Below are positions 1-64,000 of a stretch of DNA of 64,000 nucleotides, in pieces; position 1 is the first letter of the stretch, and every line of letters begins with the position of its first letter. Source of the stretch: Eledone cirrhosa (lineage: Eukaryota); NCBI GenBank assembly GCA_964016885.1, contig OZ024741.1, positions 124,310,001 to 124,374,000 of the forward strand. The letters are read 5' to 3'. The notes beneath the pieces were generated by a model that was given only the letters and a program-made list of their open reading frames with translations, was not told the DNA's origin and made no database searches. The translations under genes were made by a program, and so were the position numbers.

Positions 1-1403
1 AGTTTATATAAACTCCACTATTACAAAGCTTCCTCCTAAAGATCGAGTATTTAAAATTGTTGTCCTTTAATGACCATGTAAGCTGTGACAAAGACGTCGA
101 AGACTTCCTATTAGAATTCGAAAATGAGCATTTGTGATTCGCAAATCTTGCTTTAAATGTTGAAGAAGTTGCTCCTATGTAGTTGTATGTGTTGTTATTT
201 GTTTTTACGGTGCATTTATACACCAAATTTCTATCCAAACAAATATTTTGCAGAGGGCAATCTGGTTTATTTCTGCAATTACATTTTGATTTATTATTAT
301 TTATATTAACACTATTATTAATATCGTTATGTTGATTTTGATTTAGAATTTTACTGTTTATTTTAGCGATGTTTTGGGCTATATTCATAGTTGTAGAATA
401 AGATAATTTAATAGTGTGTCTATTAAAAATGGAATGGTATTTATATTGACTAGGGAATGAACTATCCAAAGCTTTAAAAAATAGATAGGTTATTGGTGTT
501 CTTACTGCTACAGAAGTAGGGGTGGGGGCAAACCATATAACTGATTTAGTTCTGGTTCTTTACCCCGATTTATTCATAGTACAGACGTTTGAATTATGAT
601 TACTAGAATTTACAGAATTTCGTTTCTATATGCCATTACTTTTATCGGGATTAAAACTTGGATTATTATTGTCTATATATTCTATATTATTTTTATAACC
701 TGCCTTTTTCAGCGCATCATTGTAATATCCTGCATTTTCATCAAATATTAATTTATTGGCAGAAATTCTATTAATGCGTTTTTGCACGCTATTTACAATT
801 GCTTTTTTCACTGACTTAGGGTGGTTGGAGTAATAACTAACGTAATTTAAGTTTTCGTCGGGCTTGTGGAAAGGGTAATAAAAACCAGAGTTTAAGTTAA
901 AGGTAACATCAAGGAAATTAACTATTTTGGTACCACATTCTACCTCTAGTTTAAGGTCGTAAATTTTAAAGAATTCAATTATATTTTTCTTTACTCTATT
1001 TAGTTCTATATTGTTGTGTTTAACTACCGTAAATAAAATATCGTCCCTTCATTGTCGAAGTTAATAAGAGTTCTTCTAGCAGTTAATATGATAGCAATTT
1101 CATCCGTAGTTAGATCAGTATGTTTGTAAGCGTATGATAAAGCCTTATTTAGTAGCTTGGGTGTTATGGAAGAGTAATAGCTTGTTATGTCCATCTAGAT
1201 GAATTTGCGGTTTTTCTTATCAGCTATATTCTTATACCATTCAATGACTTCGTTTGTATCCTTCCACAAGCTCAATTTAGACCTCAATTTCACAGTAGGC
1301 AGAATTCTATCAATAATATTTTTACTGATTACTCCAATATCCGATTTGGATGGAACAATCAGTCTAACTGGCAGGTCTTCCTGTGGATCATTCATGCGTT
1401 TGC

Positions 1404-1405
<2 letters not shown>
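1..1405 (-). mobile_element. Penelope-like element, Naiad-like, decayed (RT + GIY-YIG), running off the window start
   Basis: Minus-strand translation gives RLIVPSKSDIGVISKNIIDRI, MDITSYYSSI, RDD, VNFLDVTFNL, SNHP, IFNRHTIKLSYS, CNCRNKPDCPLQNIC and LVYKC..YIG..FKARFANH. It has a stop, an internal deletion across RT motif B, and a 5' end abutting (TA)n at about 1410. The clade assignment is inference. Confidence 0.88.
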
Positions 1406-1460
<55 letters not shown>

Positions 1461-2597
1461 CTCATTTTGAGATGGTTTGTGGAGACTCAGAAAGTTGGAT
1501 TTGCACTTTGTTTTTTATGTATATTTAACAAACCATAATAGCTGATTAATATTGGTCTATTTCTCCACTGAACTGGAGGTAAAACTACTAACAATTATTA
1601 TAATTATTTTTCTTTATTAAATGTATACCGTTTCATTAATACCTATTATATCTATATATAGTTTGTACAATTGTACAAATATCTTTATCGTAGTTACATT
1701 TATAAATAATTTAAACACTCAAATGACATTATTATAAGTGTTTGGTTTTCCCTGGAAGGCTGAACTTATATAATTATATAATCATTTACTTAATACAATA
1801 TATGAACAAATAATAAACTATAATCTTGGTATATTATGATCAATATGATATATATAGCTGAAAATTCTGACTTCTTTAAGTTTAATTATAAGACCTATTG
1901 ATACGTTAGGCACTCAAACTATTTAACAATAAATTCTTTAATAGTTATAACTATAAATATCTTATAAATTATATTATAGATTATAAGTAATTTTGGTAAA
2001 GTTTACCTTCGTGGGATATCGAACATTATATGTATATTTTCTTTCTTTCGTGAGTTTCGTAAATTCTTTAAATTTGTCTTCATAGAATTTGAATTTTAGA
2101 AATTTAACATAATTATATTATAATATTAATACAAATACCTAATAACTTTTAAAATCTAAAATTTGATTCTTTACCCTGAAATAACATAAATTAAATGTTT
2201 TGAAAATTAACCGCCAAATATGCTATATATGAATCTCTGTGTGTGTAGAAACTTGAGCATAAATTACTACCCTTTGTCTCTCACTTTCTTTAATCATCTT
2301 TCATCTGTCTTCTTAAGCTAAATACTAGATAAGTTATAACATCAGCTACTTCTTCCTCTATGCTTTTCTCTCCCTCATATTTCTATATTAGTTTTTAAAT
2401 ATTAAAAATTCTATAACTGTTATATTGATGCCATGTATTTCTTAAAATATATTACTCACACTCTCTCTATTGATTGTATTACGTTTTCTCATGCTCTCAA
2501 TATTAAGGTATAAATATTGAGTTTTGTCATAAGTTAATCACTACCTTGATTAAATCTTAAATATCTACCATGTCAGGGTATGTCATATATCATTTCA

Positions 2598-2655
2598 TTT
2601 CATCTGATGAGGACGTACTGTTGAACTTAATTCAGTACATCTGAAATATGTATAA
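2598..2655 (+). ncRNA. Degenerate type I hammerhead ribozyme
   Basis: CTGATGA (2604-2610), then stem II gacgtactg/cagtacatc, then GAAA (2643-2646). Stems I and III are poorly formed. Lies about 150 bp upstream of a (TA)n tract. Confidence 0.5.
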
Positions 2656-2802
2656 TAAAATATAAATGATCACAATAATATCTATTTTGTTAATATTTGG
2701 AATTAATATGAATAACTCTGGAAAATATTTTTTTCTGTACAGTGCTTCCAATCTATTGTAAAACTCATTCTTTGATGTATTCATTGAATCTTGTTTAACA
2801 CT

Positions 2803-2865
<63 letters not shown>

Positions 2866-3077
2866 CGTTTCTGAATTTGTTTAGCAAGATTCTTTATCTG
2901 AAATCGTGTGTTGAAACCGATATTGTTATACTTTGGGAGGGTCATGTTGCCAATAAGAAACACACGCACCAGTTGCTTTCACTTCAATTTATTATATATT
3001 TATAAATTTACAAATTTATAAATTTATAAATTTCTGGTTGGTTGGTTGGTTCCACAACCAGATAGTTGTTTATATAT

Positions 3078-3122
3078 AGTCATAGTCCTTTCGTCACACA
3101 CTCTGTGGCCTCTTCAGTGACT
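3078..3122 (-). ncRNA. Minimal type I hammerhead ribozyme (inverted-arm copy)
   Basis: Reverse complement of 3866-3910 with one change in stem II. Confidence 0.85.
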
Positions 3123-3333
3123 GGGGATTCCTTTCTTTGTTTCTGTGCCTCTCCTTTCTCTGTCCTACGCCATTTTGTTTCTGTGTGTGTGTTGTGTGCT
3201 CAGTTTGCGCATACGCCACATCCGGGTGTCTGTGTGTGTTTATGTTCATTTATCTATTTGTTTATTTATTTATTTATTTACATGTTATTGGTTGGTTGTT
3301 TGTTCTATGTGTGTGTGTGTTTTCATTTTGTCC

Positions 3334-3720
3334 TTAATTGTAAGTTGTGATGTTGCTGTTCCACTCATATTTTCTATTTAATTTTGGTTGCAATTCTTTT
3401 ATGTTTATTGCCTCTGTAATTTGTCTAAACATTGCATCTTTTCTGTGTGTAGATTCTATTTTTATTTCTATGTTCTCTAATTTACCCTTGTGTTCTATCT
3501 TAGCATGTTGGTAGAGTACAGATGATTCTTTATTATCTTGAAGGTCCCGCCAGTGTTCCTTTATCCGTTCCCCTATACTACGAGCTGTCTCACCTATGTA
3601 CACTATATTTTTGTTTCTACATTGTCCTTCAGTACATCTTATGCTATACACTACATTTCTAGTTTTACAGTTAATATGGGGCCTTATTTTACAGGTTATA
3701 TATTTCTTATCTATACATGA
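3334..3720 (-). pseudogene. GIY-YIG endonuclease fragment of a PLE
   Basis: NCKTRNVVYSIRC...VYIGETARSIGERIKEH...RQITEAINI...PKLNRKYEW. The upstream part of ORF 3334..3843 is spurious because it reads the inverted arm. Confidence 0.9.
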
Positions 3721-3865
3721 TAATAAACAAATAGATAAATGAACATAAACACACACAGACACCCGGATGTGGCGCATGCGCAAACTTAGCACACAACACA
3801 CACACAGAAACAAAATGGCGTATGACAGAGAAAGGAGAGGCACAGAGACAAAGAAAGGAATCCCC

Positions 3866-3910
3866 AGTCACTGAAGAGGTCACAGAGTGTGTGACGAAAG
3901 GACTATGACT
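3866..3910 (+). ncRNA. Minimal type I hammerhead ribozyme
   Basis: agtca-CTGAAGA-g-gtcaca(gagtg)tgtgac-GAAA-g(ga)c-TA-tgact. Confidence 0.88.
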
Positions 3911-4122
3911 ATATATAAACAACTATCTGGTTGTGGAACCAACCAACCAACCAGAAATTTATAAATTTATAAATTTGTAAATTTATAAATATATAATAAA
4001 TTGAAGTGAAAGCAACTGGTGCGTGTGTTTCTTATTGGCAACATGACCCTCCCAAAGTATAACAATATCGGTTTCAACACACGATTTCAGATAAAGAATC
4101 TTGCTAAACAAATTCAGAAACG

Positions 4123-4186
<64 letters not shown>

Positions 4187-6095
4187 CATTTTTACTGCCT
4201 GCTCTCTATATTTGGTTCGTCGGCTTGATTGCCTTATGTTTAATTGGGTTTCTGTAGTTCTAAAGTAGATATTTCATAATAGTTTTCTTGTTACGAAATA
4301 CGCTTAACGTTTCGTGTCGGTTCTTGTATTCTATATCCAGTGATTACTTACATGCTCTTGACATTTCGTTTAGTGCCAGTTGTGTATATTACAACTGGAG
4401 AAATTACTGCCTGAACATACGAGAGTATTGATACATATTCCTTTATTTTGGCATTTAGCTCGTTTTGCTACTCTTTTCTCTCAGTTGTATATGTTGGTAA
4501 CTCTACTCCGCAGGACATTGTTTTATAAGTGTTTGTACGTTTATATTTACTCGAAAGTTATTGTTTCTATCTATCACCAGGGCGGGAGAATGTCAGTATC
4601 GCTAGTAATTTGGACAATATACTTTCTGACATATAGTTACCTCCCTTTTCGTTTTAAGTGCAAATCCCAGCGAGGTTAACTTTGCCTTTTATGTTTACGG
4701 GGTCAATAAAAAAGTACCACTGCTGTCGATTTAATTGTCTTTCCATTCCCTCAAATTGGTGGCGTTGTGCCTAAATCAGAAACACTTTTTTCTATTTGTT
4801 ACTAATAACATTATAATGTATTTGGTTATTGATTAGAGAGTAGTTAAAATATTAAATTCATAAGAATTGATAATCCATATTGCGTTACTGTTAGCTAATT
4901 AATTTAATTACGTATAACATATATAGTATGAATGGTGAGATTAATGGAAAATCAGTTTAATCTCGTATACTTAGAGAAGTAACATTAATAACATAAAATT
5001 TCCTATTTATGAATTGATTTATAACATTGTTTCATCCAGGTTTTGCAGTTGTTAGTAGTTTGTATTATCAGCGTTACCTTCTAGCGTTGGTATTTTCTCA
5101 CGCCATCGCTGGAATGTTGGGTTAGTCGATTTCTAACATACCACACCGAAGCAATCAACGTTATGTTACATCTTCAACGCAACATCCATTAATCATGGGG
5201 GATTACATTGTTGTCTGTTTTCTTTTCAATTGATTATAATGTTCCTACTTATTGTTATTATATCTTCCGTGTGGAAGATATAATATGGGTGGTGGATTGG
5301 CAGTATTTGTAGAGCGTTTGACAATTGCTATGTGCCAAAGAGTTGCGTCCCTATGCGTTGTTAGTTTCAATCCCGTCGAAGTTAGCTCCCATTCTTACGG
5401 GAATGATAAAATAAGGGCATGTAATACACCGCAGTCGATACAATCGACTTTTCCATGCCCCTAAAAAAATTGACATTGTGCCTAAATCAAAAAACAATTA
5501 TTACCATTATCTGTAACCAAACAACTTTCCCAGCGTTGCAAACCTAGTACCAGCTGTAAGGTCGTCTTTTTTATTTGTTATTCGAGAACTAAGCAAAGTA
5601 TTCTAGTAATTCCAAATAGTAGTTTTTTGCAGACGTTCAGTCATCAATTTGACTTCAATCTTGTCTCTCAATTTAGAAAGTTCAGTACTTATACTTCCTC
5701 AGCACCTGCAACAATGGAAATAACTTTCATGTTTTTTAACTGTCCACAACTTGAATAATTCATATTTTAAATTATCATAGTGTTCTAGATCACCTTCTTT
5801 CTCGGACATTCTATTGTCTGTAGGAACCACAATATATATAATTATTTAGGTTCCCTCTTCCTTATTTATTTCTACAATGTTCGCCTTTCTATCGAAAGAT
5901 TTCTTACCATATTCAATCATAATTTCCTGTAAGACTTTTATAGTTATCGTTTTCAATCTCAGCTTCCGGGATTTGCCTATACAATTCGTACCTTTTACAT
6001 AATGACCAATGTATGATTTTTGCTACATTGTCGCCAACTTCGTACATTCGCTAACAATATGCTTCACTGTTGCAGTTATCGCTATCAGTCGTATA

Positions 6096-6221
6096 TTCTT
6101 CTTCTTCTTCTTCTTCTTCTTCTTCTTCTTCTTCTTCTTCTTCTTCTTCTTCTTCTTCTTCTTCTTCTTCTTCTTCTTCTTCTTCTTCTTCTTCTTCTTC
6201 TTCTTCTTCTTCTTCTTCTTC
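6096..6221. repeat. (TTC)n/(GAA)n microsatellite, probable expanded LINE tail
   Basis: Pure trinucleotide run directly after an RTE-like 3' end on the minus strand. Confidence 0.95.
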
Positions 6222-8290
6222 TCGGGAGGGTCGTGGGTGCAGGGTCCTCAAGCATACCTTCCAGTATCCTGTCAGATTTTGCTTGTATTAAATTTCTAGT
6301 AGAATCGTTTAAGATTTGCATGAAATCGTTGAGTCTGTTTAAAACACGACGTTTTTCATATCGTATGACTATGTGGGTCTTACAGCTATTTGTTGTATCA
6401 GCCATCCTTTAGTTTCGGTGATTTCCTTTTCTGTTGTATTATATTTCTTTTATATTTCTATTTTCTTTGCTTTTCCTAGTTTCGGTGTATTTTTACCATT
6501 TCATTTAAGATTAAAAAGATTTTTGTTTATTTTCTAACTTTTTTGTATCTGAATTCCTTGTATCTAAAAGGGTCACACATTTTGTTTTATAATTATAGGG
6601 GCTGTAACATATATTATGTTACTTAGCTGTGTGATACTAATAGTTCTGTTTGTAGTAAGATTATGATAGCCAGGTTAGCCTTTTTCCAACATATCCTTTT
6701 ATGTTTGGGACTTATATTATTTCATACTAAGGGATATGTTATCTTCATTGTAGTTCTTGGATTATTCCTATCTTTATCCTATTGTACTCCTGACTTCCGT
6801 CTTCAAGGTTTCTTTCATCTACATCTTCCTCCGCATATTTCCATTTATTTGTATGTTTGGCTGAGTTGTCCTCAATCAGATTTGTGTACGTCTTTTAATG
6901 CTAGGGTTTCTTGTTCTTTGTTCTTTACGTTATATCGATGATTTGTGTTTACATATTCAATATTCTTTATATTCCTTAGTTGTGTTGTATTCATTATTTG
7001 TGTTTTCGAATAAACGCTCTATTTCAATGTATGATATTTGTTTAAATATATATCTTCTTATATTAGCTAGTATTTTGTGGTGGATCACTTTTCTCACAGA
7101 CTTTCTCTATATATTCTGTTGTTTTCTTTTTGTGAAATAATCATATAGAATAGATACATTTTTCTTTCATTTTTGTGGCATTCAAGGTATTAATCCGGCC
7201 CTTCAATTTTTGTGTCGTTTCTATGTGTTTAGATTTTTTACACGCATAGTTTTCCCATACAAAGTATTTACCTCCAAATCTTTATTCGCTTTTTCTGGAA
7301 TTATACGGTGTTTATTTGTTTCAGTTTTAGTTTTTGTTGTGTTAGTCTGTGATTGTTTAGTTTTGTTTATACATCTTTCGTTACGCACGTGTTTTTATAA
7401 TATTAACACTTGTAATACATGCATCGATTTTTGCTGTTTTCTCTTTGGTTTATTATTATAATTTTCTGTTGCTGTTTAAGTCGTCATAGAAAAAGAAAGG
7501 TTTGCTGTCTTTAAAAAAGCGTCTTGTCGGGATTCTTCTTTGAGAATTTGTATAGATATAATAGATATACAGATAAATATCTGTCTATTATATATAATTC
7601 TATTACTTTTTTGATCGGTTTTCTGTACTTTTGCTGTTGATTTCCTAGAGAGTGTTTATATTTCTATGTATGTTGTTCTTTATATTGCTTCAAACTTTAT
7701 ATGTTGATATACATGGATATTTGTGAACGTAAAAAACCATCTCTGATTAATGTAGTCGATGTATAACTTAGCTGATTAATGCTGTTGATATTGACGTTTA
7801 CATCAGCGTACATTATTGCTATATTAGGGCTGTCTCCATTATTTTCTTTTATTTATTTTTTTTTTCGCTATTCATTTTACGTATGGTCTTTCGTCGATGT
7901 ACTGGAAGATCTATCGATTATATTTATTGAATTATTTCTGCATTTATTTTATTGTGATGTTCAAAATTGCCAAATATAGTATGTTCTTCTATTAGATGTT
8001 TCTAATATTAATTTGTCTTCGTATTTTTATTGATGGAGTTGTGACTTAGTTTTTTAGTCAATATTCTATAAATATGCTAACATTTGATTGTGTTGTCTTT
8101 TTTGGATCTCATTTGTATATTTTCTATTCCATAGTTAAATTTAGGATTTATTTTCTCAATCTTTGTAGTTTTAATGTGTATAATGGTATTATTTATTTTG
8201 TTTACTATTCATTCATTGTTTCTTTTTCTTTATGTATTATTTATTTATATGTTGACTACTGACTAAGAATGTTAGGGTTGTATGTAGAGA
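6096..8290 (-). mobile_element. Heavily decayed RTE-like LINE remnant
   Basis: The minus-strand end ctggaaggtatgcttgaggaccctgcacccacgaccctcccga(gaa)n resembles the RTE end at about 19650-19731. Faint APE-like residues (IMYADVN, YIDYI) lie near 7750-7830. The 5' boundary is uncertain. Confidence 0.45.
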
Positions 8291-8708
8291 ACGACTTAAA
8301 GTGTTGGTATCCAAAGTGATCTCCAGATTAAGGTTATTTCTCTGTAGATATTACAGGTATAAATTGAGGCATTGACGTATTTGGATTATGCGTGCAATAC
8401 GTGAATGCTGGACAGTTACGAAAATCACTTTATCAAATGTATAATACATGGTTTTGTAATGATATTTTCCGTGAAGTCTTATAATGTAATATGGTTTAGC
8501 TAATAGAAATATATAGTTAGCAGTTTTGCTACTTCAATCACACATTAACACACACGACACATGATTAAATCACGATAAGATCTCTGATAAACTTCTATGG
8601 ATACGAAAGAATAAACATAATGATTTAGTGTTTTTCTATTGTAAGTAATAATATTTACTTGGAAATTAAAATAATATGAGACAGAATCAGTCTGCTATAT
8701 TTACTAAT

Positions 8709-9098
8709 AATTGTTTCTACTTTTGGCACAAGGCCAGCAATTATCCCAGTGTATTACTTTATTTAATCGAGCCGTAAGGATGAAAGGCAAGGTTAACCTC
8801 AGCGGGATTTGAACTCAGACCATAAAGAGCCGTAACTCATTTACTGCAAAGCATGGCGTCCAACCCTTTACCGATACTACCAATCCACGGCCTATTCACC
8901 GCTATATTTACTAATAATTGTTTCTACTTTTGGCACAAGGCCAACAAATACCCAGTGCATTACTGGTACTTTATTTTATCGACCCTGTAAGGATGAAAGG
9001 CAAAGTTAACCTCGGCGGTATTTGAACACAGAATGGCAAGGGCCGTAACTCTATGCGTCAAAGCATGGCATCCGACCTTCTACCGACACTGCCAATCC
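8709..9098 (-). mobile_element. Two tandem copies of the dominant tRNA-derived SINE (8709-8892, 8916-9098)
   Basis: Match the consensus ggattggcagtatcggtagag...gagttcaaatcccgccgaggttaactttgcctttcatccttacggggtcgataaaataaagtaccag...gtgccaaaagtagaaacaatt, with a B-box-like GTTCAAATCC. Flank ttactaataat is repeated. Confidence 0.85.
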
Positions 9099-10084
9099 AT
9101 TACTAATAATGTTTGCTAGCTGGTAAGTATCGGATGAGAAAGAGCTATTAACTATTCATAGAATCATAGAGATAACCAGGCGCATCTTGTTCATTTTACT
9201 TCTAGTGGGGCCCATCTCTCACTAGGAGGAACAGAGCCACTAATTTCGTTCAGAGAATAACAGAAAGGGAGAGAAGGGGGAATCGACCCCAGTACTGAAC
9301 ATTCACCGTCTTATATGCATATCCAATGGGAATATTCATTACTGATGCTAAATATGTCTGTCATTAAACGTCCTTATCAATCAATTAAACATTAGTTAAT
9401 GTTATCATTAAATTTCATATTAGTAATACGGAATTTAACACTTTAGATATTTTAAAATCTAAACGTAGAATCAAGTTAATTCCGTGTAATTACTTTGTAA
9501 TTTGCTATATATTAAATATTTAAAACGCATTTTATATTTGTGTTGGTGCTCTGAAAAAGCGATGTATAAATGAATTAACGTATTGTATATTTAATAATAT
9601 ACTGCATGATGGCCTTTTGCTTTGAATTGAAGGTAGTGACTAAAGTCACATACCTAGCTTCAGTAAAACAAAGGGAAATAGCCGACGATCGTTTCTCCCT
9701 ATTTAGTGGATATCAAGGATATATATCCCTTGCTTCTGTTGTGAGCTGTAGAAGGTGGATTCTTATAGAATTCCAGTTATGTTTATGGGTTGTTTAAACT
9801 CATTAACATACGGAGTGGTTGCAGGCCCAGCAACAATTAGAAATTTGTGTTGGTGCTCTGAAATAACGACTTATATTTGAATGTACGTATTGTATATTTA
9901 ATAATATACTGTATGTTTATTTTAAAACATTTTGAAGGCCTTTCGCTACATACAATATATTATTAAATATACAATACGTACATTCACATGTTATATTATT
10001 TTCCGATAATATATATTGGGCACAGGTCAGGAAAAAGTTTGTTTTCAAATCCATATACAGAAATATCAAAATTGAGGGTAGAAT

Positions 10085-10560
10085 AATTGGTATGTCCTTC
10101 AACACCAACTCATTAGCACCAATGAGCTAATACGACACTTGAAGCAGCTCTGTGATAATCACTTTCGTAAATGGCTTGCCTCCATTACATTCTTGAAATG
10201 GTGTTGAAGAAAGTCTTCGAGATATTTTACCCATCATTTTGTCCCTGTATGCCAATGTTCAAAAGGTTTCATAAACATTGAAAGTCCATCGATAAGTCTT
10301 TTTATGAAACTATCCTGGACGAGGATGAGCCTATGGAAGATATTTACGAGCAAAAGAGGGGGATGGTTGAAAATCTACTGACTGTAGTGCTTTCTGGAGA
10401 TCATTTCCGAGAAGACTATGCCGAGTTCATAAAGTTCTCCCTCCTCTATCTCCGTGTTGCTGGCCAACTCCCCGCTTCTCCTACTTCGTCCCACGAGCTT
10501 ACCACCAGGCTCATTTGATGGCTAAAGCTATATATGTAATCAAGATAGTTCTTTTCAAAA
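10085..10560 (+). pseudogene. Decayed hAT-superfamily (hATm-like) transposase fragment
   Basis: GMSFNTNS (like FDTT), WLA..ILEMVLKKVF (like LACRHHILE), REDYAEF, and AYHQAHLMAKAIYVIKIVLF (like HHARWMAKAIY), across frameshifts. Confidence 0.7.
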
Positions 10561-11065
10561 AAGACTTTTGCATACACTACGTGAGTCGAGTAAAACTAGT
10601 AAAATTCGCTTCCGCTTATAAATTTCATTCATAATAAGTGTTGGTCTATTTAACGCCAATATCATTTAGAATACATTCCGCCTGATTATTTTTCATTTCA
10701 TTTTGTTCTGTTATGTAGCTCATTCATTGGATTCAGTAAAGAGAAGAGAAAGGACAATATAGCACAGATTAGGTCAAAACAAATGTCATAAATAAAAAAG
10801 ATGAAAAAGTGTGTAACCTCTAAAGATTATTCGATTGATGAGCATACTTCGTTATTTTATCCTCCCGTGTACGGACGTTATCAATATGATAGGCAGATAG
10901 TTTGTAAAATGGATCTCCCTATTATACATACATACACACACACATACACACACACACACATATATATATATATACACACACCCCCTACACACATATACAC
11001 ATATATATATGTATACAATCCCCCACCACCACCACCACCACACACACACACACACACATATATAT

Positions 11066-12022
11066 ACTAGACATGAAAAATGCGCAAGCTCAAAAGTGCC
11101 ACAGAATGTTATAATAAACCTTCAAAAGTGTGGGACTAGAGTTGTTGCTAAAAAATATTGTAATCATTATAAATCGTACATTCTGTGGCATCCTTTATAA
11201 AAATAGCTTAAACCAACGAAGCCTTTATTTTTACGCTATTTCACTTAGTTAATTCTTAGAGTCTAACATATAAAAATATGATTTACAACTATAAAATAAA
11301 TTAATTAATATAATAACAGAGCTGCGGAGCTGAAATTTAGGAAATAATGGAGTATCGGATCCTGAGTTGGAGCCAGTCAATTTTTGGTCGACTCCGCAGC
11401 CCTGTATAATACATTTCATATTAAAGTTATTAATAAACCTATTTTACGCTGCATGCAAATTACCATGAGATATTGATATTAGATATAAGATACAGCGCAA
11501 TATCTACAGCTGTAAAAGTACGAAAGCGAAGTAATAATAAGTGGCTTAAGGTAATTCCAATATGAAAATTTGTAGCGATAAAAATTTGATAATGCAATAC
11601 GACTGTTAATATTATAGTTCTATGAAAATGTAACAATAGATAACTAAATTATTTTACTATTAGTATATTTAATAAATTATCATTATAGATTTGATCGTTC
11701 ATATAAGCATCATATTAATTTTCAACACAATTATTTTGTTACTATGAGTATATGATAATAATATTACGTAATTATTTATAGCTGTTATTACATTAAACAT
11801 AGATGTATTTATTTTTATATGTTACACTCTAAGAATTAACTAAGTGAAATAGCGTAAAAATAAAGGCTTCGTTGGTTTAAGCTATTTTTATAAAGGATGC
11901 CACAGAATGTACGATATATAATGATTACAATATTTTTTAGCAACAACTCTAGTCCCACACTTTTGAAGGTTTATTATAACATTCTTTGGCACGTTTGAGC
12001 TTGCGCATTTTTCATTTCTAGT
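11066..12022. mobile_element. Non-autonomous element with ~210-bp terminal inverted repeats (11066-11278, 11810-12022)
   Basis: Near-identical inverted arms, an AT-rich non-coding centre, and both termini ending CTAG|T. No clear TSD. Confidence 0.75.
11317..11404. mobile_element. 88-bp hAT-type MITE nested in the long-TIR element
   Basis: TIRs CAG(A/G)GCTGCGGAG; 8-bp flanks tataataa / tataatac match at 7 of 8 positions, consistent with a TSD. Confidence 0.7.
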
Positions 12023-12574
12023 TTAATATTTTTTTAAGGCAACGCTTGTAATAACTCTAGTTAAACAGGATATATATTAATAATAAATTATCGTTGTAAT
12101 GTAATTAGATTATGTAATTGTTATTATAAATTATCTTATAAATATTAGTGTAAGATGTATAAAAATATTTTCAGACTTTTAATATAAACAACTACAAAAA
12201 ACAATCAATATTAAATCAATATATTATACATAATAGAAAACATAAAATAAACAATACAAAAACAAAATATTTACATACAATTGCAATTATCAGTGTATAT
12301 ACATTTTCTTTATATTCCCTGAGCAAATTAATAAGATTTGTTTTTATTGTACATAATTTGATGACTTGTTGGAGTGTATTAAAAGATAGCAACAATTTGT
12401 GATTAAAGTGTTATCTTAAGCAACTCACTTTTTAATAGTTGTTGGCTGAGCGAAATTGTAAAAGCCTATGAGCAAATATAAAAAAAATACACAAACAACA
12501 TTTCCTTGTGTTATTACAACATTAGATAAAATAATTGAGCAATGTCGTTATATTTTGCTCTTATTGCACATTAA

Positions 12575-12745
12575 TAGTGTTTCTATTTTTCGGCACAAAT
12601 CCATTACGGCAGTCCATTACTGGTACTTTATTTTATCGAATTAGTAAGTATGAAAGTCGAAGTTAACCTCGGCAGGATTTGAACTTAGAATGCAAAGGAC
12701 CATAACAATACTGCAAAGCATGGTGTCTGACGCTCTACCAATACT
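12575..12745 (-). mobile_element. tRNA-derived SINE (dominant family), diverged
   Basis: Similar to 8709-8892. Confidence 0.75.
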
Positions 12746-13212
12746 TGTGTTGAGGTGGTCATTAATTTATGGTGGTCGTGCGTGGAGTAGAGCAATCGCT
12801 AGTTGAAATATTATGAACAAAACATTTTTATTTGCCGAAGAACATATTTTCAATACTGTTTGTGAATGTGACGAAGGAAATACATTCTGATATGGAACAG
12901 TGTACAAAGTGTGTCTGTGAATAACATAATGTTACCTCATGTTGTTGTCAAGACATAATGGATTTCGTATATCCAGTTAGAAGATGAAACCTAGCCATCT
13001 CGGTTTAGTTATATTTCATGCCATGTGTAAACGTGTTTGAGGATAGCAAAATATGCGTGTTTCTTGTCTGGAAACTTTCTGCTAAACTGATTGGTTTCGT
13101 TTTTGGCACTATACAATACTCATCCAACAGATAGCTGTATTGGATCCTTGATTGGTTAATATTTAGGTGAGGGTGCTTGATGCAGAGTTAGTGCAAAATG
13201 GATCAATGAGTG

Positions 13213-13870
13213 TAATAATAATAATGATAATAATAATGAAAATATAGTGTACAATGCTGAGGTGCACTACAACTCATCAAAAGTGCATATATAATACATA
13301 GGGTAATATAAAAACGTCAGGAAAAAAGAACAGTGCATGAGTCATGATATACACATATGTGCATGTGTATGGAAGGGGGACATCAGGTGTAGTTTTGGTG
13401 TATTTCGGAATGTATGATGGTTTTAAAGGATGCAGTGTGTCATCAGCTAACAACTGATGCAGGAAGTTTGTTCCATCCTTCAGCAACTCTGAGCATGAAG
13501 AAATATTTCCTAAAGTCATGGGAGCTGTGTTGTTTTCTGACTTTGTAGGCATGTCCAGGTGTTAGACACATGGAGATCAAAAAGGTGTTCGGGGTTGTTG
13601 TTGGTCGGATGGTTAATAACTTTGTGGGTGTTTACCAAGTCCATTGCCAGAGGGAAGCAAAATATTCAGGGTATGGTAGGTGTCTGATGGAGGGTATGCG
13701 CTTAGTTGCATGTCTCTGAACAGTTTCCAGGAGGTCAATGTTCTGAGCAAGATAGGGGTTCCAGACTGATGACGCGAACTCCAAATGTATTCGTACCATA
13801 GATGTATACAGCTTTAAATAGATGGCTGGAGAGCAGCTAATGAGGGTCTTGCTGATTGATGCCAAGTCAA
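13213..13870 (-). mobile_element. CR1-type LINE 3' fragment
   Basis: LYTSMVRIHLEFASSVWNPY..IDLLETVQRHATKRI..LPY, followed by a 3' UTR and an (ATT)n tail at about 13213-13238. Confidence 0.8.
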
Positions 13871-14879
13871 TCTTAATAAATTGACTGATTTATCTGTTCA
13901 CTACTGCTAATCCACCGGTGTTTGTACAATTTTTTAGATAATGTCAATTTGAGCTTGATCATTGGCGTAATGAAATTTGAAAAGATTATAAGCAAATCTT
14001 TTTTAAAATACACAGACAACATTTAACTGTATCGTTGCAACATTAGATCTAATAATGGAGCAACATTTGTGCAGAATTATTGTTTGTGCAATAAGATTTT
14101 TTTTTTCTCCTATTGTTGATTTAAATTTCATATGTCGATTATTATAGTTGAATTAATAAAAAAATTAAATATTACATACAAATAGTTTAACATAATAATA
14201 AAAAAAATAATCCAACATAATAATAATAAAATAATTTAACACAAAACAAACAATATAGACAAATATACAAGTAAATATGATACAACCAATATTATAAGCA
14301 TGTTATATACACACTTCAACAGCATTCTAATAACTATTGCCTGTACAGGTAATCAAAGTGTCAATCGAATGTTAGTTTCGTGTTTTAACAGTACAAATTT
14401 ACAATACACACATAAAACCAGTGTATATACATACATGAGTGTGTATACAGATACATGAATGTGTATATACAATATATATGTATATATATATAGACACATA
14501 TATTCACGGTGCAACGGAACATTAAAATATAGATGCGGGGAGGGGTATATATAGGGGCGCTGGGGATAAAGGAGTGTACAGCGTACGTGTGTAATTGATA
14601 TATTGAAGGAGAGGAGCGTGCAGCGATAGAGTAACAAATATATAGAGAGGGGAGAGATGGTATTGAAGGGGAGGAGTGCAAAGCGAAAGAGTAAGAGAGA
14701 TATATATAGAGACGGAACAGATAAAGAGAAACAGGCGTAAGTAACAGTGGAAGAGATATAGAGAGAGGGGGGAATAAATAAATGGAAATATAAGTGTAAC
14801 AGTATAAGAGATATATAGAGAGGGGGAAAGTGTCAACGTAATGTTAGATACATCGTGACATACCTAGAAGTTTCATATG

Positions 14880-14940
<61 letters not shown>

Positions 14941-15623
14941 ATATAATATATATATAATACCATATAATCTACCCCGTACCTAACTTCCGGACGGAATTTT
15001 GAAACTTATATGTAGCCTTTTCCTTTTCTTGAAACCATTAATAAAGTACCAGTAATGTACTGAGTAATTGCTGGCCTTGTACCTAAAATAGAAACAATAA
15101 ATTATTAGCAGAAGTATATGATTAACACATGTTTATTTCCTCTTTCCTTTTTACCTACCATCTGCACTTCTTTGTGGATATATAGAAATAAAATGTACAT
15201 TTTGCAATGTAAACAAAGAATAAAATTGGAATTACCTTACAGCATATTATAATTTATAATTACAAGGTTTTCACCAAATATAGTAACAATAATTGAGAAA
15301 CACTGAGGCAATAAACGAAATATAAATTAAAACAATTCACCAGAAAATAATGGATTTCAATAAGGCAACCGAAAACAATAACTTCTATACGTCCTCATAT
15401 ATCAGTCCGCTCTTGTCTCGTCTAAAAATATACACAAAACAATTTTTCGCCAAAATGAAAACTCATATGATCTTCGGAATGAGACTTTTATTCATGTATG
15501 TTACCCCTCCCATATCATTCAATAAATATTACTGAATATTTTACACTACGGATGTTCCAAGAAATTAACGCTTTTGCTTTTTTGTTATGTATATATAGAT
15601 AATTGCACACACATATATGCATA

Positions 15624-15671
<48 letters not shown>

Positions 15672-15766
15672 TTTACACAGGTACAGGTATATACATACAC
15701 ACATATATATGTATAAATATATATATATATACATATATATATATGTCTACACATATATATATATAC

Positions 15767-15868
<102 letters not shown>

Positions 15869-16384
15869 CTGCGTGCGCCCCTCCTTTTGTGTATGGGTAA
15901 TCTATATTCTGTATAACACTCATTTGTTCATTTTCCTAAAATCAATTATATCCCAATTTCCCTTCTCTTTTCTATTAATGGAGGCCAGAGATAATTATCA
16001 GTATTGTATGTTTATGTTTTTATCAACTTAATAAGGGATAAGACAAAAAATATAAAACAATGTATAAGAAATGAAAACACAATAGACATATTAACTGCGT
16101 TCTCTTTTCAATGGCGTCACATTATATTTTCTGTCCATTAGATACTCTTAATAAATGAAAGTCTTGGTCAATATCAGTTATATATAGAAATAGGGTGATA
16201 TTGTATTGAAACTTTTAAAATGACTTTTTACTTATTGTTCATTATACTTCAGCTGGAAATAATGAACTCTTGTTACTGTGCAGAGTATTAATACTTTAAA
16301 GTAAATAACTATAACAACAAAAGATAATAAAAAATAAAATATATATGAAGATGTAAATAGAGATTTTATCGTAAAGGTCTAGAT

Positions 16385-16760
16385 GCGTGTGGCTTAGAGT
16401 TTAGGGTACGCAATTCATGATCGTATTCTTTTGAGTTCGATTCCCGGCAGGGTGGTGTGCCAATTAATAAGATACTTAATCGTACATTACTCCTGCTTAA
16501 ATGAGTTGTACGTGTAACTCTAATGGCCAGTATCATCACACACTGTCACTTTGAATCCTCTATTGAACTACGTTAATTATACTAGTGTCTATCGAATAAT
16601 CGGGCCCTTACACGTTAGAACCAGTGGTTGTTCAACAACATCAACAACACCTCGATTGTTAGAAAACAAAATCAATTAGGGTTCAACGTGGAAGCGCCTT
16701 TGTGTACTCAGGCACTTACATGATAATTTTATGAGTATGCCATTCCATTTACCGAACAAC
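16385..16760 (+). mobile_element. Second tRNA-derived SINE family, old copy
   Basis: tRNA-like head gcgtgtggcttag...gagttcgattccc; the body is shared with 53505-53790 and, inverted, with about 21680-21790 and 55450-55570. Confidence 0.6.
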
Positions 16761-16812
16761 AAAAGCTCTCTTTGTCTATTTAGGAAGGCTAGTTACCTTT
16801 ATCATTTTTATA

Positions 16813-19800
16813 CAGGGTGGCTGGAAGGATGATTAATTAGCATGATTAATTAGCGGTCGATGTTCATAAAACATGTAGTAGACGTACTGTAGAGTGTTAC
16901 GATTCTACATAAGCACCAGCGGGGTGCACCATCTGCAATCTTCTGGGAATATCGTCGACTGATTTCATGAGAAACTCAGGCGGTATGTTGGTCAGTACAT
17001 GATGAATGAGGTCCCTCAATTGAGTCAGAGCTCTTGATTTTGAACTATAAACTTCGACCTTCGCCCACCCCCACATGAAAACATCGTATATATAATGTGG
17101 TCTCCATTTAATGCCGCAAAAACTGGCGATGGACGTGTGACCTGTCCCGGGAAGCGTGGAATGAAGGTACAAAGATTACGTATCCCGAGACCCCAAAGAG
17201 GGTCTGAAAGGATGCAAACCTTGACAATTGGAACCAGGACCATCATAACCCTTACATATAAGTAACAGGAATTAGTGGAGGAAGGTAGATGCTACCGGCT
17301 AGATATATGCTGAGGCTCTGATACTGTAGATTTGCATGGTGGATGGAAACTCCACTATTCAGGTGTCACACAAGAAATGATTGCACAGGCGGGAGTGGTG
17401 ATACTCATAAGCCTCCGTCTTTCAGGGTATGTTATGGACTGGATACCATTAGGATGGAGGATTTGCATCTTGAAGCTTAGGCTAAAAGATAGGTCTCTGT
17501 GGGTGGTGCAAGTTTATGCACCAAACACGGAGTCCGAATACAAGCCCTTCCTTGATGAAGTCACTGCTACGTTAGATGTATTTAAGACTAAGTCGTATAT
17601 CCTGATGGGAAACTTCAATGCACATGTTGGCACTGACCACCTGCCATGGAAAGAAGTGATTGGAAGCAATAGAAGGAATGGAGAGCCTTGTTACCCTTCT
17701 GTTGTAGCAGTAATAGAGATATTACTAACACCTTCTTCAAGCACAGGGACATCCATAACTATACTTGGTATAAGGGGAATCGGGGATAGAGATCAATAAT
17801 TGATTTTGTTATTGGCTCTGATCTCTGTTCATGTTAAGAGAGGAGCTGAGCTGTCAACTGATCAACATCTATTTTTCTGCAGGCAAAGAAGCATATAAAA
17901 CTGGCAGCTCCAGAGCGACCTTCAGGATAAATTGGGAAGCGTTGGTAGATAAGAAAGTAAGGACCAGGTAAGCAGATACATTCAAATTCAGAGAACTGCC
18001 AGAGCAAACTGGGTTCTTTGAGACAGAGTGGAGGTTGTCCAGCAGTTTCTGCTTCAGCTGATAAATGCTGTCGGCGAAAGATGCTTGGTTTGAAACTGGA
18101 TGGCAGGAGGACCTATTGGTTCAATCAAGAAGTCAATGATGCCATCTGAGCAAAAAAGGTGGCTTAAAAGCTTGGCCTGGATATAAGTCCTCTTTCTTTT
18201 ATTTGCGGTACACGAGGGACGAAAAATCATAGCAGAGACAGTAAAGGCGTCCAGATCAGCAAAGAAAGATCAGCAAAGAAAGTGTTCTGGCAGTCTACCC
18301 ACCGACTGCAAAATACGACGTTCTCCTCCACACATGCTGTCAAGAAATCATCTCTTGGATTCTTCTCTCTTCAGAGAGATGCATCCTCACGAGGTGGAGA
18401 AAATAATTTCTTAATCACCTAAACCTGGTCACAATAGCATCTGATGTACATGAGGTGCATCTGAGAGCGGTGATTACTCTCTCAGAGGCTGAGGTCACAC
18501 GAGCAGTTAAAGAGTTCAAATATGGCAAGGCCGCTGGAGAAGATGAAATCCGGCCCGAGATGTTAAAAGCCTTAAATAGGGAAGGTATTCTCTGACTAAC
18601 TTGTGTGTGCCGTGTGGTCTGGGTCTCTTAAAAAGCACCTAAGCAATGTCAATCGGGAGTGATAATCCCAATTTTCCAAAAAGGGCGACAAGAGAGTCTA
18701 TTCTGATTACAGAGAGATCTCCTTGTTAAAGATAAAGTTAATGCTGTCTGGCATTGAGGGAGATTGTCGAATCCAAGCTAGCTGATGAGCAGTGCGGTTT
18801 TCACCCCTGACGCAGCACAGCCGACCAAATATTCAGTCTTCGAGAAATCGTGGGGGTATTGCTAAGAGGTATATTATTGTTTTGTATGCTTAGAAAAGGC
18901 ATACGACCAAGTTCCTCGGGATCTACTGTGAAAGGTGTTGCAGGATCCATGGTCAGCTTGTTGCTTACGATGTCTCTCTACGAATCCCCGATTATTTGTG
19001 TATGGATTTAAGGAACTAAATCTAAATCATTCAATGAGTGTGTCGGACATCATCATGTGTGCGTACGCTGGGCTTATTTTTATGAAAAGGATAGCCATGT
19101 GCAATGGAATTCAATAGAAGCAGGTGGAGAATTGCAGCTATCTCGGAGCCGTGTTCGCAGGTGATGGAAGGCAAGAGGCTGAATTAAAAGCAATGATTGC
19201 AGGAGCTAATGTCGTGATGCATTCGGTAATCAGAAAAAAGGGATGTAGGTGTAAAATCCAAACTCGCTATCTTCAATTCGTTATTCCTGCTAATTATTAC
19301 CTATGGTCATGAATCTTGTTTAATGACAGGAACAATACGATCGCAAATACAAACGCTCGAAATAGTGCTCTACCGTAGGATCTTCGGCATAACGTTACTC
19401 GATAGACTATGTAGCTCGGGGATCGGAGAGTCACTCCAGGTAGAGCCGCTATTTCTCCGAATTGAGAGATCACAGCACCAACTATGGGCATGTGGTTAGA
19501 ATGTCTCCGGAAAGAATCACTTGATAGATTGTACGGGCAAAACCAACCAGTATGAGACCCAGGAGTAGTCCCAAGCAAGATGGTGTGTTTAAATCCATGA
19601 ACGTGTCTGGTCTGGTCTGGTTTGGAGACGGTTGATTCTGAGAGGACTCGCTGGAAGGAGTATTTGCGGACTCTGTCCCCACGATCCTCTTGGGAATAAG
19701 TGGACGAAGAAGAAGAATGATGAAGAAGAAGGTTTCTTTGTCTCCATCTTATGTATGGGATCTATTGTCGGCGTGCATTGACATTTATCATTCTTGAAGA

Positions 19801-20345
19801 TGATTTCCAGCATTAGTTTCGTGTCAAGTGTATAAATGTTAAGTAACATCCGATTCAGGGTGCAGCATAGACAAATATCTAAGAAGTTCGGCTCACAATC
19901 ATTGGGTCCCGGGAGGAATTTCACTGATTGGCATATTGGGTAAATGCCATTTATCTTAGCCTCTGTTCGCCCGATGACTTGTAAATGAAATTGAGTAGCA
20001 AGAAACATTTTGTAATTTGAAGGTCTGAATCTCATTCAGAACTAGACGTATATTAAGTGTACCGGTTTTTGCGAAAAGCTTTATCACTTGTGCTTTAATT
20101 TTACGAGCAGGCATTTCCATTCGAAAGACACTGGTTTGTAATGGGGCATGAGTTAGCAGGTCCGTTTGACCGAAATTCACTAAATGACTTAGTGGTCCAT
20201 TTACAAAATCTAAGAGACGTTTACGCGGCATCTCCACCCACCACAAATTTTCAATTAGTGTGTAAATTTCTAAGAATTTAGAAAATTATATTTTTTTAAA
20301 TAAATGTTTTTTCAGAATAGCATTTTATAAATTAATGCAGCCCTG
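16813..20345 (-). mobile_element. Tc1-like DNA transposon relic split by an RTE insertion
   Basis: C-terminal peptide MWGWAKVEVYSSK..LTQLRDLI..IPPEFL..RL..GAYVE (about 16897-17080). N-terminal-like FRMEMPARKIKAQVIKLFAKTGT (about 20060-20130). TA|CAGGG termini at 16813 and 20345. Confidence 0.6.
17090..19731 (+). mobile_element. RTE-clade LINE, decayed (APE endonuclease + RT)
   Basis: APE motifs VQVYAPN and ILMGNFNAHVG. RT motifs GKAAGEDEIRPEMLKA, IIPIF..KGD, QCGFHP and LEKAYDQVPR. Ends in a (GAA)n-like tail. Many stops and deletions. Confidence 0.9.
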
Positions 20346-20495
20346 TAGTGTTTAATGGTTTAAAAAATATATTTTAGATTAAATTACATCCGTGAAGGGA
20401 AATATAAATTCATAAAACTAATGAATAGCAGTATAAACGAATATAAGGCAGATTTAAACAGAACGCAAATAAGTTTTCATTAATTAAATACAAAT

Positions 20496-20842
20496 TTAGA
20501 ATTAGCTTTTAGATTTATAATAAATAAGGAAATAATTGTTTATACTTTTGGCACAAGGCCAGCAATTACCAGTGTATTACTGGTACTTTATTTTATCGAC
20601 CCTGTAAGGATCGATAAAATAACGTACCAGTAATACACTGGGTATTTGCTGACCATGTGCCAAAAGTAGAAACAATTATTTCCTTAATTATTATAAACCT
20701 AAAAGCTAATTCTAAGGAAATAATTGTTTCTACTTTTGGCACAAGGCCAGCAATTAACCAGTACATTACTGGTACTTTACTTTATCGACTCTGTAAGGAT
20801 GAAAGGCAAAGTTAAACTCGGCGGGATTTGAAGGAAATAATG
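20496..20842. mobile_element. SINE fragment with fold-back triplication
   Basis: 20496-20603 is inverted at 20607-20715, then a third copy in the original orientation runs to 20832. AAGGAAATAAT is repeated at the ends. Confidence 0.8.
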
Positions 20843-22024
20843 AAAGCAATTAATATATATATTTGTTAATTTCAAATTAAAAGTAGGACTTTCCCCTTCG
20901 TGTGAAAGTCAACCTCACGTAGACGTAAGAAAAAGTTTGCATGAATTGATGGTCGGGTATATTATATAACCTAAGAGGTCCAAATCGAGATATAAGGGGT
21001 GAAATCTAAATTTCTGCATAGTGGCGGTAATAATCGCGATCCTATATTTGTAAAAATACAACCAGCATCTTTTGGAATTTTAGAATGTATCATAATGTGC
21101 GTTTATGAAACCAATGACTATGTAAAACCCTGTGTGATATATATCTAAGGATTACATACATTAATTTTTCGACGCATATTACTCTAGGAATGCATTAGAG
21201 TTACAGAAATACGTGTACAAATGTGCTTTACAAGCGATAGACTTCTGAATTTTCCGACAAAGGAAATATTATCTACAGAAAATAATTTCTCTTTCATTGA
21301 ATAAACTACTCTGTAAAAGAACATAGTTCTCGTTATCATACAATCAAGAAAACATTTTTGAATGAAGGCATTGATATAAATTTATCTCCACGTGTTGGCA
21401 GGAAATCTAATATATACCGTTTGTTGAAAGGAAGTATTAAAAAAAGGAAATTACAAAATGTGACTGGAGGGTAGTATCATTTAGTATTGAATCACATAAA
21501 GAATCAATTATTTGTAAATGTTACTTCAATCGTAATGGAAGTTGAATTCCATGCTTTGACTGTATTCCTCTTTCAAATTTCATGAATTACATAAAGGTAT
21601 AAGCATATACTTCCATCGGTCTCGACGATGACTGTCCGATTTGTTCGATCAATGGAATAGTCTGATCATGGATTTAACGAGCAGCTGGCTGATATTTCCA
21701 GAGTCGAATGGACCGTTATCAGAATTCTCAGGGAGACTAAGCATAACACAAGGATAAAACTGGCCCTTTGAATTACAGGTATAGTCAATATGATGGGCAG
21801 ACATCAAAAAAGCTCCTGTGTACCTAATTTCACTTACAAAACTTGCGTCGACCAGAGACTGTGGTAAATGATACTTACCAAAAATGTCAGATGGTTGAAG
21901 CAAACATTATGAGTGTGAAGTGAACATCTTCCCCATTCGAACTTGCTATATATTCTAGGTAAAGATTGCCAGATTCAACGGCATTCAGCATTTGGAATTT
22001 GGAAACATATAATTTATGTTACTT

Positions 22025-22183
22025 ATCGGTAGAGAGTCGGACGCCAGACTTACGGCCTTTGCCATTCTGAGTTCAAATCCCGCCGAAGTTAACTTTGCCT
22101 TTCATCCTTACGGGGTCGATAAAATAAAGTACCAGTAATGCACTGGGTAATTGCTGGCCTTGTGCCAACACTAGAAACAATTA
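22025..22183 (+). mobile_element. tRNA-derived SINE (dominant family)
   Basis: Match to the family consensus. Confidence 0.85.
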
Positions 22184-22716
22184 TATTATTTCTATTTGCA
22201 TTAATTTGGTATGAATATGTGTTTTGTGAGGAGAGGAATAATTCAATGTGTTTACACATCATTCTATTCTCAGGAAAGATTCCTAATTCAGAATTTGTGG
22301 GTTTTCTTTACATTAAAGAAATTTACCTTACATGTTAAACTATGTAAGTCAAATTTCTAAACTACTATGTTTTGTTTTAGCGTAATAATAATTGTTTAAA
22401 TAAATGAGTTGTGGAACTTATTCACACCACAAAAATCACACTGAAATATTTAGGGCTGTTAGCGAAATCCTGGAAAAGTTATATTTAAAAAAAAAAAAAT
22501 AATAATATGTGAAACACGTAAAGATAATATGTTTCTCAGTAAACAAAGTAATAACCGCAAAGACTTTACACTTCCGTTTTTCAAAGCAGGACATCTAATT
22601 AAAGACAGAAGTTATATCTAGATTAAATTAACATTAAATGGTCTAATACACGTTATCCCCCAATGTCAATATTTATTGTTTATTCAAATTACATTGCTAT
22701 ATATATATATATAAAT

Positions 22717-22749
<33 letters not shown>

Positions 22750-23029
22750 AATATATATATATATATGCAACCTATTGAAATATTACAACATTTCAGGTAT
22801 GTAATACGTGCAGCTTGATATATATAGAACAGTTACAATAGATTTACTCAAAGCCGACACAACTACACATACACACATGCATACATACACATGTACGTCA
22901 ATACTCATCTTCTTCCATTTCTTAGAAGGTTCTAAAGCCCACTATCAGGGTAAAATAAGATGAATGTTTCTATTTTCTATATTTATTTATATATACATAC
23001 ATAAATATTGTATACATACACACTCACAG

Positions 23030-23090
<61 letters not shown>

Positions 23091-23140
23091 AATATAAGTA
23101 TGTATACGTACATACATATATGTATACAGACGTACAATAG

Positions 23141-23184
<44 letters not shown>

Positions 23185-23548
23185 CTATTTGCTGTATTTG
23201 CTGGCATGGACGTGCATCTGTGCGCCTATGTTAGTTGATATATTAAATTATCTATATTTATCTCCAAATCACTGATTTGTCGAGCAAACCTGCCAAAACC
23301 ACTTCAAAATTTTTTTATTTTTTTTTATGGGGGGGTGTTAGTAGGCGTCAGTCATCTTACCATCCCATTCCTTCTAACTAGCCTCTATGTCACGTGATTG
23401 ATTCTTTAGAATCGGACATTTGACTGGAAGCAGTGAGAATTTCAGTACATAGAATCCAGTCCTCGCCTAGCTGTTCTTTCTACTGAATTATTATGTTTAT
23501 ATGAGCCGCTAGTGTCCGCGCATTGCCTGGAGGCTTAGCTGAGAATAG

Positions 23549-23630
23549 ACTCCCTGATGACGCAATGAATTCTCGACAGTTGGATTATGTAACTGTCTTT
23601 ATCCCATTGCAGAAACTAATTAGTTGGAGT
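23549..23630 (+). ncRNA. Type I hammerhead ribozyme with extended stem II (copy 1)
   Basis: actcc-CTGATGA-c-gcaatg[..gacagtt..aactgtc..]cattgc-a-GAAAC-taatta-GTT-ggagt. Confidence 0.85.
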
Positions 23631-24104
23631 GAAAATTTAAGTAAGTAAGTAAAAAATTTTAAAAAAATTTTTTTTTTTAAATATTTTCTTATTTTACGTC
23701 TTTTATATTATTGTTCTGCACCCTCCTGCATTGAACCACCTAGGTACTATGACATAACCTGTGTATTTGCTGGCATGGACGTGCATCTGTGCGCCTATGT
23801 TAGTTGATATATTAAATTATCTATATTTATCTCCAAATCACTGATTTGTCGATCAAACCTGCCAAAACCACTTCAAAATTTGTTTTTTGGGGTGTTAGTA
23901 GGCGTCAGTCATCTTACCATCCCATTCCTTCTAACTAGCCTCTATGTCACGTGATTGATTCTTTAGAATCGGACATTGACTGGAAGCAGTGAGAATTTCA
24001 GTACATAGAATCCAGTCCTCGCCTAGCTGTTCTTTCTACTGAATTATTATTTTTATATGAGCCGCTAGTGTCCGCGCATTGCCTGGAGGCTCAGCTGAGA
24101 ATAG

Positions 24105-24186
24105 ACTCCCTGATGACGCAATGAATTCTCGACAGTTGGATTATGTAACTGTCTTTATCCCATTGCAGAAACTAATTAGTTGGAGT
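24105..24186 (+). ncRNA. Type I hammerhead ribozyme with extended stem II (copy 2)
   Basis: Same as copy 1. Confidence 0.85.
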
Positions 24187-24658
24187 GAAAATTTAAGTAA
24201 GTAAGAAAAAAATTTTTTTAAAATTTTTTTAAATATATTTTCTTATTTTACGTCTTTATATTATTGTTCTGCACCCTCCTGCATTGAACCACCTAGGTAC
24301 TATGACATAACCTGTGTATTTGCTGGCATGGACGTGCATCTGTGCGCCTATGTTAGTTGATATATTAAATTATCTATATTTATCTCCAAATCACGGATTT
24401 GTCGATCAAACCTGCCAAAACCACTTCAAAATTTTTTTTTTGGGGTGTTAGTAGGCTTCAGTCATCTTACCATCCCATTCCTTCTAACTAGCCTCTATGT
24501 CACGTGATTGATTCTTTAGAATCGGACATTTGACTGGAAGCAGTGAGAATTTCAGTACATAGAATCCAGTCCTCGTCTAGCTGTTCTTTCTACTGAATTA
24601 TTATTTTTATATGAGCCGCTAGTGTCCGCGCATTGCCTGGAGGCTCAGCTGAGAATAG

Positions 24659-24740
24659 ACTCCCTGATGACGCAATGAATTCTCGACAGTTGGATTATGT
24701 AACTGTCTTTATCCCATTGCAGAAACTAATTAGTTGGAGT
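24659..24740 (+). ncRNA. Type I hammerhead ribozyme with extended stem II (copy 3)
   Basis: Same as copy 1. Confidence 0.85.
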
Positions 24741-24806
24741 GAAAATTTAAGTAAGTAAGTAAAAAAAATTTTTAAAATTTTTTTTAAAATATTTTCTTAT
24801 TTTACG

Positions 24807-24909
<103 letters not shown>

Positions 24910-25171
24910 TAAATATACACGGGTGTGTATGATTTTGTATAGAAGATTATATTAATAAGAGGAATTCCAACTTTGTCTGATTTACTCGTTTTATTTACAA
25001 TCCTTTAAAATATATATAATATATAAAATATATATAATATATAAAACGAGTAAATCAGACAAAGTTGGAATTCCTCTTATTAATATAATCTTCTATACAC
25101 AATCATACACACCCGTGTATATTTACCTATCTATATCTATATATATATATTCCTATCGTGTATATGCCAAC

Positions 25172-26498
25172 ATGTCTGGAAAGCAACAAATGAAACCAAC
25201 AGAATCAGAAAGAATTCTAAAGGAGATATCATCGAAATTATCAACACTTATCACGATGATGGACACACAATCCTCTATTTTAAAGGAAATAGAAAAACAA
25301 TCTACAGACGGAAAACTTATAACTGAACATATAAACTCTGAAATTAAGAATTTAGCTGAAATTATACCAACAGTTATCAAAGATACAAGAGAAAGCCTAC
25401 CACAACCCCCTTGGATGTCAGAAATAAACGAAAGAAATTTGGAAAACAAAACACATCGAATAAGAAAAGAAATGTGGAAGACATGGAAAAAATTCCTTAA
25501 CATAAGAAAACAAAATTTCTGGAAAGCATACAGATGCGAACAATATGTCGAAACACATTCGAAATGGCTCTCTCTAACGGCACCCATACTCCCTCGTAAA
25601 TACCTAATTACAGAAATTGCAGGAGAACCAGAAGAAGAAACAAAACTCCGATGGGAACTTACATTCACAAAATTCAGGACCGACATCTCCATTTCTGAAT
25701 GTAAACAATCCCGCTACTAAGCCAAATATGAAGCTATTGATGACCAAATTGAAGTTGAAATTTCAAAGCTAACGACGAGAACTATGGATCGGAGATATCT
25801 CAAAAGAAGAAAACAAATCATGAAAGGTATGGCAGCAGAAACAATTATTTCTCGATGAATATGCTGCAAATTACGGTAAAGACTCTGGAACCCTGAGAAA
25901 AAGCATTAAAAGTGGATATTCTCATCAACACAACATACGCCAGAACACGTGCCAACACAAACACTCACCTTACCTTGAATCAAAGAAGAACTACGGTAAT
26001 AACTCTTCGCTTTTTCTACAAAAACACCCTATCGCACACAACATGAACAAAAAGCACAACCACGATAGGTATTCCTTTGACCAGACCATGAGAAGTAGTA
26101 AAACCAGGAGATCATTCTCAAGATCTCAACAGAGACTACCAACAAGGAATGTGGAAACAAAACATAGAATAACCAGATCACTCTCAAGATCTCAACAGAG
26201 ATTGCCCACAAGAAACTGGACGAAAAAACGATCTAAACCTGAAAGCAAACCTAGGTCATTTTCCCAGATTGTTAAAAATAATGCTAACAGGAAGAAAAAT
26301 AATATACAGAATACCAAAAATAGGACAAAATACATAACGAAACCAAATATAATATCACGACCAAAAGTTCATCAAGCGAACACCAACAGGAATATAAATC
26401 CTGAACAGAGAAAAATTCATATTTTAACGTCAGGACAACAAAAACCGGAAAAAGAAAAACTCCAGGAGGAAACATACCCAAAACAGCTGTACACGTAG
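25172..26498 (+). pseudogene. Upstream ORF / N-terminal region of the Neptune-type PLE (coiled-coil-like, then basic R/S/K-rich)
   Basis: ORFs 25115..25720 and 26043..26498 with first plausible ATG at 25172. Interrupted by a stop and frameshift. Contains a 66-bp-period repeat encoding RS(F/L)SRSQQRLPTRN. Confidence 0.6.
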
Positions 26499-26499
26499 A

Positions 26500-28728
26500 T
26501 CCTAAAATAATTAATTTATCTAAAAGAGATCTTGACAATGATGAAATGCAAATTCTGTCAAAAGGACTGAAATTCACACCGACTCCAACAGTCAACCACC
26601 AAGAACTGAAGGAGGATACCCAAGAATTCTGTCGTAAATTACATCTTGTAGAATTCTTCGCTGATAAAAATAATGAGAGTGATGAATTACTAGTAAAGAA
26701 TAAATCAAATTTCACTCCGCCAAAAGGAAGAAATATTTATCTCGACCAATACATTGAAATCCTGTCTAAATTTCCTCTTAGACATAATAATAATGTTAGG
26801 CCAAACATTAACAAATCAGAAATGTCTGCACTTAAACGTATACAAAATGATAAAACAATAATAATTAAACAAGCAGATAAAGGGGGTGCAGTTGTTATAA
26901 TGGATACTGAATACTACAAGGATTTGGTTGAGGAACAACTGAAAGACAACATTCTATCATGAAATACCGTCAAATATAGACCACAACATCATGAAGAAGA
27001 TCAACAACCTGGCTTCAAAATACCACAACTCATTTACTGATAAGGAAAGAGACTACATCACCAATTTTGAGCCGAAACCCAGCAACCTGTATGGCCTACC
27101 GAAAGTTCACAAGTCAAAAGAAATACAACTGGCAGTAAGAGAACAAAACAGTGAGTACATTAAATTATTACACCCAAAAGACTTAAAACTTAGACCTATT
27201 ATAACTGGTCCAACATGCCCCACTCACCGTCTAAGCAATTTTGTTGACATTATTTTGAAACCACTATGTATTCACATACCCAGTTTCATCCGGGATGATA
27301 TCGACTTCCTGTCCCATCTTCCCAAAACCACGGAAACGAATTCACTTCTACTCAGTTTTGATGTGGTAAGCCTTTACACCAACATTACACATGATTTAGG
27401 AATAAAGGCGGTTAAATACTGGGTGGAAAAACAGAGAAGTGATTCCCATTAGTTTCACAGCGCCACTTATATTAGACGCAGTTAAACTTATTCTGGAAAA
27501 CAACACTTTCTTCTTCAATGGAAAGAATTACATCCAAATTAGAAGCACAGCGATGGGAACGAAGTTTGCTCCCGTTTACGCGAACTCTGTAATGGGATAC
27601 TTAGAACAACAACTCTACCAAGAAATAGAGGAAAAATATAGTACTGACTTTAGAAAGTACATTGAAAAATCTTGGAAGAGATACCTTGACGACTGTTTCA
27701 TCATCTGGACAGAATCTCTAGATACTCTGGATGATTTCAATATCCTCCTGAATAACCTACACCCATCTCTCCAATTCACAAAAGAGATGAGTAGGACCAA
27801 ATTACCATTCCTAGATATAATGATAATCAAAAACGACACCATCATTACCACGGATATATATTATAAACACACAGACACCCATCAATATCTGAATTTTAAG
27901 TCGTGCCATCCACCTCATACAAAACGCAACATCCCATACTGCCTAGCCAGAAGAATTTGTACCATTGTAGAATATACGAATACCAGGTACAAACGCCTAA
28001 CAGAACTAAGAGAATTTTTGCTCAAACAAAAATACCCATCTCTACTTATAGAAAATGGCATACAGCGGGCTATAAAAATACCTATACAACAACTTAGAAC
28101 AACCCAAGGAAGAAGAAACCAAGAACTGGTCATACCATTTATAATGACACACAACCCCTGTCACCAGAATATATTCAACACTGCCAAAGCAAACCTACCG
28201 ATCATTGCTCAAAGTAATGAATTAAAAGGCTTAATCACAGATCGATCTTTGACTCTTAGTAAAAGACAGCCAAAAAATTTGAAGCAATTGCTAACAAAAG
28301 CAAAGTTTGACCTTAACAACAAAGACCAATCATTCACTGTATCTAAATGCAATGATAATCGATGCGGCACATGTCAATCCATACACGCCGGTCAATATAT
28401 GAAAACAAAAACTGGAAAAATATTCCCAAATGCAAATATGAACTGCAAAAGCAGAAATCTAATTTACTGCATTAAATGCCCGAATTGTGAAGAACTATAT
28501 GTCGGTCAAACTAGAAATGCACTATCGGAACGTGCACGGGTACACCGTCAACAAATCAGAGACCCAAATGTCTGTCAGATACCCCTAAGCGGCCACCTGG
28601 CAACATGTGGTCAGGGAATATTTATAATATTCCCATTCTACAAATTACACAGCCCAAGTGAAATCAAGAGAAAAATCAAAGAAAATTATTTTATTGATAA
28701 ATTCAAACCCAAGCTAAATGAGCAATAA
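26500..28728 (+). pseudogene. PLE reverse transcriptase-GIY-YIG polyprotein (two frameshifts)
   Basis: IINLS..LSKGLKFTP, IKQADKGGAVV, LYGLPKVHK, LRPII, SFDVVSLYTNI, TAMGTKFAP, WKRYLDDCF, FLDI, YYKHTD..SCHP, CxxxxCxxC linker, LIYCIKCPNC..YVGQT..R..H, FKPKLN. Frameshifts near 26960 and 27445. Confidence 0.95.
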
Positions 28729-29107
28729 TAACGCCTAGGGGTATTACTTCTACTACCACTATGACCACGACCACTAACAACAACAACAACAACAACAACA
28801 ATAATAATAATAATAAAAGTGATGTTGATGGTGATGATTAATAGAAAATGCTATTTTCATCATTTCAAAAAGCAAAACAATTGATACGTTGGTATGGCTA
28901 TTGGTCGTTAGCATGCGCAACCAGCCGTGACGCTTAAACCAATCAGCTGTAGTAATTCAGTGAAACTACACACTGATTGGTCGAAATACAGTTTACAGGG
29001 CTTTGCATTCTGGAGCCACTTTTCTCTGTATAAAATGTATAAAAGGTAGGAAATTTACCCATCTCATTACAGTTGAAAATTGCAAACTCGACTGTCACCA
29101 CATATCA

Positions 29108-29145
29108 TGAACCTGAAGATTGCGAAAGCATGAAAGTACTTGTTC
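29108..29145 (+). ncRNA. Minimal type I hammerhead ribozyme of the Neptune-type pLTR
   Basis: tgaac-CTGAAGA-t-tgc(gaaa)gca-t-GAAA-gtac-TT-gttca, with palindromic AAGTACTT at stem III. Confidence 0.85.
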
Positions 29146-29582
29146 AATTAAAACTTAGAATTTAATATTCTCTCATACTATTTCATTATAATACCATTAT
29201 ATATATTTTATAGGATTGTAAATAAAACGAGTAAATCAGACAAAGTTGGAATTCCTCTTATTAATATATATATATATATATATATATATGAAAACAAATA
29301 ACGAAACGAAATTAAATTTCGTTTCGTTTGTAACTCACTTTTGTATGACTGACGCTTAAACAATTAAGTTAAAAATGTACATCCACATATGTATACTGAA
29401 ATACTAGTATGCATATGAATACACACACGTGTACATATGTAGATGTACCGAGTTTTTCACTGGTCACTTTACTGTGAGTGTCCAGCTATTCTGTATGTAA
29501 GCACACAGACAAACCGGTTTTTAGAGTCATACTGGTTTTTGAGGAAACACCTTTCCTCTATTCTCCAGAAAGCCAGACAAGG

Positions 29583-29627
29583 AATATTGGACTAGTTTCG
29601 ATGTTGTTACATCTCATCAGCAATATT
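29583..29627 (-). ncRNA. Minimal type I hammerhead ribozyme
   Basis: Reverse complement of 30021-30065. Confidence 0.92.
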
Positions 29628-30020
29628 TACCTATCTTCCGGCCTTTCTAGAGAATCGTAAAAGCACATATCGTTATATGCTTTTTCTATGAAATAGCTGG
29701 ACACTCACAGTAAAGTGACCAGTGAAAAACTCGGTACATCTACATATGTACACGTGTGTGTATTCATATGCATACTAGTATTTCAGTATACATATGTGGA
29801 TGTACATTTTTAACTTAATTGTTTAAGCGTCAGTCATACAAAAGTGAGTTACAAACGAAACGAAATTTAATTTCGTTTCGTTATTTGTTTTTATCGTCTC
29901 CGTTGAACCGGTGCGTACTCACGCTCTATGCAAATTAGTCTGCCCACTAATAATTTTCATAGAAAAAGCATATAACGATATGTGCTTTTACGATTCTCTA
30001 GAAAGGCCGGAAGATAGGTA

Positions 30021-30065
30021 AATATTGCTGATGAGATGTAACAACATCGAAACTAGTCCAATATT
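30021..30065 (+). ncRNA. Minimal type I hammerhead ribozyme, canonical core
   Basis: aatattg-CTGATGA-gatgt(aaca)acatc-GAAAC-ta-GTC-caatatt. Confidence 0.93.
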
Positions 30066-30429
30066 CCTTGTCTGGCTTTCTGTAGAATAGAGGAAAGGTG
30101 TTTCCTCAAAAACCAGTATGACTCTAAAAACCTGTGTGTTTACATACAGAATAGCTGGACACTCACAGTAAAGTGACCAGTGAAAAACTCGGTACATCTA
30201 CATATGTACACGTGTGTGTATTCATATGCATACTAGTATTTCAGTATACATATGTGGATGTACATTTTTAACTTAATTATATATATATATGGATGTATAT
30301 ATAATGTATTTTGAATATATATATATACATACATGCACACATATATATATGTACGTATGGATTCACCGAACATTTATTATAATGCTCGGTGTGTTTGTAA
30401 ACAAACATCCTGAATTAAGCCGTAATATA

Positions 30430-30848
30430 GCAGAGTATAAAAGTTTTAATATAGATGAGATTCTACAGGACTAGAACTGTTTAATTCTTTAGAAATCATC
30501 AGGAATCTGGCCTTCCAAAAATAAATCTTTTCAGGTGGTAGGAGAGGGTGGGGAGTGGGATGGGTGGAGGTCATTGGTTGAAAGAAAAGGTAATTCATTA
30601 AAGGCTAATTCTTTAAGTCTATAGTTTATATTTAAAGTGACAAAGCAGAAAGGATTCTATGAACAGGTTCAGATTTGGGAGCCACTCCTTATTTTTAAGT
30701 TTCTCTTAAGCTAACAATGCCTATATTTCAGGTGTCTATAAGGTGATTGTGGGTCGGTCATGGTTGATGGATTTAAAGAAAAGGGAAATTCTTTATAAGC
30801 TAATTCTTTAAAGCTCTACTTAGAGTGACAAAGGCCAAGAGAATTCTA
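30430..30848 (-). mobile_element. Non-coding repeat with degenerate HHR (30468-30508); inverted homolog at 36940-37352
   Basis: About 420-bp inverted similarity. Minus strand reads gattc-CTGATGA-tttctaaagaat-TAAAC-a-GTT. Confidence 0.7.
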
Positions 30849-30941
30849 TATATATATGTATGTATGTATGTGTATATATGTGTTATATATATGTGTATGT
30901 ATGTGTGTATGTTTATGTATGTATATATATGCATATATATA

Positions 30942-30972
<31 letters not shown>

Positions 30973-31039
30973 GTTTGTATATATATATATATGTATATAT
31001 ATATGTATATATATATATATATGTATGTATGTATATATG

Positions 31040-31099
<60 letters not shown>

Positions 31100-31254
31100 A
31101 TATATATATGTATGTATATATATATATATGTATACATATATATATATATATATATATATAGTGGTGGGACACTGAAAGGTAATATCCGTAGTGGTAGAGC
31201 ACTCAGTCCAAGGGACGAGTTAGATAGAAGTGGTTACACAACAGTTAGTTCACC

Positions 31255-31300
31255 ATACCGAGAACAATTGTTTCACCTTCGTGGATCTTCAGCTCGGTAT
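31255..31300 (-). ncRNA. Minimal type I hammerhead ribozyme (Naiad-like pLTR)
   Basis: ataccgag-CTGAAGA-t-cc(acgaa)gg-t-GAAAC-aatt-GTT-ctcggtat. Confidence 0.85.
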
Positions 31301-34300
31301 GTATATGGTTATAGGAAGAGGAAGGATAACCGTACGAACGTGTATGCGCAGAAACTCGGTCACTTCACGCAGGCGATAGTAGACAGCTTGCGGGGGGTGT
31401 AAGGGATATAACTGCGAAAGCCCGGAAAGTTTTTTGGTTGAAAATAAAATAAAAAAATTTAAAAATAAAATTATAAAGAATCAGTCCGGAACCTTGTAGT
31501 TATATAATAGATGTTTGGTGACGTGTGGACAAAGTGTGAAAAATTCACTCCTCGTGTTTAGGAAATCATTATTGCGTAATCTCTTTAGAATAGTTATTCG
31601 TTCGTCAATACATAAGCCACACGTCGGATTTCCCCTTGCGTATGGCTTGGACTTAGTGATGGCTTTCCATTGAATGGAGTACCCTATACTTGAGTCCTTG
31701 AGGGACCATAGATGGCTCCTGAGTTTCGTGGATGAACGTCTGTCCGGGTATCTGAAGGTAGACTGGTGGTTCAGGTAACGCTCCTTGAATCGGCCATCCG
31801 CCATGCCCACATAGAATTTGACCTCCTGTGGTTCGTTTGGTCGGTTGCAAGTGACCAGAGCTTCATAGATTACAGCTGGTGTGTTTCATTGTTATTGAAG
31901 GGGGCAATTTTCAGGCTTACGGCAAGAGCACCCTGGTGGGGTATTGCTCCTAGGGCTGCTGGTGATGTGGGCCTTAGTGTTCTTAGCGCAGGACTATCCT
32001 AGTTTAACTTTGTGTCGGTTAAAGATGGAGCGGTATTTATGACCTATGGGGACGTGTCTATCTAAGAGGGCTAGACATTTTTTTCCTACATTGGTTTTAA
32101 CGTTGAGTGAGAAGGGATGAGAGAACCAGATAGTTTGTCTATTGATGCGCTTACTTTTTTTAATGGTGTTGTTGCTAGTGGGAGACTAGGTGATAGGTTG
32201 TGAGAAGCCGCTGTTAGCCAACGCCGTGTTATAGTATGGTGCCGCCCTGTCAAAGATAGCCTTATTAGAGGAGAGGTTTGAGATTCTAGTACTGATATTC
32301 TTAACGAAGTTTCTAAAAACAGTGGGAGGGTGGCATGAGTCCTTGTGAATTTAATTAAGTTTCTCGTTTAGCTAATGGAAGGGTCTGTGGGTGTGTGTGC
32401 GAAGGTCTAAATTAATGTCTAAGAAATCCACGCTAGAGAGGTTGGTAGCTACTGTTATCCTGAGGCCTAACTCATTGAAGGTAGAAGCTAAGTCTTTTTT
32501 AAACCGGTCGAGGTCGTGACCACTTTTATGGCTCGATAAAGACAATCCATCGTCACGGTATATTCCCGTGTGGAAGTCCGGGAATCTAACACGTAATATG
32601 TCTGAAATAAAAAGGCCAACCAAGTCACATACGTCAGCACTGTCAAACGATCCCATGGAGACGTCGAACAGGTCTGAAGATGTAGACTTCTTTGCCCAGG
32701 CTACTCCGTCGTTGAAGAGGAGGGTTTTCCGGCAGTGAGCGATGATTTCCCTGTCTAAACCATCAACGGTGGTATAAGTGGTAGCGAAGTCCAACGCTTT
32801 GTTTAACAGGGTCTCTGAGATCGACGGGAAAAATCGACAATGTCAAACTTTAAACTTCGCTTTTTTTGAATTTTAAGGTGTTAAACCACTTAATTACGGA
32901 GTCGCTGTTCTCAACTGGGGTAGGTTGGACTTGATTCTAATGGTCTTAACTATGTTTCTAAGTATGGCCTTACTGACTAGTCCCATATCTGTGCGTGCCG
33001 GGTTTATTAGTTTGCATGTGGGGTTAGAAGTAAAGTCTACCTTGTGATCTTTCAGGGTGAGGAACGCCTCTCGCTTAGCTAGAGATTGTAGCTTCTTATC
33101 TACCTTAAGGTCGCCGGCGAGTTCCTTGGCTTCTGTATTAATGTCGTGGTAGGACATAGGTTTAGCGTTCTTATATTTAGAAGTAATAGCGTTATGGGCC
33201 AGGTGGCCGACTTCGTAAATACTGTTAGTTTTGTCGGAAAGGATGGTGTTATTAGAAAACCTAAATTTCTTAATATCGTTTCTGAGTTTCGTTTGAAAGG
33301 TGTTAGTGTGTTTCGAAAGGAAAAGTTAGCGACTAAGTCAAGAAGGTCCGTCTCGAAAGGAGCAAGTTCGGTAACCTTAGGAGGGTAGGCTCTCAATTTC
33401 AGGTTGAAGGTGTTGTTTCCACTGTTTTTAGAAACTTGGTTAAGAATATCAGTACTAGAATCTCAAACCTCTCCTGTAATAAGGCTATCTTTGACAGGGC
33501 GGCACCCTATTATAACACGGCGTTGGCCAAAAGCGGCTTCTCACAACCTCTCACCTACTCGCCCACTAACAACAACACCATTAAAAAAAGTAAGCGCATC
33601 AATAGATAAACTATCTGGTTCTCTCCTCCCTTCTCACTCAACGTTAAAACCAATGTCGGAAAAAAATGTCTAGCCCTCTTAGATAGCAACTTCCCCATAG
33701 GTCACAAATACCGCTCCATATTTAACCGACACAAAGTTAAACTAGGATACTCCAGCGCTAAGAACATGAAGGCCCACATCACCAGCAGCCCTAGGAGCAA
33801 CACCCCACCAGGGTGCTGTTGCCGTAAGCCTGACGCTTGCCCCCTTAAATAACAATGCAACACACCAGCTGTAATCTATGAAGCTGTGGTCACTTCCAAC
33901 CGACCAAACGAACCACAGGAGGTCAAATCCTATGTGGGCATGGCGGATGGGGATTCAAGGAGCCTTTCCTGAACCACCAGTCTACCTTCAGATACCCGGA
34001 CAGACGTTCATCCACGAAACTCGCGAGCCACCTATGGTCCCTCAAGGACTCAAGTACATGGTACTCCATTCAATGGAAAGCCATCACTAAGTCCAAGCCA
34101 TACGCAAGGGGAAATCCGACGTGTGGCTTATGTATTGACGAACGAATAACTATCCTAAAGAGATTACGCAATAGTGATTGCCTAAACACGAGGAGTGAAT
34201 TTTTCACACGTTATCCACATGTCACCAAACGGACTGATTCGTTGTAATTTTATTTTTAAATTTTTTATTTTATTTTCAACCCAAAAACTTTCCGGACTTT

Positions 34301-34416
34301 CGCAGTTATCTCCCTTACACTCCCCGCAAGCAGTCTACTATTGCCTGCTTGAAGTGACCGAGTTTCTGCGCATGCGCGTTCGTACGGTTGTCCTTCCTGT
34401 TCCTATAACCATATAC

Positions 34417-34462
34417 ATCCCGAGCTGAAGATCCGCGAAGGTGAAACAATTGTTCTCGGTAT
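34417..34462 (+). ncRNA. Minimal type I hammerhead ribozyme (inverted-arm copy)
   Basis: ccgag-CTGAAGA-tccgcgaaggt-GAAAC-aatt-GTT-ctcgg. Confidence 0.82.
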
Positions 34463-34500
34463 GGTGAACTAACTGTTGTGTAACCACTTCTATATATATA

Positions 34501-34856
<356 letters not shown>

Positions 34857-34867
34857 TGTATGTATAT

Positions 34868-35952
34868 ATTCTTCTCCCCATTTTTTCACATATATTTACT
34901 TAAACTGCGATTCCGTTTTTCTCTCTCTCTCTCTCTTACTGCTCCCTCGTTCTCTCTGTTTCTCTTACTTTCTTTCGTCCCCTCTGTCATGTCAGTTAAC
35001 ACTTTCTCTCTACTGACCTCTTCCTCACACTTCCACTCACTCACTCACTGTTTCTCCCCTTCTCACTTTCCCCCGTTCGCGATGTTAACGATTTTCCTTC
35101 TTTCTTACATTGGATTCATCTCGAAAGGTCTAATTTTTACTCGCTCATATATTCACCCAGCTTATACTGATAGAATAACTATGTAGCTTGTGTCTTTCCT
35201 ATCTTCGGTTAGATTTCCTCTGTGTTGTTTACTTGTCTCACTCGCTTTACGCGTTTTAATTGTCCTAATAACTTATTTTAGTTATTATTGCGCCAACGTG
35301 AGGTATATGATTTTTAATGCAATGAAATACCTATGACCGTTGGTAAATCTCTGACGAGGGACTCATATTATAACATGTTATCCATGTGCAACCATGCAGT
35401 ATTCTTCTCCCCGTTTTTTCACATATATTTACCTAAACTCCGATTCTGTTTTTCTCTCTCTCTCTCTTACTGCTCCCTCGTTCTCTCTGTTTCTCTTACT
35501 TTCTTTCGTCCCCTCTGTTATGTCAGTTAACCCTTTCTCTATACTTACCTCTTCCTCACACTTCCACTCACTCACTCACTGTTTCTCCCCTTCTCACTTC
35601 CCCCCGTTCGCGATGTTAACGATTTTCCTTCTTTCTTACATTGGATTCATCCCGAAAGGTCTATTTTCTACTCGCTCATATATTCACCCAGCTTATACTG
35701 ATAGAATAACTATGTAGCTTGTGTCTTTCCTATCCTCGGTTAGCTTTCCTCTGTGTTGTTTACTTGTCTCACTCGCTTTACGCGTTTTAATTGTCCTAAT
35801 AACTTATTTTAGTTATTATTGCGCCAACGTGAGGTATATGAATTTTAATGCAATGAAATACCTATGACCGTTGGTAAATCACTGATGAGGGACTCATTTT
35901 ATAACATGTTATCCATGTGCAACCATGCAGTATTCTTCTCCCCATTTTTTCA
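34868..35952 (+). repeat. Tandem ~532-bp non-coding unit (2 copies plus ~20 bp) between (TA)n tracts
   Basis: attcttctcccc starts at 34868, 35401 and 35932. The unit is pyrimidine-rich and contains CTGA(C/T)GA. Confidence 0.85.
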
Positions 35953-36220
35953 TATATATATATATATATAAATACTACTACACCAAATGACCAGCCCTGT
36001 CCACTGTCCATTTGGTCAAGTAGAGATTAAAATTGGCACTCCCAAAAATTCTTATTTAGACAAAATGAACCATTTACTCATGGTATTCTCATTAGAAACC
36101 CATTATATACTTGTTTAGCAGTAAATTGATTTACCATCTGTCATAAACTATCCTCTCTTTTTCTTCCTCTATTATTAATATAAATACTTCAATTTTTCTG
36201 ATTTTATCCAATTTATCCAA

Positions 36221-36340
36221 AATCTCTGAAGAAGTGACAACTGATTATACATTTGCTATCGAATACTTGCTAACATTATATGATTACGCAAGCAGCGATA
36301 CATAGGTATCCCGTCTGTTACAGAAACATATGTCAATACC
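36221..36340 (+). ncRNA. Degenerate hammerhead-like motif with ~90-nt stem II region
   Basis: CTGAAGA (36226-36232)-a-gtgaca...tgttac-a-GAAAC-atat-GTC. Stem I does not pair. Confidence 0.45.
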
Positions 36341-36494
36341 TAATAAATTCCTTTTTAAAAAAAGCACTTTCATTTCATATTCATCCTTTCTACATTTTCT
36401 CCGGAATATAATTTATACTCGTTGAGCAAACCTGCACGTACGCTGTTCATCTCTAACGTAACGATATATTATCACTACATTATTGATAACCTGA

Positions 36495-36554
<60 letters not shown>

Positions 36555-36555
<1 letters not shown>

Positions 36556-36715
36556 GAGAATTAGTATATTTACCAACATTTGCGTACAGATGTACACTAA
36601 TACTAGCAAATACATAAGTTATGTCATAGTACCTAGGTGATTCAATGCAGGAGGATGCAGAAAATGTTAGTAAGTTAATTTTCAATTTTTAAAATTTTCT
36701 TATTTTACGTCTTTC
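36555..36715. mobile_element. Short diverged, internally inverted relative of the 560-bp unit family
   Basis: 36555-36665 is the reverse complement of the unit junction (ctgcattgaa..cctaggtactatgacataac..tatttgct). 36667-36715 matches the unit end (ttttcttattttacgtcttt). Confidence 0.7.
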
Positions 36716-36748
<33 letters not shown>

Positions 36749-36764
36749 TATGTGTATGTGTGTG

Positions 36765-36870
<106 letters not shown>

Positions 36871-36939
36871 GACAGCTGGAATATAGCTTAAGAGAAATAT
36901 GACAATAATGATAGACACCCAATATTTTGAACTGGTTTA

Positions 36940-37352
36940 CAGAATTCTCGGCCTTTGTCACTCTAATTAGAGATTTAAAGAATTAGCTTTTAAAGAATTT
37001 CCCTTTTCTTTAAATCCATCAACCATGACCGACCCACAACCACCTAATAGACACCTGAAATATAGGCATTGTTAGCCTAAGAGAAACTTAAAAATAAGGA
37101 GTGGCTCCCCAATCTGAACCTGTTTATAGAATCCTTTCTGCCTTTGTCTTTCTAAATATAACTATAGACTTAAATAATTAGCTTTTAATGAATTCCCTTT
37201 TCTTTCAACCAATGACCTCCACCCATCCCACTCCCCGCCCTCTCCTACCAGCTGAAAAGATATAACTACCAATACATTTATTTTTGGATTCCTGATGATT
37301 TCTAAAGAATGAAACATTTCTAATCCTGTAGAATCTCATCTATATTAAAACT
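36940..37352 (+). mobile_element. Plus-strand copy of the 30430-30848 family with HHR at 37286-37326
   Basis: ggattc-CTGATGA-t-ttc(taaa)gaa-t-GAAAC-at-ttc-t-aatcc; ends at (TA)n. Confidence 0.7.
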
Positions 37353-40300
37353 TATATATATTATATATATATATATATATGTACATATATATACAAAGTA
37401 AATTTTATATATATTTATACATATATATATAAAGTAAATGTTATAGCTAATATAGTAGTGTATGTGAGAATGTGTATATAAAAAGTGCTACACAATATTT
37501 AGTCATATTTGTATCTCCTTATACATACTTTAAGGTTTGAAGAAGAATCTCTTTTGTTGTATTAATGTATCCCATGATACGATAACGTTCTTATGAAAAA
37601 GACTAAGTATATTTTAATTACTGCTATACGTTCGAGTGTGAAGCCTTTTACTATTTATGTTCTGCGATATTTGAAATCATTCTAAGTTTCCTTTTATATC
37701 CAGAGTATAAATTGCATTATGCTTCTCCAAGAATCACATAGAGTGCTATTATTCCTTTATATTTATTGAGTTATTTGAGATGGTATAATTATATAACTGA
37801 CTGGAGGAAAGCGAACACATTTATCTTAATGACGTTTTATAATGTACTGTGTTTTAATTGAAAAATAATAATTTGAAGAAAACTCAGATTTATAACATGA
37901 TTTTTTAAATGGTATTTACTGATATTACATTTCCGTGAAGTACACTAAATTACAAAATTATGATATTCCTATTAGAGTTGCATGAAACAATTTAAGTGTA
38001 ATCTAATGCAATCCAATATATTTAATATATATAATATGTTTGACTAAATTATTTGACTTCTAAATAGAGCTTCTAATGATTTGCGCATTTCTGAATATTT
38101 ATGATATATCAAAATGATATCTTATTTCTATTGGTTTGAATTCCGACAAGATTTTACCATAGTCTAGAAGGGCATTTCGTTTGTGAAAAACCGTCTTTCT
38201 TGTAGAGTTGCTGCTTTTCATGTCCCAATCTCATATGTAACAAATATGATCGACTTCAAAAAAGGTTCTGCCCGAGAATGGCTCTCATCTAAAGACTAAA
38301 ACCAATTAAAGAGTAAACACAATATGAATAGAAGCGTACATATCCTCTACTGACCTTGTTAATTAGAACGCTCTTATTATTAAAAATATATTACTAGGAA
38401 CCAAAACAAAAGGTAATATATAAGGACATTTTCGGTGTAAAACCATTTGATTATTTGATTTAGTATTGACACAAGTTCGGTCATCGTAATATGATGTTAT
38501 TTGAAGTCCCAATCCTGAATGATGAATCTAATCAGTGAATATTTCATTGTAAATTAAACTAACTCTCTGTAGCTTCTGATAATTAATCATTCTGATCCTC
38601 AATTACACAACGACACACTTGCAACATGACTAATTGTAAAACATACAAAATTCAAATGGAATTTCAGAGATTAAAATTGCGGAATTTATTTTCTTCATGA
38701 TATGGCATTTCTCAATTAACGCTCAATGCATACCAAATCCCATTCTAGTTTGCAGACAAAACAAACTCTGCTATCGTGTCTGGCACACTAATTAAATGTG
38801 GTTACTGATGTCTTATTCAATCTGAACATTTTCATTTCTACGTTCTTGACAGTCACGCAATAATTTATTCATAAAATAAAAAGAAATGCATTTATTTGTG
38901 GCAAAATATACATAATCCAGTTTTTATATTGACAGAACAATTAACAGCTTATCTTCATATTCATCTGCTTCTAAATATTATATTACAGAACACGAGTTCA
39001 ATGTTTACCCCAGTCTTATTGTATCGTGGGTCTGATTTCTGGAGCGGGTGGTGTATTTTCTTCGTGAGCAAGATAATTTATTTTACGTTCTTATATCAGC
39101 CAGGTTTTGCAATGAGATGATTGTATCCGAACCAAAATGGCCAATGAAATTATTGCTCATTGTTCCAATCTGACAATCGGTTCATTTCGCAAAATGAACT
39201 CACATCAGGATCAACTCACAATCGGAAAATTGAGGCAACTATAGTGAATAGTACCCCCACAACCTATTTTATAAAATAAAAGAGCAGAGAAATAATGCGT
39301 ATGATTTTATGAAAGGTAAGTTAGGTGTACAGCTGCTTGTAATTTAGCCACAATACTAGCATTTTTACGGGAAGAAAAATAGATCCCAGAACGATGAAAG
39401 ACAGTGTTGGTCTCCGTGTGGTTGTCCGATGTTTTAACGGTTCTGCAAATTCACTGGCAACGTTAAGTTTAAAATGTTATAAGGTAGCACAAAATAAAAC
39501 TATTAAAAATGTATATAAATACTTAAAACTAAATTAAGAGCAAGATAGGAAATTTACAATTTTTACGATTTTTAACGAATAATGTTGTCATTATTCTAGT
39601 TTACATTCATTTAAGAATATTCTGTCAGGTCTCCTCCAGCCAAGCCTAAATGTAAGGTTTATAAAAGGGATAAATGTGTCTAGGTACGACGATCAGAGAA
39701 TTTCCAGATAAGATGTTTTTTTTAACGTTCTTACCTTATCTGATTTATGTAACCCCCACCTTCCCCATATATAAACCACAACTAAATGTAAATATTCAAA
39801 CATTCACCAGCGAGAACCATGAAGTTGCAACTCATGTTCGTCATTTAATACATTCAAAATAGAGTAAAAATATTATTATTATTTACTGAAAACATTTACT
39901 TTTAAACTTCCTTAATACATAAATGTGAAGACCAGAGCATAGGCGTTAGACTGTTAGATAAAATGCATTGGTATTTGATTTGACTCTATACAATGAGATC
40001 GAATCTCGCCGAGGAGAAGTTTACTTTTATTACTTTCGGGATCGATAAGTAAATATTTTAGATCCATGGTGGTGTATTTTTGGACTTGTTAAAGAGCCGA
40101 ACGTGATGATCTGCAGCGTTTAATGTGATTCTGTGAGTTCGGAATTGAAATACAACCTCATTCTGCTATATGTTATAACTGACAGGTTGAATTAGCCAGG
40201 GAATAGCCAATAGAAACATTGCTTCCTTGGTCAGATCTGACGATCACTTGTTCTCCTTATATATTCGATTATAGACATTTAAGATTTGTAATTTATTTCA

Positions 40301-43300
40301 ATCAAATTCCTACCACTATAAATCATATTTTAAAGTAAAGATGAGGTATACCGATTATGTCCACAGTGAACGGTTATTGAAATAACCCTTAGATATTCGG
40401 CCCAGCTGCAGAATAAATGAGTTTCCCCAATGAAGACTCAGTCGTGGAAGAGCAGCAAGGGGATAACTGAGATGCAATGGATTAGAAGGAGGTCTGATTG
40501 TCTTAACAATTTATGCAATACAAGATGATGTCATCCTTGCGAAACAAATGTCTATCGTCTTCTACATAAACCTGTCCAAGGCGAGAAATTCTGCTCCGAA
40601 TTGACGTGCATCAATATAAAGTGTGGTTTCAGAAATCATCTCCATGGGAGCAAGGAATTTGCACATAACGCGTGAATAAATGTCAAGAACATTTCTTCAT
40701 AATTCCATGGATACAATAGACATTCAACCCCTTCAGAAGAGAGCATAATCCCATTGAATTTAATACATATGTATTCTGCCAATGATAGACTTCATCCATT
40801 GTTATGTTTCATAGTAGGAATGTTCAAATTGATTGTATTTCTTCTTGGCTGACATGAACAGGAAGAATATATTGCTTGCATGTGTGACGTATGAAACGTA
40901 GCAGCAAATCTATTATCGTTGTGAGATTAACGTGATTTGAAATTATGCAATTTTATTTCTATAATCACATAATCATACACACACTCGGATGTTCCTAACT
41001 TGCTATTAAATATGAGTTGACTAAACAATTCCTCTCTTAATGCTAACTAATGCACTGTGCAGTGGGTTGCCTGCAGGCAATGGCTGAACCATTTATATAG
41101 AGTTCCTTTTGATGGTGGTGTTTATTATTGTAGTTGTTGTTGTTGTTTTGGGTATGGTTGTTTTTGTTCTTGTTACCATTGCTGTTAGATACGATGGTGG
41201 TGCTTGCATGTTTTCTTCTGTTTAGGTTATTCTAGCTTTTATGTTATTGGGGGTGACAGTGTTGTTATCATTTTCTACTGAGTCTCTTCTCTTTCTTCTT
41301 ACACTTCCTCACTCGTCACCCCCATCATTATTTCATTTTGTTATTTTATTACTATTCTTTTTTATTATCATATCTTTTCTGTTCAGTATAGATAACAAAA
41401 GACGTATAGTTTAATTATGCCGAGTTCTAATGAGATAATTATTATTAAAACAGATATGAATTGAAAATAAGTTGATAAGAGAGAAAAAAACTGACTGCTT
41501 CTGGGCAGAAATAAATTATGATGTATGATAATATTGAATAAACCAAAATGGCGATTTACCACAATTTCACAGTGGAGGTGGATATACTATATTGCAGTAT
41601 CTACTCCTAAACAATAAACAGACAACAACTACTCCAACAAAAACATCAACAAAAATGACTATAACGACCAACAAAACAACAGCAACAACAAAGTCATCAA
41701 GGACGACGATGTCAAGGTTAAATGTAAGAAGAGGTATACAAGAATAGTTGTGACACCATCATAAACAATGACAATCACAAATACTGCTGCAACAAAGACA
41801 ACAAAGGAAGCTGCAGCAACAACGGCAGATGCAGCAACTATAATAACAACTTTTAAAATTTCAAAATAAAGCTGATTCCGAACCATACGATAGGGTTGTA
41901 ATTTAATTTCCTTTGAAACGTCTGAAATATTTGTTTTTATATTTGGCACAAGGCCAGTTATTTGAGGGGAAGGGGTACGTCGACTAAATTGACCCCAATG
42001 CGCTGCTAGTACTTTATATTATAGACTCGGTAATTATGAAAGTCAAAGATAACCATGGTGGTATTTGAACTCGGAACGTAAAATACCATAACTACATGCC
42101 ACAAACATGTTGTTGGACGCTCTAACAACTCTGCAAATCCACTGCACAATAACTTCCGAAATATTGACAGAATAAACCTTTGGTTGAAAATGTTATAGAA
42201 AATTGTTCCAAGCTGATTGATATTTGCATAGTTTTATTTAGAAATCGTTTCTAAATTTTACATGTTTAGATATATTTTATACATTGCAATTACTCACTCA
42301 AATATAGGCTTTGTACCTGATGTTGAAAAGTTTATACATAACGACACCTATGGTAATGTACTGAAATGATATTATATATACCCATAAATATTTCCATATT
42401 TACTAGTTAATTAAAATCTTAACAGAATATATTTAAAAAATATAACAGTAATGATTTATTGTTTGGTGTTCATCGACGATTCAAGTATCTTTATTATCAT
42501 CTTTCATCATTTTTATACACAGATGGAAATATATTTTAAATAATTGCCCCCCAAAAACATACCATCCGTCGCTACCGTTGCCTGCATTCACTGTCATGGA
42601 AATAAATAATATAGAATCTTATTATAATTCATATATATCTAAAGAAAACCATAAACAATATTTTAGTTTGGACGTAATCAACCCGTTTCTTTATAGAATA
42701 TGTCTAATATATTTTCTTTTGAAGCATGTTTTTATCTAATCAATTATTCACATATCCCTCATCATGAAACCTTATTCAGTCATCTGACATATTTATTAGT
42801 TCAGGTTATATGGTTAAAATACATTTAAATATTCATGAAGCCTGTTCAAGAAGAAAACGTATCTACAACGTATGGTTTCTATTTAAAGTGTACTTCATTT
42901 TGTTTTGAAATGTCCGCTGTTATATCCACTGGAGCAAACCAATGACGCCAATGGAGTCGTTCAAATGATTCGTGGTAACTCAAGTTTCAAACCATTTTGT
43001 TATATTTCTATGCAGCCTATCATAAAGCTGTTGTTGTTACTATCAAATTTTCGGAAATCTCGTTAGATTTATTCTATTGCTCTCTTCATGTTACTTAGAT
43101 AATCGAAATTATAATTACATGTGCAGGAAGGGTCAACATATATTAGCCAATATATAATAGACACTATTGCACTGTGTTTATTATACGAGTGATCAACAAA
43201 CCGCAATTTATCGATATACAAATCAATGCTTTTACTCTTACTTTTTGTCTCAGTAAAACCACGTAATCTGGTGGTTAGCTGAACACACGATTATAAGGTT

Positions 43301-44689
43301 GAGGATTCTATACCGGGACGGGTCGGGTGTTATGTTTCTCATCAAAATACTTCCAGTTGCTTCTTCTGTCAGGAGATGCGACCGTTCGATATTATCAACA
43401 GTAGATGGCCTAATGGAAACATTGTTTCCAATAATTAAATAAAATAAGAATGTTTTATACGTAATTACCTAAAGTTGACATACGTTACGTGGTTGTTAGT
43501 AACTGTTATTGAAAATATATTTGAATTATTTATTTTGTACTTATAGATAGTTACTGCTTATCTGTATGCAAACAATATATTTTAGAATGCAAAATGTGAT
43601 CTTACCCACGTGTTTCATATGTAAATGAATTTATAACTTTATTGAAGTTACATTTCCATTACATACACAACTCACCATCATTCATTCTATAATCTCAATT
43701 AAAAAAAGTACATATAATTGATAAGAGATTCACTAATAGTCAATCTGTCTAGTTGAGAATGTAAAGAGTGTACTGATACTATTTCATTTTTTTTATTTTA
43801 ATGAAAAGCTTGTAACAGTTTCAGAAAAAAATACAAAACATGTTGACGGAATCCTCTTATTAATATTATTTCTAATATGTAAACTACTACTGATTACAGC
43901 TAAAATAAATCCGATTAAATTTGATTACTTTCAATGTCAATCTTTGAAGGTTAGGGTCTATTCAATTGTATCTATTCCTGAATATTTAATCGCTTAATGT
44001 TATTGTACAAACAACTGTGTATGGCATAATGACACTCTCTATGCTTTGAATTTAAACTATTTAGACATGAAACTAAATAATATAGTGCGTATTTGTACTA
44101 TTTGCTTCAGTCATTTCTTTAACTTTTGATTGAAGATATCTCAAAATATCTTTAGAGATACAAATTGAAAACAGTCTTGTATTAATATCACTTAATATAA
44201 GATCAACTTTAACGAGTGTTTAATTTAATTTCGAATATAAAATTGCATAGAAAAACATACAGATATATTTCATATTTTTTTATTTATTTATGAAAAAATA
44301 CTTCAATATGAATGTCACGAAACGTTGGCAGTATAATAATCTCAATCAATAAATAATTTAATGAAATCAAGAGGTCTTTTTGCTGAAACAGATCAAACAG
44401 TAGCGAGTTACAAAGAAGAACACATTAAATTTTAATTAAAATTTTAATAATTGTTAATTTGATATGACTCAAGGCACATCTCCATTAATTCTGAGCGAGG
44501 GTAAAATGAAAAACTATAGAAATCACAAATAATTATCAATATTCTCTCTTTCACGTAGTAATTTCCATTCACATCTATGGCTGCGTAAAATATTTGATGC
44601 CTCATAACTATTTCTCATTTCAATTTAGACAGCAAAATATTGCAATTAAGAGGATGGTATATGGTAAATTTCAGGTAATACTTACACCA

Positions 44690-44997
44690 ATGGCATGTAT
44701 ATATAATGTCGTTTATTGAACTTTAAAGGTGTCGGTGGTTGTTGCCCCTGTCCCCTAAGAAACATAAGCACCGTCTGAGGTAATTTTCCTTGACCATGAT
44801 ATGAGTATATATATATATATATAAATATATATAAACAAAGAAAGTGTGGCAAGAAATCAGGTGGGCCATAGCGCACCAGAGTACTCAATACTTAGGGTAG
44901 TAGAGTGGGTAATAGGGAAAGAGTTAGGAACCCGACGGCTGAGCCCATGCCGTTTCGACAGCTAGATCCGAACTCGGATCTAGCTGTCGAAACGGCA
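44690..44997 (-). mobile_element. Fold-back repeat carrying the 3' half of an HHR
   Basis: Minus strand reads ctagctgtc-GAAAC-ggc..gcc-GTC-gggttcc. Perfect hairpin at 44948-44997. Body is shared with 45363-45640 and 58711-58930. Confidence 0.75.
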
Positions 44998-45061
44998 AAG
45001 TTTGTTTACCCTTATGTGGAAGTTATGTATTTCTATTGTCTCTTCCGTATATATATATAGA

Positions 45062-45246
45062 TGGATTGGCAGTATCGGTAGAGGTTCGGACGCCATGCTT
45101 TGCAGCAGAGAGTTACGGCCCTTTATGATCTAAGTTCAAATCCCGCTGAGGTTAACTTTGCCTTTCATCCTTACGGAGTCGATAAAATAAAGTACCAGTA
45201 ATGCACTGGGTAATTAGTGGTCTTGTGCCAAAAGTAGAAACAATTA
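45062..45246 (+). mobile_element. tRNA-derived SINE (dominant family), full length
   Basis: Match to the family consensus. Confidence 0.88.
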
Positions 45247-45362
45247 TATATATATTAAATCTACTTTGCTTGGAACCATTCGTTCTTACATTTTCATTGG
45301 GTGAATGGATATTCAACCGTAATCAAGTCGAGGTGCGTTTCTACAGCATTGTATATATATAT

Positions 45363-45640
45363 GGGAAAGTAGTCAGGACCCCGACGGCTGAGCTCCGGCC
45401 TTTTCGACAGCTAGATCCGACGTCGGATCTAGCTGTCGAAACGGCATGTGTCCGGGGTCCTGACTCTTTTCCTATTGCCCACTCTACTACCCTAAGTATC
45501 GAGTACTCTGGTGCGCTATGGTCCACCTGGTTTCTAACCACACTTTGTTTGTTTACATATATATATATATACATATACTCATATCATGGTCAAGGAAAAT
45601 TACCTCATGTTTCTAAATTACCTCATGTTTCTATGTTTCT
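45363..45640 (+). mobile_element. Fold-back repeat carrying the 3' half of an HHR (second copy)
   Basis: Hairpin 45363-45475 centred at 45421-45422, then the shared ctaccctaagtat(c/t)gagtactctggtgcg body. Confidence 0.75.
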
Positions 45641-46050
45641 AAATAACATTAAATGACAAGATGTTTATAGTTATCTCTCTAGAACAGATTTATATTGTAA
45701 CGTGCTACGTTGTAGGTTAGAATAACAATATTAATTGACTGCATAATATTTAGAAGTATGAACTAATGAATTTTTTATCTCTGAATTATATCTGCTGGGT
45801 ATTTCACCGGAAGTAATTATTAAATAGTTTTAAACTGAAAAGAGAAAATGAGTAAAAAGGAACACAACACTGGCTGCAGAATATCCGCAAGGCAATATTC
45901 TCATATAATGTTATCATGATATAAATTAAATAAAGTATTAATAAAAATGCGATAAACTGTCCAAAATTAGTTCGTGCTGAATATGATAGTTTTATATTCG
46001 TTCTTGTATACTTTGCGTCCCGATTTCAATCCTGCTCAGGTAGACCTTAT

Positions 46051-46108
46051 TATTTTTCACCCTCCAATAGATCACATATTAATGTGATCTATTGGAGGGT
46101 GAAAAATA
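46051..46108. repeat. Perfect 27-bp inverted repeat with 4-nt loop
   Basis: tatttttcaccctccaatagatcacat-atta-atgtgatctattggagggtgaaaaata. Confidence 0.95.
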
Positions 46109-49100
46109 TGAGACTTGTTTTTGTTTAATCGAATAAAACCCATAAATAATTGACCTATCACTGACATCCTTGCAGATTTAGCCCTTGATTCCCTTTAATA
46201 AATTCACCCTGGCATTTGAACATACTTATTGGAGACAGACCCCTTATAAACATTCGAAATAGGACTTCTGTCTGAGTATAAGTCAATAGCTTGTGTAGGA
46301 TATTATGAAAAACATACATGAGAAAATGTCCGGTTGTATTTAAATTTATCTCTTTCAGTATATCTCTTTCCAACCCCCTCTTCATCACTTTCTTTCTCGC
46401 TCTTCCATACACTGAATGTTGGTTTCTCTGCATTAGTATAGCATCAGAGAGTATATTATTTGGCATAGAATTATGGCTCTTTACATTCTGAGTTCAAATC
46501 CGTCCGTGGTTAGCTTTGCCTTTCATCGTTACGGAGTCAATAAGTAACTCCAATGCAATGAAATCGATTTAATCGACTTTCCCTTACCCCACTTGTTTAC
46601 TTGATTGTTTTCTGGAATTCCTTTGATTTTTATTTCCGTTCAAAGGGGTGACATTTCTTGCTACCACAAATCTTGAATTATTGTTTAATTCCTTCTTTCT
46701 CTTCAACTGGTCTTAAAAGCCCTGCTTTCATATTCTGTCACACGGGATCGTCTTTGGTTTCGCACTGGAGTACACATATTTATGGTATACTCAACATACT
46801 TTGAGTACATGGCGGTTACAAAAAGATTCAGCAGAACCTTCTAGCTGCTTTCCATTTTTTCTTTATGTGTTTACACTTATTTTGCACTCCGTTAGCCTTT
46901 ACCTATCTGAATTTATTTTATTTTATTTTATCTTTTAATTTATATGTTTATATTCACTTATCTCAGTCTATCATTTTTCTCGTTTCTCAACTGTAAGAAA
47001 TACTATATACCTCCTCTAATCTGCCATGGCTTACTAGCTCTATAAACACGTTTGAATTGATTAAATAAATACATAAATACTCAACAATTGATGTGTTAAA
47101 TCTCTATTTGGACGTTCAGCTGTTCGAGTCTTACAGCGGATTTCTCATCGTCAGAACTAACGAAAAATCCGTAGGTGTAGAAGAAAATATATTTTTGAAT
47201 AACAAACAGGTTGGTATTAGAAGTGAAGTCGTCCAAACGCAAAATACCATAATGATAGTTTATTACTGCTATAATAATTGAATAAACCCAGTAAAATGAT
47301 TTACATTGGAACAACTTCACTTCCTTTTTTATGTTTAATTTCTAGAAATTGTCGTTAATAACCCGAAACATTTATAATCTTATATCGCTTAAGTTGTTTC
47401 CTGAAATTTAAAACACGCATGCATACACACACCCACACAGACACACTCCCACACACACACACACACAGTGTCTAGATTCCACTTTCTAGTATTTGTACAT
47501 CGGTTGTGGGCATAGAAATATACTAATGCTTTTACACTTGGTAGATTATACATCATAGATTCATTTTGTCAAAGATAAAATATTCAAGATTTGTTCACGC
47601 GTCAGACATGAAACACATTGCTAGTGTTTTTTTGTTTGTTTTTTTTCCCCTCCTGATACATTATGTGTATTCTTTACTTTACATTATAATGTAAATTATC
47701 TTTCAAAGAGAAATATTCATACGGTGATATTCTAAAAAAATATAATTATTAATTCTGAATAATTATTTCTATATAATATGACCCATTAGCGTATGACGTG
47801 CTTAGTTGTGATTGTAGAAAGCTTTACTTTACAATTACGTTAATTTAATGTATCAACTACTTTCAATATATTTCATAAACAAGAAATCTATTGCTATTGT
47901 TCTTCATGGGAAAACAATTTAGAAATCCTTTTCAACACGAAATTTGTTTCTATAAAGATTAGTTTATCGTTTCTTTATTATTAACAATAGTTTAAGAAAA
48001 TAGGAAAACAGAGTGGTCTACTCTAGTTTCCAGGCAATTAATTTCGATATCAATTTTTAAAGAATAGTCGTATCATCGTCGTATCATCCGGAGCCTGCTT
48101 TCATAATTAATTGTCCTCAGAAGTGACATAACGAATATTTTAGATTATAAATTTCGATGAAGGCATAGTGGAATACTCAGGAAGTTAACTTTACAAATAT
48201 GGGGTCATTGGTTCGACCATACGGCTTGGTATCTTAGTGAAGATGTATTTTACCATAATCCCTGCTTGACCCAAAGCTTATGCGTGGGTAGACAGAAAAA
48301 TGTGTTTAAACCATTCGTCTAGTTTTTTCAGAGTGGGAGTTTTGTCAATCATTATTTGCAATAAATCTCTCTGAAAGGTAAAATAAGGCCACTCATGCTC
48401 ATATTCATTGAATACTCTGTCACTTAAACATTAATCTAAAACTCAAACATCTATCGTCAAAACCAACGGTGATCCAGTTAATTTTTTTATTTTAAAGTTA
48501 AGTTTAATGTTTATTATAGAACAAATCCATGGATAGTGTGACAGAAAAGAGAGTAATATCTTACATAAAGCGGCAGAGTTGTTAGAACGTCGGATACAGT
48601 ACTGTGATGTATGTTTTCCGGCTCTCTGAGTTAAATTTCTACCGAGGTCAACTTTGCCTCCTTTTACATTTTCGAGGTCGATAAAAAACGTACCAGTCCC
48701 TTTCTGAGGTCGATTCTTCCATTATATCTCTTTCTCGCTTCCTCTCTTTCACTTTCTCTCCTTTCCGTTCTCTGGAAGAAATCTGCTGTACACAGACCTG
48801 TAGAAGGATGGGCTCCGCCAGGTTTAAAATACCCAAGTAACGCCGTATGCTAATACAGCACGACTACGGCTTCATCCGTAGTTTCGGGACCATACATACC
48901 ATATCTCCGACGATACTCCCGAGTTGTTCTTAACTGTCTGAAGATAGCTTCTCAAGCATTGGGAGTTTACATTTGACTATATAGCAAAGTAAGAAGCCTA
49001 ACTCCAAACTAAGACTGTAAAATGCAGTCATCGTTGAGAGTGAAGCCAGGATTCTTAGGAAGAATGAAAATAAACCACACTCTTCGTAGTATAGGAGGGT

Positions 49101-49229
49101 AAACCCAACAAATAACAGAATGGATGATATACTAAAAGACGAGATGGAGCGAATACCAAGATACTTGAATATAAATAATATTTAGATTACATAAAACCTG
49201 AGCGTATTTATTCTAGTTTTATGGTAAAA

Positions 49230-51370
49230 TAATTGTTTCTACTTTAGGCCAGCAATTACCCAGTACATTACTGGTACTTTATTTTATCGACCCCGTAAGG
49301 ATGAAAGGCAAAGTTAACCTCGGCGGGATTTGAACTCAGACTGTAATAATATTGCATGGAAGTAGATTGAGTAAAAAAGAGGGAAGACAGTTGTTCGTAA
49401 CTTACACAAAAACACATGCATACATATCCATGTGTATTCAAATATAAGTTAATATAAACATACAGCCATGTACTTACAAGCAGATATATACTCGCATTTG
49501 AATTGGTCTAAACATGTTTCGATCTGAAAATTCTCATTACCAAGACCAAATACATATTTACAGCATTATCAGATATATCTAATGACGTTGGATAAGCAGA
49601 ATTGTTAATGCTTCTGACAAAATACCTAGTGTTAATTGTATCTGGCATTTATGTTCTGAATTCAAAACATGCAGAGGTAAAATTTGACTTTCATTCATCT
49701 GGGGGTCGGTACAATAAAGCATCAATCATGTACTGATGTCGATTTAATCGACTGTCTCCTGAAATAATACATCAAGGGGGCTTGCAGGTCGGAGAAGCAT
49801 AACGAACAAACGTGGACGGTACCGGGCTGACATTCTTACATTATCTGCTTCGTGTTTTAATGGTTGGTCAGTACATAATCAAAGACACGCATACACACCT
49901 ACATACATTAATGCATGTACATATACACCTAAATATTTTAATAACATTTACATAATACATTTTAATACATTTACATAATAACAACCTTGAGGTCTACACA
50001 ATACTTCATCGTCACACATTGCAGAATATATACATTCAACCACAGACCAATTATTGTTGATTGTTCATTGTTATTTTTGTAATGTAAAGCATAACATAAG
50101 TCCTATAGTTTAACATAAATATCAGTGAAATATTTTCAATTTAGTTATGTTAGCATGAATCAATATCTGAATATACTTCTTAAGAAGATACATTTTTATC
50201 CTTTAATCTTTTGCACTAAAATACCTTCAAGATGGTTTCATTATAATTAATTATTTTAATCGAAATATTTAAGCTGGAAAAACTTTTTCTTTTTATTCAT
50301 ATATCAAAAGTATTCGATGTTATCTCTTAAAAGTAAAAACAAAGATAAAAATCAATACATATTTTGCCCGGAAGCACTAGCAAGTTTGCTGATAGCATTG
50401 GTAAAATAATAATGCGTCGAATAGACAGATACATTAGAACTTTTGAAAGAAGGCTCTACAGTAGTCGTTCCGGCTCTCTACGGTATGAGATCAAACCCCG
50501 TCGAGGTCAACTTCGCCTTTCATCTTTTGGAGGTGAATAAAATACCAATGAATTACGGAGATCTTTGATCCTCACCACACACTTCTCTTTTTTCCGGAAA
50601 TAATAGGTTTTTAAATTTCCAAGATAATATTTTGAATCATACTGGAAAATAGTAAATGTACCCCGCTTTACGTTCCCAAGTCTCCTCAGACAACACGTCT
50701 CTAACGTAGGCACAAGGTCAGAAATTTCGCGAGATCAGAAATGTCGATTATGTTGGCCTCCAATACTTGACTGCCACCTCATTGTATGGACTTGAAACGA
50801 TGAAAGGCAAAGCTGACTTTTGTGGGATCAGAACTTAGAAAGTCACAATGAAATTCCACAATAGATTTCTTCTAGTGAACTAACAAATCTGAAAACACCG
50901 CCCTTAATCTCTTCAGATAATTCTTTCTGATTCAGGTATAAGACCAAACATTTTGGGGAAAGGGGAAGTCGATTGATCCAGCGCATTGCGTTACAGTTAC
51001 TTTATTTTATCGATTCCATAAAGATGAAAGACAAAGCTAACTTCGGCGAGATTTGAATTCAGAAAATGAAGGGACGTAACTATATATGATCAATTATATC
51101 CGACGCTCTACCGATACTGCCAATCCATTGTTCTAGTTTCCACGGATAATAATTTCTAATTTAGGCACAATGCCAATAACCTTTGAGGAGAGACCGGGTA
51201 AAGTTAATTAAATCAACGCCCATACTTCATTTGCACGATATTTTATCGTTACCGAATAGATAAAAGGCAAATTTGATTTCGGTGTAATTTGAACTCAGAA
51301 TGCATACAGCCTTAATAAATACCACATGGCATTTTATCCGATGCTCTGACGATTTTGTGTATCAATCACC
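49230..51370. mobile_element. Cluster of SINE copies (about 49230-49340 -, 49590-49760 +, 50460-50550 +, 50700-50900 -, 50935-51128 -, 51150-51370 -)
   Basis: Variably diverged matches to atgaaaggcaaagttaacctcggcgggatttgaactcagaa or its reverse complement. Confidence 0.7.
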
Positions 51371-51881
51371 CTTAGTTTTCTTAGATATTGAAACGGATAT
51401 GAAGAAGAAGAAGTCGGTGGAGGGGCTGTACTTCACACATATATTAACTATATGCTTCAACGAGATTTTAAGCAGCGCTATTTATCACAGCATCTTTAAA
51501 TGATATTGTTAGACTTATACCAACCTCAAGAGTCGGTAAATATTCTTACGTATAAACTGAAAGAAAGTAAGTTAATTGACGAAACTATGTGAGTTGTTAT
51601 TCAGGGAAAATATTTTTATTCGGGAACATGCATTATAATCGTCCCTAAGAACAGTGTTGTTATCCGATTACTTCAACAAAGTGGGCGCGATTAAAACACC
51701 GAAAGAACCAGAGGGTTCTTACAAAAGAGATATAGTGGCCAGTAAAAGAACAGGAACGGTTTCTCAGGCAGCCATCCACTGATTTTCTGTAACTCACAAG
51801 AATTTGATTGACGGGTGACCTTACGCAATGACACGCACCTGAAATCAGGGGGTTTTGAACATAACTGCGCAATGATAATCA

Positions 51882-52046
51882 TCTACTATATAAAATTACA
51901 TGGCTAGTCTTTTATTTTGTGTGCTTACATATATCGCACATATTCACATTGATTAATATCCATTAAATTTTAATATAGGTTTATGTCTACAGGTATCTCA
52001 TTGTATATCTAAACAATGAATTTACATGTTAACGTCTCATTTCTAG
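51882..52046 (+). mobile_element. Possible short non-autonomous Helitron
   Basis: 5' end A|TCTACTATATAAAA and 3' end CTAG|T, with no TSD. A subterminal hairpin is not evident. Confidence 0.35.
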
Positions 52047-53504
52047 TAGTTGTTAGATATATGTAACATGTTATTTTTGTAGGTGAATCCAGTCTTCAAA
52101 TGTCCATTCGTCTCTTCATCTGTATTTTATCTTTGAAAGTTTTAATGCCATTATTCCCAGATTTCGACATTGATATATATTTTAACGTTAACAGGTAGAC
52201 ATCTAACAGTAGTGTTAATATATTTTTCATACAAGTGCGTTTAAAAAGAGGTTTCAATAGATCTATGCGTATCTCAGCTGCTATAACTAATAAATCAAGC
52301 AGTTGGAGTATCAAACAGATTACAGTAAATTTAATAACGCAACGACATGTGTATACAGGGAAATCAGTTTAGTTCAATGGTAGTAAATTAATGGAAGGTA
52401 TGACAAGTTTACATAAATAGAGACTAATGATTGGATGATTTAATTAATTTCCAGCTTTCTGACAAAACATAAAAATTATTTTGTCTGGTTGCGCGAATAC
52501 ATTTACACAATATAGCTCCAATGGATGTGGAGTTATATAATTTAACTTTGCATGTGGAATCAAATAGTGAGGCAACCATTCATAACTTTTGCGGATATTA
52601 TCTTTGGCATATATTCAGTTTCGTTAGCTTGTAAATATAAACAATATACAATAAACTAAAGATAAAGTTGAGACACTGTTGAGATACTTTTTGTATTAAC
52701 CCATAGTTGACAATCTGAAATAACAGACTATGTTTGCATATTTGTTAAATATGTTAAATTGACAATTGTTCAATATATGCAATAATAATATATATACATT
52801 TTCATCACATCCGTGCCCGACGTGACTCCTGTCAGAAATGTTCAGCTAATTTTGTTCACAAAATTTTTGATATTTCAATTTTTTATGTATTCCCAGAATA
52901 GGTACGTGCATGATTTGAAACATAATAGGAAAGATTTTGTAGAGAAACGACATAATAATTGTAATAGTTGAGCGTGTCTGTCAAGTGATTTAAGTTGAAA
53001 TTGTCTGTTGAAACTAAAGCCATTCCACCGTGGTAGATTTTTTTCCAGCATTTCAAAAACAAAGTCCCATGCAAAAAAAACTATTAAATTCTCATTATAT
53101 TTATAATTTCATTTATCCCTTGTCACAGTGACCAGGCTGCAAATATTTCGACAAAACGTTGACACTTAATATATGATAGATGAAATGTGTGTATGAGTAT
53201 TTCACACTTTTAATGGCTGAATTAAATCATGAATGATGGCATTACAATAAATGTAAGTCTGATGCAAGCCTATCAATCAGAGCTCATTATATGATTTTTC
53301 TGTTTTCTAATCTCATTTGCATGGGTTATAATAGATAATTCTTTTATATTCATTTGGATTGTGAGGTTGCTTGAAGTCGGGTCAATATACGCGGCTGATG
53401 AGCTGGCTATTTGTTCAGTTACACTGAAAGTTCGTATGTATATAGATTAAAATATATGTATGTCTAAGTAGGTTCCGCAGAAAGATAATCATTATAATGT
53501 GAAG

Positions 53505-53790
53505 CCATGTGGCTTAGTTCTTATGGTGCTCAGCTCAGGAATTCGATGTTTTGAGATCGATTCCCTGTAGTGCGTTGTTCCTTTCAGCAATGCACTTAAT
53601 TTCACGAAGTTTCCACTATTCTGGCTACAATGAGCTGTACCTATAAATCAAAGGACCAGCTCCGCTAGAAACTGTAACACGCAGACTCTCAGAAATAGGT
53701 TACGTGCACGCTTCTCTATCTAATGCTCAGCCATTTGCAGGTTACTTTCACGAACGGGTGATTCCGTCGTTTGTACAACTTGGACATTCA
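53505..53790 (+). mobile_element. Second tRNA-derived SINE family, old copy
   Basis: gtggcttag..gagatcgattccc head; body similar to 16385-16760. Confidence 0.6.
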
Positions 53791-56414
53791 AAGTTGCAGA
53801 AATCCAACGCATGTTCATTGAAACGTTTGATTGAATTTCTTATAATTCTTTTATGGAAATTCTGAAATAGTTTCCTTTTATGCATCGGGAAATTGAAGTA
53901 CGATATATCGATATACTGCCATTTTATCAATATTCAGTGTAGTTCAGTTGAGATAGTCCCAATCTCACCTCATCTATCTGTTTGGTATCGATAGGTGTCT
54001 CATAAGAACCATCATTTCAAGCACAACAGCCATTCGAATATCCCCTTGACAATATTTCAATAACCGACATATTATCAAAGACAAGATCAATTCAGTCATT
54101 CTTAAAGCATTCATATATCTTTGATATGAAAGTGATAACCATGTCTATGGTCATTGCATGCTAGCGTCGATCGCAACGATAAGGGAATAATATTTGATAT
54201 AAAACTATTTTACAGTATGAATGAACATCTTAAAGATACAGTTGTCATTAGTTACTTCTGACGTTATCAACTCAATCTTATATCATTCGACATTTGCAAT
54301 GTCTATACTTTGATAATTAAATATAAATTGCGCCTTATAGTCGTAATTTATAATTATTCAAGTAATCTATTCCTAAATCGATTTTTCTAGAATTATTATT
54401 AATGTGTCTTTATCATTTCTGAAGGAAGCATGAAACTTTTAAAGCTAAATATTTCATCTCTTTCCTGTCAAATCTATCAGTAAGGTAGTACTGTTAGTTT
54501 GTAGAACGTTGTGCTTCTTAGACGTAACTTAAACTGGGAAATAAACATTGTTTCCACTATTAACCGTAACGTGAATTTAATTATTTTTCCAATATATTAC
54601 TCTCATTTGAAACGTATATAAAATGTATAACAGAAGTAACCTGCCTTGAGTTTAGAATACGCACACACATGCACATTTACAAATACACACACGCACACAC
54701 ACACACATACATATACACACACATACACACACACACACACACACATATATGTATATAGATATATACATATAAGTAATTGAAGAAATTAAAAAAAAAATGT
54801 TCCTATTCTTTCAATTTATTTAGCGTAAATTGCATGTTAACGATTACAGTAAAATAACTGCTAAACTCAACATGTTTTCATATTAATCTTAGGAATTAAA
54901 TAGTTTACTGGGACCCCCCCCCCCCCCCCCCCCGAGTCAATACATGCACTGGAAGATACCATAATCAAATTATTTGTTAAAATTTCCAATTTCCGATTCA
55001 GGATATTTGAATTATTATATATCGATCCATACAAATATAAACGGATTCTAAATGCTAATTTTAATTTCGTATAATTTTCTTGAAGTAGGCGGCGAATTGC
55101 CAGAATCGTTAGAACGTCCGCTAGGGCACTTAGCAACATTCATTCTGACTTGCTGCGTTCTTAGTTCCACTAACACCGAAATCACTTCGTCTTTCGTCCT
55201 GTTGAGATTGATAAAGTATCATTCCAGTACTGATATCCAGTCTTCCTCTATACCTCATTCACATTCTGTCTCTCAATCTCACTCTCTCTAACTCTGGAAG
55301 AAATAGGTTGTGTTCAGAACTGAAGTGTGGTGGGCTCCGTCAGATCTACATGTGCAAGACTCGTTTTATATAATTGTTCGCTTACAATTCCTTATGGATA
55401 GGATGCTTGACGTATAATTGTAATGTCATCTGTTCGATTCCAGGACAGCTTGCTCATTCAAATAATGTGCAAGTAACTGAGTATTCCACATATAAGTGTA
55501 TCCTTAATGTAATCTTCAAGGAGATTCAACGTGAAGTCGATTGTCACAAACTAGTCCTTTGAATTACAAGTACAGTCCCCGCTACAGCCTTGAAACAATT
55601 TCCCTCAACCCAATTTCATTCCAAAGACATCGGTGGACCTGTCGCCAGATCTGTCAACTCTGCCCGTCGGATGGGGAGATCTCCCATCCACTTTGGAGTA
55701 GGTGTGAGATGTCTTCCCTTGTGAAAATGACTATAACAGTCAGTACGTAAAATCGCCCCATTTTGCCTCATTTCTCCCCGTTTTGGGGCCCCTTTTTTCA
55801 TGGTACGCCCGGTTTGGACTTTTAGATTTTGGCAGGTCTGTGAAGCTACGGTAAATGACACTTACATAAGATCCTATACAGTGGAATCGAACCTGGGACT
55901 TAATGGTTTCGAAGCAAACCCCTTTAACATAGGGACAAGCTTCGTCCACATCCATATATATACACCAGTATATATAACAAAAGGAGGGAAATGGCAGACT
56001 TGTTAGAACATAGGATTGCATGTTTCAAGGCTCTGACTCTTGCGCAAGGTGTTAATATTAGTTCAAATTATACTGATGGTCAGAATGTATTACCTGCCAT
56101 CGAGAGAATAACTGATTATAAAACTGTAATGACTAGCGGAATATTGCGGCTGTCTGCTACTAAAATGTAACAGTTATCATGGATGGTGAGTGAACGTTAA
56201 TACAAGCTTGACATATAAAAGATTTCTTGTGTCTAATTCTATTTATCATTTACTATCTCTATGTTATATATCCATAGTGTCAAATTTTATTAAACCTTAA
56301 TGAAATACATTTGCATTTTATATATATCATTTAATTATTACTTGCCGTAATATTACTTTAGAAATACTATTATAGATATAAATATTAATATAAATCATTA
56401 ATAAATTATACGAA

Positions 56415-56812
56415 CTGAGTTCAAATCCCGCCGAGGTTAATTTTGCCTTTCATCCTTACGGGGTCGATAAAATAAAGAACCAGTAATACACTGGGATAAT
56501 TGCTGGCCTGGTACCAAAAGTAGAAACAATTAATAAATTATACGAACATTTACTTTAAAATAACGTTATTGGTGCATATACCTTTTTTTTAATGGAATTG
56601 AAATATATAGAATAAATGTAGGAAAATGTTTCTACATTTGGCACAAGGCAAGCAATTACCCAGTGTATCACTGGTACTTTATTTTATCGACCCAGTAAGG
56701 ATGAAAGACAAAGTTAACCTCGGTGGGATTTGAACTCAGAATGGCAAGGGCCGTAACTCTATGCGTCAAAGGATGGCGTCCGACCCTCTACCGATACTGC
56801 CAATCCACCGCC
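56415..56812. mobile_element. Two convergent SINE copies (56415-56530 +, 56625-56812 -)
   Basis: Match to the dominant family. The first copy is flanked by repeated ttaataaattatacgaac, a candidate TSD. Confidence 0.85.
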
Positions 56813-56876
56813 TAATAAATGTAATAATATTTGTAAAATTATTATTTTCTATATGCCTACAAACTCACACACACAC

Positions 56877-57911
<1,035 letters not shown>

Positions 57912-57917
57912 GATATA

Positions 57918-57969
<52 letters not shown>

Positions 57970-58102
57970 TATATATATATATACATATATATAACTATAT
58001 ATATATATATATACATATATATAACTATATATATATACATATAACTATATATATATAGTTATATATTACTACATATATATATATATAGTTATAATCTATA
58101 TA

Positions 58103-58138
<36 letters not shown>

Positions 58139-58206
58139 TATATATATATAGATATAGATATATATAGATACAATCTATATATAACTATATAGTTATAATG
58201 TATATA

Positions 58207-58270
<64 letters not shown>

Positions 58271-58302
58271 TATATATATATAGATTATAAATATATATAT
58301 AA

Positions 58303-58337
<35 letters not shown>

Positions 58338-58629
58338 ACGAGAGGAAGAGAGAGAGAGAGAGAGAGATTATATATATATAAATATAAGTATGTATGTATA
58401 CGTACATACATACATATATGTATACAGACGCACAGCAGTATGTATATATATACATACATGCACACATATATATATGCACGTATACATACATACATACATA
58501 CTTACTTTTAAGTAAGTGCCGTCCTAAGACTGAGAAATGAAATTTCGTTTCATTCTATTCTATATATAAATATATATATATATAGATAGATTATAACTAT
58601 ATATCTATATAGTTATAATCTATATATAA

Positions 58630-58686
<57 letters not shown>

Positions 58687-58710
58687 TAATCTATATATAT
58701 ATATATATAT

Positions 58711-58930
58711 ATAGGAAAAAGTATGACCCCGACGGCAGAGCTCAAGCCGTTTCGACGGCTTTTTGGGGACTAAATAAGAACTAAAATTCTAATTTAGTCC
58801 AGAAATAGCCGTCGAAACGGCTTGAGCTCTGCCATCGGGGTCATACTTTTTCCTATTTCCCACTCGACTACCCTAAGTATTGAGTACTCTGGTGCGTTAT
58901 GGTCCATCTGTTTCCTTACTACAATTCCTT
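58711..58930 (+). mobile_element. Fold-back repeat carrying the 3' half of an HHR (third, more divergent copy)
   Basis: Hairpin 58711-58856 with near-perfect outer arms and an imperfect centre; shared downstream body. Confidence 0.75.
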
Positions 58931-59710
58931 TGTTATAATTATATATATATATATAAATATAAATTAATAAAAACAATGAATACAAACAAAGAAAAAGTTC
59001 CTTATATTAAAAAAATTCATCATTTTACGATCGTTTCTAGGATATATATGTGCGTTGGTATGTATATCCTATAGATCTATGTAAAAATATTACAAACTAT
59101 CAGAGGAAATATACATACCTTCACATATATATGCTGTCTTCAGAAATGATGAGATTTGTTTATTGAAAAAAACCAACAAAGATTTATTATAATAGGTCTG
59201 TTTGGGAACAGGTTTTGAATTGACCAATAGAAAAGTAGTAAGAGGTCAAGTTGATAGAATAGTAGAAGTAGAAATTTAATTTAGGGTTAGAGGAGTGCAG
59301 ACTTATGTTTTGAATGGAAAGAATACTTTGAATGAAAAGACTACTTTGGGGATGAAAAGAGGTCAAGCCGGTGAAGGGTATACGCAAATTTGATGTTATT
59401 AAAGAATAATGATAAAAACGAAGGAAAGTAAAATATTAGTGTAAGGGTATTAGTGAGAAATACCAATCTTATTAAACCACAAGGAATCTAGATCTATAAC
59501 AAGAAATTAAATTAATTGATAGGTATACTTATAGGGATCAATTTATATTAATTCATATGGATGTGATAAATAAGAATTAGATGTTATTAAAGAATGTTAT
59601 TAAAAACGAAGGAAAATAAAATTTTGGGATAAGGGTAGTAGTGAGAAATACCAATCTTATATAAACTACAAGGAATATAGTTATAATCTCTCTCTCTATA
59701 TATATATATA

Positions 59711-61125
<1,415 letters not shown>

Positions 61126-61348
61126 TATATAGATTATAACTATATATATATATATAGTTATAATCTATATATAACTAGATATACACATTTTAGTACAGCA
61201 TTAACGAAGCTTTAGGCTGCTGCGGCTAAGCAAACGAATGCATATTCGGAATGCAGCTTAGCACTCGATGGGGAATAATACCCCAGAGTTATAACAATAC
61301 GTTTAGACAGCTTTGCAAATCAAATATAGCGACCAGCAGTCCAGCCGC

Positions 61349-61362
61349 ATTGCCATAGCAAC
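61349..61362. promoter_or_regulatory. Candidate RFX X-box
   Basis: ATTGCCATAGCAAC matches GTTGCCATAGCAAC at 13 of 14 positions, in apparently unique and locally more GC/CpG-rich sequence. Confidence 0.35.
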
Positions 61363-63965
61363 GAAAAAAAACTGAAGTCAGGGAAAGATTTTATCTGACC
61401 TGGACCATCAAGTGTACATCGAATGCAACACTTAACGCATATCGAATAGCATACAATATATATCACATATAACATACAACATCCACGCTAGGTTTCTGTA
61501 AATCCGAGATCGACTAATTCCGCTTGCAGGGGTCTGCAAGTTAATGGCCTTTTATCGTTGGAAAGGTTCTAACTGCCAATAAAATCACCCACGCCAGTTT
61601 AGATTCACTTCAGTTAAATTTTAGTTAAGAAACTAATCCATTCATCGGTTAGTTTAGTAACCGTGTGGTGTATTTGTTAAATTATCATAGCTCTTTCATT
61701 CGGTTCTTCTTAATATACATTATTTTCTCCCTCCCCTACCACCACAACCATAATTTCCATTTTTATAGAAATATCCATTTACAACTGCTGTAGTTATAGT
61801 AAAGCTTTCCCGGAAACGTTTCTCTGTCTCATTTTTCACCAACTATGTACCAGTAGCGTCTCCATGCCCCTGAGTATTATTTAAAGGTAAATATAGGCAT
61901 GCAACCCTTTCTGTAAGCATATTTGTAATTAATTATTTGTGTCTCTTTATTTCAAATAGGCATTTATCATAGATATAGCTAATTTATAATTATTTGTAGA
62001 AACAATTTTAAAGGTACCAGAGGAGTGAAACTTACCTTGTGAGATTCACCGTTGACCCCTTAATATTACCCCTTAATATCCTGCACTCCATGAAACCAAA
62101 TTAGCGAGACATTATTAAAAGGTAAAACAAAAACAAAAACTATGACTGCATCACGTACGAACTATAAGTCATTCTTTTAATTCATTTTACATTTTCAAGT
62201 AGTAAATATTCTAAGAAAATGTGTATGCATTAATAAACCACATTAGACACAAATTAAAATAAACAGTTCAATTATCAAACGTCTTTTTTAGATATTTTCT
62301 GCTAAATCATTAAAAGATGTTTAGAGTTAATATTATTCCGCATTCTCTCTATCATTCTCCTTCGCACACATGCATATGTATGATTTACCTCTCTTTGTGT
62401 GTATACGTATGTGTTTTTGATTGCAAGCAAATTTCAATGTGTATAATTGTATTTCTCTGTTGACTTTATTATTTGGCAACACACAGTAAATTGGCGTGAA
62501 AAGGCCTCGAGTTATCGTTTAGATAATATTAATTCGTGTCATTTCGGATTTTCCGTTCACCTCACATAACAACGATGATGCTTAAAAATAAACATTTAAT
62601 ATTCGTTGCAATTTTCGAAATAATGAAATTTTAGTGTAGAATTTTCTGGTTTGAATTATGTTAGATATAGGCTGAGGCAACGAATTAAAAGAGCAGTTAT
62701 CACGTCAGATTGACTGATTGGTAGGATTAACTTCAGCTCTTACACCTTTGATTTCAAATCCTGGCGCGGTCATCCTTGCTTTTCATTATTCTGGTGTCTA
62801 TAAAATAAAGAACTAGTCGGTTACTGAGGTCACATTCCAGAATTATTAGGATTTACACAAGTCTCCTCTCCTTTGTGCTTTTACATATACAGTGATTCCT
62901 CCTTGCTTCTTATAATTGCTTTGAGATCTGCTCATGATGGCAATATGCTACTTCTCGTATATATATATATATATATATAAAAGGGGAAGCTTAGTAAAAT
63001 CGAAGCAAAGTCGACCTACAATAAGGAATGAGTAGCAAAGCACTCAATCCTTAGAGTAATAACATACGTTTAAATAGCTTGACAAATTGAAAATTGTGGT
63101 AAGCAAAACCCATCCATAAAATACCAAAGTAACGAAAGAACTAATCAGGTTAAAAACAGACCTGGACAGATCGGACGATACTTTGCAATACGTCCGATAT
63201 GTTTCTATGAATCCGAAATCATCTCTCCAATTTACGTAACACGTAAGCTTGTGATATTGCATGATCGAACCAGGGATTCATTTAATCAACAGGCATTCCG
63301 TTCTATTGCTTCAAACTGAAATATATATATATATATATATATATAAATGAAAATAGAGAAATTAATGTGAGCAAGAAGCCAACAGTATTTCATAATATAT
63401 AAGTGACTATAACGTCAAGATGGAAAATATTTAACGTAAGATATGGGAAAATAATTCAAACTCAATTCAAAAATGTCAAGACAGATATTTTATCCACAAA
63501 TTTTGTGAAAACCAGGGAAAAAACCAATAGAGTCTTAACACAGAATAAAATTAAGGTTAAATACTTATCCTTCAATTTGGAAAAACAACAAATGCTCTAT
63601 ATAGTCTTAAAAAGACTATTTCACGAAACTTTTCAGGGGGGTTAGTCATGGTTGGAGTGGTTCATCAGTAGAGATCAAACACGATAACCAAAAATCCTGC
63701 TAAAATATGCCAGAAAGGGAATTTAAAAGCAGGCTAGTACACCTCGTGTGGAATTATGAAAATAAACACACATGGAGAACAAGGCTAATGACGTCAGAAT
63801 GAGACAAATGTCTGTTTACAAGAAACAGCAGTCAAAACATTCCGAAAAAAACTCAACAAAAGGTATGGAGTTCAGCATATAGAAATATTATCGCGGTTTT
63901 TATTTTTAAAAATACCGGGATTAGTAAAATAATTTTCACCACACTAGGAAAAATTCCGAGTATAA

Positions 63966-64000
<35 letters not shown>

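Follow-up and report, generated by a model that had tools for sequence, protein, structure and literature searches.

Two inverted arms of a hammerhead-bearing repeat stand head to head in the 64,000-nucleotide stretch of Eledone cirrhosa DNA analysed here (the window), and they raise the question of what inserted them into a (TA)n tract and which RNA served as template. From sequence comparison, we consider it probable that the locus at 29290-30278 is a retrozyme inserted into (TA)n by a borrowed Penelope-like element (PLE) enzyme, which would have copied one RNA from both sides of the cut, that RNA being most likely circular. The parts of the insertion and its left-hand neighbour are as follows, with unit positions (c) counted from c1, the first base after the predicted hammerhead cut, on the ruler of one natural monomer from locus L074.

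24908..29268, plus strand: Neptune-type Penelope-like element, with a frameshifted ORF, a C-terminal GIY-YIG at 27406-28728 and a hammerhead variant at 29108-29146
29267..29289, no strand: (TA)n target tract on the left, which also flanks the Neptune-type element at its 3′ end
29290..29693, minus strand: minus arm of 0.87 unit, 5′ end at c363, running across the hammerhead to a 3′ end at site B (c299-302) and into (TA)n
29583..29627, minus strand: type I hammerhead motif of the minus arm, built as on the plus arm, predicted cut after 29590
29692..29693, no strand: central head-to-head junction, a 2-nt overlap (microhomology) common to both arms
29692..30278, plus strand: plus arm of 1.28 units, from its 5′ end at c100 to a 3′ end at site A (c228) and into (TA)n
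30021..30065, plus strand: type I hammerhead motif with a 7-bp stem I, 5-bp stem II, 1-2-bp helix III and palindromic loop, predicted cut after 30058
30131..30132, plus strand: site of an 8-nt deletion that gives the plus arm a period of 458 instead of 466
30279..30290, no strand: right (TA)n target tract

An earlier note on this DNA had described head-to-head arms of a 458-nt unit, about 1.3 units long on the plus side. The arms are indeed inverted (minus, 29693 to 29290; plus, 29692 to 30278), and the plus arm measures 1.28 units by a direct repeat at lag 458 that is exact over 129 nt. However, the unit of the family is 466 nt (463-470 across subfamilies), and the figure of 458 stems from the 8-nt deletion after 30131 in the plus arm. 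The minus arm is 404-406 nt long and lacks 60 nt of the 466-nt unit. The arms had been taken for different permutations of the unit, which applies to their inner ends only; the outer ends are not arbitrary. The unit has no ORF, as had been claimed; when it is repeated in tandem, the longest stop-free stretch is 60 codons and the longest ATG ORF 50 codons. Amongst the palindromes listed earlier, the shorter motifs are truly palindromic, but the 27-mer acgaaacg...cgt is an imperfect palindrome that makes a 12-13-bp hairpin.

The repeat carries a predicted self-cleaving RNA motif. The canonical hammerhead reported for each arm was recovered, with a 7-bp stem I, the palindromic ACTAGT and GUC before the predicted cut on both, and its form agrees with the ‘canonical’ definition of PMC4209133. 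A strict scan of the 64 kb returned only two hits, one per arm, and a looser scan added the Neptune-type element's own variant at 29108-29146; an Rfam scan of the whole 64-kb window at gathering thresholds gave no hits, hammerheads included. Stems I and II show compensatory changes across subfamilies and relatives, with GUC, GUU or GUA as the triplet. The 66-nt hammerhead region folds with a z-score of -2.1 (8 of 200 shuffles were equally good), and the monomer as a circle is predicted to fold at -147.6 kcal/mol (z -9.8, 60 shuffles), with 66% of bases paired and the hammerhead stems formed. ‘Canonical’ metazoan type I motifs with such a weak helix III cleave efficiently only as dimers (PMC4209133). 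As each arm holds one hammerhead, this locus is likely to be unable to release a monomer on its own, and tandem arrays are the likely sources.

The insertion is almost certainly a copy of an abundant ORF-less 466-nt hammerhead repeat family of the non-LTR retrozyme class, and a young copy of that family. Across the genome assembly (3.0 Gb, 1,796 contigs), the 38-nt hammerhead core had 1,582 exact matches, against 0 for the reversed control, and exact junctions between the B end and (TA)n numbered 1,592. Thirty loci were fetched by similarity, another 30 as the first hammerhead loci by position on contig C1, and 10 as extensions. Arrays with the 466-nt period hold from 2 to more than 16 units, whereas the arms at 29290-30278 reach only 1.28 and 0.87; the ends of the retrozyme abut (TA)n directly, with no LTR. 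Two very long arrays, each fetched in part, have the look of satellite-like expansion: one of ~33 kb (G000:C1:81846900-81880700, L093-L235) and one of more than 40 kb in a 470-nt subfamily (C1:95636000-95676900, L238-L237). At unit positions c24-27, single-unit changes recur on differing haplotypes, in part a selection effect of the similarity search. In L098:4561-6591, the 5′ end of a retrozyme arm adjoins a long ORF in the same orientation, which we take to be LINE-like. Contigs were compared from five sequencing runs of unrecorded library type: those of X1 and X2 have loose ends into (TA)n at the two outer-end sites A and B described below, and X4 and X5 gave one unit-length contig each (495 and 496 nt), which is given no weight here because either a circle or a tandem array would yield it.

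Animal non-LTR retrozymes are an already published class, of which the 466-nt family is a further member. The likenesses to the elements in PMC7229834 are ORF-less tandem repeats, one type I hammerhead per unit, low GC, a highly self-paired circle and no LTR; PBS and PPT are absent in the published class. The published units of 150-450 bp are shorter than the 466 nt found here, and expression and circles were shown for them. Li, Clavereau and Pollet (bioRxiv 10.64898/2026.07.22.740005) treat the same class, with consensus lengths of 51-972 bp that include 466, and argue for a PLE origin from co-occurrence in Xenopus and homology to pseudo-LTRs (pLTRs); we argue from an insertion footprint and found no homologous pLTR. 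Newt satellite 2 and axolotl HHR_Amex1 (PMC7229834, PMC4209133) share the weak helix III, the palindromic loop and the expectation of dimer cleavage. A literature search on octopus and hammerhead ribozymes found nothing relevant.

The retrozyme had been placed about 25 bp from the Neptune-type element; the gap consists of a (TA)n tract of ~21-23 nt. We assume that the label ‘Neptune-type’, which the earlier note gave to the copy at 24908..29268, is apt, and the CxxC linker is consistent with it. A functional link of the retrozyme to this adjacent copy was considered and rejected: the two have no sequence homology, and none of 29 other retrozyme loci matches the Neptune-type element. For these reasons, the most reasonable reading of their nearness is that they share a (TA)n target.

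Several further repeats with related features lie in the window. At 23193-24816, a 554-nt unit is repeated in tandem about three times; its hammerhead-like core is not amongst the scan hits, and it is probably the other ORF-less family of the earlier note. The intervals 30848-34857, 11058-12029, 44776-45607 and 34867-35998 hold more inverted insertions of the head-to-head type, together with a tandem repeat of 531 nt that has a hammerhead-like core.

If the retrozyme borrows a PLE enzyme, its ends should bear on the matter, and the check proposed earlier, of mapping copy endpoints onto a circular consensus, was carried out on the sampled loci. Outer (3′) ends were fixed at A or B, and inner ends were scattered. 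The sites and the motifs that surround them within the plus arm are the following.

29814..29827, plus strand: small predicted hairpin whose loop holds site A (internal copy, 29820-29825); an analogous hairpin occurs in a sister family
29854..29883, plus strand: predicted long hairpin of the ‘tail’ that separates A from B, with a counterpart in the sister family
29892..29894, plus strand: site B in its internal read-through context (c300-302)
29928..29938, plus strand: octamer-like motif kept between the 466-nt family and the sister family

Outer ends lie at site A (c225-233) or site B (c296-302), ~72 nt apart, and run into (TA)n with 1-3 nt assignable to either unit or target. Both outer ends fall at these sites in 38 of 43 distinct two-armed insertions, and every one of the 38 has one A and one B end (38/38). 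This table was entered by hand and rechecked with automatic end calling; at L011, L068 and L083, which have a deletion near the end, the class was taken from the flank. The other five (L012, L022, L063, L084 and L093) have one end off A and B, and none is A+A or B+B. In L084, widely spaced hammerheads on opposite strands were considered as an ORF-bearing arm, which was rejected: the locus is an inverted duplication that includes flanking DNA and has no PLE ORF. The 30 loci taken in order of position gave 23 that could be classified, all A+B (23/23), the remaining seven being four single-armed loci, two off-site or complex ones and one array with unseen ends. A check on coordinates alone set the first 100 B ends against the 62 distinct A ends of the same span and again gave A+B for all 23 divergent end pairs within 5 kb, with no A+A and no B+B; five of these 23 pairs are shared with the first set. 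When the limit was set at 12 kb, a B+B pair appeared at 6.4 kb and was rejected as one insertion, as it consists of two separate insertions, L239 and L062.

Orientation is random (the B end is on the left in 20/38), and arm length does not differ between A and B arms (p 0.40). Inner (5′) ends are uniform round the unit (KS p 0.79), with 1 of 76 within 3 nt of the predicted cut against 1.1 expected, and they join with a 0-7-nt overlap or short filler. The proportion of arms that cross the hammerhead, 69/76, is inflated because loci were picked via the hammerhead.

A sister family, 67-74% identical over c143-382, has units of 422-538 nt and 24,750 pattern matches in the genome. In its hammerhead, the triplet is GUA, and stems I and II have changed in a compensatory manner. 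Both of its ends lie at homologous places, and the six two-armed insertions that could be seen in 30 loci are all A+B. The loop of the small predicted hairpin contains A in both families, and B lies ~10 nt past the long one. PLE tails fold weakly, and a recognition structure common to retrozymes and PLEs is therefore a guess. Pieces of the sister family are also found in the window at 30279-30424, 23085-23180 (minus strand) and 58379-58567. Those at 30279-30424 and 23085-23180 may be the two halves of a single older sister copy whose internal (TA)n took the 554-nt repeat, the Neptune-type element and the retrozyme, a reading that their low complexity makes uncertain.

The octamer-like motif does not support an snRNA-type promoter, as the upstream regions of 14 U1 and U2 genes are without the octamer. 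What the U1 and U2 genes of the genome (L171-L174, L191-L204) have in common is a short motif in the proximal position, near -56, and a distal one near -250 that is rich in pyrimidines. The distal motif is absent from the unit (best match, 2-3 mismatches of 11), and the 5-nt proximal core, which does occur there, is too short to count. Newt satellite 2 has an snRNA-type promoter (PMC2220036, a citing passage), for which the comparison with host U1/U2 elements gave no support in the 466-nt unit.

The retrozyme thus has the features of PLE-type insertion: two fixed 3′ ends that bound a tail, an inverted 5′-truncated arm and a (TA)n target. Hallmarks of EN+ PLEs such as Neptune and Naiad are partial tandems, an inverted 5′-truncated copy, a 30-40-bp tail often at one end and a bias to (TA)n (Craig et al. 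2021, PMC8557442). The adjacent Neptune-type copy too has two arms, one with a tailed end and the other with an untailed one, as do all six two-armed copies of its family (the window copy and 5/5 visible among 30 loci). This one-tail rule is not universal for PLEs, as a two-armed insertion of another PLE family at 2802-4186 (GIY-YIG C-terminus) has the tail on both arms. In vitro, the Poseidon element of Anolis starts reverse transcription at two internal sites that bound the tail, and a predicted dimer cleaves and extends both strands (Frangieh et al. 2024, PMC11167929), which we liken to the A and B ends. Differences from the EN+ PLEs (PMC8557442, PMC11167929) are that their tail is 30-40 rather than ~72 nt, that their hammerhead is minimal where that of the retrozyme is canonical, and that the 466-nt unit is ORF-free. 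As the arms end at two different fixed points, like those of the adjacent PLE, borrowed Penelope enzymes are likely, and we regard an insertion driven by a PLE as very well supported by this footprint. Amongst 60 PLE loci (30 GIY-YIG matches and 30 Neptune-type), no parent homologous to the retrozyme was found, the 30 GIY-YIG loci compared being 30 of 150 scored out of 10,597 candidate sites. A DNA search with the 111-nt tail alone gave no match, an outcome without weight because its words are common ones.

The haplotypes of the arms give information on the template. Of 34 loci, 28 two-armed insertions were compared, four having been dropped for duplication or misalignment and two being single-armed. 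Arms differed by 0.35 per 100 nt within an insertion and by 1.68 between insertions (n=28), or by 0.09 and 1.42 when only recurrent variants were counted. An insertion's own other arm was among the nearest in 25/28 cases, 10 of them with ties, and 8/28 insertions had in both arms a variant absent from the other sampled loci (‘private’ within the 34 loci only); in L074, all nine unit pieces are identical. These patterns suggest that both arms of an insertion are likely to derive from one RNA or one RNA species. Where units join across the cut site, 208/209 junctions have no indels. The common haplotype, the lack of a 5′ pile-up at the cut and these clean junctions make it unlikely that a cut linear monomer was the template, whether or not there were template jumps.

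The earlier note proposed reverse transcription round a circular RNA. We also favour a circular template, with modest confidence, and a circle would account for long homogeneous arms (up to 16 units) together with insertion-specific haplotypes. Length beyond one unit is no proof of it, however, since an identical picture arises from a multimeric tandem-array transcript that was left uncut. That the same Penelope-type enzyme copied such a linear read-through transcript, with the hammerhead as a later processing device or a passenger, is in our judgement rather unlikely, although several observations speak for it. Uncut RNA was the dominant PLE substrate in vitro, and hammerhead mutants were without effect on insertion (PMC11167929); the arrays of ~33 kb (L093-L235) and >40 kb (L238-L237) are candidate sources; and scattered 5′ ends and clean junctions are equally compatible. 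Minority variants are common to both arms in 4/17 multi-unit two-armed insertions, and the L095 and L077 arrays show period-2 or period-4 unit patterns, from which it follows that some templates were multimeric or that arms were homogenised later; possible causes are circles of several units, linear multimers and later conversion. On the other hand, variants fixed in all units of both arms and unique among the sampled loci (8/28; L074) need a bottleneck of one unit, and 16-unit arms would have had to escape hammerheads that are kept under compensatory change.

It is highly improbable that the unit is the ordinary pLTR of an autonomous Penelope-like family whose copies are 5′-truncated. Its insertion geometry is that of PLEs (PMC8557442) and Xenopus retrozymes are related to pLTRs (bioRxiv 10.64898/2026.07.22.740005), but the sequence upstream of a unit is in every case a further unit, the opposite arm or unrelated DNA, 11 single- or short-arm contexts have no common upstream sequence, and ORF-free arrays reach 16 units and more. 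The unit occurs in 4/60 PLE loci (this locus, a separate copy and sister-family copies), in none as a terminal repeat in the BLAST table. A single locus, L131:5400-8950 (G000:C14), does join an arm to PLE coding sequence. It is a three-part mosaic: a PLE reverse transcriptase arm is followed by 616 nt of retrozyme that stop at c358, and these overlap by 2 nt with the 3′ end of a different PLE family. This single case may record a template switch or later deletions. There, the unit stands before the ORF's C-terminus, the wrong order for a pLTR, and none of the sampled copies runs on into a PLE ORF in pLTR order, the outcome that the earlier note had named as contrary to its reading. We give least credence to self-cleaved linear monomers copied by end-to-end template jumping, or to satellite expansion at the DNA level with later fold-back inversion. 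The longest arrays (L093, L094) do contain recurrent multi-unit blocks typical of unequal exchange, and DNA-level expansion may lengthen some arrays after insertion; yet 5′ ends do not pile up at the cut, junctions are clean, and a DNA fold-back would not yield two different fixed ends at (TA)n in dispersed loci.

Our data are consistent with a model of retrozyme insertion by a PLE enzyme in which tandem arrays would be transcribed, adjacent hammerheads would cut as a pair, and ligation would close the monomers, or sometimes multimers, into circles. The hairpin ‘tail’ between A and B would then be bound by a PLE protein dimer, which would nick both strands of (TA)n; TA pairing over 1-3 nt would prime one cDNA at A and another at B. 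The distance that each reverse transcriptase covers round the template would vary, and microhomology repair would unite the two cDNA ends. The more specific picture, in which the dimer primes both target strands from two sites on one RNA circle and two reverse transcriptases chase each other round the 466-nt ring, is put forward tentatively. Besides the uncut RNA and the hammerhead mutants, the Anolis experiments count against our preferred explanation in that they showed no difference in start site between strands (PMC11167929); so does the cleavage in vitro of only one of nine Xenopus retrozyme dimers (bioRxiv 10.64898/2026.07.22.740005).

A circular template and a PLE driver have already been proposed for animal non-LTR retrozymes (Cervera and de la Pena 2020, PMC7229834), where the enzyme that moves them is stated to be open and PLEs are named as candidates. 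In the literature searched, the supplement of PMC7229834 apart, no description was found of two-armed retrozyme insertions with fixed A and B ends, and the available text of PMC8557442 and PMC11167929 holds no statement of a strict pairing of one A and one B per event for PLEs. The ~1,600 exact B ends, the one-A-one-B rule and the haplotype-matched arms constitute genomic evidence for a PLE driver, whilst the one-A-one-B footprint alone is no proof of a circular template. They also lead to a prediction for the in vitro PLE assay, namely that the two start sites should be used one per strand within each event. How PLEs make tandem and inverted insertions is stated to be open (PMC8557442). If twin priming on a circle is true, the retrozyme would be a minimal, ORF-free substrate that explains both the tandem and inverted insertions of PLEs and the arrays of retrozymes.
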